From NCBI GenBank assembly GCA_030526355.1, contig JAUNDC010000009.1, positions 1,226-65,225 on the forward strand: DNA of 64,000 nucleotides, in the 5' to 3' direction. How positions within the stretch are numbered: position 1 is the first letter of the stretch; each line of letters begins with the position of its first letter. Position numbers and translations under genes: made by a program. The DNA is from Bacillota bacterium. Its GTDB lineage: Bacteria; Bacillota; Clostridia; Peptostreptococcales; Anaerovoracaceae. The notes beneath the pieces were generated by a model that saw only the letters and a list, made by a program, of their open reading frames with translations, was not told where the DNA came from and did no database searches. This document shows positions 1 through 64,000 of this stretch, in pieces.

Positions 1-1
1 T

Positions 2-103
2 ACCATTAGCCCAAACAGAATTATCCGAAAACATAAGGAAGAGATATCTATATTTCCAAATGAGTTTTGGAGTGATGAACAGTTGTTGGAATTAATAGAA
101 TAA
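2..103 (+). CDS. C-terminal fragment of an unidentified protein (5' end outside window)
   Basis: The frame is open from the window edge to TAA 101-103 (..FPNEFWSDEQLLELIE*) and a hairpin terminator follows. No family recognised. Confidence 0.3.
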   Translation, partial: TISPNRIIRKHKEEISIFPNEFWSDEQLLELIE

Positions 104-126
104 ATGAAAATTACAACCCCTCTGCT

Positions 127-161
127 ATAACACCAGACTTTCGTCCGGTGTTATTATTTTT
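127..161 (+). terminator. Rho-independent terminator
   Basis: Stem AACACCAGAC (129-138) / GTCCGGTGTT (143-152) with one mismatch, a 4-nt loop and an ATTATTTTT tail. Confidence 0.6.
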
Positions 162-272
162 CACTAGAAACCAGACAACCATGTCCGGTATGAAAACACG
201 GCTTTTCTCGCTTTATGTCGTGTAAACAGGGTCGCTTTTAACTTAAGCTGTCAATCGAGGAGGTACACAAAA

Positions 273-821
273 TGGATCAGAAAAAAGCAGGTCTGTTTCT
301 GAAAACACTGCGCAAAGAAAAAAATATAACACAGGAAGTAATATGCCTGATATCAGCCTGCTGGTTGAACTGGCTGAATTCTATCAGGTCAGCATATCCG
401 AGATAATTGACGGAGAAAGGAAAAGTGAGCAAATGAATCAGGACGTAATAGACACTGCAGTTAAAATGGCAGAATACAGCAAAAATGAACTCAGTACACA
501 GAAGAAGAAAACAACAAGTGCACTTTGCATGATATTCGGTGCATTTATTAAACCCTTGGTGGAATCATATTAACAGTAGGCGTATATTTCAGAACAAAAG
601 CGGCACAAGTAAGGTGGAGCCGACAGGTATTGCGTGTTGCCGTATGCGTCATTGTGCTGGCTGGGATTTTTACGGTTTCGGATTACGTTGCGGAGCCGGA
701 GCACAGGAGTATACCGTTATAGTCCGGCACCAATTACATTCTGATTGACAACTTTGACGCAGCGGCATTGTACAGACTTAAAAAAAATGTTATTATTGGA
801 TTATCATTACGAAGTCCCTAA
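273..821 (+). pseudogene. Decayed XRE-family HTH, membrane-anchored regulator
   Basis: ATG 273 gives MDQKKAGLFLKTLRKEKNITQE (start of an XRE HTH) and then runs out of frame. ORF 343-573 resumes in another frame with MPDISLLVELAEFYQVSISEIIDGER, so the recognition helix is missing. The hydrophobic continuation (GGIILTVGVYF.., VLAGIFTVSDY..) is in a third frame from ~555 and carries an in-frame TAG at 720-722. Confidence 0.6.
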
Positions 822-876
822 TAACAGAATACATTTATAATTTTAATGTATCAGGCAGAGTCGTGCAGGAGCATAT

Positions 877-2070
877 ATGGATTACAGGATTATTTACTAT
901 ATTCAGATTAATATAATAAGCATTGTAGTTCTGTTATTGATTCTTTTCAGAGGAATACGATTCAACAGAGAATCTTCCATACAGACAAGAACCTTGCGTA
1001 TTCTTGTTATTGCGGCCTGCCTGCTGTGTGTCTCCGACATGCTCGCAGCTGTATTCAGAGGCAGGTCTTTTACCGGAGCCCCTTTATGTGTCGAGCTGAT
1101 AAACATGGCCTACCTGGCTCTGGGTGTATATATCAGCTACAAATGGATGATATATGTTCTTTATGAGCTCGGTGAGGTAAGCAGGAAGCGCGACGCTCTT
1201 TACATCGCTTACACCGTGCCTTTTGCATTGTTTATGATTCTTCTGCTGCTTAACCCGCCAACAGGGTTGCTGTTTGAAGTCACACAGGAAAACACCTATG
1301 TCAGAGGTCCATTAATAGCCGCACATGTTATCGTCTGCTTCATGTATCTTATCATTGCTGAAGCCAAAGTAATAGCAGCACTGCGCAAGGAGGACAGCAG
1401 ATTGCGGAGAACTGAGATAAAGCCCCTCCTTTATTTTGCCGTACCCGCACTGCTGGGAGGAATCATACAATCCTTGTGTTACGGTCTTACAATGTTCCAG
1501 ATTGGAATTACTGTTGCGATACTGCTGCTCTATGAAACAAAACAGACATCTGTAATCCATACCGATGCTCTGACAAAGCTGAATAATCGCAGAGCTTTGG
1601 ATGAATACATCGAAGGAATGACAAAAGGCAGCGAAGGCCGTGAGATGACATTCATCATGATAGATATCAACAAATTCAAAATGATAAATGACAATTGCGG
1701 TCACCTTATCGGAGATGAAGTACTCAAGGCGGTTTCCACAGTCCTGAAGAAAGCCTGCGGAGTAGTGGAATCCAGGTTGTTTATATGCAGATACGGCGGC
1801 GATGAGTTCCTTATAGCGGGGGCAGATTTGAACAATCGAGAAACAGCCACAGTAATAAGCACTATCGACGATAGCGTGAAAAAGCTGTCTGATGAATTTG
1901 ACATAGGGTTTGATTTCAGCGCCAGCATAGGAGAAGCTGCAAGGGTCTGCCGAAACTATGATGAGGCAATTGAGCTGATTTCCATTGCTGACAGCAGGAT
2001 GTATGATAACAAAAAACGAGAGTCCGACTCCAAAAAACGAGAGTCCGACTCGGTGGGTCAATGTCTATAG
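877..2070 (+). CDS. Membrane-bound diguanylate cyclase (GGDEF domain)
   Basis: The N-terminal ~220 aa is multi-TM. The C-terminal part carries NNRRALDEY, FIMIDINKFKMINDNCGH and RYGGDEFLIAG (GGDEF active site). The C-terminus has KKRESDS x2 from a 21-bp duplication. Confidence 0.85.
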   Translation: MDYRIIYYIQINIISIVVLLLILFRGIRFNRESSIQTRTLRILVIAACLLCVSDMLAAVFRGRSFTGAPLCVELINMAYLALGVYISYKWMIYVLYELGEVSRKRDALYIAYTVPFALFMILLLLNPPTGLLFEVTQENTYVRGPLIAAHVIVCFMYLIIAEAKVIAALRKEDSRLRRTEIKPLLYFAVPALLGGIIQSLCYGLTMFQIGITVAILLLYETKQTSVIHTDALTKLNNRRALDEYIEGMTKGSEGREMTFIMIDINKFKMINDNCGHLIGDEVLKAVSTVLKKACGVVESRLFICRYGGDEFLIAGADLNNRETATVISTIDDSVKKLSDEFDIGFDFSASIGEAARVCRNYDEAIELISIADSRMYDNKKRESDSKKRESDSVGQCL

Positions 2071-2460
2071 ACTGCCTTTAATAAGCTTACCGTGGTATTT
2101 GCTGATACCTCCGATATTTGTGATGTTTACATAACCGATTGCTTTTAATGCATCTGTAGCTTTCTTGCTTCTGGCACCGCTTTGACAGTATACAAACAGT
2201 GGTATGTTTTTATCTGTTATTTTTTCTGACGCTGTTTCAATACTCTGTAACGGTATATTCACACTGTTTTCAATATGCCCTGCTTCATATTCTTCTTTTG
2301 TCCGCACATCCAGCAGCACAGCATTTTCCGTATTCAAATATTTCTCCACACCTGTATTTGTATCCATATGGTTAAAAATATTAAATATACTCACAACAAC
2401 ATCGCCTTCCTTTCTACATTTCATAACTGATGATTCAGTTTCGGCATATCTTCTTTTCAT
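2065..2460 (-). CDS. Single-domain rhodanese (sulfurtransferase-like)
   Basis: LLDVRTKEEYEAGHIENSVNIPL plus the active-site loop YCQSGARS. The true start is probably internal (MDTNTG.. at 2367), because the first ~30 codons overlap a 39-bp-spaced direct repeat (2424-2486). Confidence 0.75.
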   Translation of the reverse strand: MKRRYAETESSVMKCRKEGDVVVSIFNIFNHMDTNTGVEKYLNTENAVLLDVRTKEEYEAGHIENSVNIPLQSIETASEKITDKNIPLFVYCQSGARSKKATDALKAIGYVNITNIGGISKYHGKLIKGSL

Positions 2461-2649
2461 AGCCGATGATTCAGTTACGACATATGACGATTATATCACA
2501 CCTTCACAGAATGCACCTCTTCTGATGTTTATATTATAACCGGATAGCCTTGAAACATCCTGGTTTCAAAATATCATCGGCAAATTGGTAATTGGGAAAC
2601 AGAAATGCCACCATCCCAAAAAAGCCTGACACGAAAATATCAACATTAT

Positions 2650-3651
2650 TTATCCAGCACAGCAAGTCTTTACCACTGGTCTGACATATTTCCAGAACTG
2701 CTTGCAGTCATGATAGAAATAAAACACTCTCCCAGGCGTCAGATCCAGCTGATATCCGCTGGCCGTATAATCAAATGATTTCATTGCTTCTTCAATTCGA
2801 GCCTCAACTGTTTGATTTTCGGTTTCGAAATCAAATGGCCCGTGTTCAAAAACAATGTACTCCCCTTCAGGAACATCCATTATCTGCATCTGCGGCGGTA
2901 CTTCACCATCATAATCTGCCGGCAGTCGAACACCATATGCTTCTGCCAGAGGGATTCCCCAGCTGCATATTCTGCCCGCCGGGTCATTGATAAAAGCCAT
3001 AAGCTGTCCACTTTCGCTGTTAGCTTCATCGCCTCCCCTGTCATCCAGTTTGCCGCTGATGCTATCCAGCAGACCGCAGATAGTCTCGCAGTCCTGGCCC
3101 GGAATAAGGCTCTGCTTCTGCCAGAAATCCCAGTAACCTATACTTTCATAATTTCTGATGTGCATAAACTTATGCGCCGGTATCGTCACAAAATAAGTCT
3201 TTACGTTTTCAATAGATTCTGCCATACCTGTACCTCCAATTCCTAATAAATAACAATCAAATGGTCTGAGGGCGGTTCGCAGCACAACAGGAACAGGGTT
3301 TCTGCGATACTCACTAGGTGTAATCCCATATGCTGACTTGAATGCACGCGTGAAAGCTTCGTGAGACGAAAATCCGTAATTCAGCGCAATATCCAGGATA
3401 CCAAAATCCGTATCGCGTATCTCCTTAAGCGCAAAAGCAAGCTTCCTGTATCTCAGATAATCCCTAAGCTGCATTCCCGAAATCTCCCTGAATTTTCTTG
3501 ATATATAAAATTCTGAATATCCCAGCTTCTGCGCCAGCCGATGCAGCGTAATCGCCTCATCACCGCAGCTCTTAATACAGCTGTCTATCTCATCAACAAT
3601 CAGCTGAATGTTCCTGTACCACTCGTACAATCTGCACACTCCTTTCCTCAT
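2650..3651 (-). CDS. AraC-family regulator with GyrI-like effector domain
   Basis: N-terminal double HTH (YISRKFREISGMQLRDYLRYRKL.., NYGFSSHEAFTRAFKSAYGITPSEYRRN). The C-terminal ~200 aa is effector-binding-like. Confidence 0.8.
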   Translation of the reverse strand: MRKGVCRLYEWYRNIQLIVDEIDSCIKSCGDEAITLHRLAQKLGYSEFYISRKFREISGMQLRDYLRYRKLAFALKEIRDTDFGILDIALNYGFSSHEAFTRAFKSAYGITPSEYRRNPVPVVLRTALRPFDCYLLGIGGTGMAESIENVKTYFVTIPAHKFMHIRNYESIGYWDFWQKQSLIPGQDCETICGLLDSISGKLDDRGGDEANSESGQLMAFINDPAGRICSWGIPLAEAYGVRLPADYDGEVPPQMQIMDVPEGEYIVFEHGPFDFETENQTVEARIEEAMKSFDYTASGYQLDLTPGRVFYFYHDCKQFWKYVRPVVKTCCAG

Positions 3652-3831
3652 GACTTGTCTTTATTATAACGAACCGAAAGGTTATTCACTTGATTTCACT
3701 TGCACACATATTATACTTCCTTATTCTATGGAATTGCCACCCTTAATAGATTGCCACCCTCAACTGTTTGCACATTGGCTCTTCCGACAGACCCAATTAT
3801 GGTGTATTATGTTATAGAAGCTATAACAAGG

Positions 3832-5583
3832 ATGGATAGAGCAATGAATTACAATTACAGATTACTTTCACAGGAACAGGTATTCGGGGAAAAGAGAATA
3901 GATTTAATCAGTGCAATCGGGACAGAATGCAGCGTATCGGATTTTGCAATCATTTCAGGAGCGGATGTCAGCGAAAACGGAACCGGCAGATGGTTCCTTT
4001 CCTCAGCTTCAGAGTACGGAGATGTCTGCACCGTCGATCAGAGCGGCAATCAGCGAATGGCATACGCAACAGCTCACGGCAATGTACGCCCGACAATTGA
4101 ATGCCCGGATATTTCCCAGCTGCCATGCAGAACAGTTAAAGACATATCCGGTTTCGAAGAAGCCGAATTAGGCGAATACCCCCAGAATGCAGCAGACAAA
4201 GCACTTTCGAGAACACTGGAACAGGAATATGCCAAAGGCAGACTTATAAAAACCGGCAAAAAATATAATGCACAGCACGAAGAATTCCAGCACGACGGAA
4301 GCAAATACATCAGAGTGCCTTTTACATTGGAAAATGCACACTATCTATCAGACGGACGTAACTGCAGTCAAGGGGATGTCGTATGGATTGAAGTATCACC
4401 TGTCAGATGGCTGCATGATGCAAAGGCAGGACTCCTTGTCAGCAGAACGATTCTCGCATCAGGTGTGCTCTTTACAAGCGAAAACTATTATGACGGAAAT
4501 TTCGAAAAAACAGCTATATATACTTATATGAACACAACCCTTGCACAAGACCTTATTCCAAGCACCCTTCACGAAATGACTTCTGAGGAAAAGGCGGCAT
4601 ATGAAGAGGATATGAAAAAAGCTGCAAGGAGAAGGAACCCTTATGGGCTGTCTTTTGGTGAGGTCAGTGAAGAGGATATTATAAGAGGAGCTATCGAAAG
4701 TGGTGTGGCCGTATTTCTGCACGGGCCTTCGTCAGAAGGAAAAAGCGCCAGAGTAAAGCAGATAGACCCGACATGTGAAATCATTTATCTGCGCAATGCC
4801 ACACCGGACAGTCTGAACGGCAGAAGTGTGTACAACCAGTCTACCGGAGAGATGATCGATATACCACCAACATGGTTTAAGAAGGTAAAGGCAAAGTGCG
4901 AGCAGGAACCTGACAGACTGCATGTGGTTTTCTTTGACGAAATCAACAACGCACTGCCGAGCATTCAGGGCATGGCCTTCAATATCGTGCTGGACAGAGA
5001 GGTTAACGGCATCTGGAAACTCCCTGACAACGCTAGAGTTGTCGCTGCTGGAAATGACATGCAGGATTCCTTGGCAGCTCATCAGCTGGCGGCACCGTTT
5101 TTTAACAGATTTGCTCATGTATATATCAATACAACAACAGAAAAATGGCTGAAATGGGCACGCGAGAACGATATACACCCAGCAATCTACGCATATATCG
5201 CATACAAAAGAGGCGAAACGCTTCGCAGTCCGTATGATGGGCAAAAGCCGAATGCCGACCCAAGAAAATGGGAAATGGCTTCAAAAATGCTCTATACAAC
5301 AGGACGTCCGGAAATGCTGCGTTCACTGATCGGCGAGGATATCACCGATGAATTCGTTCAGTTCTGCAATCAGCCTGTCATCACACTGGAGGATGTGCTT
5401 AACGGAAACTACTGTGATGAAGAATTAGAGAATCTTAATACCTCTGAGAGATATGCTACCACTGTAGGCTTGACACAGGCATCAGCTTCGGAGCTGGAGA
5501 CTGTGCGAAGCTTCGTGTCCAAGCTGGGTGAGGAATTCAGAGCAGTTTTTGATTCGTACGCACTGTCGGAGGAAAAGAAATGA
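3832..5583 (+). CDS. AAA+ ATPase (MoxR / AAA_5-like) with a ~290-aa N-terminal extension
   Basis: Walker A GPSSEGKS, Walker B VVFFDEIN and VVAAGN sensor region. The N-terminus has two beta-rich modules (GRWFLSSASEYGD..GNVRPTIE; VVWIEVSPVRWLHDAKAGLLVSRTIL). The ORF opens at 3700, but ATG 3832 or 3844 is the more plausible start. Confidence 0.75.
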   Translation: MDRAMNYNYRLLSQEQVFGEKRIDLISAIGTECSVSDFAIISGADVSENGTGRWFLSSASEYGDVCTVDQSGNQRMAYATAHGNVRPTIECPDISQLPCRTVKDISGFEEAELGEYPQNAADKALSRTLEQEYAKGRLIKTGKKYNAQHEEFQHDGSKYIRVPFTLENAHYLSDGRNCSQGDVVWIEVSPVRWLHDAKAGLLVSRTILASGVLFTSENYYDGNFEKTAIYTYMNTTLAQDLIPSTLHEMTSEEKAAYEEDMKKAARRRNPYGLSFGEVSEEDIIRGAIESGVAVFLHGPSSEGKSARVKQIDPTCEIIYLRNATPDSLNGRSVYNQSTGEMIDIPPTWFKKVKAKCEQEPDRLHVVFFDEINNALPSIQGMAFNIVLDREVNGIWKLPDNARVVAAGNDMQDSLAAHQLAAPFFNRFAHVYINTTTEKWLKWARENDIHPAIYAYIAYKRGETLRSPYDGQKPNADPRKWEMASKMLYTTGRPEMLRSLIGEDITDEFVQFCNQPVITLEDVLNGNYCDEELENLNTSERYATTVGLTQASASELETVRSFVSKLGEEFRAVFDSYALSEEKK

Positions 5584-6800
5584 TATATGATATCACAGCT
5601 TTAAAACGCAAGGTGATCGCTATATATCCATACTTCGGTAGCATCGCAGCCGGCGTCGAATATCTCGAAACTGAAGATACAGCAACAATAATGAATAACG
5701 GGACTGATATCTTTTATAATCCCCGGTATATGTCAGGCCTCTCTGCCGATGATCAGGTTTTTGTTCTGGCTCACGAGCTGTGTCATATCGCTTTCTCTCA
5801 TGCGTCAAGAGGCGCCGGCAAGGATCCTCAGATATGGCAGATGGCTGCCGATGCGGTAATCAACCAGATGCTCAAGCGTGATGGCCTTGATATCATTTCG
5901 GGCGGCATTAATTACCCTGAAGCTATCGATTATGATGCAGAGCAGTATTATGAAATTCTTCTCAAGGAAAAGCTGGACATAGAGCTGCTGTTCGGGCAGC
6001 TGGAAGGTCAGGAAAACCCTGTGGCTGGCGGAGGAAACGGCCAGCAGACACCGGAAGATGAAAATTCAGGTAACGAAGATGGCGACAATGATTCCGATGA
6101 GGATTCTGAAAATACTTCCGAAGACAACGACGAGGATGATGAAACTCTTCTTGAGCTGCTGCCGGAGCAAGAAGATAATTCTGATGACGATGATTCTGAT
6201 GACGACGAGCGTGCACTGATTGAGGTAAAGGAATCAAAGGCAGGAAATGCCGTCAACCGTGATACCAGAATCGTGGAGGAGATCGGCAGTGCCTCCCCTC
6301 TTATCGACTGGCGTCTTATTCTGCTGGACACAATCAATTACGGTGTGGACTGGTCATATACGAATGCAGTCCTGGAAAACGGTATCGTCAGGCCTGTTCT
6401 GGAGGAAATTCCTGTTCCCGAGACGGAAATCGTTCTGGATACCAGCTGGTCGGTAGATGAAGAACTCCTGAGAAATTTCCTGCGGGAATGCAAGAATATA
6501 TTGTCGTTCTCCAAATTAAAGGCGGGATGTTTCGATACTGTGTTCTATGGATTTCACGATATCAGAACCGAAAAAGATATTGAGGACATGCCTTTTCAGG
6601 GTGGCGGAGGAACGGACTTCAATGTGGCAGCAGAAGCCTTCACCCTTCGTGTCGACAATCGTATCATATTCACGGATGGGCAGGCTCCGATGCCTGACAA
6701 GTATCTGAAGGCAATCTGGGTAGTATATGGCGATGAGACGATAGAGCCTTTCGGAGGCACAGTAATTCATATCAGACCGGAGCAGCTTATGAGAAGCTAA
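5580..6800 (+). CDS. HExxH putative metallopeptidase + VWA-like protein (DUF2201-type partner of the AAA+ ATPase)
   Basis: ATGA overlap with the upstream stop. VLAHELCHIAFSH (HExxH), a ~70-aa D/E/S/N acidic linker, and a C-terminal VLDTSWSVD (MIDAS-like DxSxS). The family name is recalled from memory, not searched. Confidence 0.7.
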   Translation: MIYDITALKRKVIAIYPYFGSIAAGVEYLETEDTATIMNNGTDIFYNPRYMSGLSADDQVFVLAHELCHIAFSHASRGAGKDPQIWQMAADAVINQMLKRDGLDIISGGINYPEAIDYDAEQYYEILLKEKLDIELLFGQLEGQENPVAGGGNGQQTPEDENSGNEDGDNDSDEDSENTSEDNDEDDETLLELLPEQEDNSDDDDSDDDERALIEVKESKAGNAVNRDTRIVEEIGSASPLIDWRLILLDTINYGVDWSYTNAVLENGIVRPVLEEIPVPETEIVLDTSWSVDEELLRNFLRECKNILSFSKLKAGCFDTVFYGFHDIRTEKDIEDMPFQGGGGTDFNVAAEAFTLRVDNRIIFTDGQAPMPDKYLKAIWVVYGDETIEPFGGTVIHIRPEQLMRS

Positions 6801-6850
6801 ATACCTGTTTCCCATAAAGCTAATGGGAGGCTAAAATACTTGTTTCCCAT

Positions 6851-6898
6851 AAAAACGTGTAAATATTAGAGGTATTGAACTTTTTTTACACATTTTTT
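6851..6898 (+). terminator. Intrinsic terminator with a long loop
   Basis: AAAAACGTGTAAA (6851-6863) pairs with TTTACACATTTTT (~6885-6898) with one mismatch. The loop is ~20 nt and a T-tract follows. It lies 50 nt after the VWA gene stop. Confidence 0.5.
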
Positions 6899-7077
6899 GC
6901 GAGATATTGAATCTATCTGCATGCCTCTCAAGTGCTTTTTACATAAAAATCCACATTTGATTGCTTTGTTTGCTGTTAGCTCCCGATACATTTAAACTAA
7001 TTTGCTGTTGCGGGTGCTGAATGCCGTTCGAAATTCAGCACCCAATAAAATAATGTGTAAATAACAATCAAATTTCT

Positions 7078-7233
7078 TCAGATTTGCACAAAATGGAAAA
7101 CTATTCCATATTCCTCTTCTTTGAAAATGTACGCTCCCTGCTCATATTCAGCAGTTTTATCTGCTTCATCTATAGTCACATCTTTTATGGTTATCTTTTT
7201 AACCACAACATCATAATCATCTCTTATAATCAT
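7078..7233 (-). CDS. Small hypothetical protein, 51 aa (not in the ORF track)
   Basis: Hand translation gives MIIRDDYDVVVKKITIKDVTIDEADKTAEYEQGAYIFKEEEYGIVFHFVQI*. Its ATG (7233-7231) overlaps the TGA (7232-7230) of the upstream gene as ATGA. Confidence 0.4.
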   Translation of the reverse strand: MIIRDDYDVVVKKITIKDVTIDEADKTAEYEQGAYIFKEEEYGIVFHFVQI

Positions 7234-7865
7234 TTAAACAGTCTGGAATAATACGAGCCTGCCTGATAAAGCGCTGCTGCCGGGTTATGCCCCAGCACGC
7301 GATCCTTTGTTACCAAAGTGGTGCAAAGCGCATCCGAGTATTTATAAAACATGCTGTCATGGCCTACACACAGCCCGACAACAATATTGAGATCGGTCTT
7401 CTCCTCATTGAGGAGCTTTGCCTGCATTATAGGATTGCACATGTTGACTCCCACCTCGCAGCAACGCTCATCGATACCGACAGACGTCTTTGGCTGTGCG
7501 CCGATTTTACATGCCACCCCTACGACTTCAAAGCCCTTATGTCTGAATATCTTTGCTGCTGTACGAGCCTCTGAGATAAGTCCGACGCATGTAGCTATCC
7601 CAAGTTTTTTCGCTCCGATTTTTGATGCGAATTCTGCGATTTCTTCAACCCGTGTCATTTTACAATAATTTTCAGCTTCAACTTCAGCCGCCGCTTTCAT
7701 TACAGTGGAATTTGCCTCATCCTCTATATACAGCTTCACAGCGGTCTCCAGCAGCTCGGGCTTCAGCTTTGCTGTCAGGCAGAAATCCGGATACATCCCG
7801 TTTTTTCCATCGCAGGCTGTCACAGCACAGTCTATGCAGCTTCGTTCAGTTCTGTTGTCGTCCAT
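7230..7865 (-). CDS. Cys-rich metal-binding protein, DUF1847-like
   Basis: N-terminal CIDCAVTACDG..PDFCLT plus later C-rich motifs (ATCVGL, GVACK, CCEVGVNMCNP, GLCVGHD). The family is recalled from memory. The start lies 3 nt after the kinase stop. Confidence 0.55.
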   Translation of the reverse strand: MDDNRTERSCIDCAVTACDGKNGMYPDFCLTAKLKPELLETAVKLYIEDEANSTVMKAAAEVEAENYCKMTRVEEIAEFASKIGAKKLGIATCVGLISEARTAAKIFRHKGFEVVGVACKIGAQPKTSVGIDERCCEVGVNMCNPIMQAKLLNEEKTDLNIVVGLCVGHDSMFYKYSDALCTTLVTKDRVLGHNPAAALYQAGSYYSRLFK

Positions 7866-7868
7866 TTT

Positions 7869-10001
7869 TTATCTCCTTAATACCTTGGAAATCTCTGCTT
7901 TCAATTGGTCAATTATTATCGGCTTTGATATATGACCGTCCATCCCGCATTCATGAGAAAGCTTCCTGTCCTCTTCAAATGCGTTTGCCGAAAGTGCCAC
8001 AATAGGTACTCTGCATTCAGGATACCTGCGTCTTAGTTCTCTTGTCGTTTCGTATCCGTTCATTCCCGGCATTCTGATGTCCATAAGAATCAGGTCATAG
8101 TATTCAATATTTTTTGACTCAATTTTATTCAGTGCTTCCGTACCGTCAACCGCCTCTTCTATCTCTGCTCCCTCTACAGTCAGAATTTCCCCGGCTATTT
8201 CCCGGTTCAGCTCATTATCTTCCACCAGCAGTATTCTTTTGCCTTTAAGAATATCATCGGCTTCATTTATCTTTTTGGTTATGCCTTCTGATGACTCGTT
8301 TACCTCCTGTAGCCTGAAAGGTATGGTGATTGTAAATCTGGAGCCCTCATTTTGTCTACTCTGCACATCAATCCTTCCACCCATCAGATCAACAAAGGCT
8401 TTTGTCACTGCAAGCCCCAGCCCAGTACCTCCTGCACCTGCCGTATCAGAGCAATTCTCACGTGAGAATCTCTCGAAAAGATGCTTCTGAAATTCCTCAC
8501 TCATTCCGATACCATTGTCTTCAATCACAAAACAATATGAGCCAAACCCGTCACGTTCATTTTCTACCTGAGACAGCTGAACCCTTACGCAGCCACCATT
8601 ATTCGTATACTTTACCGCATTGTTTATTACATTTATCAGGACTCTATCCAGCCTTGTCCGGTCAGCATATACCCTACTGTCCTTTAACGAACTGATATCA
8701 AACGTGAGGTCAATCTCCTTCTTATCAGCCAGCTCATAAAGCGGTGGACTTATTTCATCGAACACATCTCTCATTTCCACGCTGCTCTCATTTAGCTGAG
8801 AATTTTCACTTTCAATTCTGCTCATCTCCAGAATATCGTTTATCAGTTCCAGCAGAATTTTGCCTGATTTTTTAGTTTTTTCGAGGCAGTCCAGCACCTT
8901 GTCTTTGCTGTCAATGTTATTGATAGCAATATCGGTAAAACCTGTTATTGCATTGAGAGGTGTACGAATATCGTGAGACATATTGTTCAGGAAAACTGTT
9001 TTGGCAACGTTCGCCTTCTGTGCTGATTCCAGCGCTGTCTGAAGCTCACCCCGACTTTTTGTCAGATCTCTTACAGATTTTCTTATTACAATTGTAATCA
9101 TGATAAAGGCGGCAACGAGACCCATAACCAGCAGTAATGAATTTATCACCACATTTTTATTCGCTGCTGCAGCATCAACAGTAACCACAATGCAATATTT
9201 GCTGAAATTGTCAATAGTCATATAATCATTGTGCCCCACCGCATCTACTGTACTGCTGCCTTTCTGCTTTTGATCCAGCCTGTCTATCTCACTCACAAAC
9301 TTCGCTATAGCGTCATCATCAATATCTTTATCAGTGGAAGCCTCAAGGCTATGGTCGACTCTGTCAAATACATAAATGTCCATGCCGTTAACAACCGGCA
9401 TTCCTTTTATTACATCCGAAATATTCTGATTTCGCATTTCAGCTATCAGATGTTCTGGAGTTATTCCTACCTGTATCATGCCTTTCCCATTGCTCATCCA
9501 CGTAATTGCATACATCATCTGCCTGCCTTCCGCTGTATTCGGCGTAACGTCCTGACACATTGAAAGACTGTGATCCTTTAGCATAGGCTTGAAATAACCC
9601 ATTTGTGTACCCGAATCAAAATTATACCCATAATACTCAGGATTAGTTCCGTCAACGATTTCACCTGACGTATCAAAGATGTGTATTTCGTCAATATTCA
9701 GTAGCTCAGCTATTTCACCGTATTCTTCAGGTGTGTACTTTGTTCTTGCACCATTCACTATTATGTATTCCACAGCCTTGGCACGAACAATATACTCCTC
9801 CTTCAAAGTGTTCATAAGTGATTCGATGTTGTTTTCATTTGTGGTAATAACATCCTCAAGCTGTACAATCATCGCCTTGCTCGTAGCTATGGCTGTATTA
9901 TGGTTGGTTCTTATCTGAAACAGCACAGCAGAAGCAAAAATCAAAACGAAAAATATTATTACGGCAACATTCAATGTTCTGAAGTTTTTTTCTTTATTCA
10001 T
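7869..10001 (-). CDS. Hybrid sensor histidine kinase with C-terminal receiver
   Basis: TM, ~260-aa extracytoplasmic domain, TM. H-box [17 protein letters not shown], HATPase (NNAVKYT, DNGIGM, GTGLGLAV), and REC (ILLVEDNELN, DLILMDIRMPGMNG, ALSANA). Confidence 0.9.
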   Translation of the reverse strand: MNKEKNFRTLNVAVIIFFVLIFASAVLFQIRTNHNTAIATSKAMIVQLEDVITTNENNIESLMNTLKEEYIVRAKAVEYIIVNGARTKYTPEEYGEIAELLNIDEIHIFDTSGEIVDGTNPEYYGYNFDSGTQMGYFKPMLKDHSLSMCQDVTPNTAEGRQMMYAITWMSNGKGMIQVGITPEHLIAEMRNQNISDVIKGMPVVNGMDIYVFDRVDHSLEASTDKDIDDDAIAKFVSEIDRLDQKQKGSSTVDAVGHNDYMTIDNFSKYCIVVTVDAAAANKNVVINSLLLVMGLVAAFIMITIVIRKSVRDLTKSRGELQTALESAQKANVAKTVFLNNMSHDIRTPLNAITGFTDIAINNIDSKDKVLDCLEKTKKSGKILLELINDILEMSRIESENSQLNESSVEMRDVFDEISPPLYELADKKEIDLTFDISSLKDSRVYADRTRLDRVLINVINNAVKYTNNGGCVRVQLSQVENERDGFGSYCFVIEDNGIGMSEEFQKHLFERFSRENCSDTAGAGGTGLGLAVTKAFVDLMGGRIDVQSRQNEGSRFTITIPFRLQEVNESSEGITKKINEADDILKGKRILLVEDNELNREIAGEILTVEGAEIEEAVDGTEALNKIESKNIEYYDLILMDIRMPGMNGYETTRELRRRYPECRVPIVALSANAFEEDRKLSHECGMDGHISKPIIIDQLKAEISKVLRR

Positions 10002-10136
10002 AAATCACCTTTCTAAATATCAACCCCAAGCTTATTCTAACAGATAATTTCAGTTTACAGTAGCATTATTTCATATCATATGATCACAACAAATCAAAGT
10101 ATCATCTCCACCATACCACTTAATCTTAACTGAAAC

Positions 10137-10173
10137 AAAAAAGACCCCACATGCTGAAACACGAGGGTCTTTT
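10137..10173 (-). terminator. Intrinsic terminator (long loop) after the permease gene
   Basis: AAAAGACCC (10139-10147) pairs with GGGTCTTTT (10165-10173) around a 17-nt loop. The minus-strand transcript ends in a U-tract. Confidence 0.6.
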
Positions 10174-10203
10174 CTGGTTTATTGTGAGATATCATTATCT
10201 GTA

Positions 10204-11583
10204 TTAAACTTCCAGATTCTTGAACGCTTCCGGAACTTCCTTGTATCCTTTGGATTTGATTGCGCCGATGATAAGTCCTATGATGAGCCATACAATACCT
10301 ACTATGTAAGTCATCTTATCAAAGCCTGTGAACACATAAACTAAGATGAGGATTCCAAGCCATGGGCATATCAGGTATTTTACATACTCTCCAAAGGTAT
10401 TTCTCTTTTTCTCTTTGATAAAGAAGAAAAGGAATACCGCGAAGTTCAGCAGAACGAATGAAGCCAGTGCTCCGAAGTTAACCAGTCTTACCAGCTGTGA
10501 CATTGACAGGATAAGAGGTATAAACAGTGATGCTCCGCCAACTATAATTGCTGATACATATGGTGTTTGGTACTTAGGATGAACCTTTCCGAAAATCTTT
10601 GGAATAACGCCGTCACGACCCATTCCGTAGAGCATTCTGGCAGTTGCTGTCTGCGCGTTCATTATGTTTGCAACACCTATAGCGATAATATTAACAACCA
10701 GTAATATCTTTCTGAAAATTTCACCGCCTGCTGCTTCAGCTGCATCAAAGAAGCCTGTAGCCAAGTCAGTATTCTGCCAGTCAGGTAAAATCAGTGCTGC
10801 AACATATGTCTGCAGTACAAACACCACAACGATAGCACACAGTGCAATCATAATACCTTTACCGATATTCTTTTCAGGCTCAACAGTTTCTTCTGCCAGT
10901 GTACTCATTCCGTCAAAGCCAAGGAATGACAGACATGCAATTGAACATGCTGAAGCAATAAAGTGAGCATCAACCTTGCCCGGCTGGTAAATAGGGTCAG
11001 GTGCTACATAACCATATCCGCCTCCACCTATTACATACTTGAAACCCAAATAAATGAATGCTATCAGTGCCAGAATTTCGATAACGAACATTATCCAGTC
11101 AACACCCTTTGTCATTTCCATACCACGAACGTTTACAATCGTATTGAAAATAACGAATACGAGAATCCATAACCACCATGGAGTTCCAGGGATAAGTTCC
11201 ACGCCCCAGTTAGCAACCATTGTATAAAGAAGTGATGGAACAAATAAATAGTCAAGTAATATCAGCCATCCGCCGATAAATCCCACATGCGGGTTGATTC
11301 CTCTCTGTACATATGCATATACAGAACCTGCAATCGGGAACCTGTTACTCATACGCAGATAACTCAGAGCCGTAAAACTGATAGCAACAAAACCAACAAT
11401 GTACACAAGCGGTGTCATACCGCCGCTGGCCTGTTGGATTTCGCCAAAAATAGACTGTGGCGCAATAATTACCATAAACAATACGCCATACAAGATAACA
11501 TCTTTCAGCCCCAGAGCTCTCTTCAGCTCCTGTTTATAACCAAACTGTTCAATGTTACCTGCATTCTGCTGCTGGTCTTTCAT
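10204..11583 (-). CDS. APC-superfamily amino acid/polyamine permease
   Basis: 12-TM profile and the typical N-terminus ..LKRALGLKDVILYGVLFMVIIAP... Overall it resembles PuuP/YkfD-type permeases. Confidence 0.8.
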   Translation of the reverse strand: MKDQQQNAGNIEQFGYKQELKRALGLKDVILYGVLFMVIIAPQSIFGEIQQASGGMTPLVYIVGFVAISFTALSYLRMSNRFPIAGSVYAYVQRGINPHVGFIGGWLILLDYLFVPSLLYTMVANWGVELIPGTPWWLWILVFVIFNTIVNVRGMEMTKGVDWIMFVIEILALIAFIYLGFKYVIGGGGYGYVAPDPIYQPGKVDAHFIASACSIACLSFLGFDGMSTLAEETVEPEKNIGKGIMIALCAIVVVFVLQTYVAALILPDWQNTDLATGFFDAAEAAGGEIFRKILLVVNIIAIGVANIMNAQTATARMLYGMGRDGVIPKIFGKVHPKYQTPYVSAIIVGGASLFIPLILSMSQLVRLVNFGALASFVLLNFAVFLFFFIKEKKRNTFGEYVKYLICPWLGILILVYVFTGFDKMTYIVGIVWLIIGLIIGAIKSKGYKEVPEAFKNLEV

Positions 11584-11703
11584 GATCTTTCTCTCCTTAA
11601 ATCAATAAAATAATAATAATCTATTAAAACACTTTCAGATGCAATTGGGGATCGCGTTCCCTTTACACGTTCAGCTTAACTGCGAAATCGCGCGTCCTTC
11701 ACA

Positions 11704-12600
11704 TTATCCGATAAGTGGTTTAAACTGTGGTAATTTCGGTGTTCCGAATCTTAGAATCATAGCCACCTCACAAGGTACGCAGGCCTGATTTATTCCTACA
11801 TCGCTCTGCACCGACATATACATGTATGTATCAGTCTCGTCCCACCCGGTGGCGTTCATAATAAGACGCTGCAGTTCCAGAGACGCATTCTTGATTGCCT
11901 CGTCAAAATTATGAGCACAAGCATTAACATACCAGTAATTTTCTGTCTCCGTAACAGGCCAGTTAAGCTCAAAATTTTTAATCAGTGAAGTTTTAACCTG
12001 TATAGATGCCGGAATTTCTATGCCCGTTCCGCAAAGCTCAGCATCTCCCATAGTTGCATGCACATCGCCCATCTGAAGCAATGCACCCTCTACTCTTACA
12101 GGCAGATATACCCTTGCTCCTTTTTTGATAAGCTTACTGTCCATATTTCCACCATGATTTCCGGGATAACCATCAATCACATCTTCTCCGTCAGGAGCCG
12201 TACCGATAACTCCAATCATTGGTTCTATCGGGAACTTGACGCCGTTAAAATCTGCATATCCATTCTCGATTTTAATCTTCTTCGTTCTTATCTCTGAATG
12301 ATCATAAAGTGGCCCGCAAACACCATCGGTAGTAATGGTGCCTTCTTGTGCAACCTTGATGTCCAGAATGTCAACCACCAGGACATCACCCGGTTCTGCG
12401 CCATTAATATATACAGGGCCTGTTGCCGGGTTTGCCACATCGTAGCTGTATGAAAGCTCCGTGATAAGGTTATTTTCGGTTTTAAGTCTGTTAGAAAAAC
12501 AGTCCAGTGTTTCAAACTGAAGTATTCCCCCCGGTTCAGCTGCAGCCACCGGCTTATTGTTTTTTGAAAAATTATATACGTAATCTTTGATAATCTGCAT
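11704..12600 (-). CDS. Acetamidase/formamidase-family amidohydrolase (paralog 1)
   Basis: TGPVYINGAEPGDVLVVDILDI, GNHGGNMD and GDVHATMGDAELCGTGIE. The start was moved to ATG 12600, preceded by AAGGAG plus 6 nt; the track's GTG 12618 lies inside that SD. Confidence 0.85.
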   Translation of the reverse strand: MQIIKDYVYNFSKNNKPVAAAEPGGILQFETLDCFSNRLKTENNLITELSYSYDVANPATGPVYINGAEPGDVLVVDILDIKVAQEGTITTDGVCGPLYDHSEIRTKKIKIENGYADFNGVKFPIEPMIGVIGTAPDGEDVIDGYPGNHGGNMDSKLIKKGARVYLPVRVEGALLQMGDVHATMGDAELCGTGIEIPASIQVKTSLIKNFELNWPVTETENYWYVNACAHNFDEAIKNASLELQRLIMNATGWDETDTYMYMSVQSDVGINQACVPCEVAMILRFGTPKLPQFKPLIG

Positions 12601-12665
12601 GATATGCTCCTTTTTCACCTGTCTGCCGCCCAGATCGGCTCCAGATTCTGTTCATTTATACTTTT

Positions 12666-13553
12666 CTAAAATTCGGCTCTGTCAATATATACCTTAGGGA
12701 ATACAAAGCGTACGGTTTTCTCCGGATCCACCACCTGACAAATCTGCAGATTTCCTGCAAGACTCATAAGCATTACCACATCTGTATCCGACAGTTCACT
12801 TCGTTCTGTCAGAAAATCGTACATCAGCTCAGTGGCCCTGATTACAGCTTCATCAACTGTTGGTTTGGATACAATAACGCTGAAGCTCTCATCGTTTTCC
12901 AGAATTGGATATGCATACTGTCTTCCTTTGATAAGTTCGATTGTCAAGCTGACCTCGGCCGGAATTTCCAGACCGCTGACACCTATCTCACCGTCGCCCA
13001 TCACTGCGTGAACATCGCCCAGTGCCAGCAATGCACCTTCTGTCGCTACAGGGAAGTACAATACCGCACCTTCTGTTATCATAGTATTATCCATATTTCC
13101 GCCGTGGCGCCCCGGTGTTCCTGCATTAACAGGCTCTCCTTCCGGTGCCACTCCAATTACTCCAATCATCGTATTGACCGGAATTTCAATGCCCTGTGCA
13201 AAATGTGCAACGCCTTCCTTGACCTGCACTATTTTTGTATGCGCACCTTTTATTCTATGTCCAAGCACGCCTTCGCCTTCCAGACAGCAGGCAACCCCCT
13301 GTTCTGCAATTTTTATCTTGTTAACAGTCACCTTTAATGTGTCTCCGGCTTCTGCTCCATTTATATAAATCGGTCCCGTAGCAGGGTTCGTTTTATCCCA
13401 GTCAAGCTGCTCCATTCTGTCCTCAGGTGAGCACAGCTGGTTTGAAAAACAATCCTTGGTTTCGACCTCTATCGTTGCCGGAACGTCTACACACACCGCT
13501 GCTTCATTTTTTTTACTGAAACTGAAAACTACTGATTCATTTGTTATTTTCAT
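12666..13553 (-). CDS. Acetamidase/formamidase-family amidohydrolase (paralog 2)
   Basis: TGPIYINGAEAGDTLKVTVNKI, GRHGGNMD and GDVHAVMGDGEIGVSGLE. GGAGAGGGG SD upstream. Confidence 0.85.
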   Translation of the reverse strand: MKITNESVVFSFSKKNEAAVCVDVPATIEVETKDCFSNQLCSPEDRMEQLDWDKTNPATGPIYINGAEAGDTLKVTVNKIKIAEQGVACCLEGEGVLGHRIKGAHTKIVQVKEGVAHFAQGIEIPVNTMIGVIGVAPEGEPVNAGTPGRHGGNMDNTMITEGAVLYFPVATEGALLALGDVHAVMGDGEIGVSGLEIPAEVSLTIELIKGRQYAYPILENDESFSVIVSKPTVDEAVIRATELMYDFLTERSELSDTDVVMLMSLAGNLQICQVVDPEKTVRFVFPKVYIDRAEF

Positions 13554-13702
13554 TTTGTTCCCCTCTCCGGCAATAGTAATGCCAAAAGAATTTTTATAAC
13601 ATTATTTAATGATTGTATAGAAAAAAACGGAATTGCATACAATGTATACATTCCGTCTATCACTGAAAGTCGCAAGCCTAGCTCTGTTCGTTGCGGCACG
13701 TC

Positions 13703-14536
13703 TTAAAAAATCCTGCTTAGCTCAGCTCCCAGGATGCTGTTCCACTGGCCCCGTTCTTTTATTATCTTAGCTGTCACTCCCATATATTTCTTGAATTCCC
13801 TGTTCATGTGGGACTGATCCGAAAATCCATACCTTATAGCTATGTCGCTCAGCTTCTGATCCCGTTCCTCCAGCAGACAGTATAGCGTTTTCTGCATACG
13901 TATCATGTTTGCCAGTTCTTTGCTGGAATGACCGATATAGTCTGTAAAAAGCTGCCTCAGGTATCTGGTGCTGTACCCTACTGCTTTTGCAAGTTTTTCT
14001 ATTGAAATAACGCCGTTTGCATCTATCAGAAAACGCACGGAGCTCGATAATATGTCCTCTACGTTGTTCCGTGGTTTTATCCTGGCCAGCAGATAATCTT
14101 CAACTATTTCATGTCTCCGCACAAATGACATTGATTTCTTCAATTCATCATCCAAGCTGTCAAAATCCGGCAGCAGTTCCTTGACCTCTATCGGATGCGA
14201 TTTGCTGACAGGTATGCTCCCCCGCAACAGCGAACAATCCGCTCCCGGGTAAAATCGCACACCAAAAACCCACTCCGCCTTCTTAAAATGAAAATTTGTG
14301 GATTTGGTTATCGACGGCGAATACCAGCTGTTTATTTGTTCTCCATCATAGCTTATCAGAATATCGTTACAGCCGTCCGGTATTACACGGATGTTATGCT
14401 CTCTGGGGCTTGTCACCTCAAACATCTGACAGACCACTTCCCCTAATTTGCAATCCTCACTGTAATTCAGTTCCTGATACTTTTTCCCGGCCTGATAATA
14501 TCCGGGCTGACATGGGTGATATGAAAAAGTATTCAT
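13703..14536 (-). CDS. AraC-family transcriptional regulator
   Basis: C-terminal HTH (GYSTRYLRQLFTDYIGHSSKE.., RYGFSDQSHMNREFKKYMGVT). The start was set at MNTFSYHP (GAGGAGAG plus 5 nt upstream). Confidence 0.8.
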   Translation of the reverse strand: MNTFSYHPCQPGYYQAGKKYQELNYSEDCKLGEVVCQMFEVTSPREHNIRVIPDGCNDILISYDGEQINSWYSPSITKSTNFHFKKAEWVFGVRFYPGADCSLLRGSIPVSKSHPIEVKELLPDFDSLDDELKKSMSFVRRHEIVEDYLLARIKPRNNVEDILSSSVRFLIDANGVISIEKLAKAVGYSTRYLRQLFTDYIGHSSKELANMIRMQKTLYCLLEERDQKLSDIAIRYGFSDQSHMNREFKKYMGVTAKIIKERGQWNSILGAELSRIF

Positions 14537-14726
14537 GTCTACTCTCCTCAATACATCTAGATTATATATTATTTTCATGTGAATATAGAACAAATCGGAA
14601 GAACGGTATATGGATACACGTCTGAATAGTCGCGCGCTGGATAGCTATTTCAAAAAAAGCCCATCGCATCAGATTAAATCCTAACGCGATGAGCTTTTGA
14701 TTCACGTTCATTTTACATGGTTTGGA

Positions 14727-16244
14727 TTATTCATCACCCTCAGCCATTGCCTTGTCAAACAGTGCTGTTACTTCTTCATGAGGCTCCTTATCGAGAACAG
14801 TCACTATAACTGCACAGATAAATCCTGCAATAAAACCAGGGAACAGCTCGTATATGCCTGTTGACGCGGACAGCAGATTGTACCATACAACGTCTACGAT
14901 AGCTCCGCCAAGCACGCCAGCGATGGCACCCTTGTATGTAAACCTTCTCCAGAACAGTGACAGAAGTATTACCGGTCCGAAGGATGAACCGAAGCCGGCC
15001 CATGCGTTTTCCACAAGATTCATGATGGCCTGAGCACCTGCGCCCTTGCTGTTGGCGATAAAGAACGCGATAATCGCTACTATTACCACTACAATTCTTC
15101 CTACCCAGAGAATCTCCTTCTCACTTGCTTCCTTCCTGATTATCGGTTTGTAGATATCAGATGTAAAGGAGCTTGATGCTACGAGAAGCTGTGAATCTGC
15201 CGTTGACATTGAAGCCGCAATAATTGCCGCCATCAGTATTCCAGCCAGGAAGCTTGGGAACAGCTGTCTTGCAAATTCAATAAATACCATCTTCTGCGAA
15301 CCGTCTGTCAGGAGTTCCTCCGCCATAAGCATTCTGCCGAAGTATGCGATAAGGCATGCACATCCGAGAGTTATTACAACCCAGATAATTGCCATAGTAG
15401 CACTTTTCTTTACCATCGACGGTTTCTCGATAGACATGAATCTCACGAGAATATGAGGCATTCCGAAATAGCCAAGTCCCCATGCCAGACCTGAAATAAC
15501 ATCCTGCCATGAAGCATCAAATATACCTGTTCCAAAAGCACATTCAACCATCTCACCGCTTACGGCATCCTGATATGAGTAGATAGCTGCCAGTGCGCTT
15601 GTATCCAGTTCCTGAGTTATTACTATAATAATAGGTACAGCCAGCAGTGCACAGAACATCAACAGTCCTTGGAAAAAGTCCGTCCAGCATACGGCCTTGA
15701 ATCCGCCGAAGAAAGTGATGGCCAGCATTGCCACTGCGAAGATTATCATTGCAGTTTTGGTTTCAAGTGAAGGGAATATCGTTGTAAAAACCGATGCCCC
15801 TGCTACGTATGCCGATGCAACGTAAATAGTGAAGCATACGAAGAAAATTACAGCACAGATTACCTGCAGCGTATTGCTTTTGGCCATAAATCTGTTTCCG
15901 AGATACTGAGGAACTGTAATGGCATCACCTGCAGCATGTGAAAACTGTCTGAGTCTCTTTGCCACGAAAATCCAGTTGGCTGCTGTACCCAGCGCCAGAC
16001 CTATGCCTATCCACATCTGTCCGAAACCGAAGGCAAGAATGCTTCCAGGCAGCCCCATCAGAAGCCATGCGGACATATCAGATGCCTGCGCCGACATGGC
16101 AGTTACCCATGGACCCATTTTTCTGCCGCCCAGGAAGAAGTTCGCCTGAGTAGCATCCTTTCGTTCTTTAAAGAAAAAGAAGATGCCTACGAATACTATC
16201 GCGACGAAATATAAAATAAAAGCTAAAATCTCACCGTTTATCAT
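14727..16244 (-). CDS. putP: Sodium:proline symporter (SSF family)
   Basis: FLGGRKMGPWVTAMSAQASDMSAWLLMGLPG and 13-TM architecture. AAGGAGAG SD. Confidence 0.85.
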   Translation of the reverse strand: MINGEILAFILYFVAIVFVGIFFFFKERKDATQANFFLGGRKMGPWVTAMSAQASDMSAWLLMGLPGSILAFGFGQMWIGIGLALGTAANWIFVAKRLRQFSHAAGDAITVPQYLGNRFMAKSNTLQVICAVIFFVCFTIYVASAYVAGASVFTTIFPSLETKTAMIIFAVAMLAITFFGGFKAVCWTDFFQGLLMFCALLAVPIIIVITQELDTSALAAIYSYQDAVSGEMVECAFGTGIFDASWQDVISGLAWGLGYFGMPHILVRFMSIEKPSMVKKSATMAIIWVVITLGCACLIAYFGRMLMAEELLTDGSQKMVFIEFARQLFPSFLAGILMAAIIAASMSTADSQLLVASSSFTSDIYKPIIRKEASEKEILWVGRIVVVIVAIIAFFIANSKGAGAQAIMNLVENAWAGFGSSFGPVILLSLFWRRFTYKGAIAGVLGGAIVDVVWYNLLSASTGIYELFPGFIAGFICAVIVTVLDKEPHEEVTALFDKAMAEGDE

Positions 16245-16443
16245 TTTGATTGTCTCTCCTTTTAATAATGACTATGATTCCTGCCGCTGCAGATCCAGGG
16301 TACGTATAACCCTCATCCTTCCAGACGGCTCACACAGTATAACACATTCAAAACAAGAACGAAATGCAGAATGAATTCTATATATTATCCTGTATAATTC
16401 AAAGTAATATTGTAATATACCATTGAAATTTCAAAGATATTAT

Positions 16444-16461
16444 ACTAGAATGTATTCTAGT
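16444..16461. promoter_or_regulatory. Candidate TetR operator (perfect palindrome)
   Basis: ACTAGAAT-GT-ATTCTAGT, an 8+2+8 perfect inverted repeat. It lies 44 nt upstream of the TetR gene, in the divergent putP/tetR intergenic region. Confidence 0.45.
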
Positions 16462-16504
16462 TATTATTGAATACCAAAAATAAAATATAAAAAAAGGTCA
16501 AAAA

Positions 16505-17086
16505 ATGAAGAAAAATTCGAGAAACACAAAAGGAAAAATCGTCTCAGCTGCCTGGAAGCTGTTCTACCAACAGGGCTACGATGACACTACCATAGAGGAA
16601 ATTGTAGAGGTTTCCGGCACATCAAGAGGTTCATTCTATCACTATTTTGAGGGCAAGGACTCTCTGCTTTCATCACTCTCGTACCTTTTTGACGATAAAT
16701 ATGCGGAACTGGAAAAGGAACTGAACCCATCATTATCACCTATTGAGAAGCTGAAGTTTCTCAACCAGGAGCTGTTTCTTCTGATTGAAAATACAGTTTC
16801 AGTAGAGCTTCTCAGCAGGCTGTTCGCGACACAGCTGACCACAAGCGGCGAACGTCATATGCTGAACACCAACAGAACCTATTACAAGCTGCTGCGCCAG
16901 ATAACCATCGAAGGCAAGGAACAGGGAATATTCAAAGACGAGCTTTCCATAAATGATATAACCCGCGCCTATGCCATGTTCGAACGCGGGTTAATGTATG
17001 AATGGTGTATTTCAAGCGGCAATTATTCCCTGTGCCAGCACGCCCAGATGATGATGCCGCTGTTTCTGGAGGGGCTGTGCAGATAG
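16505..17086 (+). CDS. TetR/AcrR-family transcriptional regulator
   Basis: N-terminal HTH GKIVSAAWKLFYQQGYDDTTIEEIVEVSGTSRGSFYHYFEGKDSL. Confidence 0.85.
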   Translation: MKKNSRNTKGKIVSAAWKLFYQQGYDDTTIEEIVEVSGTSRGSFYHYFEGKDSLLSSLSYLFDDKYAELEKELNPSLSPIEKLKFLNQELFLLIENTVSVELLSRLFATQLTTSGERHMLNTNRTYYKLLRQITIEGKEQGIFKDELSINDITRAYAMFERGLMYEWCISSGNYSLCQHAQMMMPLFLEGLCR

Positions 17087-17127
17087 CAGACAGCAAGGTT
17101 TACTAAATCGAAAACATGCGAAAAATA

Positions 17128-17856
17128 TCACTTATTTACATAAGCCCTGATGGCTTCCGCTGCGAAACAGGCTGTGCCTGACCCTCCGGCAGCGTCTATA
17201 TTATCTGTCATTTCTCCGCCGGCCGCATACATCTGCCCCAGCCCTGCCAGAATCTGATCTGTGCATGTATAGTAGTTGTCAGTGATGAACGCCTGAAGCT
17301 TTCGTACAAGCTCCTGAGCTTCAGAGGAATCCGGGGACTTATCCTGAATTTTACCGAATTCCGCAAATATTTTCATCATATCTTCTGTTTTTCTTTCCAT
17401 CATATCACCTGTATACCCCTCTGTTTTCTTTTCATACTCCCTGTACGCTTCTGTGTCTCCCCACATTTCCTTCGCTTTACGTTCATATTCGTCTAATCTG
17501 CTTTTGTCAAATGCTCTAAAATCCATTTCTTTTACTCCTTTCTTCTGCAGCTCTAAAGCATGCTCGATCAACTGCTCCAGACGTTCTTTCCTGAGCCTAA
17601 GCAGCTCAACCTGCTGCTCCAGTGCCTTTTGACTGTCAAAATCAGGACTGTCTATAATTCTCCCGATTTCCTTCAGGGAAAATTCAAGTTCACGAAACAT
17701 CATGATATTCTGAAGTCTGGCAAGGGCATCATTATCATAAAGCCTGTACCCTGCTCCGGTCACCTCCGTCGGTTTCAGAAGACCGATTTCATCGTAGTAA
17801 TGCAGTGTCCGCACACTTATTCCCGTTAATCTGCTCACTTCACTTACTGTCATCAT
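17128..17856 (-). CDS. MerR-family regulator with TipAS-like C-terminal domain
   Basis: MTVSEVSRLTGISVRTLHYYDEIGLLKP, a coiled-coil linker and a ~140-aa C-terminal domain. The start was set at ATG 17856 (GGGAGGG plus 7 nt). Confidence 0.85.
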   Translation of the reverse strand: MMTVSEVSRLTGISVRTLHYYDEIGLLKPTEVTGAGYRLYDNDALARLQNIMMFRELEFSLKEIGRIIDSPDFDSQKALEQQVELLRLRKERLEQLIEHALELQKKGVKEMDFRAFDKSRLDEYERKAKEMWGDTEAYREYEKKTEGYTGDMMERKTEDMMKIFAEFGKIQDKSPDSSEAQELVRKLQAFITDNYYTCTDQILAGLGQMYAAGGEMTDNIDAAGGSGTACFAAEAIRAYVNK

Positions 17857-17882
17857 AGCTTTGCCCTCCCTAAACAATTACC

Positions 17883-17913
17883 ATGATACTCTATCACGTA
17901 ACGTCAGAGTCAA
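17883..17913 (-). promoter_or_regulatory. MerR-type promoter with 19-bp spacer
   Basis: On the minus strand: TTGACT (17913-17908), a 19-nt spacer CTGACGTTACGTGATAGAG, then TATCAT (17888-17883), directly upstream of the MerR gene. Confidence 0.45.
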
Positions 17914-17920
17914 CAGTTAA

Positions 17921-19147
17921 TTAGCAACTTTTTTCCAACTCTCTGACGCTTTTTGTAAAATACAAAGCAAGCGCCGATACCACCAGCAGAATCCCCGACA
18001 CCATAATCAGGGCACCACAGCTGCGGCCTACACTCAGCCCGCTCAATCGGGCAATCACATCTGCAAAGACTCCTGAAAGGCCATATGATACTACATAACC
18101 CAGCTGGCTGATAAAACCTATCACTCCCCACGCTCTTCCCTGAAGTTCATTTGCAATATTGGTTCTTACCAGGTAATCCAGACCACTGTTAGCAACAGGA
18201 ATCATAGCAAAGAACATAAACCCGAATACACCGATTGTCAGCAGGTTTTCCTTAGCTCCAAATCCGGACATGCAGACTCCTGCAAAGCACAGAGAAAGAC
18301 TCAATGCTTTCACGATTCCTTTTTTCATGCCCTTTGCCCCGAGAATGACACTGGTAACAAGCATTCCGGCCGCACAAATGGTTTCAACAATCCCGAGAGT
18401 CCTGCTGCTCTCAAAATCCAGAACCATCGGCTCAGAGAGAATCTGCATCACACCCATACAGAAGGTCATAACCGCCGCCATTACAACCAGAGTCAGAATT
18501 CCTCTGTTTCCTGCTACAGCATTCCACCCACATTTCAGGTCGTCAGCAAATGATGTTACGGACTTTGTCTGATTCCTTTCGAGTCCATTGCGTACCACTG
18601 CGGTAGTTGAAACTGTCAGGAAAAAAGTACATATATCTATAACCAATAACAGTTTAATATCAGTTACGGCAAGAAGAAGACCTGCAATCAACGGAGAAAT
18701 CAGATATCTTGCACTGCCGGCTATACTCACAAGCCCGCTCGCTTTTACATACTCCTCCTTCGACAGCTGATCCGATGCAGTGGCTTTATAGGCTGGCTCC
18801 ATCAGCGATGAAAAACCAGAACTTATTGTTACACCCAGGCATATCTGCCACAGCTCTGCACCGCCATTCTGCATGGATATAAAAATATAAACAATTCCTA
18901 CAGCGGACAGACCGTCCCCAAGCATCATCAGAAGTCTGCGGTCAAAGCGATCTGCCAGCACGCCTGCGGGAATCCCCAGCAGCAGGTTCGGCATAAAAGC
19001 AAGGAAAGCTATTAATGCAGTGCTTGCTGCACTGCCTGTTTCTCTGAATGCATATACTGTAAGCCCAAAACTTGTCAGCCCTCCACCAATGGAGGAAACC
19101 AGCTCGCCTGCCCACAGCAGGAGAAATCTTTGAAATCCTTTAGTCAT
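17921..19147 (-). CDS. MFS transporter (drug-efflux-like)
   Basis: 12-TM profile, LWAGELVSSIGGGLTSFGL and GVLADRFDRRLLM loop motifs. Confidence 0.8.
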   Translation of the reverse strand: MTKGFQRFLLLWAGELVSSIGGGLTSFGLTVYAFRETGSAASTALIAFLAFMPNLLLGIPAGVLADRFDRRLLMMLGDGLSAVGIVYIFISMQNGGAELWQICLGVTISSGFSSLMEPAYKATASDQLSKEEYVKASGLVSIAGSARYLISPLIAGLLLAVTDIKLLLVIDICTFFLTVSTTAVVRNGLERNQTKSVTSFADDLKCGWNAVAGNRGILTLVVMAAVMTFCMGVMQILSEPMVLDFESSRTLGIVETICAAGMLVTSVILGAKGMKKGIVKALSLSLCFAGVCMSGFGAKENLLTIGVFGFMFFAMIPVANSGLDYLVRTNIANELQGRAWGVIGFISQLGYVVSYGLSGVFADVIARLSGLSVGRSCGALIMVSGILLVVSALALYFTKSVRELEKSC

Positions 19148-19281
19148 AATGTTCCACTCCTTATTGATTCTGCATTATTATTGTATAAAATTCCGTTTCT
19201 CCATGATAGACAGTTTTTGCAGTTAAATGTGTCATTTCTTGAGGGGTTCGTCTTAGCTAAGAATTGAATAATTAGGTTTGG

Positions 19282-19590
19282 CTGCACCAGGAGGCATCAG
19301 GATAATGATTTTCGACGTGTTTAACATTTCTGAGCATAGGCACGTCGAAAAACAACATCAGAGCCAAAGAAAATGAATATATTTTCGACGTGACATAGCT
19401 GATTTTACCTCGACACGTCGAAAACAACAGCACAGTTACTGCACCAGGAGGCATCAGGATGATAATTTTCGACGTGTTTAACATTTCTGGGCATAGGCAC
19501 GTCGAAAAACAACATCAGAGCCAAAGAAAACGAATATATTTTCGACGTGACATAGCTGATTTTACCTCAACACGTCGAAAAAACAATTGT
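19282..19590. repeat. Hairpin array, family A (4 units; a 157-bp segment duplicated in tandem)
   Basis: TTTTCGACGTG at 19309, 19382, 19466 and 19539, each paired with CACGTCGAAAA exactly 32 nt downstream (21-nt loops). Unit spacing is 73, 84 and 73 bp. Segments 19282-19438 and 19439-19590 are near-identical. Confidence 0.9.
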
Positions 19591-19659
19591 AATTACTATA
19601 CAGAACAGAAGCATTAGGTTATCCGAATTGAAATCATTAGGTTTGTCCAAATTGAACCA

Positions 19660-19688
19660 TTGACTTATAAATTTCATCGTGCTATCAT
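19660..19688 (+). promoter_or_regulatory. Candidate sigma-70-type promoter of scfA
   Basis: TTGACT (19660-19665), a 17-nt spacer, then TATCAT (19683-19688). GGAGAGG SD at 19720-19726. Confidence 0.4.
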
Positions 19689-19731
19689 TTAAGTTGTGAA
19701 TTTAACAAAACTAAAATATGGAGAGGTTATC

Positions 19732-19878
19732 ATGGAAAGAATCAAGACACTCGATACTCGTAACTTATGTGAAAGTTCTAAAAATGGTGGCTGCGGCGAA
19801 TGCCAGACTTCATGTCAGTCAGCTTGCAAAACAAGCTGCGGTGTAGCAAACCAGCCATGTGAAAAGACAGAAGAATAA
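19732..19878 (+). CDS. scfA: SCIFF (six-cysteines-in-forty-five) ranthipeptide precursor
   Basis: MERIKTLDTRNL..GGCGECQTSCQSACKTSCGVANQPCE, the hallmark GGCGECQTSCQSACKTSC core. 48 aa with an SD 5 nt upstream. Confidence 0.9.
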   Translation: MERIKTLDTRNLCESSKNGGCGECQTSCQSACKTSCGVANQPCEKTEE

Positions 19879-19995
19879 TCGGTTATGAGAATGCTGCCCA
19901 ACGGCAGCATTTTTAATGTATAATAAATGCGTCCGGTCCTGCAAAGCACACTGCCCGAACCGGGCGCCAAAATCAGATTCGGAGGATAATCAATA

Positions 19996-21372
19996 ATGGT
20001 TCATCAGTATAAATTAAACGGATACAACATCGTGCTGGACACATGCTCCGGCTCTATTCATGTAGTGGATGAAGTCGCTTACGACATTATCGAAATGTTC
20101 AACAGCAAGTCTGCAGACGAAATCGTATCGGAAATGCTCACAAAATACGCCAATCACGGCGATGTGACCGAAGAGGAGCTCAGGCTCTGCATAGAAGATG
20201 TTCAATCTCTCATCGATGCCGGAAAGCTCTACTCAGAGGATACCTTCGCAGACGCTGCAGGCGTTTTCAAGGAACGCTCAGGAAACATCATCAAAGCACT
20301 CTGTCTCCACGTTTCACACACCTGCAATCTCAACTGTTCCTACTGCTTTGCAAGTCAGGGAAAATACCACGGGGATCAGGCCCTCATGAGCCTTGAGGTC
20401 GGAAAACGCGCGCTAGACTTTCTCATCGAGAATTCAGGCAGCCGCAGGAATCTGGAGGTGGATTTCTTCGGCGGCGAACCGCTTATGAACTGGGATGTCG
20501 TAAAGGAGCTTGTGGCATATGCCAGAGAGCAGGAAAAGGCACACGATAAGAATTTCAGATTTACGCTGACAACAAACGGAGTTCTGATCGATGATGATGT
20601 TATCGATTTTGCCAACCGTGAAATGAGCAACGTCGTCCTCAGCCTGGACGGAAGAAAGGAAATCCATGACCTTACCCGCGTGGACTTCGCCGGAAACGGC
20701 AGCTATGACAAAGTAGTTCCTAAATTCAAAGAGATAGTTGAGGCCCGCGGTGGCAAGAATTATTACATGCGCGGCACTTTTACACACGCCAACCCTGATT
20801 TCACAAAAGATGTCTTCCATATGGCAGAGCTTGGTTTCACAGAGCTCAGCATGGAACCTGTCGTATGTGCACCTGACGACCCATCGGCACTGACTCCTGA
20901 AGATATTGAAATAGTCAAGGATCAGTATGAAATACTGGCTAAGGAGATGATAAAACGCCGCAAAGAAGGCAACCCGTTCACTTTCTATCACTATATGATC
21001 GACCTGACAAACGGACCATGCATCTACAAGAGAATTTCCGGATGTGGCTCCGGCACCGAGTACATGGCAGTAACTCCGTGGGGCGATCTGTATCCGTGTC
21101 ATCAGTTTGTGGGCGAGGAAAAGTACAAGCTGGGTGATGTGTGGAACGGTGTGACGAACGACGATATTCGTGAAGAATTCCGCAGCTGCAATGCGTACTC
21201 AAGGCCTGACTGTAAGGACTGCTGGGCGAAGCTTTACTGCTCCGGCGGCTGCGCGGCCAACGCTTATCATGCCAGCGGCTCCATTAAAGGCATTTATGAA
21301 CCAGGCTGTGAGCTTTTCAGAAAGCGTATGGAATGTGCTATTATGATTAAAGCGGCTGAGGCTGAAATGTAA
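19996..21372 (+). CDS. scfB: SCIFF radical-SAM/SPASM thioether maturase
   Basis: CNLNCSYCF radical-SAM cluster motif and a C-terminal Cys-rich SPASM region (CGSG..C..CxxCWAKLYCSGGC). Immediately downstream of scfA. Confidence 0.9.
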   Translation: MVHQYKLNGYNIVLDTCSGSIHVVDEVAYDIIEMFNSKSADEIVSEMLTKYANHGDVTEEELRLCIEDVQSLIDAGKLYSEDTFADAAGVFKERSGNIIKALCLHVSHTCNLNCSYCFASQGKYHGDQALMSLEVGKRALDFLIENSGSRRNLEVDFFGGEPLMNWDVVKELVAYAREQEKAHDKNFRFTLTTNGVLIDDDVIDFANREMSNVVLSLDGRKEIHDLTRVDFAGNGSYDKVVPKFKEIVEARGGKNYYMRGTFTHANPDFTKDVFHMAELGFTELSMEPVVCAPDDPSALTPEDIEIVKDQYEILAKEMIKRRKEGNPFTFYHYMIDLTNGPCIYKRISGCGSGTEYMAVTPWGDLYPCHQFVGEEKYKLGDVWNGVTNDDIREEFRSCNAYSRPDCKDCWAKLYCSGGCAANAYHASGSIKGIYEPGCELFRKRMECAIMIKAAEAEM

Positions 21373-21393
21373 TACCGTCAATTCTGGATAATT

Positions 21394-21442
21394 AAAAAGA
21401 GCGGTGCGCTGTTCACGTTATAGCCAGTGCGCTGCTCTTTCT
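21394..21442. terminator. Bidirectional intrinsic terminator (long loop)
   Basis: AAAAAGAGCGGTGCGCT (21394-21410) pairs with AGTGCGCTGCTCTTTCT (21426-21442), including G-U pairs, around a 15-nt loop. It lies between convergent scfB and the HD gene. Confidence 0.5.
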
Positions 21443-21455
21443 TATCATGTTCTCC

Positions 21456-22049
21456 CTATTTCCTGATACGGCCTTTTGCCACATTTGGGGTTATGAAGTT
21501 CTCAAGGGAGTAATCCCAAAGGGCTTTCGAGCCTTCTGCGGTGATCTCGTTTCGTTTCAGGATTTTCTCAAGCTTCACACCGCGCTCGCTCCAGCGTCTG
21601 CCATCGGTTGCCGCATTGAGCATTACAGGCTGGAAGTTGTCAAGAGTATGTGCGAATTTTGATTCTGCAGTTTCTCTGGCTTCAAATTCTTCCCACAGAC
21701 GCTTCATCTCCCGAGCTTGATCTTCGGGCAAAATCCCGAATATCCTGTCAGCGGCACGCTTCTCACGTTCACCTTGAGTCGCCTGTGCCGCTTCATCATA
21801 CGCATAGGCATCCCCCGCATCAATTTCCACGATATCATGAATCAGCAGCATCGTGACCACCTTAAGAATATCTATTTCTTCACTGGTATATTCCATCAGA
21901 ATAATTGCCATCAGTGCAGCGTGCCATGAGTGCTCTGCATCGTTTTCCATACGGACTGCCCCCGTCACATACGTTTCCCTCTCGATAAATTTTTCCTTAT
22001 CTATTTCCCGGCAGAAATCCACCTGCCTGTCAAGACGTTCGTTTTTCAT
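21456..22049 (-). CDS. HD-domain phosphohydrolase (YfbR-like)
   Basis: ENDAEHSWHAALMAII and LLIHDIVEIDAGD (H..HD..D signature). The start was set at MKNERLD (GGAGG plus 6 nt). Confidence 0.75.
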   Translation of the reverse strand: MKNERLDRQVDFCREIDKEKFIERETYVTGAVRMENDAEHSWHAALMAIILMEYTSEEIDILKVVTMLLIHDIVEIDAGDAYAYDEAAQATQGEREKRAADRIFGILPEDQAREMKRLWEEFEARETAESKFAHTLDNFQPVMLNAATDGRRWSERGVKLEKILKRNEITAEGSKALWDYSLENFITPNVAKGRIRK

Positions 22050-22184
22050 GTCAAGCCTCCGGTGAGTTATCCCCATACGCCTACTGCGTGAGTTTTACAA
22101 AATTATGCCTTCATGTTAAACTATTGGCAGATTTAAGTCAATGCAGCGTTCTTTTAGAGCTTGACATTATAGAAAGGAATTCAA

Positions 22185-23498
22185 ATGGATCTTTTAATTG
22201 CTTTCATTTTGTTCATGGCGGTGATGCTTGCCGCTCTTATAAAAGGTTTTACTATGGTTATTGCTCTGCTTGTGGGGCTGATTGCCTTCACAGCTGTCGG
22301 CCTTAAACGCGGCTTCGGCTTCAGGGAGCTTTGCCGGATGGGCGCCGGCGGAGCCCGTGACTCTCTTATTGTCATTGAGGTCATGTTTGTCATCGGTTTC
22401 CTTACCGCAATATGGCGTGTATCGGGCACTATCACTATCTTCGTTTATTACGGCATCAGAATCATTACGCCGCCGTTATTCCTAATTATTGCGTTTCTGC
22501 TTTCATGTCTGCTCAGCTATGCCCTTGGCACATCTTTTGGAGTTGCGGGGACAGTAGGGGTTATTTTCATGACTCTGGCAAGGAGCGGCGGTGTCAATCC
22601 TGTGCTTACAGCGGGTGTGCTGATGTCGGGAATTTATTTCGGTGACCGCTGTTCTCCGGTTTCCTCCAGCGCCAACATGGTAGCCGCTGTAACCAATACA
22701 AAAATATTTGATAATGTTAAAATGATGATGCGCACGGGCCTCCTGCCTCTGATAATATGTACTGCTGTTTATATTGTGGTATCTGTGCTGAATCCAATCA
22801 CTCATGTGGACAGCGAGCTCCTCGCTGCCTTTGAAAGTGAGTTCAAGCTTTCTCTGTGGGCTTTCGTGCCTGCTGTTCTGATGCTTCTGCTGCCTCTTCT
22901 CAAGGTAAGCGTTCTGATTTCCATGGCTGCAAGTATCGTCAGCGGCATCCTGGTAGCATGGCTTGTCCAGGGAGTTTCTCTGCTGGAAGTGTTGCGTATC
23001 TGCATTCTGGGATATGAGTCCGAGGGCGGAGGTCTGGGAACACTGCTCAATGGCGGCGGGCTTGTTTCAATGCTGGAAATCGTTGTTATTCTGCTGATTT
23101 CATGTACATATTCGGGAATTTTCAATGGAACCGGGATGCTGGAAACTCTTCAGACCAGAATAAGCCAAGGCTGCAGTAAAATCGGGCGATATTCGATGAT
23201 GCTTCTGCTGAGCTTCGGGTCAGCGGCTGTTTTCTGCAATCAGACTATTGCCACTCTGATGTGTTCTGATCTGCTCTCAAAGCCATATGAAGATGCCGAT
23301 GCTTCCAGACAGGAGCTTGCCATCGATATGGAAAATTCAGTTATCCTGATCGCATGCTTCATTCCGTGGAGCATAGGCTGTTCTGTACCGCTGTCATTCT
23401 TCGGAATGGATTATCATGCACTTCCGTATGCAGTCTACATGTATACGCTGCCGATCTGCTACTGGCTCAGCAAGAAGCGTTGGTATGGGGAGCGATAA
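22185..23498 (+). CDS. NhaC-family Na+/H+ antiporter-like membrane protein
   Basis: Polytopic ~12-TM protein that resembles the NhaC family overall. No catalytic motif can be checked by eye. Confidence 0.6.
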   Translation: MDLLIAFILFMAVMLAALIKGFTMVIALLVGLIAFTAVGLKRGFGFRELCRMGAGGARDSLIVIEVMFVIGFLTAIWRVSGTITIFVYYGIRIITPPLFLIIAFLLSCLLSYALGTSFGVAGTVGVIFMTLARSGGVNPVLTAGVLMSGIYFGDRCSPVSSSANMVAAVTNTKIFDNVKMMMRTGLLPLIICTAVYIVVSVLNPITHVDSELLAAFESEFKLSLWAFVPAVLMLLLPLLKVSVLISMAASIVSGILVAWLVQGVSLLEVLRICILGYESEGGGLGTLLNGGGLVSMLEIVVILLISCTYSGIFNGTGMLETLQTRISQGCSKIGRYSMMLLLSFGSAAVFCNQTIATLMCSDLLSKPYEDADASRQELAIDMENSVILIACFIPWSIGCSVPLSFFGMDYHALPYAVYMYTLPICYWLSKKRWYGER

Positions 23499-23555
23499 CC
23501 CCTCATCCTTGTTGTTCCGATGAAAGTATCTGTTTCAATATGCTCAGACGCGCCA

Positions 23556-24187
23556 TTTCATCGGTAGATTGATGTAAATTAAGCGGTTACCGATGATATA
23601 GCAAACGTAGATAGATCACGAGCAGAAATATCATCGGTAAATAGGCATTTCAGAAGTGGTTACCGATGAAACCATTGTCATGGAGAACGTGATGGATTGC
23701 TGTTTCATCGGTAAATTGGTGCTTAAAAGGAGTTCCCCGATGAAAACAACTCCTGCCTAAGGTTCTGAAGCATTTTTTCATCGACAGATTTGTGTTTGGA
23801 GATCAGTTACCGATGACAATAGCCTTTCCGAGAAGCTTCGCTAACAAAATGTCATCGGAGAATTGGTGCACGAAGGGAGATTGCCGATGAAATCGGCGGC
23901 TCAGCAAACTTCAAAAGCAAAATTTCATCGGCAGATTGGTGCATGAAGAGCAGTTGCCGATGAAACCCACAGATTGCTGAATCTCAAACGCGCCGTTTCA
24001 TCGGAGAATTTATATTAGAGGCAGAGTTGCCGATGAAGTCAGCTGTTCTGCAATATTCAAAAAAATGAATTTCATCGGTAGATCTGTATTCGAGGAGCGG
24101 TTACCGATGACAACAGCCTTTCCGAGAAGCTTCGCTAACAAAATGTCATCGGTAGATTGATGTTTAGAGGCAGTTTACCGATGAAAA
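23556..24187 (+). repeat. Hairpin array, family B (9 units on a 73/74-bp lattice)
   Basis: TCATCGG at 23558, 23631, 23705, 23778 (TCATCGA), 23852, 23925, 23998, 24072 and 24146. CCGATGA lies exactly 32 nt after each. Loops share only the partial consensus ATTGGTG..AGRGGCAG. Spacers of 30-31 nt are unique except 23815-23850 ~ 24109-24144. No ORF of 60 aa or more. Confidence 0.95.
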
Positions 24188-24216
24188 TAACTCCAACTTA
24201 AAGCTCCGAAACAACA

Positions 24217-24306
24217 CCCTTCAATTCCGCCAACTCAGCTAATTCCACCAAATTAACCAATCCCTCCAAATCAATCAATCCCGCCAACTCAGCCGATTCC
24301 GCCAAA
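24217..24306 (-). repeat. 18-bp tandem repeat x5 seeded on the last codons and stop of the transporter CDS
   Basis: Minus-strand units: TTTGGCGGAATCGGCTGA / GTTGGCGGGATTGATTGA / TTTGGAGGGATTGGTTAA / TTTGGTGGAATTAGCTGA / GTTGGCGGAATTGAAGGG. The first unit is the real C-terminus FGGIG*. Confidence 0.9.
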
Positions 24307-25626
24307 AAACGCCCCAGCCACAAGCGCAATAAGCGCCAGCGGAACAAATACAAACCTTCCAAGCGTTACAAACCACGAACCTATCGGCTTGTCAGCGCCT
24401 TCATTAACAGCCTTTTCAGCGTAATCCTTACCTGCAACATAGAAGAACATAATGCCTGCCAGCATTGCACCTAGCGGACACACATAAATCGAAACAGCAT
24501 CCATCCAGCCTGATACAATCGCCTGTATCAGAAGAGCTACAACACAGCCTGCAGCCGCAATCACCAGAACTGCCCGAATCCGCTTCATGTGCAGCTTTTC
24601 CTGAAGTGCTGCAACCGGCACCTCATAAAGATTCATCAGCGAGGTTATTCCCGCCAGCATCACGCACACATAGAATATAATTCCTACCACCGTTCCACCA
24701 GGCATCCCGTTAAACACATTTACAAGATAAATAAACATCAGCCCTGGTCCCGCAGTGTCAAGCGCCGCTCCGCCAACTGCCATCGACGGCACAATAACCA
24801 ATGTCGCCAGCATTGACGCAATAGTATCAAACACAGCGATATTGCGTGCAGACTTGATGAGATTTTCGTTTTTTCCAAGGTATGAACCGTAGATAACAGT
24901 TCCGTTGCCCGCTATGGAAAGCGAGAAAAAAGCCTGACCGAAAGCGAATACCCAAAGCTCCGGTTTAAGCAGCCCTGAAGGTTCGAGTGTAAAGATGTAC
25001 TTGTACCCTTCGTTTGAGCCAGGCAGCGTCATAATGTATATGCCCAGAATCACAAAAAGACAAAAAAGTGCCGGCATCATAATCTTGTTTACTTTTTCGA
25101 TACCTCCGGCAATTCCGAATATCATTATCAGACCCACAGCAGCAACCGCTATGATAAGCCACATGTTATTGCCCCATGCCGATGCCGTCTGTCCGAACAT
25201 TCCTCCAATAACATCCATATCCTGTCCCATGTCGGCAATACCGCCAGTCAGGGCCATGAAGGTGTATTTAAAAATCCAACCCACGACTACTGTGTAGCCT
25301 ATGGCAAGGCAGAGCGCTCCAATTACCGGAACAGCTCCAATCCACTGCCCGAACCTGCTGCCGGTTCTGATTTCAGTACATTTTCCAAAAGCTCCGATAG
25401 GTCCGGATCCCGTCGAACGCCCAAGGGCGATTTCTTCAATGACCCCGGTTGCCCCGATAAGAATAACAAAAATAAAATACGGTATCAGGAAAGTCAGACC
25501 TCCCCATTCAGACACCATATACGGAAATCTCCAGATGTTCCCCATACCCACAGCAGAGCCGACACATGCCAGCGTGAAACCCCAGCGGCTTTTGAAGCCA
25601 TCACGGGCTTGTTCCTGATTTTTCAT
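24289..25626 (-). CDS. Sodium-dependent transporter, NSS/SNF family
   Basis: WGFTLACVGSAVGMGNIWRFPY hallmark and 11-12 TM. The start was set at MKNQEQ (GAGGAG plus 6 nt). Confidence 0.85.
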   Translation of the reverse strand: MKNQEQARDGFKSRWGFTLACVGSAVGMGNIWRFPYMVSEWGGLTFLIPYFIFVILIGATGVIEEIALGRSTGSGPIGAFGKCTEIRTGSRFGQWIGAVPVIGALCLAIGYTVVVGWIFKYTFMALTGGIADMGQDMDVIGGMFGQTASAWGNNMWLIIAVAAVGLIMIFGIAGGIEKVNKIMMPALFCLFVILGIYIMTLPGSNEGYKYIFTLEPSGLLKPELWVFAFGQAFFSLSIAGNGTVIYGSYLGKNENLIKSARNIAVFDTIASMLATLVIVPSMAVGGAALDTAGPGLMFIYLVNVFNGMPGGTVVGIIFYVCVMLAGITSLMNLYEVPVAALQEKLHMKRIRAVLVIAAAGCVVALLIQAIVSGWMDAVSIYVCPLGAMLAGIMFFYVAGKDYAEKAVNEGADKPIGSWFVTLGRFVFVPLALIALVAGAFFGGIG

Positions 25627-25711
25627 AATAATCTCCTCAAATAAATGTGGAATATCGCAGCACCGATATCCTTTCAAATTGCGCTGCCTCCTCAGCAGCG
25701 GCAGTCTTTAT

Positions 25712-25740
25712 ATATTACTATAAAGGAGCAGTCCTTTCAA
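25712..25740 (-). promoter_or_regulatory. Candidate promoter of the NSS transporter gene
   Basis: Minus strand: TTGAAA (25740-25735), a 17-nt spacer, then TAATAT (25717-25712). Confidence 0.35.
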
Positions 25741-25795
25741 GCTGCAAAAGGCACGCGGGTCGGTCGGTGTTAAGATTCTGCAAAAGGCACACGGG

Positions 25796-26290
25796 TCAGT
25801 CGGTTATTCCGTTCTTTACCAGCTCAATCGCTTCTTTGCCTGTCATATGTTCAATATCTATCTGCACCATGCGCACCGCATCAAAAGAGCCATCGATTTC
25901 ATCGGCTATACCTTCTTTGAAATCTGGCGAATATTTGAGTGCCAGCTTTTCCAGAGCTGATCTTTTGGCCTCTGCCTCCTCAATCACGTGAGCTCTGCCA
26001 AAAATTATTACACTGCGAAAATATGTAGTGTACTTTTCCTGAACAATCTGATCCTTGTCAATAACGCTGAATGATACCTTTTCTTCATTTCTTATTGCAT
26101 CCAGTTTATGCCCTTCTGATGCACAGTGAAAGTAGATTTTACCATCATCATAAACATAACTGAGCGGCACTGAATAAGGATACCCTCCATCCCCAATAAC
26201 AGCCAGGGTGCCGGCAGTACACCTTTTCAGCACTTCTACGGTTCTTTCTTCTGTTAATTCCTGTTTTTTTCGTCTCATTTCTCTAAACAT
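25796..26290 (-). CDS. Pyridoxamine 5'-phosphate oxidase-family flavoprotein (Nim-like)
   Basis: MRRKKQELTEERTVEVLKRCTAGTLAVIGDGGYPYSVPLSYVYDDGKIYFHCA is typical of the split-barrel FMN family. AAGGAGG SD. Confidence 0.75.
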   Translation of the reverse strand: MFREMRRKKQELTEERTVEVLKRCTAGTLAVIGDGGYPYSVPLSYVYDDGKIYFHCASEGHKLDAIRNEEKVSFSVIDKDQIVQEKYTTYFRSVIIFGRAHVIEEAEAKRSALEKLALKYSPDFKEGIADEIDGSFDAVRMVQIDIEHMTGKEAIELVKNGITD

Positions 26291-26419
26291 TTCTTGTCCT
26301 CCTTGTTACAAACTTATAAACGAGAGTTATACTGGCTCCTTCGGATTGAGACCCATCACAATCCGTCCCATTTCAAAACAACAATCCCACGGAACATAAT
26401 CGTCCGGCTAAAATCCAAC

Positions 26420-27118
26420 TCACCCCGCAGCGCGCGCCTGTTTTTGCTCCCGCAATTTCCAGCTGATAAATCCATACAGATCATTGACAAGGAAAGTAGC
26501 GAAGCACAGAATCATAGGCAGGTACGCAAAATTCTCAACAGTCGCCAATATCCACAGGATTATCAGCACCATGTCGTTGGCGGCATAAGCCACAGCATAC
26601 CAGGAGCTTCGGAACAGCATCATATATGATGCGAGGAAGCTTGTAGTCACAGATACTATGCTAAAAAACAGATTCGGCGTATCCAATGCTGTGAGAATTA
26701 CCCCAAACAACGCTGTAGCGACAGTAGCCAGCACCCACATGCACACCGTCTGCTTCACCGAAAGCGTATTTATCTCCACAACGTTCCGATCCTCTTCATA
26801 CGGATGCCTGAGCCACGAAACAATCGACATAACCGCAATCGGCGCAGTCATACCCAGATATGTGATCATTTCTCCGTAATATCGAAAATCGTATGAGGTT
26901 ATAGCATAGAGTATACTGAATATGACTACCAGTATCTGACCCCACACATTTCCCTTTGCAATAAAAATCAGTGCAGTCACTCCGATGTCAGTTGCGGCTA
27001 GTTTTATTAGGCTCACATCTCCCGTCATAATATTTGAAACCGTTACAATAACGAACGATATTATCCACAGCACCCATTCCTTTTTCGTAAGTTCCCTGAA
27101 GGGATTCATCAAAACCAA
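26420..27118 (-). CDS. pnuC: Nicotinamide riboside transporter PnuC
   Basis: 7-TM protein with the typical C-terminal ..FLVNDLYGFISWK. The start is either TTG 27118 (7 nt after AAGGAG 27131-27126) or ATG 27109. Confidence 0.7.
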   Translation of the reverse strand: MVLMNPFRELTKKEWVLWIISFVIVTVSNIMTGDVSLIKLAATDIGVTALIFIAKGNVWGQILVVIFSILYAITSYDFRYYGEMITYLGMTAPIAVMSIVSWLRHPYEEDRNVVEINTLSVKQTVCMWVLATVATALFGVILTALDTPNLFFSIVSVTTSFLASYMMLFRSSWYAVAYAANDMVLIILWILATVENFAYLPMILCFATFLVNDLYGFISWKLREQKQARAAG

Positions 27119-27131
27119 AATTTCACTCCTT

Positions 27132-27190
27132 AAAAAAACAAGCACACGTTGATGCATCTTCAAAGACCTAACGATACATCACGAGTGCTT
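27132..27190 (-). promoter_or_regulatory. Leader terminator (attenuator) in the pnuC 5' UTR
   Basis: On the minus strand an imperfect 16-bp hairpin (AAGCACTCGTGATGTATC / GATGCATCAACGTGTGCTT) is followed by a T-tract (GTTTTTTT), and this abuts the AAGGAG SD. Confidence 0.5.
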
Positions 27191-27235
27191 ACGCACAACT
27201 ACCCGGTGGCAGTAAATATTCTGTTTCCTGTTTTT

Positions 27236-27263
27236 ATTATACATGAGCAATACGAAATTTCAA
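27236..27263 (-). promoter_or_regulatory. Candidate pnuC promoter
   Basis: Minus strand: TTGAAA (27263-27258), a 16-nt spacer, then TATAAT (27241-27236). This implies a ~120-nt leader. Confidence 0.4.
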
Positions 27264-27294
27264 TATTTTTTTACGCGCTGAGGCGGCGCTGTCA

Positions 27295-27337
27295 TTTTCG
27301 ACGTGTCGGGGCAAAATCAGCTGCTACATGTCGAAAA
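27295..27337 (-). repeat. Orphan family-A hairpin (inverted relative to the array copies)
   Basis: TTTTCGACGTG (27295-27305) and CATGTCGAAAA (27327-27337), again with a 32-nt offset. The loop matches the reverse complement of array units 2 and 4 at 16 of 21 positions, and the TATAT flank is shared. Confidence 0.85.
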
Positions 27338-27411
27338 TATATTGCTGCCCTTAAACCTAAAATCAAATCTGCCCGCCAGCCTGCGAGCACGCCCATCATC
27401 AACACTGTTCT

Positions 27412-28599
27412 TCAGACCTGCCCGCCATCAATACCGGTCTTCAGTCTTTCCATCGCCGCTTTCAAGGTTTCCCGCGGGCAGGCAAAGTTTATCCGCTGAA
27501 ACGAAGCACCGTCCCCGCCGAAAATATATCCATCATCGAGAGCCAGCCGTGCGTTTTGCATAACAAGCTTCTGCAGGCTGTCTGCATCAAACACGTAGCT
27601 GCTGAAATCAAGCCACGCCAGATACGTTCCCTCAGGTCTTCTGAACCGTACTTCCGGCAGCCGCGATGCTATGAAATCCTCCAGATAGTCCAGATTTCCT
27701 GACAGATATGCAAGCAGCTGCTCCAGCCATTCCTCACCTTCATTATAAGCCGCAGTCTGCGCAGCAAGACCGAAAACGTTTGGCATCACACCGGCGGATT
27801 TGAAGCTCGCTGCAAGCTTTCTTCGCCTGCGAGTATCAGGCACAATGATGTCCGAAACCTGCACCCCTGCCAGATTAAAAGTTTTGGACGGAGCTGTACA
27901 TGTGATTGTATTCATCATCAGTTCCTCTGACAGACTGGCCACAGGAATATGTACATTGGGACGATAAACCAGATCCGAATGAATCTCATCAGATACCAGC
28001 AGCACGTCATGTGCCAGACAAATTTCAGAAACCTTGAGCAGCTCATCCTCCGTCCACACACGCCCGACAGGATTGTGCGGGCTGCAAAGGAGCATCATTT
28101 TAACCCGTTCGTCTGCCGCCAGCCTTTCCAGCTCGTCAAAATTCATTTCATATCTGCCATCATTATTAAGCAATCTGTTATTTATCACATGGCAGCCGTT
28201 ATCCTCTATCACATTATAAAACGGATAATATACCGGGCTCTGAACTATCACTTTGTCCCCGGAACTGCAAAAGGTCTTCACAATATGCCACAGAGCCGGA
28301 ACGACTCCTGGTGAAAACAGTAGCCACTTCCGCTCAATACTCCAGCCGTTCCTGCGCTTCTGCCAGCTGATGACCGCTTCATAAAACTTATCCTCCGCCA
28401 GAGCATATCCAAATATACCATGCTCCGCACGAGCCTTAACCGCATCCACTATAGGCTGTGCTGTTCTGAAATCCATATCCGCCACCCACAGCGGAATGCA
28501 GTCTGCACTTCCGAAATGTTTCTCCAGGTACGACGGAGACCATTTCATGGAATCTGTATTTCTTCTGTCAATTACTTCATCAAAATTATATTTCATCAT
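27412..28599 (-). CDS. MalY/PatB-type PLP-dependent C-S lyase (aminotransferase class I/II)
   Basis: YNFDEVIDRRNTDSMKW N-terminal signature, and SPHNPVGRVW, SDEIHSDLVY, SPSKTFNLAG (PLP lysine). Confidence 0.85.
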   Translation of the reverse strand: MMKYNFDEVIDRRNTDSMKWSPSYLEKHFGSADCIPLWVADMDFRTAQPIVDAVKARAEHGIFGYALAEDKFYEAVISWQKRRNGWSIERKWLLFSPGVVPALWHIVKTFCSSGDKVIVQSPVYYPFYNVIEDNGCHVINNRLLNNDGRYEMNFDELERLAADERVKMMLLCSPHNPVGRVWTEDELLKVSEICLAHDVLLVSDEIHSDLVYRPNVHIPVASLSEELMMNTITCTAPSKTFNLAGVQVSDIIVPDTRRRRKLAASFKSAGVMPNVFGLAAQTAAYNEGEEWLEQLLAYLSGNLDYLEDFIASRLPEVRFRRPEGTYLAWLDFSSYVFDADSLQKLVMQNARLALDDGYIFGGDGASFQRINFACPRETLKAAMERLKTGIDGGQV

Positions 28600-28774
28600 C
28601 TCTACCTCTCTCGTATAACGAGCTCCGATTTATCACAATTTCAATTCACCAGAGCTGTAGCTATGCATTTGTATAAAGTATAACATTTTCCTGAATGCAT
28701 TTCATCGTCACATTGACATTTGGATACCTCAGGTCTAAAATATTCAATATCTTCATCAAAGCGAGGAATATCAA

Positions 28775-29773
28775 ATGTTCAGCGAAGTGTTCTTTTTTAC
28801 ATATATATTTGCAGGGTTTGTTGGCCTGCTTGTTATCCTTCTGATTCTACTCCTTACAAAATACCGCACAGACGGCAACCGCAATCTGCTGTCGGCAATA
28901 AGGAACTTCATGATATGCACCGCACTCATCGACGCATTGTACTTTTATATAGATTACAAGGTTCTGGCCACCGGACAGCATACGACATCACCTATCATGC
29001 GTATAGTTGATATATGTCTCTTCATTGGACAGGTATATTTCTGGTCCTCTTATCTCAGAGAAAAAAGCGACATTAAACGCCCGTATGCAAAAAGTACTTC
29101 AATCATTCTTCATGCTCTTTTTATTATATCTGCTGCTGTAGCTGTAGCATGCTACGGATTCCTTATGAATGACTACTATCTGACAGAACCCGGCACTCAA
29201 CGCACGGCTACGGTATTAACGGAAATATTCCTTGGGGTATTCCTGACCTTCGTAAACCTGTGGCAGCTTTGTAAAAGCCTCGGCGAGCTGGTTCAGAAAA
29301 AAATCAGAGTTCTAGTCACCATGATATCGATTTTCATCGCTGTCAACGGAATATGGAATGCTATATTGGTAACCCTGATAATGACCGGATACTCTGATCC
29401 GGAAAACGGAACCCTACCGGACCCCACAGCACTGTTCATTTTCATTATCAATCTGCTGACAATACTACTAGTGCTTCAGGAAGATTTCTCTGCTCTGTTT
29501 ACAATTCCCGACGAACAACCGGAGCAGACCCCGTCCATGGAGTCACGTCTGGATTTCATCGCCCAGACCCACAACCTGACTCGACGCGAACGTGAAGTAA
29601 TGGAGTTAGCCTACAACGGAATGACAAACCCCGAAATCGCCGAAGAACTTGTCATTTCCCGATACACTGTCAAACGTCATATGCACAATATCTTCGAGAA
29701 GCTTGATATTTCAACACGTATGGAGCTGGTCCACTTAGTGAACCAGGAAAATGGTCCAGGTGGACTATTGTAA
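28775..29773 (+). CDS. Membrane-embedded LuxR-family regulator (multi-TM N-terminus + HTH)
   Basis: About 7 predicted TM helices followed by LTRREREVMELAYNGMTNPEIAEELVISRYTVKRHMHNIFEKLDISTRMELV. Confidence 0.8.
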   Translation: MFSEVFFFTYIFAGFVGLLVILLILLLTKYRTDGNRNLLSAIRNFMICTALIDALYFYIDYKVLATGQHTTSPIMRIVDICLFIGQVYFWSSYLREKSDIKRPYAKSTSIILHALFIISAAVAVACYGFLMNDYYLTEPGTQRTATVLTEIFLGVFLTFVNLWQLCKSLGELVQKKIRVLVTMISIFIAVNGIWNAILVTLIMTGYSDPENGTLPDPTALFIFIINLLTILLVLQEDFSALFTIPDEQPEQTPSMESRLDFIAQTHNLTRREREVMELAYNGMTNPEIAEELVISRYTVKRHMHNIFEKLDISTRMELVHLVNQENGPGGLL

Positions 29774-29843
29774 AAAGCACACTTTTGGATTAAAAAATAA
29801 ATTAGTCAGAAAATTATTTTTATTCTGAAAGGAGAGTGAGACA

Positions 29844-32033
29844 ATGAAAGGAAAGTTAAAGAAGATACTGGCTGTCTGCTTATCCGCAGCACTCATTTTT
29901 ACATTTACAGCATGCGGCAGCACAGGTATCGATTCAGAGCTTTCCATGGCACCTGCCGTGGAAAAGTATCTTGAAAGCGTAGATCAGGAATACGCCTACG
30001 GTATTGCGGAAACCCTGGCGTATGATGAAGAGTATCTTTCCAATGAACTTGGCTGGAGAACTGCCGGTTCTGATGCAGAGCACAAGGCTGCAGACTATCT
30101 GGCAAAGGAAATGGAAACCTTGGGGCTTGAGGACGTGGAAAAAGTACCCGTAACAGTGGATAAATGGCAGTTCAATGATGCTGCCCTCACCATTGACGGC
30201 ACTGACATCGATATCATGCCTGCTTCATATGCCACAAACGGTACTGACAAGGACGGTATCACTGCTGAAATCGTAGATGTAGGAGGTGGAACGGCTGCCG
30301 ATTATGATGGCAAGGATGTTAATGGCAAAATAGCACTTGCAGGTATAGATCAGTGGAACGTTGCATGGATTGACCAGTACATGAACGAAGCTGCACTTCA
30401 CGGTGCTGCAGCTGTAGTTACTTATGATACCGGCGGCTATGCTACATATTCCGATGATATGATCAACATGCAGGATCTCTGTGCAGAAGATGTAATCCCT
30501 TGCGTCAGCATCAGCAAGAACCAGTACAATCAAATCGCTGCTGCAATCAAGGACGGCAACAGCAATGCCACATTAAAGGTTGATAATGTAATGGAGCCTG
30601 ACAAAGGCACAAGCTACAACGTCATCGGCAAAATCAAAGGGAAATCATCTGACCAGCAGATTATCGTGTCAGGACATTATGACGTATACTTTAACGGTTT
30701 CCAGGATGACAGCTGCGCAATCGGACTGGTGCTGGCAATGGCCAAGGCAATGAAGGATTCAGAATATACTCCTGAAAACGACATCATTTTCGTAGCTCAC
30801 GGCTCAGAAGAATGGGGCGCTATAGGAAGCCAGTTCGACTGGACTACGGGCGCATGGGAAATGATAAACAATGCTCACCCTGAATGGGCAGGAAAAACTA
30901 TCGCAATGATCAACTTCGAACTGCCGGCATTCTATGACGGCAAAGAGCAGAGCCAGATCAGCTGCGTTCCTGAATTCGCCGGCATCGTAAACAATCTCGT
31001 ATCGGATTCAGGACTTCTGGCTGCACCAGCTAACGATATTTATCCTGAAGGCATCAGCGAAACCTCTGTGGATTCCAATACTATGGAAGACGGAGTTTCA
31101 TACCGGGCAGCAGGAGTACCTTACTTTATCAATATGCCGGGAACACAGGACGGTGACAAGGGCTGGATACAGCAGCGCTACCACACCGTTGCAGATGACA
31201 AGGATACCTATAATGCTGATGTAATGACCACCAATATCAACACCTACGGAGCTCTGGCAATCTATCTTGATCAGACACCTGCATTGCAGCTTGATCTCAC
31301 AGCAACCTGCGATGACATCGATGAAGCACTCAACGAAGACATCGCCAAAGCTGCCGATGCAGATATAGAAGCATACAAAAAAGCTTCAGCAGAGCTGAGA
31401 ACAGCAGCCGAAGGATTCAACAATAAAATAAGTGACATAAACACAAGATACGAGCAAGCTGTCAAAGACGGTGCTTCAGAGGATGAACTGGCAGCTATAA
31501 GAGCAGAAGGGACGGAGCTCAACAAGCAGACCCTCAAAGCATTCAAATATGTTCAGGACAATTTCATCGGCATCATCCTCACTTCTGATATCGTAATCAA
31601 GCATGTTCCATATCAGAACAACATTGATGTTATTTCAGGCGTGACAGCAGCCCTTGAAAAAGGAGAACTGTCAAGTGAAGATGAAACATCCGGAGCATTG
31701 GATCTGGCATGGCAGATTAACGGAGGTTCAGAATACGGCTATTACAACTTCAGCCCTGAAACCAACGAAGCCTCACACAAAACCCTGCTGGAAGACACCA
31801 ACAAAGGCAATATTTTCTGGGGAACAGGCAAAGGCTCAATACTTGCAGATACCAGTGAAGCAACAATGTCGGTACTCGACAAAGCCGCAGCAGCTGCAGA
31901 AGGCGAAAAGGTTTCATACGATGAAGAAATCACAATCTACAACAATGCCGTATCAGCACAGCAGAAAGAGCTGGCAAAAACAATGAAAGCCGAAACCGAA
32001 GCCATGATTAAGCTTGCAGATTTATTAAAATAA
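29844..32033 (+). CDS. M28-family aminopeptidase lipoprotein with PA domain and a long C-terminal helical region
   Basis: Lipobox LIFTFTAC-GS. SGHYDVYFNGFQDDSCAIG and HGSEEWG metal-ligand-like motifs. The last ~250 aa are Ala/Glu/Lys-rich. Confidence 0.7.
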   Translation: MKGKLKKILAVCLSAALIFTFTACGSTGIDSELSMAPAVEKYLESVDQEYAYGIAETLAYDEEYLSNELGWRTAGSDAEHKAADYLAKEMETLGLEDVEKVPVTVDKWQFNDAALTIDGTDIDIMPASYATNGTDKDGITAEIVDVGGGTAADYDGKDVNGKIALAGIDQWNVAWIDQYMNEAALHGAAAVVTYDTGGYATYSDDMINMQDLCAEDVIPCVSISKNQYNQIAAAIKDGNSNATLKVDNVMEPDKGTSYNVIGKIKGKSSDQQIIVSGHYDVYFNGFQDDSCAIGLVLAMAKAMKDSEYTPENDIIFVAHGSEEWGAIGSQFDWTTGAWEMINNAHPEWAGKTIAMINFELPAFYDGKEQSQISCVPEFAGIVNNLVSDSGLLAAPANDIYPEGISETSVDSNTMEDGVSYRAAGVPYFINMPGTQDGDKGWIQQRYHTVADDKDTYNADVMTTNINTYGALAIYLDQTPALQLDLTATCDDIDEALNEDIAKAADADIEAYKKASAELRTAAEGFNNKISDINTRYEQAVKDGASEDELAAIRAEGTELNKQTLKAFKYVQDNFIGIILTSDIVIKHVPYQNNIDVISGVTAALEKGELSSEDETSGALDLAWQINGGSEYGYYNFSPETNEASHKTLLEDTNKGNIFWGTGKGSILADTSEATMSVLDKAAAAAEGEKVSYDEEITIYNNAVSAQQKELAKTMKAETEAMIKLADLLK

Positions 32034-32059
32034 ACTCCATTTAATTACATACGATTATC

Positions 32060-32097
32060 GCCGCATCGGATGATTACTGCCGATGCGGCAGTTTATT
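32060..32097. terminator. Intrinsic terminator between convergent genes
   Basis: GCCGCATCGG (32060-32069) pairs perfectly with CCGATGCGGC (32080-32089) around a 10-nt loop, followed by AGTTTATT. The stem core CATCGG/CCGATG is the same as in family B. Confidence 0.6.
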
Positions 32098-32126
32098 CGT
32101 CAGCCTGTTTTTATGTAAAATGCACA

Positions 32127-33239
32127 CTAGCTGTCTGCCATGGCTTTGAGCTCAAGCCGGCAGTTGGCATCCTCACGTATCAGTGCATAAATGACTGCGG
32201 CAAGCGGTATAAACAATATCATTCCCAGAAGACCAAAAAGCTTGCCGCCGATAAACACAGCAAGCAGAGTCCATAACGGAGAAAGCCCAACTGAGCTTCC
32301 CACAACATTAGGGTATATGAACTGATTCTCGATAAACTGCACCACCAGATAAACTATGATACAGACAATAACCTTCGACGGCTCAGCCAGCAATGTCAGC
32401 AGCGCACCGATACCGCAGGCGCAGAAAGCACCAATATAAGGAATAAATGCACATATGCATGTAAGCATTGCCGTTATACCTGCATAAGGCAGCCTGAATA
32501 TCGAGAAAGCAATCAGTATCAGCAGCCCCAGAATAATAGCCTCCACACACTGCCCTGACAGAAATCTAGCGTAAGTATCCCTGAGAAGTCCGGTGATATG
32601 ATATATCTTGTCTGCCGTTCTTTTTTTGAGATACGCATAGCAGATTTTTCTGCAATGTCTGGACAATGTTATCTTGCTAAGCAGCACATATACCGACACA
32701 ACTATAGCAACACCTGCGGAAACAACACCGGAAACCGTAGTGCTGGCAACGTCCACCACATGATTCGCAACCGAACCTGCTCCGTTCACAATGTTTTTTA
32801 TCAGACTTTCAGCATTAAAGCCTGCAAGCCACGTTGTTATATAATCGGTATTGATATCATATTTCTGAAGGCTCTGACTCAGCTCAGGCCATTTATCTCT
32901 AAACATATCGTATGCACTGTTGACTGAGTTTATCAGTTCAGGCACCAGTAGCCATCCCGCAAGGAATACCACCAGCAGTATGGATATTATCGTAAGCAGC
33001 AGGCTTATCATGTTCACCGGCTTCTGAGCCGGATATCTTCCCAGTCTGGCAGCCAGCTTCATTATCATCTTGCTGAAGCCGTTCATAGGAACGTTCAGAA
33101 CGAATGCAAGCACAAGCCCAAGCACAACCGGGAAAATCAGACTTCCCGCCTGTTTAAGAAGCCCCCATACAAGCTCAATATTATAAAACACTGCAAACAG
33201 CACCAGCGCAAATACAATAAGAAGACACTTTTCCTTCAT
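32127..33239 (-). CDS. AI-2E family transporter (PerM/UPF0118)
   Basis: 8-TM profile and the conserved C-terminal ..VQFIENQFIYPNVVGSSVGLSPLWTL... The start is uncertain (ATG 33239, TTG 33251 or GTG 33293). Confidence 0.75.
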   Translation of the reverse strand: MKEKCLLIVFALVLFAVFYNIELVWGLLKQAGSLIFPVVLGLVLAFVLNVPMNGFSKMIMKLAARLGRYPAQKPVNMISLLLTIISILLVVFLAGWLLVPELINSVNSAYDMFRDKWPELSQSLQKYDINTDYITTWLAGFNAESLIKNIVNGAGSVANHVVDVASTTVSGVVSAGVAIVVSVYVLLSKITLSRHCRKICYAYLKKRTADKIYHITGLLRDTYARFLSGQCVEAIILGLLILIAFSIFRLPYAGITAMLTCICAFIPYIGAFCACGIGALLTLLAEPSKVIVCIIVYLVVQFIENQFIYPNVVGSSVGLSPLWTLLAVFIGGKLFGLLGMILFIPLAAVIYALIREDANCRLELKAMADS

Positions 33240-33501
33240 ACTCTTATCCAAATAATCACCCTCTTTTCCTTCATTCTCCAATAAAACTATCACTCCATAT
33301 ACATTATATCAACCACTGTCACACAATCTTTATACAATTTACACAATGAATACAAGCGCCTGATAATCTTTTAGCCCGAAAATTCTGCCGCGAACAATTG
33401 CCACGGTATATATATTTGCGGTATTATAGAAGCAGAACAGGTGGCTTCTGCAAAACGCACACTGACGTCACTGATACCAGCAACATGAAAGCGTGATAAA
33501 T

Positions 33502-34371
33502 ATGAAAGATACCAGAAAATCATTACTGCCTCTGATTACCATAACCTGCGTAATCATCATATGGGGCTTCGACTTTATTGCAATAGAGTATATGCTGCAG
33601 TACATGTCCTCCGGAGTTTTCACACTGCTGAGGCTTGTTATCGGAAGCATCGTTCTTGTTACAATGTGCATGATCAGAAACAAAGGAATTCATATAAATA
33701 AGGAGGATCGGCTGCGGTTCTTCATATGCGGCGCAACTGCAATGTCGCTGTATTTTACGCTGGAGGGTATAGGCATATCACTTACCTCGGCGTCCTTTGG
33801 CTCTCTGATACTGGCAACTGTGCCTATGTTCGGAATAATCGGGGACAGGATTGTATTCAAAAGAAAAATAACAAGGCTCAAAATAATATGCATAGCAGTT
33901 TCCATCGCCGGTGTATATCTTCTTGTGGCAGGAGATCTGAGCGGACCTAAGCTCAAAGGCCTCGGCTTCATAGTTTTGGCTGCCATCGTATGGGTCTTCC
34001 AGATAACATATATGAAACCGCTGTATGAAAAATACGACCTGATAACAATACTCACCGGCATTTTCATATCAGGAGCTGTGTTCCAGTGCCCTGTTGCTCT
34101 CCTCAGCCACCCCCACTTCAGCATCACTGCCGAGGGCATCATCATCCTGATAGCCACGACAATAATATGCATGATAATAGGAGAAGCCGGCTATGTCTAC
34201 GCAATAGGAAATCTATCTGTAACAGTAGTCTCGGCATTCGAGAATCTGCTACCGGCAGTTACCATAATACTGGCATTTATCATCTATGGCACTATGCTTA
34301 CAGGACTGCAGCTGCTGGGTGCTGCCCTCATCATATGCTCCGTAATGCTCATCGCCCTGCGTGACAACTAA
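33502..34371 (+). CDS. DMT-superfamily (EamA-like) transporter
   Basis: 10-TM protein made of two EamA-like halves. ATG 33502 is preferred over GTG 33493. Confidence 0.75.
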   Translation: MKDTRKSLLPLITITCVIIIWGFDFIAIEYMLQYMSSGVFTLLRLVIGSIVLVTMCMIRNKGIHINKEDRLRFFICGATAMSLYFTLEGIGISLTSASFGSLILATVPMFGIIGDRIVFKRKITRLKIICIAVSIAGVYLLVAGDLSGPKLKGLGFIVLAAIVWVFQITYMKPLYEKYDLITILTGIFISGAVFQCPVALLSHPHFSITAEGIIILIATTIICMIIGEAGYVYAIGNLSVTVVSAFENLLPAVTIILAFIIYGTMLTGLQLLGAALIICSVMLIALRDN

Positions 34372-34454
34372 GCAGCTTTTCTTGCTAAATTATACATTAA
34401 ATTCTTCAGAAATACTCATTAATTTTTACCAAATATTTGTACTTATTTGCAGTT

Positions 34455-34472
34455 TTGTTAAGTATTTCACAA
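34455..34472. promoter_or_regulatory. Candidate Rex (redox repressor) operator
   Basis: TTGTTAA-GTAT-TTCACAA fits the TTGTKAA-N4-TTMACAA type of Rex box. It lies ~240 nt upstream of the hydrogenase operon. Confidence 0.35.
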
Positions 34473-34710
34473 AAAATCGCCGAAATTCTTTTCATTTTTT
34501 TGATAAATTTACGCACTTTTTTGCCTGTTTTTAAGAAAAATTCTTCTTTTTACACGAAAAAACGTCAAAATTTTTCCGATTTTTGTATCAAAAAGCAACC
34601 TAGTGTCTAGACATCCGCAGCACCATAATGTAGAATGTTTACATAATTATTAAAACAAATATAAAAGGTAATTGTTAAAGTCATATCAAATGTAAGAAAG
34701 GGCCGATAAG

Positions 34711-35175
34711 ATGGAAAACAAAGAAATGTGCAGAAAAATCGATGAAATAATCGCGAAGCACGAACCCAAAAGACCTATCGTAGCAATTCTTCAGGACATC
34801 CAGGAGGAATACAGATACCTTCCTAAGGAAGCTCTGCTGTACCTGTCCGATGCTGTAGATGTAAGCATCGCCAAAATCTACAGTGTAGCTACATTCTACG
34901 AAAACTTCTCGCTTGAACCTAAGGGCAAATACGTTATCAAAATCTGTGATGGAACTGCCTGCCACGTGAGAAAATCAATTCCTATTCTGAACGCACTCAG
35001 AAACAAGCTCGGACTCACAGAAGACAAAAAGACAACAGATGACGGACTCTTCACCGTAGAAACCGTATCATGTCTGGGCGCATGCGGACTGGCTCCTGTA
35101 ATGACCGTAAATGACAAGGTTCATCCAGCCATGACTCCGGAATCAGCTACTGCTCTCTTGGACGAACTGAAATAG
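34711..35175 (+). CDS. hydC: [FeFe]-hydrogenase subunit HydC (NuoE-like, [2Fe-2S])
   Basis: CDGTACHVRKS .. VSCLGACGLAPVM, the four-Cys NuoE signature. Confidence 0.9.
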   Translation: MENKEMCRKIDEIIAKHEPKRPIVAILQDIQEEYRYLPKEALLYLSDAVDVSIAKIYSVATFYENFSLEPKGKYVIKICDGTACHVRKSIPILNALRNKLGLTEDKKTTDDGLFTVETVSCLGACGLAPVMTVNDKVHPAMTPESATALLDELK

Positions 35176-35185
35176 GAGGATCAGA

Positions 35186-37063
35186 ATGAAAATCAGCAAC
35201 AGAAACGAATTAATAAAGCGCAGAGAAGAGTACCTGTCTCATCTTGGCACCCAAAAGAAAAAAGTATATGTCTGCGGCGGAACAGGCTGCGTTGCCGGCG
35301 GATCAATGGAAATATACGCACAGCTTCAGAAGCTTATCGATGAAAAGGGACTGAACTGCGATGTTTCCCTGGCAGAAGATGCATGCGAAGACAGCATCGG
35401 ACTCAAAAAGAGCGGATGCCACGGCTTCTGCGAAATGGGGCCTGTACTGAGAATCGAGCCTGCCAAGCTTTTTTATCTCAAGGTCAAGCCTGAAAACTGC
35501 GAAGAAATCGTAGAAAAATCCATTGCAGGCGATGAAATCGTAGAAGACCTTATCTATACAAGAGACGGTATCAAATATCCTGTACAGGAGGAGATTCCGT
35601 TCTACAAGCACCAGACAAGAATCGTACTGGAGGACTGCGGACAGATAGATGCAGAATCCATCAGAGAATACATAGCCTATGGCGGATACAGTTCACTGGA
35701 AAAATGCCTCTTTGACATCGACCGTGATGAAATCGTTAAAACAATCTACGATTCAAACCTTCGCGGCAGAGGCGGCGGCGGCTTCCCGGCAGGCAGAAAA
35801 TGGACTCAGGTCAAGGCTCAGAAGTCACCGATAAAATACGTTGTATGCAACGGCGACGAGGGAGACCCTGGTGCATTCATGGACAGAAGTATCATGGAAG
35901 GTGACCCTCACAAGATGCTGGAAGGTATGATGATTGCAGGCTATGCTGCAGGAGCAACAGAAGGCTATATCTATGTAAGAGCTGAATATCCTCTGGCAGT
36001 TGAAAGACTGGAAAGAGCTATAGCACAGGCAAGAGAAGTAGGCATCCTCGGAGAGAATATTCTGGGCACGGATTTCTGCTTCGACATTCACATCGTCAAG
36101 GGTGCAGGCGCTTTCGTATGCGGCGAAGGAAGTGCTCTGACAACATCCATCGAAGGATACAGAGGAATGCCTAGAGTTAAGCCTCCTAGAACAGTTGAAC
36201 AGGGACTTTTTGGCAAGCCGACACTTCTCAACAACGTAGAGACCTTTGCCAACGTACCTATCATCATCGAAAAGGGCGCTGACTGGTACAAGACAATAGG
36301 CCCTGAAAAGAGCCCTGGAACAAAAGCCTTCGCTCTCACAGGAAACATCGTTAACACAGGCCTTATCGAGGTTCCGATGGGAACTACATTAAGACAGATC
36401 ATATATGATATCGGCGGCGGCATCAGAGGCGGTAAGAAATTCAAGGCAGTACAGATCGGCGGACCTTCAGGCGGATGTCTGACAGAAGAACACCTCGACC
36501 TGCCTCTCGACTTTGACAGTCTCAAAAAGGCCGGTGCTATGATCGGTTCAGGCGGACTGGTTGTTATGGACGAGGACACCTGCATGGTAGAGGTTGCAAG
36601 ATTCTTCATGAACTTCACTCAGAACGAGTCCTGCGGAAAGTGCGTACCTTGCAGAGAAGGCACAAGAAGAATGCTTGACATTCTGGAAAAGATCGTTGCA
36701 GGAAATGGCGAAATGTCAGATCTCGATACTCTGGAAAAGCTTGCCGACACCATCACTTCAACAGCACTCTGCGGTCTCGGAAAAACTGCCGCAAATCCTG
36801 TTGTATCAACCCTCAAGTACTTCAGAGACGAATATGTTGAACATATCGTTGACAAGAAGTGCAGAACAAAGAACTGCCAGGCTCTCAAAACAATCTACAT
36901 TGAAGCCGAAAGCTGCAAGGGATGCTCACTCTGCTCAAGAGTCTGTCCTGTAGAAGCTATTTCAGGCAAGGTAAAAGAGCCGTTCACAATTGACTCAAGC
37001 AAGTGCATCAAGTGCGGTGCATGTATCGAAAAATGCAAGTTCAACGCCATTAAGGAGGGCTAA
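35186..37063 (+). CDS. hydB: [FeFe]-hydrogenase subunit HydB (NuoF-like, FMN/NAD(H)-binding, Fe-S)
   Basis: GRGGGGFPAGRKW, CNGDEGDPGAF, ESCGKCVPCREG and two C-terminal ferredoxin CxxCxxCxxxCP motifs. Confidence 0.9.
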   Translation: MKISNRNELIKRREEYLSHLGTQKKKVYVCGGTGCVAGGSMEIYAQLQKLIDEKGLNCDVSLAEDACEDSIGLKKSGCHGFCEMGPVLRIEPAKLFYLKVKPENCEEIVEKSIAGDEIVEDLIYTRDGIKYPVQEEIPFYKHQTRIVLEDCGQIDAESIREYIAYGGYSSLEKCLFDIDRDEIVKTIYDSNLRGRGGGGFPAGRKWTQVKAQKSPIKYVVCNGDEGDPGAFMDRSIMEGDPHKMLEGMMIAGYAAGATEGYIYVRAEYPLAVERLERAIAQAREVGILGENILGTDFCFDIHIVKGAGAFVCGEGSALTTSIEGYRGMPRVKPPRTVEQGLFGKPTLLNNVETFANVPIIIEKGADWYKTIGPEKSPGTKAFALTGNIVNTGLIEVPMGTTLRQIIYDIGGGIRGGKKFKAVQIGGPSGGCLTEEHLDLPLDFDSLKKAGAMIGSGGLVVMDEDTCMVEVARFFMNFTQNESCGKCVPCREGTRRMLDILEKIVAGNGEMSDLDTLEKLADTITSTALCGLGKTAANPVVSTLKYFRDEYVEHIVDKKCRTKNCQALKTIYIEAESCKGCSLCSRVCPVEAISGKVKEPFTIDSSKCIKCGACIEKCKFNAIKEG

Positions 37064-37065
37064 AG

Positions 37066-38775
37066 ATGAATACGATAAATAATAAAAGAACTATGACCGT
37101 AAACGGAATGCCTGTACCTATCGAAGGCGAAAAGAACCTGCTGGAAATAATCAGAAAAGCGGGCTTCGACATGCCTACACTTTGCTACTATTCGAAGCTT
37201 TCAACATATGGTGCATGCAGAATGTGTATCGTTGAAGATAAAAGAGGCGACATCATGGCTTCATGCTCCACACCTCCTAGAGCAGGTATGGAGATCAAGA
37301 CAAACACACCGAGACTCAGAGAATACAGAAAGATGATTCTGGAGCTGATGCTGGCAGACCACAACAGAGACTGTACTACATGTGATAAGAGACAGAACTG
37401 TCAGCTGAAGGAGCTGGCTGAACGTTTCGGAATTAATGACGTGCGTTTTGAAACATACAGCATGGACGGAACAAAGGATTTCTCATCTCCTGCCATCATC
37501 CGTCATCCTGACAAGTGCATTCTCTGCGGGGACTGCGTACGCGTATGCGACGAAATCCAGAGAGTAGGCGCCATCGACTTCGTTAACAGAGGCTCAAAGA
37601 TGGAAGTACAGCCGGCCTTCAACATGCCTATAGCGGAAACAAAATGTGTAAACTGCGGACAGTGTGCAGCAGTATGTCCTACAGCTGCCATCACTATCAA
37701 GAGCAACGTTGCAGAGCTCTGGGAAATGCTGGCTGATGACAATACAATCGTTCAGGCACAGATTGCACCGGCAGTAAGAGTTGCTCTCGGAGACGAATTC
37801 AACTTCGAAAAGGGCGAAAACGTAATGGGCAAAATCGTTGCAGCTCTCAGAAAAATCGGTTTTGATGACGTATATGACACAGCAACAGGTGCTGACTTTA
37901 CAGTAATAGAGGAAGCAAGAGAGTTCGTGTCCAAGCTGGAAAGCGGCGAAAAACTGCCACTCTTCACATCATGCTGCCCTGCATGGTTCAAGTATGCAGA
38001 GAACTATCATCCTGAACTTCTGGACAACCTCTCCAGCTGCAAATCACCGATGGAAATGTTCGGTTCCATTTTAAAGGAAAAGGCTAACAGACAGGCGGCT
38101 GAAACCAAGACAAAGAAAAAGACAAAGGTCGTAGCCATCATGCCTTGTACTGCAAAGAAGCACGAAATACATCAGGAGCGTGGTATGTTCGAGGGTGAAC
38201 AGGCTGTTGATCTGTCCATCACAACTCAGGAGCTGGCAACTATGATCAGAGAGACAGGTCTGAACTTCGAAGAACTTCAGCCTGAACCTATTGATATGCC
38301 GTTCGGTATCGCCAGCGGTGCAGGAATCATCTTCGGTGTAACCGGCGGTGTAACAGAAGCGGTTATCAGACACGTTATAGATCCTGAGGACAGAAACACT
38401 CTTGCCGAAATCGCTTTCACAGGAGTAAGAGGTCTTGAAGGTGTCAAGGAAGTCAAGCTTCCTTACGGAGAAGACAGAGAAATCTCAATCGCTATCGTAA
38501 GCGGTCTGAGAAATGCAGAAAACCTTATTCAGGCGATCCAGAAAGGCGAAGCTTACTATGACTTCATCGAGGTTATGGCATGCAAGGGCGGATGCATCGC
38601 AGGCGCAGGACAGCCGTTCGTTGAAGACAGAGCAAGAGCCGAAAGATCCGAAGGTATGTATGAAGCAGACAGAATGTCAAATGTACGCACATCACAGAGC
38701 AACCCTATCGCAGAAGCTCTCTACAAGGATCTTCTCAAGGGTGACAATGCACACAGACTGCTTCACTATAAATAA
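37066..38775 (+). CDS. hydA: [FeFe]-hydrogenase catalytic subunit HydA
   Basis: H-cluster motifs TSCCPAW, MPCTAKKHE and EVMACKGGCIAGAGQP, plus N-terminal 2Fe-2S/4Fe-4S Cys clusters. Confidence 0.95.
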   Translation: MNTINNKRTMTVNGMPVPIEGEKNLLEIIRKAGFDMPTLCYYSKLSTYGACRMCIVEDKRGDIMASCSTPPRAGMEIKTNTPRLREYRKMILELMLADHNRDCTTCDKRQNCQLKELAERFGINDVRFETYSMDGTKDFSSPAIIRHPDKCILCGDCVRVCDEIQRVGAIDFVNRGSKMEVQPAFNMPIAETKCVNCGQCAAVCPTAAITIKSNVAELWEMLADDNTIVQAQIAPAVRVALGDEFNFEKGENVMGKIVAALRKIGFDDVYDTATGADFTVIEEAREFVSKLESGEKLPLFTSCCPAWFKYAENYHPELLDNLSSCKSPMEMFGSILKEKANRQAAETKTKKKTKVVAIMPCTAKKHEIHQERGMFEGEQAVDLSITTQELATMIRETGLNFEELQPEPIDMPFGIASGAGIIFGVTGGVTEAVIRHVIDPEDRNTLAEIAFTGVRGLEGVKEVKLPYGEDREISIAIVSGLRNAENLIQAIQKGEAYYDFIEVMACKGGCIAGAGQPFVEDRARAERSEGMYEADRMSNVRTSQSNPIAEALYKDLLKGDNAHRLLHYK

Positions 38776-38824
38776 GACTGATTTCTGACAAATGTAATAA
38801 GTAATTCCCTTACCAAAATCCCAA

Positions 38825-38874
38825 AGAAGGAGCCTCACTCAACAACTGACAAGTTATCGGGCGAGGCTCCTTCT
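38825..38874. terminator. Bidirectional terminator with a 26-nt loop
   Basis: AGAAGGAGCCTC (38825-38836) pairs perfectly (12 bp) with GAGGCTCCTTCT (38863-38874). It lies between convergent hydA and the 181-aa gene. Confidence 0.55.
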
Positions 38875-38928
38875 ATATTCGTTTATGAACACTAAGTTAA
38901 ACAATGCTGCAAAAAGCACGTGTGCACT

Positions 38929-39474
38929 TTACAGCTCTCCGCAAGTTCCTACAGGAACCGCTCCGCCTATAGCATCAATCACTGCATCTGTTCTTTCCTT
39001 GTCAAACCAGCTGCAAAGCTCGATAAATGCGATACCACCATCAGCTAGACCCTTGGCAGCATCCTTTGCCTGCTCCAGATCCTTGACAAATATTGCAGTA
39101 GTATCACAGTCATCACACTTAAGCTCGAACTGCTGAGGCGTTTCAACACCGCGCATTACTATTACGATACCGTAAGTAGGCAGATCCTCCAGCTTGCCTA
39201 ACTTTTCCATTTCTGCCGGCATGTAATCCGCATGTCTGATTTTCACATCAGCGCCTGCAGCCTCCTGAATATCTGCTGTGATGGCATCATCAAAATCCCC
39301 GCACAGGTTGAACAGGGTATACCCATCATCAGCCAGGCTCTTTACGTAATCCTTTGCAGACTCCACACCGTCAACACCCACAACAAGGTTATAGCTTTCA
39401 GCATTTTCGTAAACAGCTGAATATGTATCAGGATTCTGTCCCGGCATGTTGATGATATAAGCAAATTTTAACAT
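38929..39474 (-). CDS. Hypothetical protein, internal tandem duplication of a ~85-aa domain (DUF6506-like from memory)
   Basis: The two halves align: ..VGVDGVESAKDYVKSLADDGYTLFNLCGDFDD..IQEAAG with ..IFVKDLEQAKDAAKGLADGGIAFIELCSWFDK..IDAIGG. AAGGAGG SD. Confidence 0.5.
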   Translation of the reverse strand: MLKFAYIINMPGQNPDTYSAVYENAESYNLVVGVDGVESAKDYVKSLADDGYTLFNLCGDFDDAITADIQEAAGADVKIRHADYMPAEMEKLGKLEDLPTYGIVIVMRGVETPQQFELKCDDCDTTAIFVKDLEQAKDAAKGLADGGIAFIELCSWFDKERTDAVIDAIGGAVPVGTCGEL

Positions 39475-39714
39475 TTCGTACCTCCTTAAAACGCATTTGT
39501 GTAGAATTCGTTTTTTAAATGAATTTCTATGTTTTACCTAATAATAGCACCTAAGGTTTTGAAGTTCAATAATTATGTAACTATTCGAAAAAGTATACAT
39601 AATTCATTGCCCCCTCACCATCTCGCCCCAGCACCGCAGGGCATTGACTATTGCCCCGTTTTGTGATTTTTAGTATAATTTAACTGCAATACTTCTGAAA
39701 GGACCCGTCATCAT

Positions 39715-40659
39715 ATGGGAACAGTTGAAATAATCACAGCATTAACAAAAACGTTTATTATAATATTACCAGGATATATATTAAAAAAAAACGGCATACT
39801 GACGAAGGAATACACTGAAGGGATGTCGTCCCTGATCACATACATAACATATCCGTGCCTGGTTATCAGTGCTATGCAGATGGAATTTTCCATGAGAGTT
39901 CTGAATAACTGCAAATACGTTGTTCTGATTTTCATGGGCGTGATTCTCACAGCCATGCTGCTTTCGAAGCTAATTGCCAGATTTGCAAAGCTTCCGGCAT
40001 CGCAGTCAGGTCTGCTGACCTTTATGCTTGTTTTCGGCAACACCGGATTCATAGGACTGCCTGTCCTCAACGGGCTCTTTGGACACGAGGCTGTATTCTA
40101 CGGAGCTTTGTGCGATGCTTCCTACGATGTATTCATGTTCACAATAGGGCTGTCACTGATTCAGAGCTCTGCGGCCGGAGAAAAAAAGGGCAGGATTACC
40201 GACACCCTCAAGGGGCTTGCAAATCCGTGCTTTTTCGGCGTTATCATTGGGCTTACACTTTACATATCAGGCATAACCCTGCCGGATATCATAGGCGGTC
40301 CTGTTCAGTCCATAGGCTCTGTAACAAGTCCTCTGGCTATGATCATTGTGGGCTCGCACCTGGCCGACATCAGATTCAAGGAACTGTTTACCAGCAAATA
40401 CAGCTATCTGGTATGCTTCCTGAAGCTGATTATCTCGCCTGCAATAGCCCTGATACTTGTGAAGCTGTTTATCGGCACAGGGTCACTTCTGGCAACAGTG
40501 CTGGTCATGCAGGCAGCCATGCCTGTGGCAATGTGTTCCGTTATCTTCTCGGAACAGTACAAGGCTGACGTATCCTTTGCAACAAAAGGTGTATTGCTTA
40601 CAACTCTGATGTGTATTATTACCATACCTCTGTATGCGATACTATTACAGAACATATAA
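39715..40659 (+). CDS. AEC-family (auxin efflux carrier-like) transporter
   Basis: 10-TM protein with typical ..FGNTGFIGLPV.. and ..MPVAM.. segments. Confidence 0.75.
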   Translation: MGTVEIITALTKTFIIILPGYILKKNGILTKEYTEGMSSLITYITYPCLVISAMQMEFSMRVLNNCKYVVLIFMGVILTAMLLSKLIARFAKLPASQSGLLTFMLVFGNTGFIGLPVLNGLFGHEAVFYGALCDASYDVFMFTIGLSLIQSSAAGEKKGRITDTLKGLANPCFFGVIIGLTLYISGITLPDIIGGPVQSIGSVTSPLAMIIVGSHLADIRFKELFTSKYSYLVCFLKLIISPAIALILVKLFIGTGSLLATVLVMQAAMPVAMCSVIFSEQYKADVSFATKGVLLTTLMCIITIPLYAILLQNI

Positions 40660-40686
40660 TCTGATTTGAATAAAGAAGGAGCTTTT

Positions 40687-42837
40687 ATGGAAACTATCGG
40701 TACACTTCTGGAGCTGGCAGGAATATATTTTACGACTGCCGTCCGCTGGATATTCATGATACTGTCGCTGTTCATACTGGCACGTCAGATCCGCTCTCTT
40801 CTCAGAGCCAAGAACCCATCGGAAATATGGGCCTATCTGGGCTGCCCGGACGGAACCAGTGTGCCTCTCACACACTGGGAGAACCTGATCGGACGCGGCC
40901 GCGGATGCGACGTAATACTCAATCTCAACAGCGTGTCAAGAAGCCATGCAACGCTGATACGCGATTCTGCCGGGGTCTGGAAATTCAATGACCTCAACTC
41001 AAAAAACGGTTCATCCATCAACGGCGTCCGTGTTAAAGAGCCTACGGTGCTCAAAGCGGGAGATGTGCTTACCATCGGAGGGGCAGATTTCACACTTTAT
41101 CCGGTAAGCCTTGAAGAGAGGATGTCGAACATAGAGAGGCGAAAGCAGAAGACCACCCCTGTGTCACCATGGCCTACTCTTGTGGCTCTCACCCTGTTCC
41201 AGCTTCTCACCGTAATACAGTTCAAGGTGTCTCTGGGAGAGGATTTCCCTGCGCAGCTGCCGCTTGCGTACGGGCTTCTGTGTGCCCTGATGTGGGCATA
41301 TGTTATCGTGCTGAGACTTTTCAGACGCGTAGGCTTCGAGATGGAAATGATAGCGTTCTACCTTTCCACCCTGAGTCTTGCAGTCACCACCTCAGCATAT
41401 CCCGGCTCTGTTTTTAAGCAGGCAATATGTGTACTTCTGGGTGTTGTACTTTTCTTCGGACTGTGCTGGTATCTGAGAGACCTTAACAGAACCAAGAAAA
41501 TCATATATATTCTTATGGGTATCAGTGCATTCCTGCTCATAGTCAACCTGGTATTCGGGACTGTCAAATACGGTGCTGCCAACTGGATATCCATAGGCGG
41601 CTTCTCGATGCAGCCGTCCGAGCTCGTTAAAATAGTATTCATTTTTGTCGGAGCTGCTACTCTGGACGATCTTCAGCAGAAAAAGAACTTGACCATATTC
41701 ATGGGCTTTTCGGTTTTCTGTCTGGGATGTCTTGCCATTATGGGAGACTTCGGCACAGCGATAATATTCTTTGTGACCTTCCTTGTCATATCCTTCCTGC
41801 GAAGCGGAGACTTCTCCAAGCTTATACTCATCGTCGGGGCTGCAGGTCTGATGGGCATGATGGTTCTCAGATTCAAGCCTTATATCGCAACCCGCTTCGA
41901 TACCTGGGGACATGTCTGGGATGACCCGACAGGAGGCGGATTCCAGCAGGTTCAGGTAATGACCTCTGCCGCCAGCGGAGGACTGGTGGGGCTTGGTGCC
42001 GGAGAAGGAAATCTCACCGATGTAGCAGCCGCCAGCACCGACCTCGTATACGGAGTACTGTCAGAGGAGTGGGGCATGATAATTGCCATTCTTGCAGTGC
42101 TTTGTATTATTACTCTCGGCGTATTTGCTGTCCGCTCGATAATTGCAGGCCGTTCGACATATTACAGCATCGCCGCCTGCGCAGCCACATCACTGTTCAT
42201 TTTCCAGACTATACTGAATGTGTTCGGTTCCGTGGATCTGCTGCCTCTCACAGGAGTAACCTTCCCATTCGTATCATCAGGAGGCACCAGTATGATAACC
42301 TCCTGGGGCATGCTGGCATTTCTCAAGGCTGCCGATACGCGACAGAACGCCAGCATCGCAATACGGCTTGACAAGAAGGGCGAATTTGACAACGAGATGG
42401 AAAGCGAAGGACCTTATGAACCGGAGGAGATTATTCGCGAGGTCAAGGGAGGCAGACCTGTACAAAACAGATTTAACCAGATGGATTACACTTATCACAA
42501 CGATAAGCCTACTATAACAAAAACACAGGTATCCTCAAAGAAACGCTCTGTACAATATCGTGATCTTTCGGATGATGCATTCTTTGAGAGGCTTGAGCAT
42601 CAGAAGCCAACATCCTCACGGTCGAATGATGATATTCTGGAAACACTCCGCAACGGACCTTCAGATGCTCCCGTACGCGCTTCGCGTTCTGCCGGCAGCC
42701 GCAAACCAGCGGACAGCCGCAAGGCTCCGAGCGGAAAAAGCAGCAGAGGATCTGCTTCATCCGGCAGAGGGCTTCCTGATGATGAGAATTACCAGCCGCT
42801 GACACTTGATGATATTTTCGGAGGCGATAAGAAATGA
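40687..42837 (+). CDS. FHA-domain / FtsW-RodA-SpoVE (SEDS) fusion protein with disordered C-terminal tail
   Basis: TM, then FHA (LIGRGRGCDVILNLNSVSRSHATL..NSKNGSSINGVRV), then a SEDS core (GDFGTAIIFF, PLTGVTFPFVSSGGTSM), then a ~170-aa S/R/K/D-rich tail. ATG 40687 is preceded by AAGGAG. Confidence 0.85.
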   Translation: METIGTLLELAGIYFTTAVRWIFMILSLFILARQIRSLLRAKNPSEIWAYLGCPDGTSVPLTHWENLIGRGRGCDVILNLNSVSRSHATLIRDSAGVWKFNDLNSKNGSSINGVRVKEPTVLKAGDVLTIGGADFTLYPVSLEERMSNIERRKQKTTPVSPWPTLVALTLFQLLTVIQFKVSLGEDFPAQLPLAYGLLCALMWAYVIVLRLFRRVGFEMEMIAFYLSTLSLAVTTSAYPGSVFKQAICVLLGVVLFFGLCWYLRDLNRTKKIIYILMGISAFLLIVNLVFGTVKYGAANWISIGGFSMQPSELVKIVFIFVGAATLDDLQQKKNLTIFMGFSVFCLGCLAIMGDFGTAIIFFVTFLVISFLRSGDFSKLILIVGAAGLMGMMVLRFKPYIATRFDTWGHVWDDPTGGGFQQVQVMTSAASGGLVGLGAGEGNLTDVAAASTDLVYGVLSEEWGMIIAILAVLCIITLGVFAVRSIIAGRSTYYSIAACAATSLFIFQTILNVFGSVDLLPLTGVTFPFVSSGGTSMITSWGMLAFLKAADTRQNASIAIRLDKKGEFDNEMESEGPYEPEEIIREVKGGRPVQNRFNQMDYTYHNDKPTITKTQVSSKKRSVQYRDLSDDAFFERLEHQKPTSSRSNDDILETLRNGPSDAPVRASRSAGSRKPADSRKAPSGKSSRGSASSGRGLPDDENYQPLTLDDIFGGDKK

Positions 42838-44201
42838 AAAAAATAGAAAAACGCGCCATAATGTGCCTCCTGCTTGCATGTGTTCTGTTTGTCGGCACAG
42901 GCGTTTTCACTTACAGATATTTCGCTTACGGCGATGAATGGGCATCCTACGAAGGTAATCGTGATCTTTATTCAGAAGGAGATCTTGCCAAGGGCTCGCT
43001 TTATGATATCAACGGCAGCCTTCTGATGAAAAACTCCTCAGAGGGTATGCAGTACAACGATGATTATTCAACACGCTGTGCCCTGATGCACATAACCGGC
43101 GACAAGGACAATAACATTTCAACAGGTGCCAACAGAGCATTCATCAACGAAATGGTCGGATATGACTTTGTCAACGGCATCTACACCCTTAACAATGAGG
43201 GGCGTGACCTGACATTGACACTGGATGCAGATGTATGCGCAGCAGCATACGATGCAATGGATGGCAGAAAAGGTACTGTAGGAGTTTACAACTACAAAAC
43301 CGGACAGATTATATGCATGGTCAGCAGCCCGACATATGACCCTGCAGACCCACCTGAAATCAACCAGTACAACGAAGACCAGTACGATGGCGTATATATC
43401 AACCGTTTCATCGATGCAACCTTCGTTCCAGGTTCCATATTCAAGCTCGTTACAGCTGCAGCTGCCATAGAAACCCTCGATGATGCCTACAGCTGGGAAA
43501 TCACCTGCACAGGTTCTGTCGACTACGGCCATGGCGACGAGGTTACCGATCTGGCAGTTCACGGCACGGTAGATCTGAAAAAAGCACTTGAAGTTTCCTG
43601 CAACTGTTATTTCGGTCAGCTTGCCGAAAAGCTGGGGCCGGGAAAGCTTGAGGAATATGTCAAGAAGGCAGGCCTTTCAAAATCAATAGATATCAACGGA
43701 ATCGATACTGCAAAGAGCACGTTCGACTTTCCCGACTCCGGTGTCAGTCTTGCCTGGACAGGAATCGGACAGTATCACGATATGGTAAATCCTTGTTCCA
43801 TGATGGTTTACATGGGTGCAATAGCCAACAATGGCACAGCGGTAATGCCATACATTATCGAACCTTCCTCCCTGGTCACAAACTACTTCAAAAAGATACC
43901 TAAGGTAGGAACAAAAACAAAAGATATGATAGAATCCTCCACAGCATCATCCCTCAAAGACATGATGGCGAACAATGTGGAAAACAACTATGGGTCAGGT
44001 AACTTCCCGGGACTTGAAATCTGCGCTAAATCCGGAACCGCTGAGGTAGGCAACGGCAACAAGCCGAATGCATGGTTTGCAGGCTTTCTCAATGACGATG
44101 CCCACCCGTATGCTTTCATAGTGCTGGTGGAAAACGGCGGCTATGGCTCAGAAGCAGCTGGTTCTGTTGCCAATAAGGTTCTGCAGGAAGCCGTTAATTA
44201 A
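42834..44201 (+). CDS. Class B penicillin-binding protein (transpeptidase)
   Basis: ATGA overlap with the SEDS gene. SxxK (GSIFK), SxN (SCN) and KSG(T) motifs. Confidence 0.85.
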   Translation: MKKIEKRAIMCLLLACVLFVGTGVFTYRYFAYGDEWASYEGNRDLYSEGDLAKGSLYDINGSLLMKNSSEGMQYNDDYSTRCALMHITGDKDNNISTGANRAFINEMVGYDFVNGIYTLNNEGRDLTLTLDADVCAAAYDAMDGRKGTVGVYNYKTGQIICMVSSPTYDPADPPEINQYNEDQYDGVYINRFIDATFVPGSIFKLVTAAAAIETLDDAYSWEITCTGSVDYGHGDEVTDLAVHGTVDLKKALEVSCNCYFGQLAEKLGPGKLEEYVKKAGLSKSIDINGIDTAKSTFDFPDSGVSLAWTGIGQYHDMVNPCSMMVYMGAIANNGTAVMPYIIEPSSLVTNYFKKIPKVGTKTKDMIESSTASSLKDMMANNVENNYGSGNFPGLEICAKSGTAEVGNGNKPNAWFAGFLNDDAHPYAFIVLVENGGYGSEAAGSVANKVLQEAVN

Positions 44202-44231
44202 TCAGCCAACCCGTTTATGCAGACAGCCGGT

Positions 44232-46742
44232 TCAATTCTTGTGCTCTGTAGTGTATTCGATTATCATGCGGTTCAGCTTGTAAATATCAAGCGGCTTGGC
44301 AATATGTGCATTCATCCCTGCATCGAGACATTTTCTGATATCTTCTGCGAAGGCATTTGCCGTCATGGCGATTATCGGAACAGTCTCAGCATCCGGATGA
44401 CTGCACGCACGGATTCGCCTTGCCGCTTCATAGCCATCCATCACAGGCATCTGGATATCCATGAGTATGATATTAAATTCACCGGCATCAGAGGTTTCGA
44501 AACGTTCAACTGCTTCCGTACCATTGTACACGGCACAGCATTCAGCACCGTACATTTCCAGCAGATCCAGGATGAGCTCCACATTCATCGGTGTATCCTC
44601 TGCAATAAGGATATGTATACCGTCAAGTGAACCGGATTCACTGGTTTCAGGCTGACATACCGTTATCCTGTCACATCGTCTGAGCTCCAGCTCCACTCTG
44701 AAGGTAGTTCCCTCGCCCGGAGTGCTCTCTGCCGAAATATTTCCGCCCATCAGATCTACAAGACTCTTTGTTATTGACATTCCCAGCCCTGTCCCCTGAA
44801 TTCCGCTCACAGTTGTATTGTTTTCCCTTGTAAAAGGCTCAAACATCACATCAATGTACTCTTTGCTTATCCCTATGCCACTGTCACTGACCTTAAAGCT
44901 CAGGTGCGCATAATTCTCTGAAACCTGCTCAAGCTCGGTTACTTCAAGACTGATGTCGCCACCCTCCGGCGTATACTTAACGGCATTTGTCAGCAGATTG
45001 AGGAGTATCTGCCGTATTCTGGTGCAGTCTCCGCTGAAATCATCTTCAGCCAGTGCCCCGCAGCATACCGTATAATTCTGATTCTTGGCAACAAGCTGCG
45101 GCTGTATAACGGCATAAACGCTCTCCAGCAACTCGCTCAGTTTGAAATCTCCCATGTTCAAGGTCATTTTGCCGCTTTCTATTCTGCTCATATCAAGGAT
45201 GTCATTTATCAGCCCCAAAAGGTGCTGTCCCGATGCCGTTATCTTGGAAATATACTCATGTACTCGCTCAGGAGAATCGGCGTTCTTTTCCAGCAAACGG
45301 GCAAATCCGATTATGGCATTCATCGGAGTTCTGATGTCATGTGACATGTTGGCAAGAAAGCTGCTCTTTGCCAAGGTGGCGCTTCTAGCTATATCCAGGG
45401 CCTGTTCAAGACGGCGATGGCTCTGACGTTCCTCCGTCTGGTCCGTCATTACCAGCAGAAGCTTCTCCTGATCATCTATACGAAGATAATACAAGGTCTC
45501 ATCATACCATCTGACTTCTCCTGTCTGTTCATTGATTCTCTCGTGGTGCTGATGAATGGAGCCTTCTAGCGGCAGCTTCTCCAGCTCTGCACGCAGCTCC
45601 ATCCAGTCATAATCCATACCGCTGTTCAGCCTGTGGTAATCCCTGTAAAGCTCCTCCGCCGGGATTCCCAGAAGCCTCTCCATATTAGGGCTTATGTATT
45701 CCACGGCGCGCCCTTCATCTGCCGAAAGCATTATATAAACATCAGAGGTATTATTGACAAGCATATTGAACATCTGTTTTCTGTATTTCAGCTCAGCATC
45801 CTTCTCCCTGATTTTGCTGAGGCTGTGCTGCATAATGTGATAAACCGCGAGCATTATCAGCATAATAAATATAAACCCGATAATAAGTATCGTGAACCAC
45901 TGTACCTGATTGACACTTGAATTAACTACACCGGCAGGAGTTATCCCCAGAAGTATCCAGTCCTGAAATCCGATATGCTCATATACCATATAATATTTGA
46001 CACCCCTCAGGCTGTATCTGGCTGTGCCGCTCTTTCCTTCTGCAAGCTCCTTTCTTATCTGAGCAACATCTCCATTTTCAAACGAACCGTACACTTCAAG
46101 GTATCTGAAATAGTTGTACGGCCTATTCTCATCATTTCCTACGGAATACAGCACGCGGCCGTCATGCGAAACTATCCGGCAGTTGGCATTATTGTCAAAT
46201 GCCGTAAAGCAAAGCACCTTCTCCATTTTTTTCTTGTCATACCCCACTGCGATAGCGGAATATTCAAAGCCATTATATGTGCCTTCTTCAACCGGTACTG
46301 CAAAAACAGAAAATGCTGTACTGGAATTCAGATTCGCTTCCAGCACAACACTTCCTTTGTCCTCCATCAACGTAGCCAGCTCATCTCCGAAGTCAATATA
46401 GCCGCTCATGCCCTGTTCAGTCATATATCTGCCGTCAGCGTCTATGAAATAAAACTCCGAAAACTGCCAGTTTTCCCTGGCGGTTCTTATATATTCCTTT
46501 ACATTCTCTTCATTCCCAAGCTCCAGCTGCTCCTGTATATACGGTTCCCAATCCTTCAGCATGTTCCAGTTTCTTGAAACAAGCGAAGTGAAGGTCTCAT
46601 TAACCTGTCCGTACAGCTCCTGCAAATGCACAGAGCTCTCCTTGTATATGCTCTTCTGCACCAGGTTCACATAGATCATACAAGCACACAGTATAATTAA
46701 CGCACATACCACTGTGACAACACTGTTCTTCCTGCTACGCAA
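44232..46742 (-). CDS. Hybrid sensor histidine kinase (extracytoplasmic domain, PAS, HisKA, HATPase, REC)
   Basis: [42 protein letters not shown], and [35 protein letters not shown] start with AAGGGGGGAG SD. Confidence 0.9.
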
Positions 46743-46772
46743 TGCAGCTCCCCCCTTTTTCGTGAACAGACG

Positions 46773-47804
46773 CTATTTATAACTGAGCTCACAGTTCTGG
46801 TCGACTACTTCAACCCATGAATTACCAGGTGTCAGCTTGAATTCATTTCCTTCTGTATCAGTAAAAATGGTTCTTGAATCCAGATTCTCTCTGGCCCAGG
46901 TTCCCTTTACAGCCACACCATTTGTAAACAGCACCGCTTCGCCGCCAGCGCACATATCTATCTGCAAGCGTCCCTTTTCATCGAGAACGCTGCTCTTTAC
47001 CTTCTGTACAAGCACATTGCTGCATGTAATCGGCTCACCTGTCTCCTTGTCGGTATATTCCTTGCCGAAGACAGTTCTTGTGTATTTGCCGGTTTCGGCG
47101 TCGTATGTGAACTTATAATCAATTGCGGAATATTTGAATGAAAGCTCTGCTGCAGCCTCTCCCTCATTGAGCTGTCCACCGCTGAGGAAGCTGAATGGTC
47201 TGATATCCTGCTTCTCGCCCCACCAGCCGCTGCTGTCTATCTTGTTTTTCACTTCCGTCCATTTGATATATGAATTGTGCGGAGCTTCCTTGTCATCAAC
47301 TCTGTAGAACTTACAGTCGCTGTTCATGGCATTGATGTACGGAACCACATCGCTCATCAGATATTCCTTAGCCTGAGGGCTCCACCCATGTGCCAGAAAA
47401 ACGCCCTTGTACTCTCTCGTCAGGTCCACGAAATACGGTCTGGTACTTCTGATAGGTCCGAACTCTTCAGGGAACTGTCCGTAATATATCGCCTGAAGTC
47501 TCGTCTGCTCTCCCTCAACAGGGAATTCATACACAAGATCCGTTTTGGAAAGCCATGACTGAGGAATAGCGTCCCCTACATTATCTATGGAAACAATCAG
47601 CGGCCTTGCAGGCAGCTCCTCATCATAAACCTGTCCCGTAAGCGGGCTCACATACTGTTCCTTTGCTCCGAAGTCCGCCAGCTTCCCGCCTGCGCCTCCT
47701 GCAAATACGAAGAATCCTGCAGCAGCCAGCACAACGACTACCGCTATTATAACCACAACCACCGGCAGCTTACTTTTCCCCGGCTTTCTTCTTGATGTTG
47801 CCAT
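46773..47804 (-). CDS. DUF3048-family secreted/anchored protein (YerB-like)
   Basis: N-terminal TM anchor, then SPLTGQ..RPLIVSIDNVGDAIPQSWLSKTDLVYEFPVEGEQTRLQAIYY, which is typical of DUF3048. Confidence 0.7.
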   Translation of the reverse strand: MATSRRKPGKSKLPVVVVIIAVVVVLAAAGFFVFAGGAGGKLADFGAKEQYVSPLTGQVYDEELPARPLIVSIDNVGDAIPQSWLSKTDLVYEFPVEGEQTRLQAIYYGQFPEEFGPIRSTRPYFVDLTREYKGVFLAHGWSPQAKEYLMSDVVPYINAMNSDCKFYRVDDKEAPHNSYIKWTEVKNKIDSSGWWGEKQDIRPFSFLSGGQLNEGEAAAELSFKYSAIDYKFTYDAETGKYTRTVFGKEYTDKETGEPITCSNVLVQKVKSSVLDEKGRLQIDMCAGGEAVLFTNGVAVKGTWARENLDSRTIFTDTEGNEFKLTPGNSWVEVVDQNCELSYK

Positions 47805-47932
47805 AATTCTTTTTCTCTCCCTTTCTATTGTAATTTTTTATTTTTTATTGTACCATAGACTTCATGCAAAAGTAAATTTTTCTGCAAAAATAACATTTCG
47901 CTGCATAATAACTATATGGAGGTTACTGAGAT

Positions 47933-48190
47933 ATGAAATACAACTATTCAACAAAAGGCACATGCTCTTCTAACATTGAATTTGAACTGGACGGAGATAT
48001 CGTGAAAAACGTACACTTCCACGGCGGCTGCAACGGCAACCTCAAGGCCATATCAACTCTCGTTGAAGGTATGACTGCACAGCAGCTCATGGAAAAGCTG
48101 TCAGGCATCACCTGCGGATTTAAGAAAACATCATGCTCAGATCAGCTGGCTCAGGCTGTATCTGCGGCATTGCAGAAGGAGCAGGGCTAA
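47933..48190 (+). CDS. TSCPD-domain small protein (TIGR03905-like)
   Basis: YSTKGTCSSNIEFELDGDIVKNVHFHGGCNGNLKAISTLVEGM..GITCG.KKTSCSDQLA. GGAGG SD. Confidence 0.75.
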   Translation: MKYNYSTKGTCSSNIEFELDGDIVKNVHFHGGCNGNLKAISTLVEGMTAQQLMEKLSGITCGFKKTSCSDQLAQAVSAALQKEQG

Positions 48191-49362
48191 TGGGAAAGCT
48201 TCTTATCAGGTTATTTGTTAAGGACTATGAAAACACCGAAGACTCAAAAGTCCGGGAGCGCTACGGCAAATTTGCCGGCGCAGTCGGCATTATCTCCAAT
48301 CTGTTTCTCTGTATTATGAAGATACTGGTTGGCATTTTTTCGCGAAGCATAGCCATCATCGCAGACGGCATTAACAACCTGGCAGACGCTTCCTCGTCCA
48401 TTATCACACTGGTAGGCTTCAAACTGGCTTCACAGCCTGAGGATGAAAATCACCCTTACGGGCATGCACGAATCGAATACCTGACAGGGCTGTTCATTTC
48501 CATCATAATCATCGTGATAGGACTCCAGCTACTGCGTTCCTCAATAGATAAAATCATCCACCCCGATCCGCTTGAATTCAGCTATATCACTATCATAATC
48601 CTGGTGGCCGCCATACTTATCAAGCTATGGCAATCCCGGTTCTATATAAGTATCGGCAGAAAAATCAAATCCGTAACACTCACTGCCACCGCCGCTGACA
48701 GCAGGAACGATGTGATAGCAACATCGGCTGTTCTCGTCAGTGTTCTCGTGGCAAAATTTACAGGGCTTCAGATAGATGGATGGATGGGTTGTCTCGTTGC
48801 CCTCTTTATCATATGGTCGGGAATCCAGCTGGTAAGGGAAACAACCAGTCCGCTTCTGGGAGAAGCCCCCGATCATGAACTTGTTGCCGCAATTACAGAG
48901 ATTGTGGAAAAAGAGCCCGATGTTCTCGGTATACATGATCTCATGGTGCACAACTACGGCCCCGGTAAGATTTTTGCTTCGATTCATATTGAGGTCGATG
49001 CCGACGGTGACCTGATGCAGAGTCACGACATGATTGATAATATAGAAAAGAAAGTTAATGATGAGCTTCATGTGGAATTCGTTGTACATATGGATCCCGT
49101 CAAAACAGATGACCCTCTCATCACAAAAATGAAAAAAATAATCGCAGACGCCTTCGCACCTCTCAGCGGTGTCGAAAGCATCCACGATTTCAGAATCGTT
49201 CCGGGTCCTACCCATACCAATATTATATTTGATGTAGTCCTTGCCCCAGGCTGCAAGCTCTCGGAAAAGGAAATCACAGCAATAGCTGATTCAGCTGCAA
49301 AGGCTGAAAATCCGGCATTCTTTGTGGTAATCACCTTTGACCGCGCTTATACACGCTTGTAA
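48190..49362 (+). CDS. Cation diffusion facilitator (CDF) transporter
   Basis: The ATG overlaps the upstream TAA (TAATG). 6 TM, with ..IADGINNLADASSS.. and ..HPYGHARIEY.. motifs and a C-terminal cytoplasmic domain. Confidence 0.85.
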   Translation: MGKLLIRLFVKDYENTEDSKVRERYGKFAGAVGIISNLFLCIMKILVGIFSRSIAIIADGINNLADASSSIITLVGFKLASQPEDENHPYGHARIEYLTGLFISIIIIVIGLQLLRSSIDKIIHPDPLEFSYITIIILVAAILIKLWQSRFYISIGRKIKSVTLTATAADSRNDVIATSAVLVSVLVAKFTGLQIDGWMGCLVALFIIWSGIQLVRETTSPLLGEAPDHELVAAITEIVEKEPDVLGIHDLMVHNYGPGKIFASIHIEVDADGDLMQSHDMIDNIEKKVNDELHVEFVVHMDPVKTDDPLITKMKKIIADAFAPLSGVESIHDFRIVPGPTHTNIIFDVVLAPGCKLSEKEITAIADSAAKAENPAFFVVITFDRAYTRL

Positions 49363-49374
49363 GCAGTGCCCATG

Positions 49375-50208
49375 CTATGCAGTATACTCACTGCGCAGCA
49401 TTTCTATTTCGCGGGCATAACCGTCCAGCTCATTAGGGGTTTCCAGTATGCATGGAAGCCCTTTTAGTTTAGGATGATTTATCACATTTACGATGGTTTC
49501 CATTCCCAGATGCCCTTCTCCTATTCTGGCATGTCTGTCCTTGTGGGAGCCTGCAGGATTAAGGCTGTCATTGATATGGAGAGCGTACAGCTTTTCCAGA
49601 CCTATTACTCTGTCGAACTCATCCAGAACTCCGTCCAGATCGTTGATGATATCGTAGCCTGCATCGCTGACGTGGCATGTATCCATGCATACGCCGAGCT
49701 TATCACTGATTTCTACCCTGTCAATTATCTCCCTCAGTTCTTCAAACCTTCCACCTATTTCACTGCCCTTGCCGGACATTGTTTCCAGCAGAATTATCGT
49801 GGACTGGTCTGGAGTTATAATCCTGTTCAGCAGGTCTGCAATAAGCTCTATGCCCTTCTCTGTTCCCTGTCCCACATGACTTCCCGGATGGAAATTGTAG
49901 TAATTGCCAGGGATGTATTCCATTCTTCTCATATCATCTTCCATGGCGGTGAATGCGAAATTCCTCACCTTCTCAGTACCGGAACACGGATTCAGGGTAT
50001 ATGGCGCATGAGCTACCAGCTTGGCAAAACTGTTCTTCTCTGCCAGCTCAAGAAAACGCTTCACATCCTCAGGATCTATGTCCTTAGCCTTGCCTCCTCT
50101 GGGATTTCTGGTAAAAAACTGAAATGTATCAGCGTTAATCTCCAGTGCCTGCTTTCCCATATTTTCAAAGCCCTTTACCGATGAAAGATGACATCCTATA
50201 TGCAGCAT
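49375..50208 (-). CDS. nfo: Endonuclease IV (AP endonuclease)
   Basis: [34 protein letters not shown] and [12 protein letters not shown], ending in HINDS..DRHA..G. Confidence 0.9.
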
Positions 50209-50209
50209 T

Positions 50210-51697
50210 TTATTTCACCAGGCTGAAGTCTGCTGCTCCACGACCGCAAAGCGGGCATTTGAAATCTGCCGGAAGCTCTCCTTCACATTCATGCTCATAA
50301 CCGCAGATGTTGCAGACATACTTGTTTTTCGCAGGAGTGCATCCACAGTTGCATGAGCATGCATTGTCTTCAGATGGTTGTTTTGTGAAGTCCGCAGGTC
50401 CTCTGCCGCAGAGAGGGCATCTGAAGTCCTCAGGCAACTCTCCATCGCAGTCATGCTCAAATCCGCAGATATTGCATATATATTTGTTCATTTTTACGCC
50501 TTCAGGCTCCTCACATACACAGCAGCATGCTCCATTCATGCATGCCAGCTCTGCTGCCAGAGCCTTGATCTGCTTAACGGTATCGTCATTTACAGCAGAC
50601 AAGATTGTCACGTTGTTTTCTGCAATTATAAGATTCTTTGAGTCTTCGAGCTTTGCTCTCATGATTTTCTGAGCCGCTGGAGCCCATGAACCGTTTTCGA
50701 TAAATGCAACTGCTCTGTTCTGGAAGTTTCTCTCAGTCAGGTGGTCTATGAACTGCTGCATGAACGGGAAGATTTCTCCATTGTATGTAGTAGTTGCCAG
50801 CACCAGTCTGTCATATCTGAAAGCATCCTCTACAGCCTCTGCCATGTCGCATCTTGCCAGATCGCTTACTTCCACTGTTTCAACGCCCCGTGCTCTCAGC
50901 TCCTCTGCCAGAAGCTCAACAGCCTGTCTGGTGTTTCCGTATACCGATGTATAGCAGATGCACACGCCTTCTGATTCAGGTCTGTAGGATGACCATGTAT
51001 CATAAAGATCTATATAGTATCCCAGATTTTCCTTGAGAACAGGTCCATGAAGCGGACAGATGGTTTCTATCTCAAGACCTGCTGCCTTCTTCAGCACAGC
51101 CTGAACCTGAGCTCCATATTTACCGACAATACCTATGTAATATCTTCTGGCCTCGCATGCCCAGTCTTCATCTACATCCAGAGCTCCGAACTTGCCGAAG
51201 CCGTCAGCTGAGAACAGAACCTTCTCTGTGGATTCATAAGTCATCATTACCTCAGGCCAGTGAACCATAGGTGCGAATACAAAATTCAGCTTATGTGCTC
51301 CAAGCTCGAGAACATCTCCATCTGCAACCTCCAGAGTCTTTCCCATTTCAAGTGTCGGGAAGAACTGACCTATCATCTTGAAGGTTTTCTTGTTTCCTAC
51401 AATTACAGCTTCAGGATATTTCTCTGCAAAAGCCTGAATCGACGCTGAGTGATCCGGCTCCATATGCTGCACGATAAGATAATCCGGCTTCCTGCCATTG
51501 AGGGCAGCTTCGACATTTGCCAGCCATTCAGCTGTTTTTGTCTTTTCCATAGTATCAAATACTGCAGTCTTATCATCCAGAACAACATATGAGTTATATG
51601 CCATTCCATTAGGTACGATATACTGTCCTTCGAACAGGTCTATGTCATGATCATTGACGCCAACGTAAATAATTGAATCAGTTACCTTATTGCTCAT
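50210..51697 (-). CDS. Flavodiiron protein fused to two C-terminal rubredoxin domains
   Basis: Diiron motif HMEPDH, a flavodoxin-like middle, then [33 protein letters not shown] and [33 protein letters not shown]. Confidence 0.85.
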
Positions 51698-51721
51698 TTC
51701 TTTAACCTCTTTTCTGTATAA

Positions 51722-52657
51722 TTACGGCAATACTTTTATTTCATCTCCGGGCTTCACCTTCCCCGGTTTGTTCACTTTAATGAAGATACCTTCTCGAGGC
51801 ATCACGCAGTCTCCGGCCAGCTCTCTGATAGCGCAGCCGTGATGGCACTCTTTGCCTATCTGGGTTATCTCACCCTCGGCCTGCCCGATCTGCAGCTTCG
51901 TACCTACGGGAAGTGTAAAGAGCACGAGTCCTTCCGTCACGATGTTCTCTGCAAAATCTCCGTTGGCCAGCTTGTAGTCAAGGGCTTTCTGGGTTTTGGC
52001 TATGCTTTCGGCAGCCAGCAGGCTCACCTGTCTGTGCCAGTTTCCTGCATGTGCGTCGCCTACGATGCCGTGTTCCTTTTCCAGATAAACCTCTGAGACC
52101 TCATGCTTCTGAACGCCCTTCTGTTCACTTATGCATACTGCCTTGACCCTGCCCTTCGGCAAGTGAATGGCAGCGCAGTCACCGGCTTCACCAAGCAGCA
52201 CCTCCACTCCATGCTTTATCGGCTTGATTACTGCTTCCAGGCATTCGGTCGCCGCTTTCCTGCTTCCGGGCAGATTGATTATCAGCGTCTGCTTTCTCAG
52301 TCCTGCCGCTGCTCTGGAGAGCATTCCCATCGGTGTTATCTTCATGCTTTCGGCACGCATGGCCTCCGGTATGCCTCTGACCTCTCTGTCAACAACCGCC
52401 AGAGTCGCTTCAGGTGTCACATCTCTCATAGAAAATCCCGTTCCGCCGGTTGTCGCCACAAGTGTGACTCTCAGCTCATCGGCACATTTTATTAGCTCCT
52501 GCTTTATTGTTTCCATATCATCGGGAATCATGGTTCTGTACTCTACCTTCCAGCCGTTTGCCTTGAGTATTTCCACCACCGAATCACCGGCTGTATCCTC
52601 CCTGAGTCCCTGCGAGCCTTTATCGCTCATCGTTATTACAGCTGCTCTGTATTCCAT
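51722..52657 (-). CDS. MoaB/Mog-like molybdopterin-binding domain fused to a MOSC domain
   Basis: N-terminal AAVITMSDKGSQG..TTGGTGFSMRD. The C-terminal part has ..GDAHAGNWHRQVSLL.. and a beta-barrel-like MOSC region. Confidence 0.75.
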   Translation of the reverse strand: MEYRAAVITMSDKGSQGLREDTAGDSVVEILKANGWKVEYRTMIPDDMETIKQELIKCADELRVTLVATTGGTGFSMRDVTPEATLAVVDREVRGIPEAMRAESMKITPMGMLSRAAAGLRKQTLIINLPGSRKAATECLEAVIKPIKHGVEVLLGEAGDCAAIHLPKGRVKAVCISEQKGVQKHEVSEVYLEKEHGIVGDAHAGNWHRQVSLLAAESIAKTQKALDYKLANGDFAENIVTEGLVLFTLPVGTKLQIGQAEGEITQIGKECHHGCAIRELAGDCVMPREGIFIKVNKPGKVKPGDEIKVLP

Positions 52658-52760
52658 ATTGCTCCTTCTTTTTCTTATATTCTCATTTTTATCCCGCTTT
52701 TTACTGCCGTTGCGGAGTTCTTATTTATGACATATTTCATATCATTTCCCGGGAAATCGC

Positions 52761-53237
52761 CTATTTGCGATAAAAGTCCCCACTCTTTCCGCCCTTCTTC
52801 GAAAGAAGACAGATTTCGTCTATAACCATATCCTTCTGGACTGCCTTGCACATATCGTACACTGTCAGAGCTGCTGCGGAAACTGCCGTCAGAGCTTCCA
52901 TTTCCACACCTGTTACTCCCTTGCACTTTACCTCTGCCTGTATCTCGACTGCCAGCAGCTCTTCATTCATATTGAACCTGATGTCTATTCCCGTCAGCAT
53001 CAACGGATGGCACATCGGTATGATGTCAGAGGTCTTTTTGGCTGCCATGATTCCTGCTATCTGTGCAGTGCCCAGTACATCGCCTTTTTTCATGCCTCCG
53101 GTTTTAATTTTATCAAAGGTTTCGCGGTTAACCAGAACTCTTCCTGCCGCCACTGCAGTACGCTCGGTTTCGGATTTCATTCCCACGTCTACCATCTTCG
53201 CTCTGCCTTCATCGTTAAAATGTGTGAACTCTGCCAT
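52761..53237 (-). CDS. moaC: Cyclic pyranopterin monophosphate synthase MoaC
   Basis: [20 protein letters not shown].., [30 protein letters not shown], and [22 protein letters not shown]. Confidence 0.9.
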
Positions 53238-53238
53238 T

Positions 53239-54192
53239 TCATCCTCCTATGCGATTCATATTCCTTCCTGCTCTGCTTGGATTGTCAGCATCCATTGTTT
53301 CACGTTTCTGCGGTTTATTGAGAATTGCTTCCCTCATTATCTCCGCCATCTCATCCTGAGTATGGCCTTTGACGGAAATCTCCGCATCAAGATGCAGGCA
53401 TGGCTTCAGCATTCCGTCTGCTGTAAGTCTTATTTTATTGCAGCCGCTGCAGAATTCGCAGCTGATAGGTCTGATGAGTCCTACTCTTCCTGCAGCTCCC
53501 GGAAGTCTGTACATGGATGCCACGCCATCCGACAGCTCAAGGGATTCCAGCTCAGGTACCCTTTGCAGAACCTGCTGACAGCTGATGAATTTCGCCTTGT
53601 CAAAGTCTATCCCGCCGCCGATAGGCATCAGCTCGATGAATCTCACCTCGATCGGTCTGTCCTTCGTCAGATTGACAAAGGCTTCTATCTCATCGTCATT
53701 AAACCCGCCCATCAGCACTGTATTTATTTTTATTTTCTCAAAGCCGGCTTCAAAGGCAGCTTCTATCCCGTCCAGAACATCATCCAGCTCGCCCAGCCTC
53801 GTGATATAGCTGAATTTATCTCGATCAAGAGTGTCCAGACTTATGTTGAGCCGGTTTACGCCTGCATCATAAAGACGCTTTGCATATTTTCGCAGCAGTG
53901 TGCCGTTGGTGGTTATGCATAGCTCCTCCACTCCGTCAATTGCTGCAATCTCTTCGCAAAGCTTCACGATACCACGTTTAACAAGCGGTTCCCCACCTGT
54001 TATCCTGATTTTTCTGATACCCAGAGAAACTGCTGCCTTTGCTGCATCAACAGTTTCCTCCGCTGTCATCATTTCCTCGTGACTTCGTTTCTCGATACCT
54101 TCCTCCGGCATACAGTATCTGCATCTCAGATTGCAGAGCTCCGTTACCGAAATTCTTATATAGTTTATATCTCTGCCGTAATTATCTATCAT
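53239..54192 (-). CDS. moaA: GTP 3',8-cyclase MoaA (radical SAM)
   Basis: [29 protein letters not shown] and a C-terminal CxxCNKxRLTADG cluster. A TATAAT promoter and SD lie in the short leader. Confidence 0.9.
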
Positions 54193-54310
54193 CTGGTATA
54201 GTTTCTCCGTTCCGCTCCATTATATCAGAAAAAGTCCAGTTAGTCAGCAGTAGTTTCTCAAATACCGGTTTTTTCTATATTCCGTAAATTTCAGGGTTTT
54301 CTCGCTTTGT

Positions 54311-56737
54311 CTAAACACTTATTTCTTCAAATGCAGTTCTTTTCTCATATGCCTCCAGCAGCAATGTGGTCATGTCCACATTGCCGAAAAGTATTCCTCC
54401 GCAGAATTTCCTGTTCTTAAAATACAGCTTCTTATAAACTCCTGCTTCATGATCCCGAACCTCTTTTGTCTGATAGGCTGAAGCCTCGCCTTTTCCATTA
54501 TCCCCTACGGCAAACACGCTCATCCCAAAGCCTGTGAATGAAACAGCCGGTATCACCTGACTGTATATCCTGCCGTTATTCCCCTCTCCACCGAAGACTG
54601 CGTTTGCAGCTGCAACGCGTGCCATTTCCACGGCCTGTGTCCATAGACCGTAATTATTGCCGTTGAATACCGCACAGTCTCCGCATGCAAATATATTCGG
54701 TATGCCGGTCTCCATTCGTTCATTTACTGCTATGCCACCGCTGCAGCTGTCTGTGTGCAGCCCTTCCGCCATGCCTTCCAGAAGCCTGCTGTTCTCTCTT
54801 ATTCCCAGGCACTGTATAACAAGCTGAGCATCACAATGCGCTCCGCTTTCAAGCTCTACTCCAGCCACAGGTCCTTGACCGGTGAAGCTGCGTACTTCAT
54901 CGGTTGTGATTATATTTACTCCCGCTTCCCTGAGCTTTTCCTCAACAAGCCTGCCGGCCTTCTCATCCAGCTGTTTTGCCATCAGATATGGCTGCCTGTC
55001 TATGATAGTCACCTTGAATCTGTCTCCTGCAATGTCGGCTGCTGTCTCCAGACCCAGAATTCCTCCTCCCAGAATTACCACGTCCGTAACATTACCGCCG
55101 CTGATGTAGTTCCTTATTCTGCTGATTTCCGACAGGTCATGAACACAGAAAATTCCCTCCATACTGCTCCCAGGCAGGTCTGCTCTTACCGGCTCTGCTC
55201 CTGTTGCTAGAATAAGTCTGTCATAGGATACAGTCTTCCTACCTTTCAGCATCACCTGTCTGCCGGCTTGATCTATGCGTGTAACTTCCACGCCGGTCAG
55301 CAAGTCTATATTCCTGTCCTCATACCAGCTGTCTTCATAAAGGAATATGTTCTTTTCCGGTATTTCACGCAGTATGCATTTGGTCAGCATCTGCCTGTTG
55401 TATCCTTTGTATGGTTCCCGTGATATAAGCTTAATACTGCAGCCCTTGTCCAGTCTGCGTATTTCCTCTGCTGCAGCCGTTCCCGCAGCTCCGTTGCCTA
55501 TTATGACAAATCTGCGGTTAGTATGTACAGTCTCCTCCTGTTCCGCTTCAGGCTTGAAATTATCTTTCCTGTCCAGGATTTCTCCTGCCTTTACGCACTC
55601 TCCAAAATATTCACCGAAGGCTGCTGCTTCTTCGATTTCGTTTTCATCCGGCTTAAATCTTATGGCAAATCCTTTCGCCGTTACCTGCATGCCGAGCTGC
55701 TTCATTCTCTCCAACGCATTTGCCGTTCCTTTTTCACGATATGAATAAGAGCCGAAGGCTGCTGCGGGCTTTCCTCTGCATATCGATTCAGACATAGTGG
55801 CAAGAAGCTGCATCACCTCTACGGCAGCATCGTCGTCTATAGTCGGCGTTCCGACAGCTAAACCATCCGCCTCCTCAGCATCCATTGCAATTTCCGCCAG
55901 AGTCTTCCTGTCTTCATACAGGCTTATCCTGCTCAGATCCACCAGATGTGTTCTGATTCCTTCAACACGCTCCGCCCCGGATGCAACCGCTTCTGCCAGA
56001 TGCCTCGTGCATCCGAATCTGGAAGCATACGGAATTAATATATACTTTTCGTTCTGCCTGATGCTGCTGATTCTTTCTGTCCATTCCCTGTACTCCCTGA
56101 TTCCCGTATCGAATTTCACGGCATCACCTTCTTCGGGAAGTATAGTTTCCAGGTCTTCTCTTTCCAGAAGCTTCAGTGCTTTTTCCACGTATATGTAAAA
56201 TGGACGGAGCCTCTCTGCGAAGAATCTCTCTCTGCTTCCTTCTTTGCTGCTGAAAAGCTGTCCGCTGACAAGCAGTTTATGCTCTTTTACAATGAGGCAT
56301 ATCGTATCTGTCCATTGCCAGTTGGGCATCTGGAGGAATCTGTATGATTTTTTCCACGTCCTGTCCTGGTGCCTGCTTCTGTTTATGTTGGGCACGGGCA
56401 CCAACTCAATCGTAAACCCGCCTGCGTTCATGCTTTCTCTGCGGCGTATTATGTGCTTGTTAAGCTTTATGCCCAGATATTCCGCTGTGAAGTTCAAGGT
56501 GGTAGCTGTTCCTGCCAGTATTATGCCAGGATTCTGTTCTATTATCCTGTTTATATGGGTTGCCCTGTCAGGCGTGCAGTTGTTTATCACCAGTATATCT
56601 GCGCCTTCAGTAAATGCATCCGATACATCTGCCGCATCAAAGAGAATCGTTCTGTCTGTTCCTTCGATTCTGTATATGTTCGCTCCTGCATTGTCTTTTT
56701 CTCTGTATATCCCCGGTGCTATATATTGTTTCGGCAT
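54311..56737 (-). CDS. Multidomain redox protein: degenerate flavodiiron-like core + flavodoxin-like domain + NAD(P)H:rubredoxin-type FAD oxidoreductase
   Basis: The N-terminal MBL-like fold has NNCTPDR where flavodiiron proteins carry HxExDH. The middle is a flavodoxin-like ILIPYASRFGCT. The C-terminal half has FVIIGNGAAGTAAAEE and VVILGGGILGLETA dinucleotide folds. Confidence 0.7.
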   Translation of the reverse strand: MPKQYIAPGIYREKDNAGANIYRIEGTDRTILFDAADVSDAFTEGADILVINNCTPDRATHINRIIEQNPGIILAGTATTLNFTAEYLGIKLNKHIIRRRESMNAGGFTIELVPVPNINRSRHQDRTWKKSYRFLQMPNWQWTDTICLIVKEHKLLVSGQLFSSKEGSRERFFAERLRPFYIYVEKALKLLEREDLETILPEEGDAVKFDTGIREYREWTERISSIRQNEKYILIPYASRFGCTRHLAEAVASGAERVEGIRTHLVDLSRISLYEDRKTLAEIAMDAEEADGLAVGTPTIDDDAAVEVMQLLATMSESICRGKPAAAFGSYSYREKGTANALERMKQLGMQVTAKGFAIRFKPDENEIEEAAAFGEYFGECVKAGEILDRKDNFKPEAEQEETVHTNRRFVIIGNGAAGTAAAEEIRRLDKGCSIKLISREPYKGYNRQMLTKCILREIPEKNIFLYEDSWYEDRNIDLLTGVEVTRIDQAGRQVMLKGRKTVSYDRLILATGAEPVRADLPGSSMEGIFCVHDLSEISRIRNYISGGNVTDVVILGGGILGLETAADIAGDRFKVTIIDRQPYLMAKQLDEKAGRLVEEKLREAGVNIITTDEVRSFTGQGPVAGVELESGAHCDAQLVIQCLGIRENSRLLEGMAEGLHTDSCSGGIAVNERMETGIPNIFACGDCAVFNGNNYGLWTQAVEMARVAAANAVFGGEGNNGRIYSQVIPAVSFTGFGMSVFAVGDNGKGEASAYQTKEVRDHEAGVYKKLYFKNRKFCGGILFGNVDMTTLLLEAYEKRTAFEEISV

Positions 56738-56837
56738 TTAAACCTCTCCGCATCTTTCTCTAAATATTGTTTCTCTTAATTATAATGCAGGCTGACCTTT
56801 TAGTCGAGAGCTTCACCATTATTATCCCGCAGGCATC

Positions 56838-56888
56838 AAAAAGAGCTTCAGGTATCAGTTGGTATAACAACCGAGCCTGAAGCTCTTT
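56838..56888 (-). terminator. Intrinsic terminator with a 23-nt loop
   Basis: AAAAAGAGCTTCAGG (56838-56852) pairs with CCTGAAGCTCTTT (56876-56888). The minus-strand U-tract follows. It lies after the DUF3793-like gene. Confidence 0.55.
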
Positions 56889-56949
56889 CTGTTCATCAGA
56901 AAAATAAGTATCTATAGGCGAAAATAGTATCTATGGGTAAAAATAGTAG

Positions 56950-57516
56950 CTATGGGCAAATTAGATTGCTTTTGACTGTAAGTGACGGAAGCTTTGCTCC
57001 CTTATCCAGCATTCTGCTGTAAATAGCCGTGCATTTGTCGTATTTCATAAATGTGCGTTTCGCCGCAGCTTCATTCGTGTACACTTTCCAGCATCCGACA
57101 TGCTTATAGTTTTTGCCTTTATTTACAATAAATGCTTTAACATCCTTAAACGGATATCCCAGAAAAACTCCTATTTCATGTGGAAATTCGCTGTACTCTC
57201 CAAGGCGCTCAGCCAGAATGTCAAGCATCCCTTCAATACTGCTGCAGTCGTACCCGCAGCTTTCCATAAACTGCCTCACACATATATCCTCCAGTGCCTT
57301 TGCCAGTTTCGCCTTCCTGTACACATATATTAGCGCCATGCCTCTGCTGAAGCGCAGCACTCTGATGTATACCCCTCTCTGATTCAGCTGTTTGTTCAAG
57401 CTTGCTGTGAAGCCGAACAGTTCGCTGCCGCAGCTGCATCTACAGCTGAACAAATTACCTGTTTTCATACCCGCAAGCGTCGGTGAACAGTGCGTTACTA
57501 TCATCTTTTCTGACAT
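56950..57516 (-). CDS. DUF3793-like protein
   Basis: MSEKMIVTHCSPTLAGMKTGNLFSC.. N-terminus is typical of the family (from memory). GAAGGAG SD. The track's GTG 57561 start is unlikely. Confidence 0.6.
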   Translation of the reverse strand: MSEKMIVTHCSPTLAGMKTGNLFSCRCSCGSELFGFTASLNKQLNQRGVYIRVLRFSRGMALIYVYRKAKLAKALEDICVRQFMESCGYDCSSIEGMLDILAERLGEYSEFPHEIGVFLGYPFKDVKAFIVNKGKNYKHVGCWKVYTNEAAAKRTFMKYDKCTAIYSRMLDKGAKLPSLTVKSNLICP

Positions 57517-57691
57517 GGCTTTTTTCTCCTTCCATCCCGCCTCAGCAAGGGGCTGTCGCACAGCTGACTAATCAGGTCGGCTGGAACGATAGCTCCTTTA
57601 CTGTAAATTTGCTCTCTGCTCCCAATACTCTTTTAATTTAAGGAATAATATCATTTAATGAAATGGATCAAGGCGGGTGACAGTTTATCTA

Positions 57692-57895
57692 CTTGGTTAG
57701 GAACAACTATTCATCTGTTTGGTTATGATTAACTAATCATTTGTTTGGTTAGGAGACCTAATCATTTGTTTGATTAGTGATAACTAACTCTGTACCAAAA
57801 AATTTTCCCCTGAGGGGTTTGGATTTTCATATATCAACTGAATCACCGTTTTGGTTAGTCTAGCGCTTTGGTTAGTTACTACTAACTCTATTGTA
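57692..57895 (+). repeat. Iteron-like direct repeats (TTTGGTTAG-N6-8-CTAAYY)
   Basis: TTTGGTTA-type motif at 57692, 57718, 57744 and 57769 (spacing 26, 26 and 25 bp), plus 57818 (degenerate), 57850 and 57867. Each unit contains a short TTAG/CTAA inverted repeat. Confidence 0.8.
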
Positions 57896-58145
57896 TTATA
57901 TTACTATTGAAGAAAATTGTCAATGGGTTTTATATTTTTTGTTTCCAAAATGTGTGTGTAAATATAAAGAGTAAATACAACAGTGGAAGTTTCAACGGAA
58001 TTAACTTCAGGAATTTACAAAGATTTTTGTGCTTATTTAATTGTTTCGTGAAACAGTTTGACAATGAAACAGCTGGAATGCATAATTTATTATAAGTGCA
58101 ATCTGCTGTGAACAGATTAATATGTATCAGCGACGTTGAACAAAT

Positions 58146-58189
58146 AAAAAAGTCGGCTATGCCTATTCTGTCAAGAGGTAGACTTTTTT
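58146..58189 (+). terminator. Orphan terminator-like long-loop hairpin
   Basis: AAAAAAGTC (58146-58154) pairs with GACTTTTTT (58181-58189) around a 26-nt loop. No convincing gene lies upstream. Confidence 0.35.
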
Positions 58190-58198
58190 GATATTCCA

Positions 58199-58221
58199 GA
58201 AATATCGCACAGCGATATTTC
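58199..58221. promoter_or_regulatory. Perfect 10-bp inverted repeat upstream of the GIY-YIG gene
   Basis: GAAATATCGC-ACA-GCGATATTTC, 53 nt upstream of ATG 58274. Confidence 0.4.
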
Positions 58222-58273
58222 CTTCATAATAAAAAATTATAGAAATAGGTAAGCGAAAGCAGAATCAACTGAA

Positions 58274-58651
58274 ATGAAATCAGCAAAAGACAAATCAATC
58301 GAAATAGAACCAACGAAAGATATTTCAACGGAAATAAAATCAGTGAAATCAGATGCGGCGGAGCCTGTAATTAGCATCACCCCCGGCACACCATGCGTGT
58401 ACATGCTTCTGTGTGATAATGGGTCTCTCTATACAGGCTGGACCAATGATTTCAACAAACGCTTCGCCGCTCACATGAATGGGCAGGGTGCTAAATATAC
58501 ACGAAGCCACAAACCAGTTAAACCCGCATATATCGAAATAATGCCGGATAAGTCGGCAGCTGTAAAGCGTGAAGCAGCAATAAAAAAACTTCCTGTCAAC
58601 AAAAAAAGGCAGCTGATAAGTACACCATCAAATATCATCTATTCTACCTGA
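58274..58651 (+). CDS. GIY-YIG nuclease-family protein (YhbQ/UPF0213-like) with a repeat-rich N-terminal extension
   Basis: CVYMLLCDNGSLYTGWTNDFNKRFAAHMNGQGAKYTRSHKPVKPAYIE..REAAIKKL (GIY..YTG..R..H..G..E core). The first ~40 aa (KSIEIEPTKDISTEIKSVKS) come from short DNA repeats. Confidence 0.8.
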   Translation: MKSAKDKSIEIEPTKDISTEIKSVKSDAAEPVISITPGTPCVYMLLCDNGSLYTGWTNDFNKRFAAHMNGQGAKYTRSHKPVKPAYIEIMPDKSAAVKREAAIKKLPVNKKRQLISTPSNIIYST

Positions 58652-58684
58652 TGGCTTAACTTCTGTATATCCCGACAGCTTGGC

Positions 58685-59213
58685 GTTCAGGTGAATTCCA
58701 ATGGCTCGGTTTCTGATTCCCCGATATCTTTGCAAAATTGAGTTTCTACAATTTGGCGATTTCATCGGTAACTTCTTCCCTATGGAGTCTTTTCTACATA
58801 ACGACCGTCATCGGCAACCACACTCCAAGCACTAGTTTCCCGATGAAATTCTGCTGCTGAAGTTTTCTGGACTTTGAATTTCATCGGTAATCTTCACCAA
58901 CATTGCTTCTCGCCGGTGAAGCCTTCTTATTCCAAACATGCATCCAAACATGCAAGTCTCCAAATATGTTTATGTAATCTATCATTTGGAGACTTTTGGC
59001 TGTTTTCGGTGTGATTTGAACTTGATATTCTCCAAAAAGTCTCCCTAAAAGATATATTTGGAGACTTTATTGCCAATATATGTATAATGCTGGGAAATAG
59101 TCTCCAAATCATGGTTCTGAAGTGTAATATTGGAGACTTGCATCGCAAAATATCCTTCAATATACCTAAAAGTCTCCAACCAATGCCATCACGGCAAAGA
59201 TTTGGAGACTTTT
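58685..59213 (+). repeat. Composite hairpin array: family-B arms switch to family-C arms on one ~73-bp lattice
   Basis: 5' arms start at ~58685 (degenerate), 58760, 58806 and 58879 (TCATCGG type), then 58954, 59027, 59099 and 59171 (AGTCTCCAAAT type, partner ATTTGGAGACT ~30 nt downstream). From 58806 the steps are 73, 75, 73, 72 and 72 bp. Confidence 0.85.
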
Positions 59214-59261
59214 CATTTTAGCGAGCCCGTCTGATTAGTTCGCCGATCTAACAAATTCGGT

Positions 59262-59428
59262 CTGGGCAAATTGCCCGACTGACAGGTTAACAAATTCGGC
59301 CTGCGCAAATTATCGGTCTAACAGGTTAACAGATTCTGTCTGCGTTAATTGTCAATCTGACAGATTGAACCTGCGTAATTGTCCGCCCGACAGTTCCGAC
59401 ATGCGTTAATTACCAGCCTGTGTTAATT
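59262..59428. repeat. Degenerate tandem repeat (CTGCGYWAATT motif x6) running into the 3' end of the next CDS
   Basis: The motif occurs at 59262, 59301, 59340, 59371, 59401 and 59418 (spacing 39, 39, 31, 30 and 17). The last copy contains stop codon 59423-59425 of the minus-strand gene. Confidence 0.7.
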
Positions 59429-60049
59429 TCTTGCCTGCATCAGAAGCAGCTTGTGCACTTCTGCTGATGAGGTTCCGAACTTTTTCACATCCATTCCAAG
59501 TACCTGAGTGGCAGCGGCTGCGTCAACTGCTCCAGTAACAGACTCTTCCGGAGAACCCTCGGATTCAGCCGGACACGACCACTCAACCTTATTGATTTCC
59601 ACAATAAGAGCCAGCATCTGCTGAGCATATATTTCCATGTTATTGTTAAATGTTTCCTGTTCGCTTTTCTTCACCGGATTTTTCATCTCAATAAAAAGCT
59701 TGCAATTTTCACCTGTTCCTGTAATTTTCACTGAGTATTTGCCTGCAAAAGCCTCTAGCTTCATAGCATCAAGCAGCTTGACAACCGAAGCCGTATCATT
59801 GACATCGCTGACCTTTCGATCATAGAGAACCACTGAATTCTGATCCGAGCAGTCCACCAGCACCGGCTCCAGGCTGCTCCGCCAGCTGGAGCCTGAAGCC
59901 ACAGAGTCTCCGGAGTCCACAGATTCTCCAGAGGCTGTAGTGTCTCCGGAGGCTGCAGACGCTTCCGACTGATTATTCACAGGCATTACAGCAAAAGCGA
60001 CTGCCAGAATTATCACCGCAGACAACGCTGCAAAAATCAGCATTTTCAT
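59423..60049 (-). CDS. Membrane-anchored secreted protein, DUF4825-like
   Basis: N-terminal TM/signal anchor (MLIFAALSAVIILAVAFAV), a Ser/Gly/Asp low-complexity linker, and a C-terminal ..VLYDRKVSDVNDTASVVKLLDAM..AQQMLALIVEINKVEW that resembles DUF4825 (from memory). The start is uncertain (60049, 60043 or 60088). Confidence 0.45.
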   Translation of the reverse strand: MKMLIFAALSAVIILAVAFAVMPVNNQSEASAASGDTTASGESVDSGDSVASGSSWRSSLEPVLVDCSDQNSVVLYDRKVSDVNDTASVVKLLDAMKLEAFAGKYSVKITGTGENCKLFIEMKNPVKKSEQETFNNNMEIYAQQMLALIVEINKVEWSCPAESEGSPEESVTGAVDAAAATQVLGMDVKKFGTSSAEVHKLLLMQARN

Positions 60050-60230
60050 CCTTCTGACCCTTTTTTCACACTTTACTTCTCCACCCATAATGGCACCATC
60101 CCTTTCCTTTTGTATGCCATATGTTATATCACTGTTATATGATGAAACTGTGACAGCATAGAGAGCTTCATGTAAATTCTATTCTGTAAATTATTTCCAG
60201 ATACCCCTAAGCGCTCATAATTATTTGCAG

Positions 60231-62063
60231 CTATTCCGCAAACTGGCTGTTGTAAAGTGTACTGTAGAAACCACCCTGCGCAAGCAGCTCTTCGTGGGTT
60301 CCCTGTTCAATAATATCGCCATGATTCATAACAAGAATATGATCCGCATCCTTGATGGTAGAAAGTCTGTGAGCGATTATAAAGCTTGTTCTGCCCTCCA
60401 TAAGCCTTGCCATCGCCTTCTGTATCAGCACCTCCGTTCTGGTATCGACCGAGCTTGTAGCTTCATCCAGAATCAGAACAGGCGCATCAGCGAGGAAAGC
60501 ACGGGCGATTGTAAGCAGCTGCTTCTGACCCTGTGAAATGTTGCTGGCCTCCTCATTGATTTCCATATCATATCCCTTTGGCTGAGTTTTGATAAAGTGA
60601 TCAATGTGCGCAGCTTCAGCCGCCGCATACACATCTGCGTCTGATGCCTCCGGGCTGCCATATCTGATATTCTCCCTGATGGTCCCGCTGTTGAGCCATG
60701 TATCCTGAAGAACCATACCAAACATCTCGCGAAGGTTGCTTCTCGAAAGCTTCGTGATATCGCAGCCATCTATGCTTATATGCCCACCATCGAGCTCATA
60801 AAACCGCATAAGCAGCTTTACAATCGTTGTCTTGCCAGCACCAGTAAGACCAACTATCGCAACACGCTGACCAGGCTCTGCCGTAAATGAAAAATCATTA
60901 ATTACAGGCTCATCCTTGCTGTAGCCGAAGCTGACATGGCTGAAGGATACACGACCCTTTACATTATCAACATCTATTACAGCCTCAGTAGATTTGTCAA
61001 GATCCACCTCTTCGCACTCCTCGATAAGCTCAAATATACGCTCCGCCGCCGCCGCGGTTGACTGCAGCTGGTTCGCCACATTGGCCACCTGTGAAATAGG
61101 CTGATTAAAGCTTCTGACATACTGAATGAAAGCCTGAATATCACCAATTGATACTCTGCCGTTGATTGCCAGATATCCACCCAAAAGACAAACCGCAACA
61201 TAAGCCATATTACCAATGAGAACGGTAACAGGCATCATTATTCCTGACAGGAACTGAGATTTCCAGGCTGACTCATAAAGCTTCTCGTTGTATTCACCAA
61301 ACTTGAGCTTTGAGTTTTCTTCACGATTGAAGACCTTAATAATCTCATGACCAGTGTACATTTCCTCCACATGACCATTAACATATCCCAGATATTTCTG
61401 CTGGTTCCTGAAATGCCCCTGTGATTTCGAAACCACAAGCCTTATCACGATCATGGACGCAGGCAGCACCACCAGCGCCACAACAGTCATCAGCAGATTT
61501 ATCCGCAGCATCATGATAAGAATACCCGCTATTGTTGTAACACTGGTAATCATCTGTGTCATGCTGACAGACAAAGTCTGATTCACCGTTTCGATGTCAT
61601 TTATCATTCTGCTCTGTATCTCACCGTGAGTTTTGCTGTCGAAATAACTGAGCGGAAGACGATCAAGCTTGGCAGACATTTTCTCACGAAGAGTGTATAT
61701 TACCTTCTGGGAAACATCTGACATTATCCAGCCCTGAGCCACGCCAAACAGCAAGCTCAGACCATACATAGCCAGAAGAACCATGAGGATGAACAGCAGA
61801 CCCCTGAAATCAATTCCACTTCCGCTCATCAATCCCTCAACGACCTTGTCCGTCGCCTCCCCAAGAACAGTAGGCGAAACAATATTGAATACAGTACTTG
61901 CAACAGCAAATAAAATCACAATGAAAACCCTGAACCTGTATGGTTTGAGGCACCCCGCAATTTTTTTGAGGGTACCACTGAAATCACGCGCTTTTTCGCC
62001 AGGCATCATTTTGCCGCCCGGACCACCATGCCCATGTCCATGTCCTCTTCTGCCTCCAGCCAT
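60231..62063 (-). CDS. ABC exporter, fused permease/ATPase (heterodimer partner 2)
   Basis: 6-TM domain, Walker A GLTGAGKTT, signature ISQGQKQ and Walker B ILILDEATS. Confidence 0.9.
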   Translation of the reverse strand: MAGGRRGHGHGHGGPGGKMMPGEKARDFSGTLKKIAGCLKPYRFRVFIVILFAVASTVFNIVSPTVLGEATDKVVEGLMSGSGIDFRGLLFILMVLLAMYGLSLLFGVAQGWIMSDVSQKVIYTLREKMSAKLDRLPLSYFDSKTHGEIQSRMINDIETVNQTLSVSMTQMITSVTTIAGILIMMLRINLLMTVVALVVLPASMIVIRLVVSKSQGHFRNQQKYLGYVNGHVEEMYTGHEIIKVFNREENSKLKFGEYNEKLYESAWKSQFLSGIMMPVTVLIGNMAYVAVCLLGGYLAINGRVSIGDIQAFIQYVRSFNQPISQVANVANQLQSTAAAAERIFELIEECEEVDLDKSTEAVIDVDNVKGRVSFSHVSFGYSKDEPVINDFSFTAEPGQRVAIVGLTGAGKTTIVKLLMRFYELDGGHISIDGCDITKLSRSNLREMFGMVLQDTWLNSGTIRENIRYGSPEASDADVYAAAEAAHIDHFIKTQPKGYDMEINEEASNISQGQKQLLTIARAFLADAPVLILDEATSSVDTRTEVLIQKAMARLMEGRTSFIIAHRLSTIKDADHILVMNHGDIIEQGTHEELLAQGGFYSTLYNSQFAE

Positions 62064-63802
62064 CAGCCTCTCCCCCTTTCAAGTTCTTTTTCACTAAGCT
62101 GAGATAAAGCGATTTCTCTGTAAATATCGCACGTTTCCATCAGTTCATCATGAGTACCTATACCAGCAAGTCTGCCTTCATCCAGCACCAGTATCTGGTC
62201 TGCATCCAGTATCGTATTTATTCTCTGTGCAACAATTATGATTGTGCTGTCCTGAGCCTTTTCAGCCAGAGCCTTTCTCAAGGCCTTGTCAGTCTTGAAA
62301 TCGAGTGCCGAGAAGCTGTCATCAAAAATGAACACCTCAGGCTTCCTGAGCAGTGCTCTCGCTATTGACAACCTCTGTTTCTGGCCACCAGATACATTGG
62401 TTCCACCCTGAGCAACCTCTTCATCGAAACGATTCTCCTTCTCATTGATGAAATCGATTGCCTGTGCAGTCTCAGCCGCCTCCAGCAGTGCGTTTTCATC
62501 CGCATCGTCATTGCCGTAACGCAGATTGCTTCCTATCGTCCCCGAAAACAGCACACCCTTCTGAGGAACGTACCCTATATGCTCACGAAGCTCATGCTGG
62601 GTCAGATCCCTGATATCCACTCCGTCAAACAGCACCTTACCCTCGGTGGCATCATAGAATCGCGGTATCAGACTCACGAGAGTGGATTTGCCGCTGCCGG
62701 TTCCCCCAATTACAGCTGTAGTGCTGCCGGGTCTGGCCGTGAAGCTGATATTTTCCAAAGTCTTCTCTTCTGCCCCCGGATATGCGAAGGATACATTTCT
62801 GAATTCCACTACACCCTCATGTCTGCTTATGCTGTGCGGCTCCACCGGATCCTCAATGCTTGCCTTCACATCAAGCACCTCACCGATTCTCTGACCCGAA
62901 ACGAATGCCCTCGGGATCATGATAAACATCATTGTGATGTAAAGGAAGGACATAATCACATGCATAGCATACTGAAGGTATGCCAGCATATCTCCTATCA
63001 TGAGATTCTGCGCCTCTATAAGATGTGAGCCGGCCCATATAATAAGTATGCTTACGGCATTCATTACAAACATGAGCGCCGGCATCATAAATGACATCGC
63101 TCTGTTGACAAACATATTGATCCTGGTGAGCTCCACATTGGCACCGTCAAATCTCTCCTGTTCCTGACTCTCTGTATTAAAAGCCCTTATTACAAGTATA
63201 CCTGACAATCTTTCCTTCATTATCAGATTCAGCCTGTCAAGCTTGCTCTGCAGCACCTTGAATCTTGGCAGAACCAGAAAAAACGCCATAAGCATTATGC
63301 AGAGTATAACAACGAGTGCCACTCCGACTGTCCACGACAGTGATACGCTTGTCTGCAGCGCTCTGATTACCGCACCTATCCCCATCATCGGGGCGAAACA
63401 CGCAAGTCTGAGAATCATCACAGTCGCCTGCTGCACCATCTGCACGTCATTCGTCGAGCGTGTTATCAGTGATGCGGTAGAAAACTCATCCAGCTCAGCC
63501 GCCGAAAACCCTGTAACCTTAGCGAACAATGCACTTCTGATATCTCTCGACGAACCTGCCGCTGCCCTTGCCGCCGTATAGCTGCCTGCCGCTGCGAATA
63601 ACGCCGAGCCTGCCGCTACCAGCAGCATTATCAGTCCAGTATGCTTTATGAATGCCATATCTCCCTTGACTATACCCTCATTGATGATATCCGACATATA
63701 CCCGGGCAGTGCCAGCTCGCACATTGCCTGTCCAAACAGAAAAGCCAGATTCATAATGATGATAAAAACATATGGTTTGTAATATTTCAGCAATGTTTTC
63801 AT
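62063..63802 (-). CDS. ABC exporter, fused permease/ATPase (heterodimer partner 1)
   Basis: 6-TM domain, Walker A GGTGSGKST, signature VSGGQKQ and Walker B VFIFDDSFS. Its stop overlaps the partner's start. Confidence 0.9.
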   Translation of the reverse strand: MKTLLKYYKPYVFIIIMNLAFLFGQAMCELALPGYMSDIINEGIVKGDMAFIKHTGLIMLLVAAGSALFAAAGSYTAARAAAGSSRDIRSALFAKVTGFSAAELDEFSTASLITRSTNDVQMVQQATVMILRLACFAPMMGIGAVIRALQTSVSLSWTVGVALVVILCIMLMAFFLVLPRFKVLQSKLDRLNLIMKERLSGILVIRAFNTESQEQERFDGANVELTRINMFVNRAMSFMMPALMFVMNAVSILIIWAGSHLIEAQNLMIGDMLAYLQYAMHVIMSFLYITMMFIMIPRAFVSGQRIGEVLDVKASIEDPVEPHSISRHEGVVEFRNVSFAYPGAEEKTLENISFTARPGSTTAVIGGTGSGKSTLVSLIPRFYDATEGKVLFDGVDIRDLTQHELREHIGYVPQKGVLFSGTIGSNLRYGNDDADENALLEAAETAQAIDFINEKENRFDEEVAQGGTNVSGGQKQRLSIARALLRKPEVFIFDDSFSALDFKTDKALRKALAEKAQDSTIIIVAQRINTILDADQILVLDEGRLAGIGTHDELMETCDIYREIALSQLSEKELERGRG

Positions 63803-64000
63803 TTATCTCCTCCTGCCATTATTTTTTCAAGATTTGCTATAAGCTTACCCAGCAGAATGCCGAAAAGCTCAATTTCCTCAGCTGTCATTCCCTCCGTCAG
63901 CTGTTTTTCAAATTCACTGCTCTGCCGGTCAGCCTCAAGGCAGATACTCTCAGCCCTCTCTGTCAGATAAAGACAGTATGCCCGTTTATCCTCCTTATTC
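63799..64000 (-). CDS. MarR-family regulator, C-terminal part (5' end outside window)
   Basis: Hand translation gives ..NKEDKRAYCLYLTERAESICLEADRQSSEFEKQLTEGMTAEEIELFGILLGKLIANLEKIMAGGDK*. ATGA overlap with the ABC gene start. This is the typical MarR-ABC-ABC arrangement. Confidence 0.6.
   Translation of the reverse strand, partial: NKEDKRAYCLYLTERAESICLEADRQSSEFEKQLTEGMTAEEIELFGILLGKLIANLEKIMAGGDK

What the first reader, a model, noticed from the sequence alone, without database searches (positions are those of the whole stretch)
23556..24187. Nine 43-nt long-loop hairpins on a strict 73/74-bp lattice between two convergent transporter genes
**Seen directly**
- The 5' arm core TCATCGG starts at 23558, 23631, 23705, 23778, 23852, 23925, 23998, 24072 and 24146. 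The steps are 73, 74, 73, 74, 73, 73, 74 and 74 bp.
- In all nine units the partner CCGATGA begins exactly 32 nt after the 5' core, so loop length is fixed.
- Loop sequence drifts, with only a partial consensus ATTGGTG..AGRGGCAG.
- Unit 6 carries a compensatory arm change (GGCA/TGCC instead of GGTA/TACC).
- The 30-31-nt inter-hairpin spacers are mutually unrelated, except that 23815-23850 and 24109-24144 differ by 1 nt.
- The flank before unit 1 resembles the spacer before unit 7, which points to segmental duplication.
- No ORF of 60 aa or more covers the 630 bp.

**Interpretation**
- A structured repeat plus a constant-length unique spacer is formally the CRISPR layout. Here, though, only arms and geometry are conserved and no cas gene is nearby.
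- 73 bp is about 7 helical turns and the 32-nt arm offset about 3 turns, so as duplex DNA all half-sites would face the same side.
- Hypotheses: a REP/BIME-like element array, a processed RNA array, or a phased protein-binding scaffold.
Basis: partly seen in the sequence, partly recalled or inferred. Interest (0 to 1): 0.82.

Follow-up and report, generated by a model that had tools for sequence, protein, structure and literature searches.

The report
Hairpin minisatellite between two transporter genes
A non-coding 73-74-bp repeat carrying a conserved 10-bp inverted repeat is tandemly amplified to nine copies between two convergent transporter genes of an uncultured Clostridia bacterium; it behaves like the small palindromic "junk" repeats of other bacteria (REP/BIME, REPIN clusters, BOX), not like CRISPR, and ranges from 0 to 9 copies among close relatives.

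Summary
The geometry is real. There are nine TCATCGG-N25-CCGATGA hairpins, every step is 73 or 74 bp, and no ORF covers them (11 pattern matches in the window against 0.16 expected). Two details are wrong. Unit 4 reads TCATCGA. The "spacers" are not unrelated: loops (51% identity) and spacers (37%, null 26.5%) are both homologous. The whole 73/74-bp unit is therefore a decayed tandem repeat, not a repeat-plus-unique-spacer layout.

The same unit occurs twice more in the window: 2.5 copies in reverse orientation at 58740-58922 and one decayed copy at 2571. It also occurs in four related assemblies. The nhaC-SNF locus holds 0, 3, 3, at least 2, or 9 units in relatives.

A second family with different arms (TTTTCGACGTG) has the same 11+21+11+30 geometry at 19309-19581.

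Between strains the arm cores change at 1/70 positions, against 87/303 in loops and spacers, with no covariation.

There are no cas, Tas or transposase genes, no Rfam hit and no phage or plasmid match.

Best reading: a new REP/BIME- or REPIN-cluster-like palindromic repeat family forming variable-number arrays. Its function, and the reason for its strict length conservation, remain unknown.

The parts
22185..23498 (+). nhaC-family Na+/H+ antiporter gene. The array begins 5 nt after its stop codon.
   Evidence: Pfam PF03553, E 1e-31. 100% match to an NCBI MAG 'Bacillota bacterium' protein.
23503..23523 (+). Degenerate unit 0. It is a short TCATC..GATGA hairpin. Its 3' arm CCGATGA at 23517 lies 41 nt before the core of unit 1, the in-array spacing.
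   Evidence: The weak profile hit at 23516-23551 covers the 3' arm plus the following linker.
23556..24186 (+). Array of nine 73/74-bp units of family F1. Each unit is a 43-nt hairpin module (TTTCATCGGTA, 21 nt, TACCGATGAAA) plus a 30-31-nt linker. All nine units are in + orientation.
   Evidence: Profile hits at E 3e-17 to 2e-10 on the + strand only.
23556..23598 (+). Unit 1 hairpin
   Evidence: ssDNA -7.5 kcal/mol
23629..23671 (+). Unit 2 hairpin
   Evidence: -8.5
23703..23745 (+). Unit 3 hairpin
   Evidence: -7.4
23776..23818 (+). Unit 4 hairpin. Its 5' core is decayed to TCATCGA.
   Evidence: -3.7, not better than shuffles
23850..23892 (+). Unit 5 hairpin
   Evidence: -5.4
23923..23965 (+). 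Unit 6 hairpin, with the longest perfect stem (11 bp)
   Evidence: -13.3
23996..24038 (+). Unit 7 hairpin
   Evidence: -5.3
24070..24112 (+). Unit 8 hairpin. The module 24102-24154 (arm, linker, arm) is nearly identical to 23808-23860.
24144..24186 (+). Unit 9 hairpin. It is the homologue of the last unit in L121 and L149.
24289..25677 (-). Sodium:neurotransmitter symporter (SNF) gene, convergent with nhaC
   Evidence: Pfam PF00209, E 2e-46
58740..58922 (-). Second F1 locus: 2.5 units at a 73-bp period, in reverse orientation, between the GIY-YIG gene and the DUF4825 gene
   Evidence: Profile hits on the - strand at E 4e-12, 3e-8 and 2e-4. The orthologous copies are present in L147.
2571..2613 (+). 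Decayed solitary F1 unit (ATATCATCGGCAAATTGGT...; the 3' arm is lost)
   Evidence: Profile hit at E 0.006; sequence
19309..19581 (.). Sister family F2: four hairpins TTTTCGACGTG-N21-CACGTCGAAAA with 30-nt linkers. The steps are 73, 84 and 73 bp. It is a two-unit block duplicated once.
   Evidence: Absent from the same intergenic region of L149-L152.
27295..27337 (.). Solitary F2 hairpin (11+21+11 nt, one arm mismatch)

Best explanation
**What it is**
The region is a variable-number tandem array of a small dispersed palindromic repeat, here called family F1. The repeat unit is the whole 73/74 bp. It consists of a 43-nt module with 9-11-bp inverted arms (TTTCATCGGTA / TACCGATGAAA) around a 21-nt interior, followed by a 30-31-nt linker.

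**Shown**
- Loops and linkers of different units are homologous.
- The same oriented unit lies at two other places in the window and in four related assemblies.
- The nhaC-SNF array holds different subsets and numbers of units (0 to 9) in close relatives.
- Blocks of units, and modules bounded by arms, have been duplicated or exchanged.
- The arm cores are about 20 times better conserved than loops and linkers, as sequence and not by compensatory change.

**Inferred**
- The array grows and shrinks by unequal recombination or replication slippage. In the one deletion whose junction could be traced (L149 against L145), the junction lies in the homologous linkers.
- The arms persist because they are the recognised or recombining part of the element. 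By analogy, REP sequences are kept by their RAYT transposase. Alternatively, they are homogenised by gene conversion.
- No terminator lies between the convergent genes and the array, so it is probably transcribed into the 3' ends of both mRNAs. There it would form alternative hairpins, as REP, BIME and BOX elements do.

It is not an adaptive-immunity or guide-RNA array.
For: **Geometry**
- Geometry and chance level.

**Tandem repeat rather than repeat plus unique spacer**
- Whole-unit homology: (loops 0.509 against 0.293; linkers 0.367 against 0.265 +/- 0.007).

**Dispersed family**
- Profile search finds the second locus in reverse orientation and a decayed solitary copy.
- Copies also occur in L121, L145, L147 and L149.

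**Copy number at the orthologous locus**
- L120 and L144 have 0 units; L121 and L149 have 3; L145 has at least 2.
- L121 keeps relatives of U5, U4/8 and U9. L149 keeps relatives of U7, U6 and U9.
- L149 equals L145 minus one unit, with the junction in homologous linkers.

**Arm constraint and module exchange**
- Arm constraint: 1/70 against 87/303 changed positions, p = 3e-8. No covariation.
- Module exchange or loop hot spots.

**Sister family**
- F2 has identical geometry.

**Negative evidence for the rivals**
- No cas, Nop or transposase gene among 47 ORFs.
- No Rfam match.
- No phage or plasmid similarity. No array in viral contigs.
- No promoter or terminator in the array.

**Independent assembly**
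-.

**Known analogues**
- Tandemly repeated REPIN clusters that include their flanks, and several REPIN families per genome (PMC3116915).
- REP stems of 5-13 bp and loops of 2-20 bp (PMC3733652).
- BOX elements with a variable number of tandem boxB modules (PMC3049150).
Against: - No RAYT/IS200-type or other transposase lies in the 64-kb window, and the rest of the genome could not be read.
- The GTAG or CGTC tag that marks most REP families is absent.
- Only three F1 loci were seen, so high copy number is unproven.
- A purely selfish or neutral repeat does not explain two facts. No loop has gained or lost a base in 19 F1 loops from five assemblies (four strains) at 26-50% substitution. F1 and F2 share exactly 11+21+11+30 nt without detectable homology outside the arms.
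- Sequence-level arm conservation would fit a DNA-binding protein equally well.
- Transcription and any effect on the flanking genes are untested.
Confidence: 0.55

Rival explanations
1. Phased protein-binding scaffold on duplex DNA. Each arm would be a half-site for a sequence-specific protein, and all half-sites would lie on one face of the helix. The result would be a filament or wrapped complex between the convergent genes.
For: - The arms are conserved as sequence, with no compensatory changes and 1/70 changes between strains.
- Loop and linker lengths are fixed although their sequences drift.
- Spacings of 32 and 41-42 bp sum to 73.5 bp, which is 7 x 10.5 bp.
- The only irregular step, in F2, is 84 bp, which is 8 x 10.5 bp.
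Against: - At least two arm families (F1, F2) would need separate proteins. A third family (F3) has irregular spacings of 82, 63 and 69 bp.
- The array is absent from relatives with 95-97% identical NhaC, so it is dispensable.
- Solitary and decayed copies exist.
- No DNA-binding gene is linked to the array.
- Length constancy may be partly inherited from a common 73-bp ancestor unit.
Confidence: 0.15
2. Transcribed and processed RNA array of the CRISPR, TIGR or toxI kind. Hairpins would be handles for a nuclease, and loops or linkers would act as guides or antitoxin units.
For: - Regular structured units of constant length.
- The RNA folds far better than shuffles (z = -7.5).
- TIGR stem-loop arrays show that arrays with low sequence conservation exist (PMC12045711; 10.64898/2026.09.09.750476).
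Against: - Loops and linkers are homologous among units and between strains, not acquired sequences.
- There is no match to phages or plasmids.
- No cas, Nop/Tas or toxN-like gene occurs among 47 ORFs.
- The interior of 21-25 nt cannot hold the two 14-nt box C, spacer, box D intervals of a TIGR unit (10.64898/2026.09.09.750476).
- No promoter-like site precedes or lies within the array.
- No Rfam family matches.
- The predicted RNA fold is not a row of discrete hairpins but many alternative long-range arm pairings.
Confidence: 0.05
3. Selected cis-acting 3'-UTR element. It would be a stack of hairpins that protects both convergent mRNAs from 3' exonucleases, or insulates convergent transcription. 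It would have arisen locally rather than as a mobile family.
For: - It starts 5 nt after the nhaC stop codon and lies between convergent genes.
- Neither gene has an intrinsic terminator in the intergenic region.
- REP and BOX elements are reported to act this way (PMC3049150; abstracts listed).
Against: - The same unit occurs at unrelated loci, and once antisense to both neighbouring genes.
- F2 sits in a divergent promoter region.
- Relatives manage without the array.
- The hairpins lack the U-tract of terminators. They have T before and A after the stem on both strands.
Confidence: 0.15
4. Assembly artefact: short-read mis-assembly of a simpler repeat.
For: - The source is a MAG.
- The 55-nt module 23806-23860 recurs at 24100-24154 with a single difference.
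- The Logan assembly breaks there.
Against: - Units 1-4 are reproduced exactly by a second assembler.
- Homologous arrays with the same period are present in four other samples.
- The units differ enough to be assembled with k above about 40.
Confidence: 0.03

Closest known systems
REPIN clusters and BIMEs (REP elements) of Pseudomonas and Enterobacteria
   Same: - Short extragenic inverted repeats that can fold into a hairpin around a less conserved interior.
- Several families with different arm sequences in one genome.
- Solitary decayed copies alongside ordered tandem arrays in which the flanking sequence is repeated too.
- Preference for intergenic regions between convergent genes (PMC3116915, PMC2817692).
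   Different: - No GTAG or CGTC tag.
- The arms are 11 nt and are not themselves palindromes.
- The loop is 21 nt, just beyond the reported REP range of 2-20 nt.
- All units in the array point the same way, whereas REPs in BIMEs alternate.
- No RAYT gene was seen.
- The host is a Clostridia bacterium. No mention of Firmicutes or Clostridia was found in the REP survey PMC3733652.
Pneumococcal BOX elements (variable number of tandem boxB modules)
   Same: - A Firmicutes host and a non-coding element.
- Modular, with a tandemly repeated internal module of variable number.
- Predicted stem-loops.
- Often co-transcribed with neighbouring genes (PMC3049150).
   Different: - BOX has distinct boxA and boxC ends, which are terminal inverted repeats.
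- The F1 array has no distinct end modules.
- The F1 unit carries its own inverted repeat.
MIRU-type minisatellites (VNTR loci) of mycobacteria
   Same: - Tandem units in intergenic regions (unit size of 40-100 bp is from my own knowledge).
- Dispersed over several loci.
- Copy number differs between strains; MIRU-VNTR typing rests on this (PMC3294723).
   Different: - From my own knowledge, MIRUs are direct repeats without a conserved hairpin, and many overlap short ORFs.
- There is no sequence relation.
CRISPR arrays
   Same: - Regular alternation of a structured element with a roughly 30-nt segment of constant length.
- Duplication and loss of modules by recombination between repeats.
   Different: - Repeat interiors are only about 51% identical.
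- The 'spacers' are homologous to each other and are inherited vertically.
- No cas genes and no protospacer matches.
TIGR stem-loop arrays (TIGR-Tas)
   Same: Tandem hairpin units separated by linkers, with little overall sequence conservation (PMC12045711).
   Different: - In TIGR arrays the stems vary, and short box C/D motifs plus two 9-nt spacers lie inside each stem.
- Here the stems are the conserved part.
- The interior of 21-25 nt is too short for two 14-nt intervals.
- No Nop-domain gene is present.

Membership tests
CRISPR array | Near-identical direct repeats within the array | tested here: not met
   Only the 7-11-nt arms are conserved. Interiors are 51% identical.
CRISPR array | Unique spacers of foreign origin | tested here: not met
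   Linkers are mutually homologous (0.367 against 0.265) and shared with relatives. No phage or plasmid hit at E <= 1.
CRISPR array | cas genes nearby | tested here: not met
   None among the 47 ORFs of the 64-kb window. The rest of the genome was not seen.
TIGR-Tas array | [quoted passage not shown] | tested here: not met
   The interior between the arms is 21-25 nt, less than 2 x 14 nt. A CGA-N9-TG/CG interval starting in the 3' arm fits unit 2 but not units 1 or 3; the other units were not checked (read; rule from 10.64898/2026.09.09.750476).
TIGR-Tas array | Adjacent Nop-domain (Tas) gene | tested here: not met
   No Nop-domain family among the Pfam hits of the 47 ORFs.
REP / BIME (RAYT-associated) | Short extragenic palindromic unit (stem 5-13 bp, loop 2-20 nt) | tested here: inconclusive
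   The stem is 9-11 bp. The loop is 19-21 nt with 10-11-bp arms, up to 25 nt with shorter stems, at or just beyond the reported limit (PMC3733652).
REP / BIME (RAYT-associated) | GTAG or CGTC tag at one end | tested here: not met
   The flanks are (A/G)TTT and AAA(C). GTAG occurs only inside the stem top of units 1, 8 and 9.
REP / BIME (RAYT-associated) | REPs in alternating orientation at regular spacing (BIME) | tested here: not met
   All nine units match the profile on the + strand. Only the arms alternate.
REP / BIME (RAYT-associated) | RAYT (IS200/IS605-type Y1 transposase) gene in the genome | not testable with these tools
   None in the window.
REPIN cluster | Two inverted arms forming a hairpin, tandemly repeated together with flanking sequence | tested here: met
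   definition in PMC3116915.
Dispersed minisatellite / VNTR (MIRU-like) | Tandem intergenic units (40-100 bp, from my own knowledge) at several loci, with copy number varying among strains | tested here: met
   The unit is 73/74 bp. There are three loci in the window. The same locus holds 0, 3, 3, at least 2, or 9 units in relatives.
Intrinsic terminator | GC-rich stem, loop of 3-8 nt, U-tract after the stem | tested here: not met
   No terminator-like site in 23499-24288. Loops are 19-25 nt, and A, not T, follows the stem.
Any Rfam family | Score at or above the gathering threshold | tested here: not met
   No hit in the whole window. Best sub-threshold hit is 17 bits against a 36-bit threshold.

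The most novel reading that the evidence does not exclude
F1 and F2 may be substrates of one dedicated, so far unknown machinery in this Clostridia lineage. Candidates are a hairpin-specific recombinase or HUH enzyme, or an RNA- or DNA-binding oligomer acting as a ruler. That machinery would recognise 11-bp inverted arms exactly 21 nt apart and set a 30-nt linker. This would explain three observations:
- Two families without detectable homology outside the arms share the 11+21+11+30 geometry.
- No indel has occurred in 19 F1 and 5 F2 loops.
- Sequence differences pile up in modules bounded by the arms.
Probability: 0.12. Interest if true: 0.7.

Novelty: new variant of a known kind. Interest (0 to 1): 0.4.

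Why it matters
REP, BIME and REPIN-type repeats have been worked out mainly in Proteobacteria. No mention of Firmicutes or Clostridia was found in the REP survey consulted. This family gives a Clostridia example with an unusual long-loop, fixed-length architecture, and with at least two arm families sharing one geometry. If a cognate enzyme exists it would be a new repeat-and-mobiliser pair.

In practice, the array is a strain-typing marker (0 to 9 units). It is also a place where short-read assemblies of these genomes break. And it is a warning that arm-only conservation plus constant period can mimic a CRISPR or TIGR layout.

Tried and rejected
- **Genome-contig scan** with TCATCGG-N23-27-CCGATGA-N30-40-TCATCGG. 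One hit was an ordinary CRISPR whose repeat contains CCGATGA (L059).
- **Metagenome-contig scan** with a two-unit pattern. The one hit, L119, is a different tandem hairpin (CCGATGAGTC..GACTCATCGG) with a conserved interior, next to HipA/HigBA genes.
- **Viral-contig scans**.
  - There was no F1 array and no F2 match.
  - Single F1-like hairpins had random loop lengths, so they are chance matches.
  - The F3 stem recurs beside a tRNA gene in a few viral contigs, which was judged unrelated.
- **CRISPR idea:** rejected, as set out under the membership tests.
- **TIGR idea:** read up and rejected on unit size, motif pattern and absence of Tas.
- **Hammerhead and box C/D resemblance of CCGAUGA:** only sub-threshold snoRNA hits.
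- **Shine-Dalgarno-like GGAG plus the AUG of the 3' arm.** ORFs read by eye from those AUGs on the sequence (no translation was run) are 2-25 codons long with no shared peptide. GGAG or GAGG is present in only 8 of 15 loops. Rejected as coding or leader peptides.
- **Loop inversion between strains:** the reverse complement of the loop matches at only 8/25 positions by manual comparison. Rejected.
- **Resemblance of the arms to parS, Spo0A, CodY, PurR and RAT sites:** recalled from memory only and none convincing. Not pursued.
- **TRF** misses the array because the units are less than 70% alike.
Full report
**1. The observation**

The region 23556-24186 holds nine copies of TCATCGG-N25-CCGATGA. 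Their start-to-start steps are 73, 74, 73, 74, 73, 73, 74 and 74 bp. With up to two mismatches the pattern occurs 11 times in the window, against 0.16 expected from dinucleotide shuffles.

Eight units match exactly. A half unit precedes the array: CCGATGA at 23517, 41 nt before unit 1. The array therefore starts 5 nt after the nhaC stop codon.

No ORF of 60 aa or more covers the array. It lies between convergent nhaC (22185-23498) and SNF-family (24289-25677) genes.

A Logan assembly of run SRR24915835 (L001) reproduces units 1-4 base for base. It ends inside the linker that occurs twice in the array. The array is therefore not an artefact, although the count of nine is not independently confirmed.

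**2. The unit is the whole 73/74 bp**

Fifteen full units were aligned: nine from the array, two from the second locus, three from L121 and one from L145.
- Loops are on average 50.9% identical (shuffled null 29.3%).
- The supposed unique spacers are 36.7% identical (null 26.5 +/- 0.7%).

The repeat finder had already grouped several linkers (families D1, D5, D7). This is therefore a decayed tandem repeat whose conservation falls in the order arms, then loop, then linker. It is not a repeat-plus-unique-spacer layout. TRF misses it because the units are less than 70% alike.

**3. A dispersed, oriented family**

A profile HMM of the units finds all nine array units on the + strand (E from 3e-17 to 2e-10). 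It finds 2.5 further units on the minus strand at 58740-58922 (E 4e-12, 3e-8, 2e-4), again 73 bp apart. It also finds a decayed solitary copy at about 2571-2613 (E 0.006). Loop and linker homology fix the orientation of the second locus.

**4. Relatives**

The source is an NCBI MAG named only 'Bacillota bacterium'. The nearest named relatives of its proteins are Anaerovoracaceae, Eubacterium sp. AB3007 and Porcipelethomonas, so it is an uncultured Clostridia bacterium.

The orthologous nhaC-SNF intergenic region holds:

| Assembly | NhaC identity | F1 units |
|---|---|---|
| L120 | 97% | 0 |
| L144 | 95% | 0 |
| L121 | 92% | 3 |
| L149 | not computed | 3 |
| L145 | 95% | at least 2 (contig ends in the array) |

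- Periods in relatives are again 73 or 74 bp and loops are again 25 nt between the cores.
- L121 keeps relatives of U5, U4/8 and U9. L149 keeps relatives of U7, U6 and U9.
- L149 equals L145 minus one unit, with the junction in homologous linkers.
- L147 comes from the same sample as array-free L120. It still carries the second-locus units. The family is therefore present in that sample although the main array is missing.
- More distant relatives (L122 and L123, NhaC 76-79%) show no F1 in the stretches fetched.

**5. What is constrained**

Across five orthologous unit pairs between strains:

| Part of unit | Changed positions |
|---|---|
| 7-nt arm cores | 1 of 70 |
| Loops | 32 of 125 |
| Linkers | 55 of 178 |

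Fisher's exact test for arms against the rest gives p = 3e-8.

Within the family there is no covariation. There is one double change in 168 pair cells, against 2.9 in shuffles. The two variable stem positions are unpaired in 7/14 and 9/14 units. The arms are therefore kept as sequence, not merely as a helix.

Lengths are kept as well. No F1 loop seen (19 units from five assemblies of four strains) has an indel despite 26-50% substitution. Linkers vary by one base only.

**6. Modules bounded by arms**

Two comparisons show differences piled into the loops.
- Window strain (L146) against L147: 14 of 50 loop positions differ, against 7 of 271 elsewhere (p = 5e-8).
- The block U4-linker-U5 against U8-linker-U9: 20 of 50 loop positions differ, against 2 of 67 elsewhere (p = 3e-7).

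Three quarters of these loop differences are transitions: 15 of 20, and 10 of 14 counted by hand. So they are related sequences, not replacements by foreign DNA.

Two explanations remain open. Segments delimited by arms may be exchanged by gene conversion or template switching. Or the loops may be mutation hot spots. I cannot tell which. In other orthologous pairs, loops and linkers diverge alike.

**7. Sister families**

At 19309-19581 there are four hairpins TTTTCGACGTG-N21-CACGTCGAAAA with 30-nt linkers. The steps are 73, 84 and 73 bp, and the whole is a two-unit block duplicated once. A solitary copy with the same 11+21+11 layout lies at 27295-27337.

The F1 profile does not detect this family, F2, even at E <= 10. 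Yet the geometry is identical.

The F2 array is absent from the same intergenic region in L149-L152.

A third family (AAGTCTCCAAA / TTTGGAGACTT, 58954-59213) has looser spacing. It recurs as a single hairpin in L123.

**8. What it is not**

- *No linked machinery.* None of the 47 larger ORFs of the window encodes a Cas protein, a Nop/Tas protein or a transposase. All are ordinary chromosomal genes.
- *No known RNA family.* Rfam gives nothing at gathering score, and only chance-level hits below it.
- *No foreign matches.* The 790-bp intergenic region has no similarity to phage or plasmid records at E <= 1. No array occurs in IMG/VR.
- *No transcription signals.* No promoter-like or terminator-like site lies in the array.
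- *Not TIGR.* TIGR stem-loop units need two 14-nt box C, spacer, box D intervals inside a variable stem, plus a Tas gene (PMC12045711; 10.64898/2026.09.09.750476). Here the stem is the conserved part and the interior is 21-25 nt.
- *Not a canonical REP.* REP families are marked by a terminal GTAG or CGTC tag (PMC3733652), which is absent here.

**9. Folding**

As RNA the array folds much better than shuffles (-225 against -182 +/- 6 kcal/mol, z = -7.5). But the optimum is a tangle of alternative long-range arm pairings, because every arm is complementary to every other arm of the opposite orientation.

Single modules as ssDNA give -3.7 to -13.3 kcal/mol. Units 4 and 5 are not clearly better than shuffles.

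**10. Interpretation**

The best-supported reading is a lineage-specific small palindromic repeat family that forms variable-number tandem arrays. The closest analogues are these:
- Tandemly repeated REPIN clusters and BIMEs. These include their flanks in the repeat, occur as several families per genome, and leave decayed singlets (PMC3116915, PMC2817692).
- The tandem boxB module of pneumococcal BOX elements (PMC3049150).
- MIRU-type VNTR loci.

Growth and shrinkage by unequal recombination or slippage is inferred from the block duplications and the unit-length deletion. Why the arms and the lengths are held so strictly is not explained. A cognate protein that recognises the hairpin or its duplex form is the obvious candidate, whether a mobilising enzyme or a binding protein.

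The helical arithmetic is compatible with duplex binding on one face: 32 + 41.5 = 73.5 = 7 x 10.5 bp, and 84 = 8 x 10.5 bp. It does not prove such binding.

Because no terminator separates the array from either gene, it is probably part of both 3' UTRs. That too is inference.

**11. Verdict**

The finding is real and the lattice is genuine. But it is a diverged minisatellite of a REP-like family rather than a CRISPR-like or guide-RNA array. I rate it moderately interesting (0.4). The shared fixed geometry of two arm families, and the arm-bounded pattern of variation, are unusual and deserve a genome-wide census and a search for a partner gene.

Noticed in passing
window 58954-59213; L123 9447-9490: A third hairpin family: AAGTCTCCAAA(T) / (A)TTTGGAGACTT arms, four to five hairpins with loops of 15-22 nt and irregular spacing. 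The same 12-bp arms around a different 20-nt loop occur once in a relative with only 79% identical NhaC. A-tract before and T-tract after the stem, like a bidirectional terminator but with a long loop.
   Followed up: partly
window 24222-24306: An 18-nt tandem repeat (about 4.7 copies, TRF score 86). It consists of decayed copies of the stop codon plus the last five codons of the SNF gene (TCAGCCGATTCCGCCAAA), stacked just downstream of the real gene end. L121 has two copies and L120 one.
   Followed up: partly
window 59240-59440 (= L146 9424-9620): Degenerate repeats of about 39 nt (..AACAAATTCGGYCTGSGCAAATT..) downstream of the DUF4825 gene. L147 lacks a 39-nt unit here. The whole 771-bp intergenic region is therefore a patchwork of three repeat families.
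   Followed up: partly
window 58146-58189; L121 about 7655-7696; L149 (nhaC-SNF intergenic region): A conserved 44-nt hairpin AAAAAAGTC..ATTCTGTCAAGAGGTA.GACTTTTTT whose 26-nt loop is conserved, unlike the F1 loops. It lies upstream of the GIY-YIG gene in the window. In L121 and L149 it lies inside the nhaC-SNF intergenic region. No Rfam match.
   Followed up: no
window 56840-56888, 38825-38874, 10139-10173, 7012-7043: Further solitary hairpins downstream of genes, with perfect stems of 9-13 bp. Loops are unusually long (17-26 nt) in three of them and 10 nt in the fourth (7012-7043). Long-loop hairpins seem to be a general habit of this genome. Shuffles give 3-10 such hairpins per window, against 44 observed.
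   Followed up: no
window 19723-19878 and 19996-21372: A SCIFF-type Cys-rich peptide gene (six cysteines in forty-five residues) followed by its radical SAM/SPASM maturase. The F2 hairpin array sits in the promoter region just upstream.
   Followed up: no
window 3700-5583: A 627-aa ORF with no Pfam match at E <= 0.001. It overlaps by 4 nt the start of a DUF2201 metallopeptidase/VWA-like gene (5580-6800).
   Followed up: no
L119 2980-3260 (JGI contig Ga0247719_1008756): An unrelated tandem hairpin repeat: CCGATGAGTC, a conserved 30 nt, then GACTCATCGG. There are four to five copies downstream of HipA-like and HigB/HigA-like genes. It shares the CCGATGA/TCATCGG stem core with F1, probably by chance.
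   Followed up: no
L059 2588-7924 (Terriglobia MAG): An ordinary CRISPR array of at least 74 repeats (GTTGAAACCTGTGCCCCGATGAAGAGGGGACTGAAAG), period 69-77 bp. It was picked up only because its repeat contains CCGATGA.
   Followed up: yes
window 58274-58651: A stand-alone GIY-YIG nuclease-domain protein (125 aa) lies about 90 bp from the second F1 locus. The gene keeps this position in L146 and L147. No link to the repeats was shown.
   Followed up: no

What the first reader, a model, noticed from the sequence alone, without database searches (positions are those of the whole stretch)
58685..59213. One continuous ~73-bp lattice in which the hairpin arm sequence switches family mid-array
**Seen directly**
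- Downstream of the GIY-YIG gene, units with family-B arms start at 58806 (TCATCGGCAA...TTTCCCGATGA) and 58879 (TTTCATCGGTAA...GCCGGTGAA, degenerate).
- Four units with an unrelated arm pair follow directly: AGTCTCCAAAT/ATTTGGAGACT at 58954, 59027, 59099 and 59171.
- The steps are 73, 75, 73, 72 and 72 bp.
- Two more degenerate B units (about 58685 and 58760) lie upstream. The second is 46 bp out of phase.
- Each hairpin spans about 42-43 nt in families A, B and C, although the arm sequences share nothing.

**Interpretation**
Keeping geometry while replacing sequence argues that unit architecture is what gets copied or selected, not a particular binding word. For example, units could be added at a fixed distance from the previous hairpin, as with elements that insert next to a hairpin target. 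I do not know of a described element class with this behaviour.
Basis: partly seen in the sequence, partly recalled or inferred. Interest (0 to 1): 0.82.

Follow-up and report, generated by a model that had tools for sequence, protein, structure and literature searches.

The report
Palindromic repeat lattice between convergent genes
The 73-bp lattice of inverted repeats is real and is one of several non-coding palindromic repeat arrays in an uncultured Clostridia genus; it resembles the REP/BIME repeats of other bacteria and changes by recombination between its arms, not by adding units at its ends.

Summary
Right-hand arms lie at 58838, 58911, 58984, 59056, 59128 and 59200 (steps 73, 73, 72, 72, 72), so the arm sequence switches from family B (TCATCGG/CCGATGA) to family C (GTCTCC/GGAGAC) without leaving register. 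Independent assemblies and three relatives carry the same structure.

The window is an ordinary Clostridia chromosome. It also holds a 10-unit B array (23515-24186), a family-A array (19309-19581) and a solitary A unit (27295).

- **Conservation:** only the arms and the spacing are conserved. Interiors are no more alike than shuffled sequence.
- **Spacing:** the B core-to-core distance is 31 nt in 22 of 22 units.
- **Relatives:** the B array has 0, 3, 5 or 10 units through internal deletions, a block duplication and arm-bounded conversion. None of the differences seen is a unit added at an array end.
- **Pairing in B:** each reverse arm covaries with the next forward arm across the ~30-nt segment, not across the 21-nt "loop".

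I read these as REP/BIME-like palindromic mosaic repeats in a lineage where none is described. No defining REP feature is met, so it is an analogue, not a member. Function is unproven. The rigid geometry is still unexplained.

The parts
58719..58729 (+). degenerate family-B reverse-type arm CCCCGATATCT, 41 nt before the next forward arm
58760..58770 (+). family-B forward arm TTTCATCGGTA of a truncated unit (no reverse partner; causes the 46-bp off-phase step)
   Evidence: this unit and the next are deleted in L152
58806..58848 (+). family-B unit CGTCATCGGCA N21 TCCCGATGAAA
   Evidence: the right arm is TGCCGATGAAA in L131, which restores the pairing
58840..58887 (+). family-B hairpin across the long segment: CCGATGAAATTC N24 GAATTTCATCGG (12 bp perfect, 18 nt at 89%)
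   Evidence: (I1)
58879..58921 (+). degenerate family-B unit TTTCATCGGTA N21 CGCCGGTGAAG
58931..58954 (+). 12-bp perfect direct duplication TCCAAACATGCA x2 abutting the first C arm; shares TCCAAA(C/T)ATG with it
   Evidence: D11
58955..58994 (+). family-C unit 1: AGTCTCCAAAT N18 ATTTGGAGACT (12-bp stem from 58954 to 58995), followed by TTTT
   Evidence: (I8)
59027..59066 (+). family-C unit 2: left arm mutated (ATTCTCCAAAA), intact as AGTCTCCAAAA in L131 and L152; an alternative left arm AAAGTCTCC at 59036-59044 pairs with 59060-59068
   Evidence: (I2, I14)
59099..59138 (+). family-C unit 3: AGTCTCCAAAT N18 TATTGGAGACT
59168..59213 (+). family-C unit 4: AAAAGTCTCCAA N22 TTGGAGACTTTT (12-bp stem with A/T-tract flanks, terminator-like in both directions)
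   Evidence: (I9)
59249..59365 (+). 39-bp tandem repeat, 3 copies, directly after the C array; 2 copies in L131 and L152
   Evidence: (D1)
23515..24186 (+). main family-B array: about 10 units, arms alternating in orientation at 32 and 41-42 nt start-to-start, between convergent Na+/H+ antiporter and SNF symporter genes
19309..19581 (+). family-A array: 4 units TTTTCGACGTG N21 CACGTCGAAAA as two 157-bp copies, upstream of the SCIFF operon; absent from related species
27295..27337 (+). solitary family-A unit TTTTCGACGTG N21 CATGTCGAAAA with an unrelated interior

Best explanation
**What it is.** The region holds two abutting arrays of non-coding palindromic units: a decayed family-B array and a four-unit family-C array. 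They belong to a genus-specific population of REP/BIME-like mosaic repeats. The window also carries families A and B at other loci.

**Anatomy.** Each unit is a short sequence-conserved inverted repeat: 11-12-nt arms, with a 7-nt invariant core in B. The arms enclose unconserved DNA of fixed length. Arms alternate in orientation with two alternating spacings, which sum to 72-74 bp.

**Shown.**
- Arrays change by recombination or slippage between arms: unit deletion, block duplication and arm-bounded conversion.
- Whole arrays are present in some relatives and absent in others.
- Neighbouring arms covary as base-paired partners.

**Inferred.**
- The arms act by pairing in single-stranded nucleic acid. 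The most likely setting is stem-loops in the 3' untranslated transcripts of the convergent flanking genes, acting as terminator, insulator or 3'-end protection, as proposed for REPs.
- Some trans-acting factor reads the arms and their spacing, and this keeps both constant.
- The B-to-C register would follow if C units arose inside, or were converted into, an existing B lattice. This step is the least supported.
For: - **Conservation pattern.** Arms are conserved and interiors are not. Spacing is invariant.
- **Covariation in B.** Reverse arm with the next forward arm scores 0.193 against 0.119 +/- 0.016 in shuffles (0 of 500 reach it), and every slid version scores far lower. The alternative pairing is worse than shuffles.
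- **Arm changes between relatives.** One arm change is pair-restoring (TCCC to TGCC in L131), and C unit 2 has two different hairpin solutions in different lineages.
- **Minisatellite behaviour at the same locus.** Relatives have 0, 3, 5 or 10 units. Indels are flanked by CAGAATTTCATCGG. 23806-23859 nearly equals 24100-24153, although the flanking linkers differ.
- **Dispersal.** A and B each occur at two loci within 64 kb. The A array is missing from two related species.
- **Position.** The B and B/C arrays lie between convergent genes with no canonical terminator. L155 has an ordinary 20-bp-stem terminator where relatives carry the B array. C stems are followed by T runs.
- **Stability.** Predicted stem-loops are far more stable than shuffles, z = -3 to -6.
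- **Precedent.** REP doublets with less-conserved spacers, several families in one genome and ordered mixed-family tandem arrays are described in PMC3116915. A preference for convergent intergenic regions is described in PMC3733652.
Against: - Pairing alone explains neither the invariant 7-nt core nor the exact 31-nt spacing across unrelated interiors.
- There is no G.T over A.C bias that would point to a transcribed strand.
- Arms took three uncompensated hits in the C orthologues. Their recent substitution rate is not significantly below that of interiors (3/73 against 11/150, p = 0.56).
- The A array sits upstream of an operon, not in a 3' region.
- Interiors of 18-31 nt are unusually long for terminators or REPs.
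- No transposase, recombinase or other candidate partner gene lies in the 64 kb.
- Genome-wide copy number is unknown. Family C is seen at this locus only.
Confidence: 0.45

Rival explanations
1. **Double-stranded DNA protein-binding lattice.** Each arm is a half-site for a sequence-specific dimeric or oligomeric protein, with one paralogue or specificity per family. Spacings of about 31-32 and 41-43 nt (3 and 4 helical turns; 73 = 7 turns) put all sites on one face. The protein would then coat or wrap the intergenic DNA, like a centromere, an iteron array or a BIME-gyrase/IHF site.
For: - The 7-nt core is invariant in 48 arms from four genomes.
- The 31-nt core spacing holds in 22 of 22 B units, even where the 21-nt interiors are unrelated. 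The 29/43 spacing in C is equally rigid.
- Interiors are at shuffled identity. Conserved geometry without conserved sequence is what paralogous DNA-binding proteins would give.
- The period is close to 7 x 10.5 bp.
Against: - Covariation between a reverse arm and the next forward arm is not expected for half-site recognition.
- Half-sites three turns apart are unusual for a simple dimer.
- No candidate gene is linked to any array.
- Arrays are dispensable: relatives have 0 to 10 units.
- The motifs are not enriched as single sites elsewhere in the window.
Confidence: 0.22
2. **Hairpin-guided mobile or ruler-built element.** Units are added or exchanged by an enzyme such as an HUH/Y1 transposase or a recombinase. 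It recognises a hairpin and acts at a fixed distance from it, so architecture is copied while arm and interior sequences can differ.
For: - Geometry is rigid while interiors are unrelated, as if units were born with non-homologous interiors.
- An arm-bounded 54-nt cassette was copied within the B array.
- The A array is a lineage-specific block of about 375 bp flanked by ATTAGGTT-like direct repeats.
- An unrelated 86-bp element has also inserted nearby, so small non-coding DNA does move in this genus.
- REPINs insert next to existing REPINs (PMC3116915).
Against: - None of the differences among L131, L152, L134-L143, L154 and L155 is a unit added at an array end. All are deletions, duplications or conversions that short arm homology can explain.
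- The C array is static at four units.
- No transposase or recombinase lies in the 64 kb.
- Units within a family do not share interiors, as copies of a master element would.
Confidence: 0.1
3. **Neutral local accident.** A terminator-like hairpin next to a decaying B minisatellite was tandemly duplicated. The 72-bp period and the in-register junction are coincidence, and the arms persist only by templated correction of near-palindromes.
For: - Family C is found only at this locus in all sequence available.
- These genomes are rich in other intergenic tandem repeats with periods of 12, 18, 19, 24, 26 and 39 bp, some varying in copy number.
- A 12-bp duplication sharing TCCAAA abuts the first C arm.
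- Recent substitution rates in arms and interiors do not differ significantly.
- The chance of an in-register junction is only about 4-10% by my estimate, which is not extreme.
Against: - After a duplication, arms and interiors should diverge together. Instead the interiors are randomised, the arms are 83-91% alike and the spacing is exact.
- The same geometry recurs in unrelated families A and B at other loci.
- The C array is conserved with four units in three relatives.
Confidence: 0.12
4. **Functional structured RNA array.** The array is transcribed as one RNA whose repeated hairpins bind or sequester a protein, or are processed into units, as in Csr/Rsm-type sponges, type III antitoxin repeats or CRISPR-like precursors.
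For: - Repeated stable hairpins have conserved stems and free loops.
- There is stem covariation.
- B units begin GTTTC and end GAAAC and are separated by 30-31-nt unrelated segments, which is superficially CRISPR-like.
Against: - No Rfam family matches at gathering score, and only chance-level hits appear at E <= 10.
- No dedicated promoter or terminator frames the arrays.
- No cas or toxin gene is nearby.
- The variable segments match nothing in phage or plasmid collections.
- There is no G.U strand bias.
- 'Repeat' interiors are only about 65% alike in B and unrelated in A and C.
Confidence: 0.08

Closest known systems
REP sequences and BIMEs (bacterial interspersed mosaic elements) of Enterobacteria and Pseudomonas
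   Same: - Extragenic, and favoured between convergent genes.
- Conserved palindromic elements alternate in orientation with two alternating spacer classes.
- They cluster in arrays of up to about a dozen.
- One genome can hold several families.
- Arrays vary between strains.
   Different: - Here each arm is an 11-12-nt non-palindromic word that forms a palindrome only with a neighbour 18-31 nt away.
- There is no unpaired GTAG or CGTC tag.
- The interiors are unrelated.
- The host is a Clostridia lineage.
- No RAYT is known for it.
REPINs and REPIN/REP tandem clusters of Pseudomonas fluorescens SBW25 (PMC3116915)
   Same: - Two inverted conserved elements flank a less-conserved spacer and form a hairpin.
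- Next-neighbour distances are sharply peaked (71 bp for GI).
- Three families occur in one genome.
- There are ordered tandem arrays, including mixed GI-GIII arrays with fixed 112/72-bp spacings.
   Different: - REPIN copies share their spacer as recent copies of a master sequence, and they are linked to RAYT genes.
- Here the interiors are at random similarity, the family switch is a one-time junction rather than an alternation, and no transposase is seen.
Neisserial intergenic mosaic elements (dRS3 repeats flanking variable RS units; dRS3 = CGTC-1 in PMC3733652)
   Same: - Short conserved inverted-repeat words bound variable interior segments.
- They are organised in large clusters.
- The words act as recombination anchors, allowing cassette-like exchange.
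   Different: - From my own knowledge, NIME interiors are 50-150 bp, belong to recognisable families and vary in spacing.
- Here the interiors are 18-31 nt and the spacing is exact.
CRISPR arrays
   Same: - Segments of constant length (43-45 nt with GTTTC...GAAAC ends in family B) alternate with unrelated 30-31-nt segments.
- The period is about 73 bp.
   Different: - The 'repeats' are conserved only at their ends.
- There are three unrelated families within 64 kb and no cas genes.
- No protospacer matches were found.
- Relatives show no polar growth.

Membership tests
REP / BIME | Each repeat is itself a 20-40-nt imperfect palindrome with a short loop | tested here: not met
   Arms are 11-12-nt non-palindromic words. 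Palindromy exists only between neighbouring arms 18-31 nt apart.
REP / BIME | Conserved unpaired GTAG or CGTC tag at one end (PMC3733652) | tested here: not met
   No GTAG flanks any arm. CGTC occurs only inside the paired family-A arm CACGTCGAAAA.
REP / BIME | Alternating orientation with two alternating spacer classes, in extragenic clusters | tested here: met
   32/41-42 nt in A and B, 29/43 nt in C. All arrays are intergenic.
REP / BIME | High copy number dispersed around the genome | tested here: inconclusive
   A and B occur at two loci each within 64 kb. C occurs at one locus. The genome-collection scan was saturated by chance hits before it reached this organism.
REPIN-RAYT system | A cognate RAYT (Y1 transposase) gene flanked by the repeats | not testable with these tools
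   None lies in the 64-kb window or in 5 kb beyond it. The rest of the genome could not be read.
REPIN-RAYT system | Copies share arms and spacer, as recent copies of a master sequence | tested here: not met
   Interiors are at shuffled-level identity (0.47-0.53 against 0.48-0.50), while arms are 0.83-1.00.
CRISPR array | Near-identical direct repeats, cas genes nearby, spacers matching mobile elements | tested here: not met
   - Repeat interiors are 65% alike in B and unrelated in A and C.
- There are no cas domains.
- There are no phage or plasmid matches.
Integron cassette array (attC sites) | R''/R' core sites (RYYYAAC / GTTRRRY) and an intI gene | tested here: not met
   The arms and their flanks hold no such cores. 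No integrase lies in the window (Pfam calls).
Type III toxin-antitoxin antitoxin repeats | Tandem direct RNA repeats directly upstream of a ToxN/AbiQ-type gene | tested here: not met
   The neighbours are a GIY-YIG gene and a convergent DUF4825 gene. There is no Rfam match.
Minisatellite / VNTR | Head-to-tail units whose number varies among strains by unequal exchange or slippage | tested here: met
   - The orthologous B array has 0, 3, 5 or 10 units, with indels bounded by arms.
- L152 has an 85-bp unit deletion.
- Tandem Repeats Finder does not report the B and C arrays, because only the arms are alike.
Iteron / centromere-type protein-binding array | Short invariant word repeated in helical phase, with a cognate binding-protein gene | tested here: inconclusive
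   The word and the phasing are met: a 7-nt invariant core and a 72-74-bp period of about 7 turns. No cognate gene was identified.

The most novel reading that the evidence does not exclude
The arrays are products of, or substrates for, an undescribed structure-guided mechanism in Clostridia. An enzyme or nucleoprotein 'ruler' would recognise an inverted-repeat pair and fix interior lengths at about 21 and 30 nt. It could exchange or install arm-bounded cassettes. Unrelated arm families would then converge on one 73-bp architecture and could continue each other's lattice. That would be a new class of repeat element defined by geometry rather than sequence.
Probability: 0.12. Interest if true: 0.8.

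Novelty: new variant of a known kind. Interest (0 to 1): 0.42.

Why it matters
- **A gap in what is described.** In the papers I read, REP-type repeats are described mainly in Proteobacteria and a few other phyla (PMC3733652 does not mention Firmicutes). My searches found no such system in gut or rumen Clostridia. A set of palindromic mosaic repeats there would extend that biology.
- **Practical use.** The arrays vary in unit number and could serve as strain markers.
- **An open question made testable.** What keeps extragenic palindromic repeats constant? Here the 7-nt core and the exact spacing survive while everything between them has randomised. That separates constraint on geometry from constraint on sequence unusually cleanly.
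- **If a ruler-like enzyme or a phased DNA-binding protein is responsible,** it would be a new component of chromosome organisation or of small-element mobility.
- **If not,** the finding is an ordinary hairpin-bearing minisatellite.

Tried and rejected
- **Phage or plasmid origin.** No megablast or blastn match for the locus or the arrays.
- **Known RNA family.** Nothing at gathering score in the whole window, and only chance-level hits at E <= 10. There are no tRNAs.
- **Metagenome scans.** Two family-B patterns gave nothing, or only CRISPR and coding chance hits.
- **Viral scans.** The family-C pattern gave ten isolated hairpins next to tRNAs or inside genes, with no arrays. Family A gave none.
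- **Common ancestry of A, B and C.** Alignment scores do not exceed those of shuffles. A shared ACAACAGC after some A and B arms is not significant overall.
- **Strand of a putative RNA.** G.T against A.C counts show no bias.
- **Purifying selection on C arms in orthologues.** Not significant.
- **Loops as decayed inner stems of long palindromes.** True for the L155 terminator but not for the A, B or C interiors.
- **Coding potential.** The period is not a multiple of three, and no ORF is conserved across relatives.
- **Integron, type III antitoxin, Spo0A-box and parS resemblances.** I considered these from memory. They either failed on defining features or could not be tested.
- **Acetatifactor locus L014.** It has clustered CATCG inverted repeats but no regular lattice.

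Full report
**1. The observation**

- **Family B arms:**
  - 58760: forward arm with no partner.
  - 58806/58838: a forward and reverse pair.
  - 58879/58911: a pair whose reverse arm is degenerate (CGCCGGTGAAG).
  - 58719: a degenerate reverse-type arm.
- **Family C arms:** 58955/58984, 59027/59056, 59099/59128 and 59171/59200.
- **Register:** on an 11+21+11+30 grid the right-hand arms fall at 58838, 58911, 58984, 59056, 59128 and 59200. The steps are 73, 73, 72, 72, 72, so the lattice continues through the change of arm sequence.
- **Chance:** such patterns never occur in shuffles of the window.
- **Assembly:** a Logan assembly of another run is identical over the array. It differs from the window only by one copy of a 19-bp repeat 2 kb away. 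Three further assemblies carry the same four C units. This is not an assembly artefact.

**2. Context**

The window is an ordinary chromosome segment of an uncultured Clostridia-class bacterium.

- NCBI names the source 'MAG: Bacillota bacterium'.
- It encodes transporters, two-component kinases, an FeFe hydrogenase, molybdenum-cofactor genes and a SCIFF peptide with its radical-SAM maturase.
- Pfam finds no transposase, integrase or cas domain in any sizeable ORF.
- The B/C array lies between the 3' ends of a small GIY-YIG gene (58274-58651, + strand) and a DUF4825 gene (59423-60043, - strand).

The same window holds three more elements of this kind:

| Element | Coordinates | Setting |
|---|---|---|
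| Family-B array, about 10 units | 23515-24186 | between convergent transporter genes |
| Family-A array, TTTTCGACGTG N21 CACGTCGAAAA, 4 units as two 157-bp copies | 19309-19581 | upstream of the SCIFF operon |
| Solitary family-A unit | 27295-27337 | between an aminotransferase gene and an NMN transporter gene, both on the - strand |

**3. What is conserved**

- **Arms against interiors.** Among units of one family, arms are 83-100% identical. The enclosed and intervening segments are no more alike than shuffled sequence (0.47-0.53 against 0.48-0.50). The exception is the 21-nt segment of the main B array, at 0.65 against 0.53.
- **No shared ancestry detected.** Families A, B and C show no similarity to one another beyond chance.
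- **Spacing is exact.**
  - In B the forward-core to reverse-core distance is 31 nt in 22 of 22 units from four genomes. This includes units whose 21-nt interiors are unrelated. The reverse-to-forward distance is 42-43 nt.
  - In A the start-to-start distance is 32 nt in 5 of 5 units.
  - In C the distances are 29 and 43 nt in every case.
- **Invariant core.** TCATCGG/CCGATGA is unchanged in all 48 B arms aligned.
- **My inference.** The interiors are saturated with substitutions, or were never homologous, yet they have accepted essentially no indels. So either the geometry is under constraint or it is fixed when a unit is made.

**4. Which arms pair**

- In family B, complementarity is longer between a reverse arm and the next forward arm, across the ~30-nt segment. 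There it reaches 12-13 bp, with variants such as GATAT/ATATC, GAC/GTC, AAAC/GTTT and AAATTC/GAATTT. It is shorter across the 21-nt segment.
- I tested this on 16 distinct arm triplets.
  - The 'long-segment' pairing gives a covariation score of 0.193 against 0.119 +/- 0.016 in shuffles (0 of 500 reach it). All slid controls score far lower.
  - Some rows are orthologues, so the number of independent events is small, roughly two to four.
- G.T and A.C mismatches are equally common, so nothing indicates a transcribed strand.
- For A and C both pairings are equally good.
- C has the A/T polarity of B's long-segment hairpin (stem-AAA ... TTT-stem). Only the 72-73-bp sum is strictly shared with B.

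**5. Relatives**

*C locus*

| Locus | Relation to the window | What it shows |
|---|---|---|
| L131 | 93% identical across this region | same four C units |
| L152 | 97% identical DUF3793 protein | same four C units |

- **Changes within the C array:**
  - Three single uncompensated arm hits in different lineages.
  - One pair-restoring arm change.
  - A shifted alternative stem in unit 2.
  - Partial conversion of the unit 1 loop by unit 3 in L152.
  - An 85-bp deletion of two B units in L152.
  - Copy-number change in the adjacent 39-bp repeat.
- **Rates:** arm and interior substitution rates do not differ significantly (3/73 against 11/150).
- **Distant relatives:** L133 and L153 have no array at this position.

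*B locus*

| Loci | B units |
|---|---|
| window | about 10 |
| L138 | 5 |
| L134-L137, L139 | 3 |
| L140-L143, L154 | 3 |
| L155 | 0, with an ordinary 20-bp-stem terminator in its place |

- These species share about 90% nucleotide identity with the window in the neighbouring genes.
- L138 differs from L134 by exactly two internal units, bounded by CAGAATTTCATCGG.
- In the window, 23806-23859 and 24100-24153 are near-identical copies bounded by arms, while the linkers around them differ.

*A locus*

- The A array is absent from both related species. It appears as a block of about 375 bp flanked by ATTAGGTT-like direct repeats.

None of the differences seen is the addition of a unit at an array end.

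**6. Searches elsewhere**

| Search | Result |
|---|---|
| Rfam | no family |
| Phage and plasmid collections | no match to the arrays or their variable segments |
| 5 kb beyond the window | no further array |

**7. Interpretation**

- **Closest described things.**
  - *REP/BIME mosaics:* alternating orientation, two spacer classes, a preference for convergent intergenic regions.
  - *REPINs and their clusters:* inverted conserved elements around a less-conserved spacer, sharp next-neighbour distances such as 71 bp, three families in one genome, and ordered mixed GI-GIII arrays (PMC3116915).
  - *Clustered neisserial dRS3 repeats:* PMC3733652.
- **Membership fails.** The defining features of those families are not met. 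The arms are not palindromic on their own, there is no GTAG or CGTC tag, no RAYT is seen and interiors are not shared. I file this as an analogue, not a member.
- **Best reading (0.45).** These are genus-specific palindromic mosaic repeats that rearrange through their arms. They probably act as stem-loops in the 3' regions of convergent genes, with some factor reading the arms and the spacing.
  - No canonical terminator is predicted in either convergent interval.
  - L155 has an ordinary terminator at the same spot.
  - C stems carry T runs.
- **Main rival (0.22).** A phased double-stranded-DNA binding lattice explains the invariant core and the exact 3+4-turn spacing better. It does not explain the covariation.
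- **Other rivals.** A neutral local accident for family C (0.12) and a functional RNA array (0.08) remain possible.

**8. The B-to-C register**

- By my estimate the chance of an in-register junction is 4-10%, depending on which landmark is used.
- Together with the near-equal period, this suggests that C arose within, or was converted into, an existing lattice. I could not show how.
- A 12-bp duplication sharing TCCAAA with the first C arm abuts the junction. That hints at local slippage.

**9. Verdict**

This is a real, reproducible and conserved structure. It is a new variant of a known kind of bacterial repeat. The unexplained part is the rigid geometry with randomised interiors, which is worth a genome-wide follow-up.

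Noticed in passing
window 58149-58234: An 86-bp segment (AAGTCGG...GGAAATATCGCACAGCGATATTTCC...) is present upstream of the GIY-YIG gene but absent at the same spot in L131. Close copies lie just downstream of the B array in L134-L143 and L154. It looks like a small mobile or recombining non-coding module with two hairpins.
   Followed up: partly
window 19732-19878 and 19996-21372: A SCIFF (six cysteines in forty-five residues) precursor peptide gene with its radical-SAM/SPASM maturase. The family-A array sits about 150 bp upstream of the likely promoter.
   Followed up: partly
window 56900-56960: A 19-bp tandem repeat (3.2 copies) has one more copy in the otherwise identical Logan assembly L001. 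It is the only difference in 8.4 kb.
   Followed up: yes
window 57693-57787; L131 7140-7330; L153 3760-3900: 26-bp repeats carrying TTGGTTAG lie upstream of the DUF3793 gene. GGTTAG...CTAAC motifs recur upstream of the orthologues, including a distant one, which suggests a conserved operator.
   Followed up: no
window 59249-59435: A 39-bp tandem repeat (3 copies, then degenerate 30- and 17-bp relatives) fills the space between the C array and the DUF4825 stop codon. L131 and L152 have 2 copies.
   Followed up: partly
window 38825-38874, 56840-56888, 6851-6897; L154 640-690 and 4566-4608: Solitary hairpins with perfect or near-perfect 11-14-nt arms and 21-26-nt interiors sit at gene ends, each with its own arm sequence. 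The one at 56840 is conserved in L131. The long-interior geometry is therefore not confined to the arrays.
   Followed up: partly
window 58263-58343: A 30-bp repeat (2.7 copies) lies inside the 5' part of the GIY-YIG ORF and encodes a repetitive lysine/glutamate-rich N-terminus. A more distant relative (L153) has a 98-aa GIY-YIG gene in a different position.
   Followed up: no
window 24222-24306: An 18-bp repeat (4.7 copies, CAATTCCGCCAAATCAAC) overlaps the 3' end of the SNF symporter ORF and lengthens it (462 aa against 445 aa in relatives).
   Followed up: no
L014 2950-3250 (Acetatifactor sp. MAG): An irregular cluster of inverted repeats with a shared CATCG core but varying arms and 12-22-nt interiors lies upstream of a GntR-family gene. 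It may be a looser relative of the same phenomenon in another Clostridia lineage.
   Followed up: partly
L155 5641-5685: Where relatives carry the family-B array, this strain has a conventional terminator with a stem of about 20 bp. Its maturase protein is identical to that of L154, which does carry the array.
   Followed up: yes
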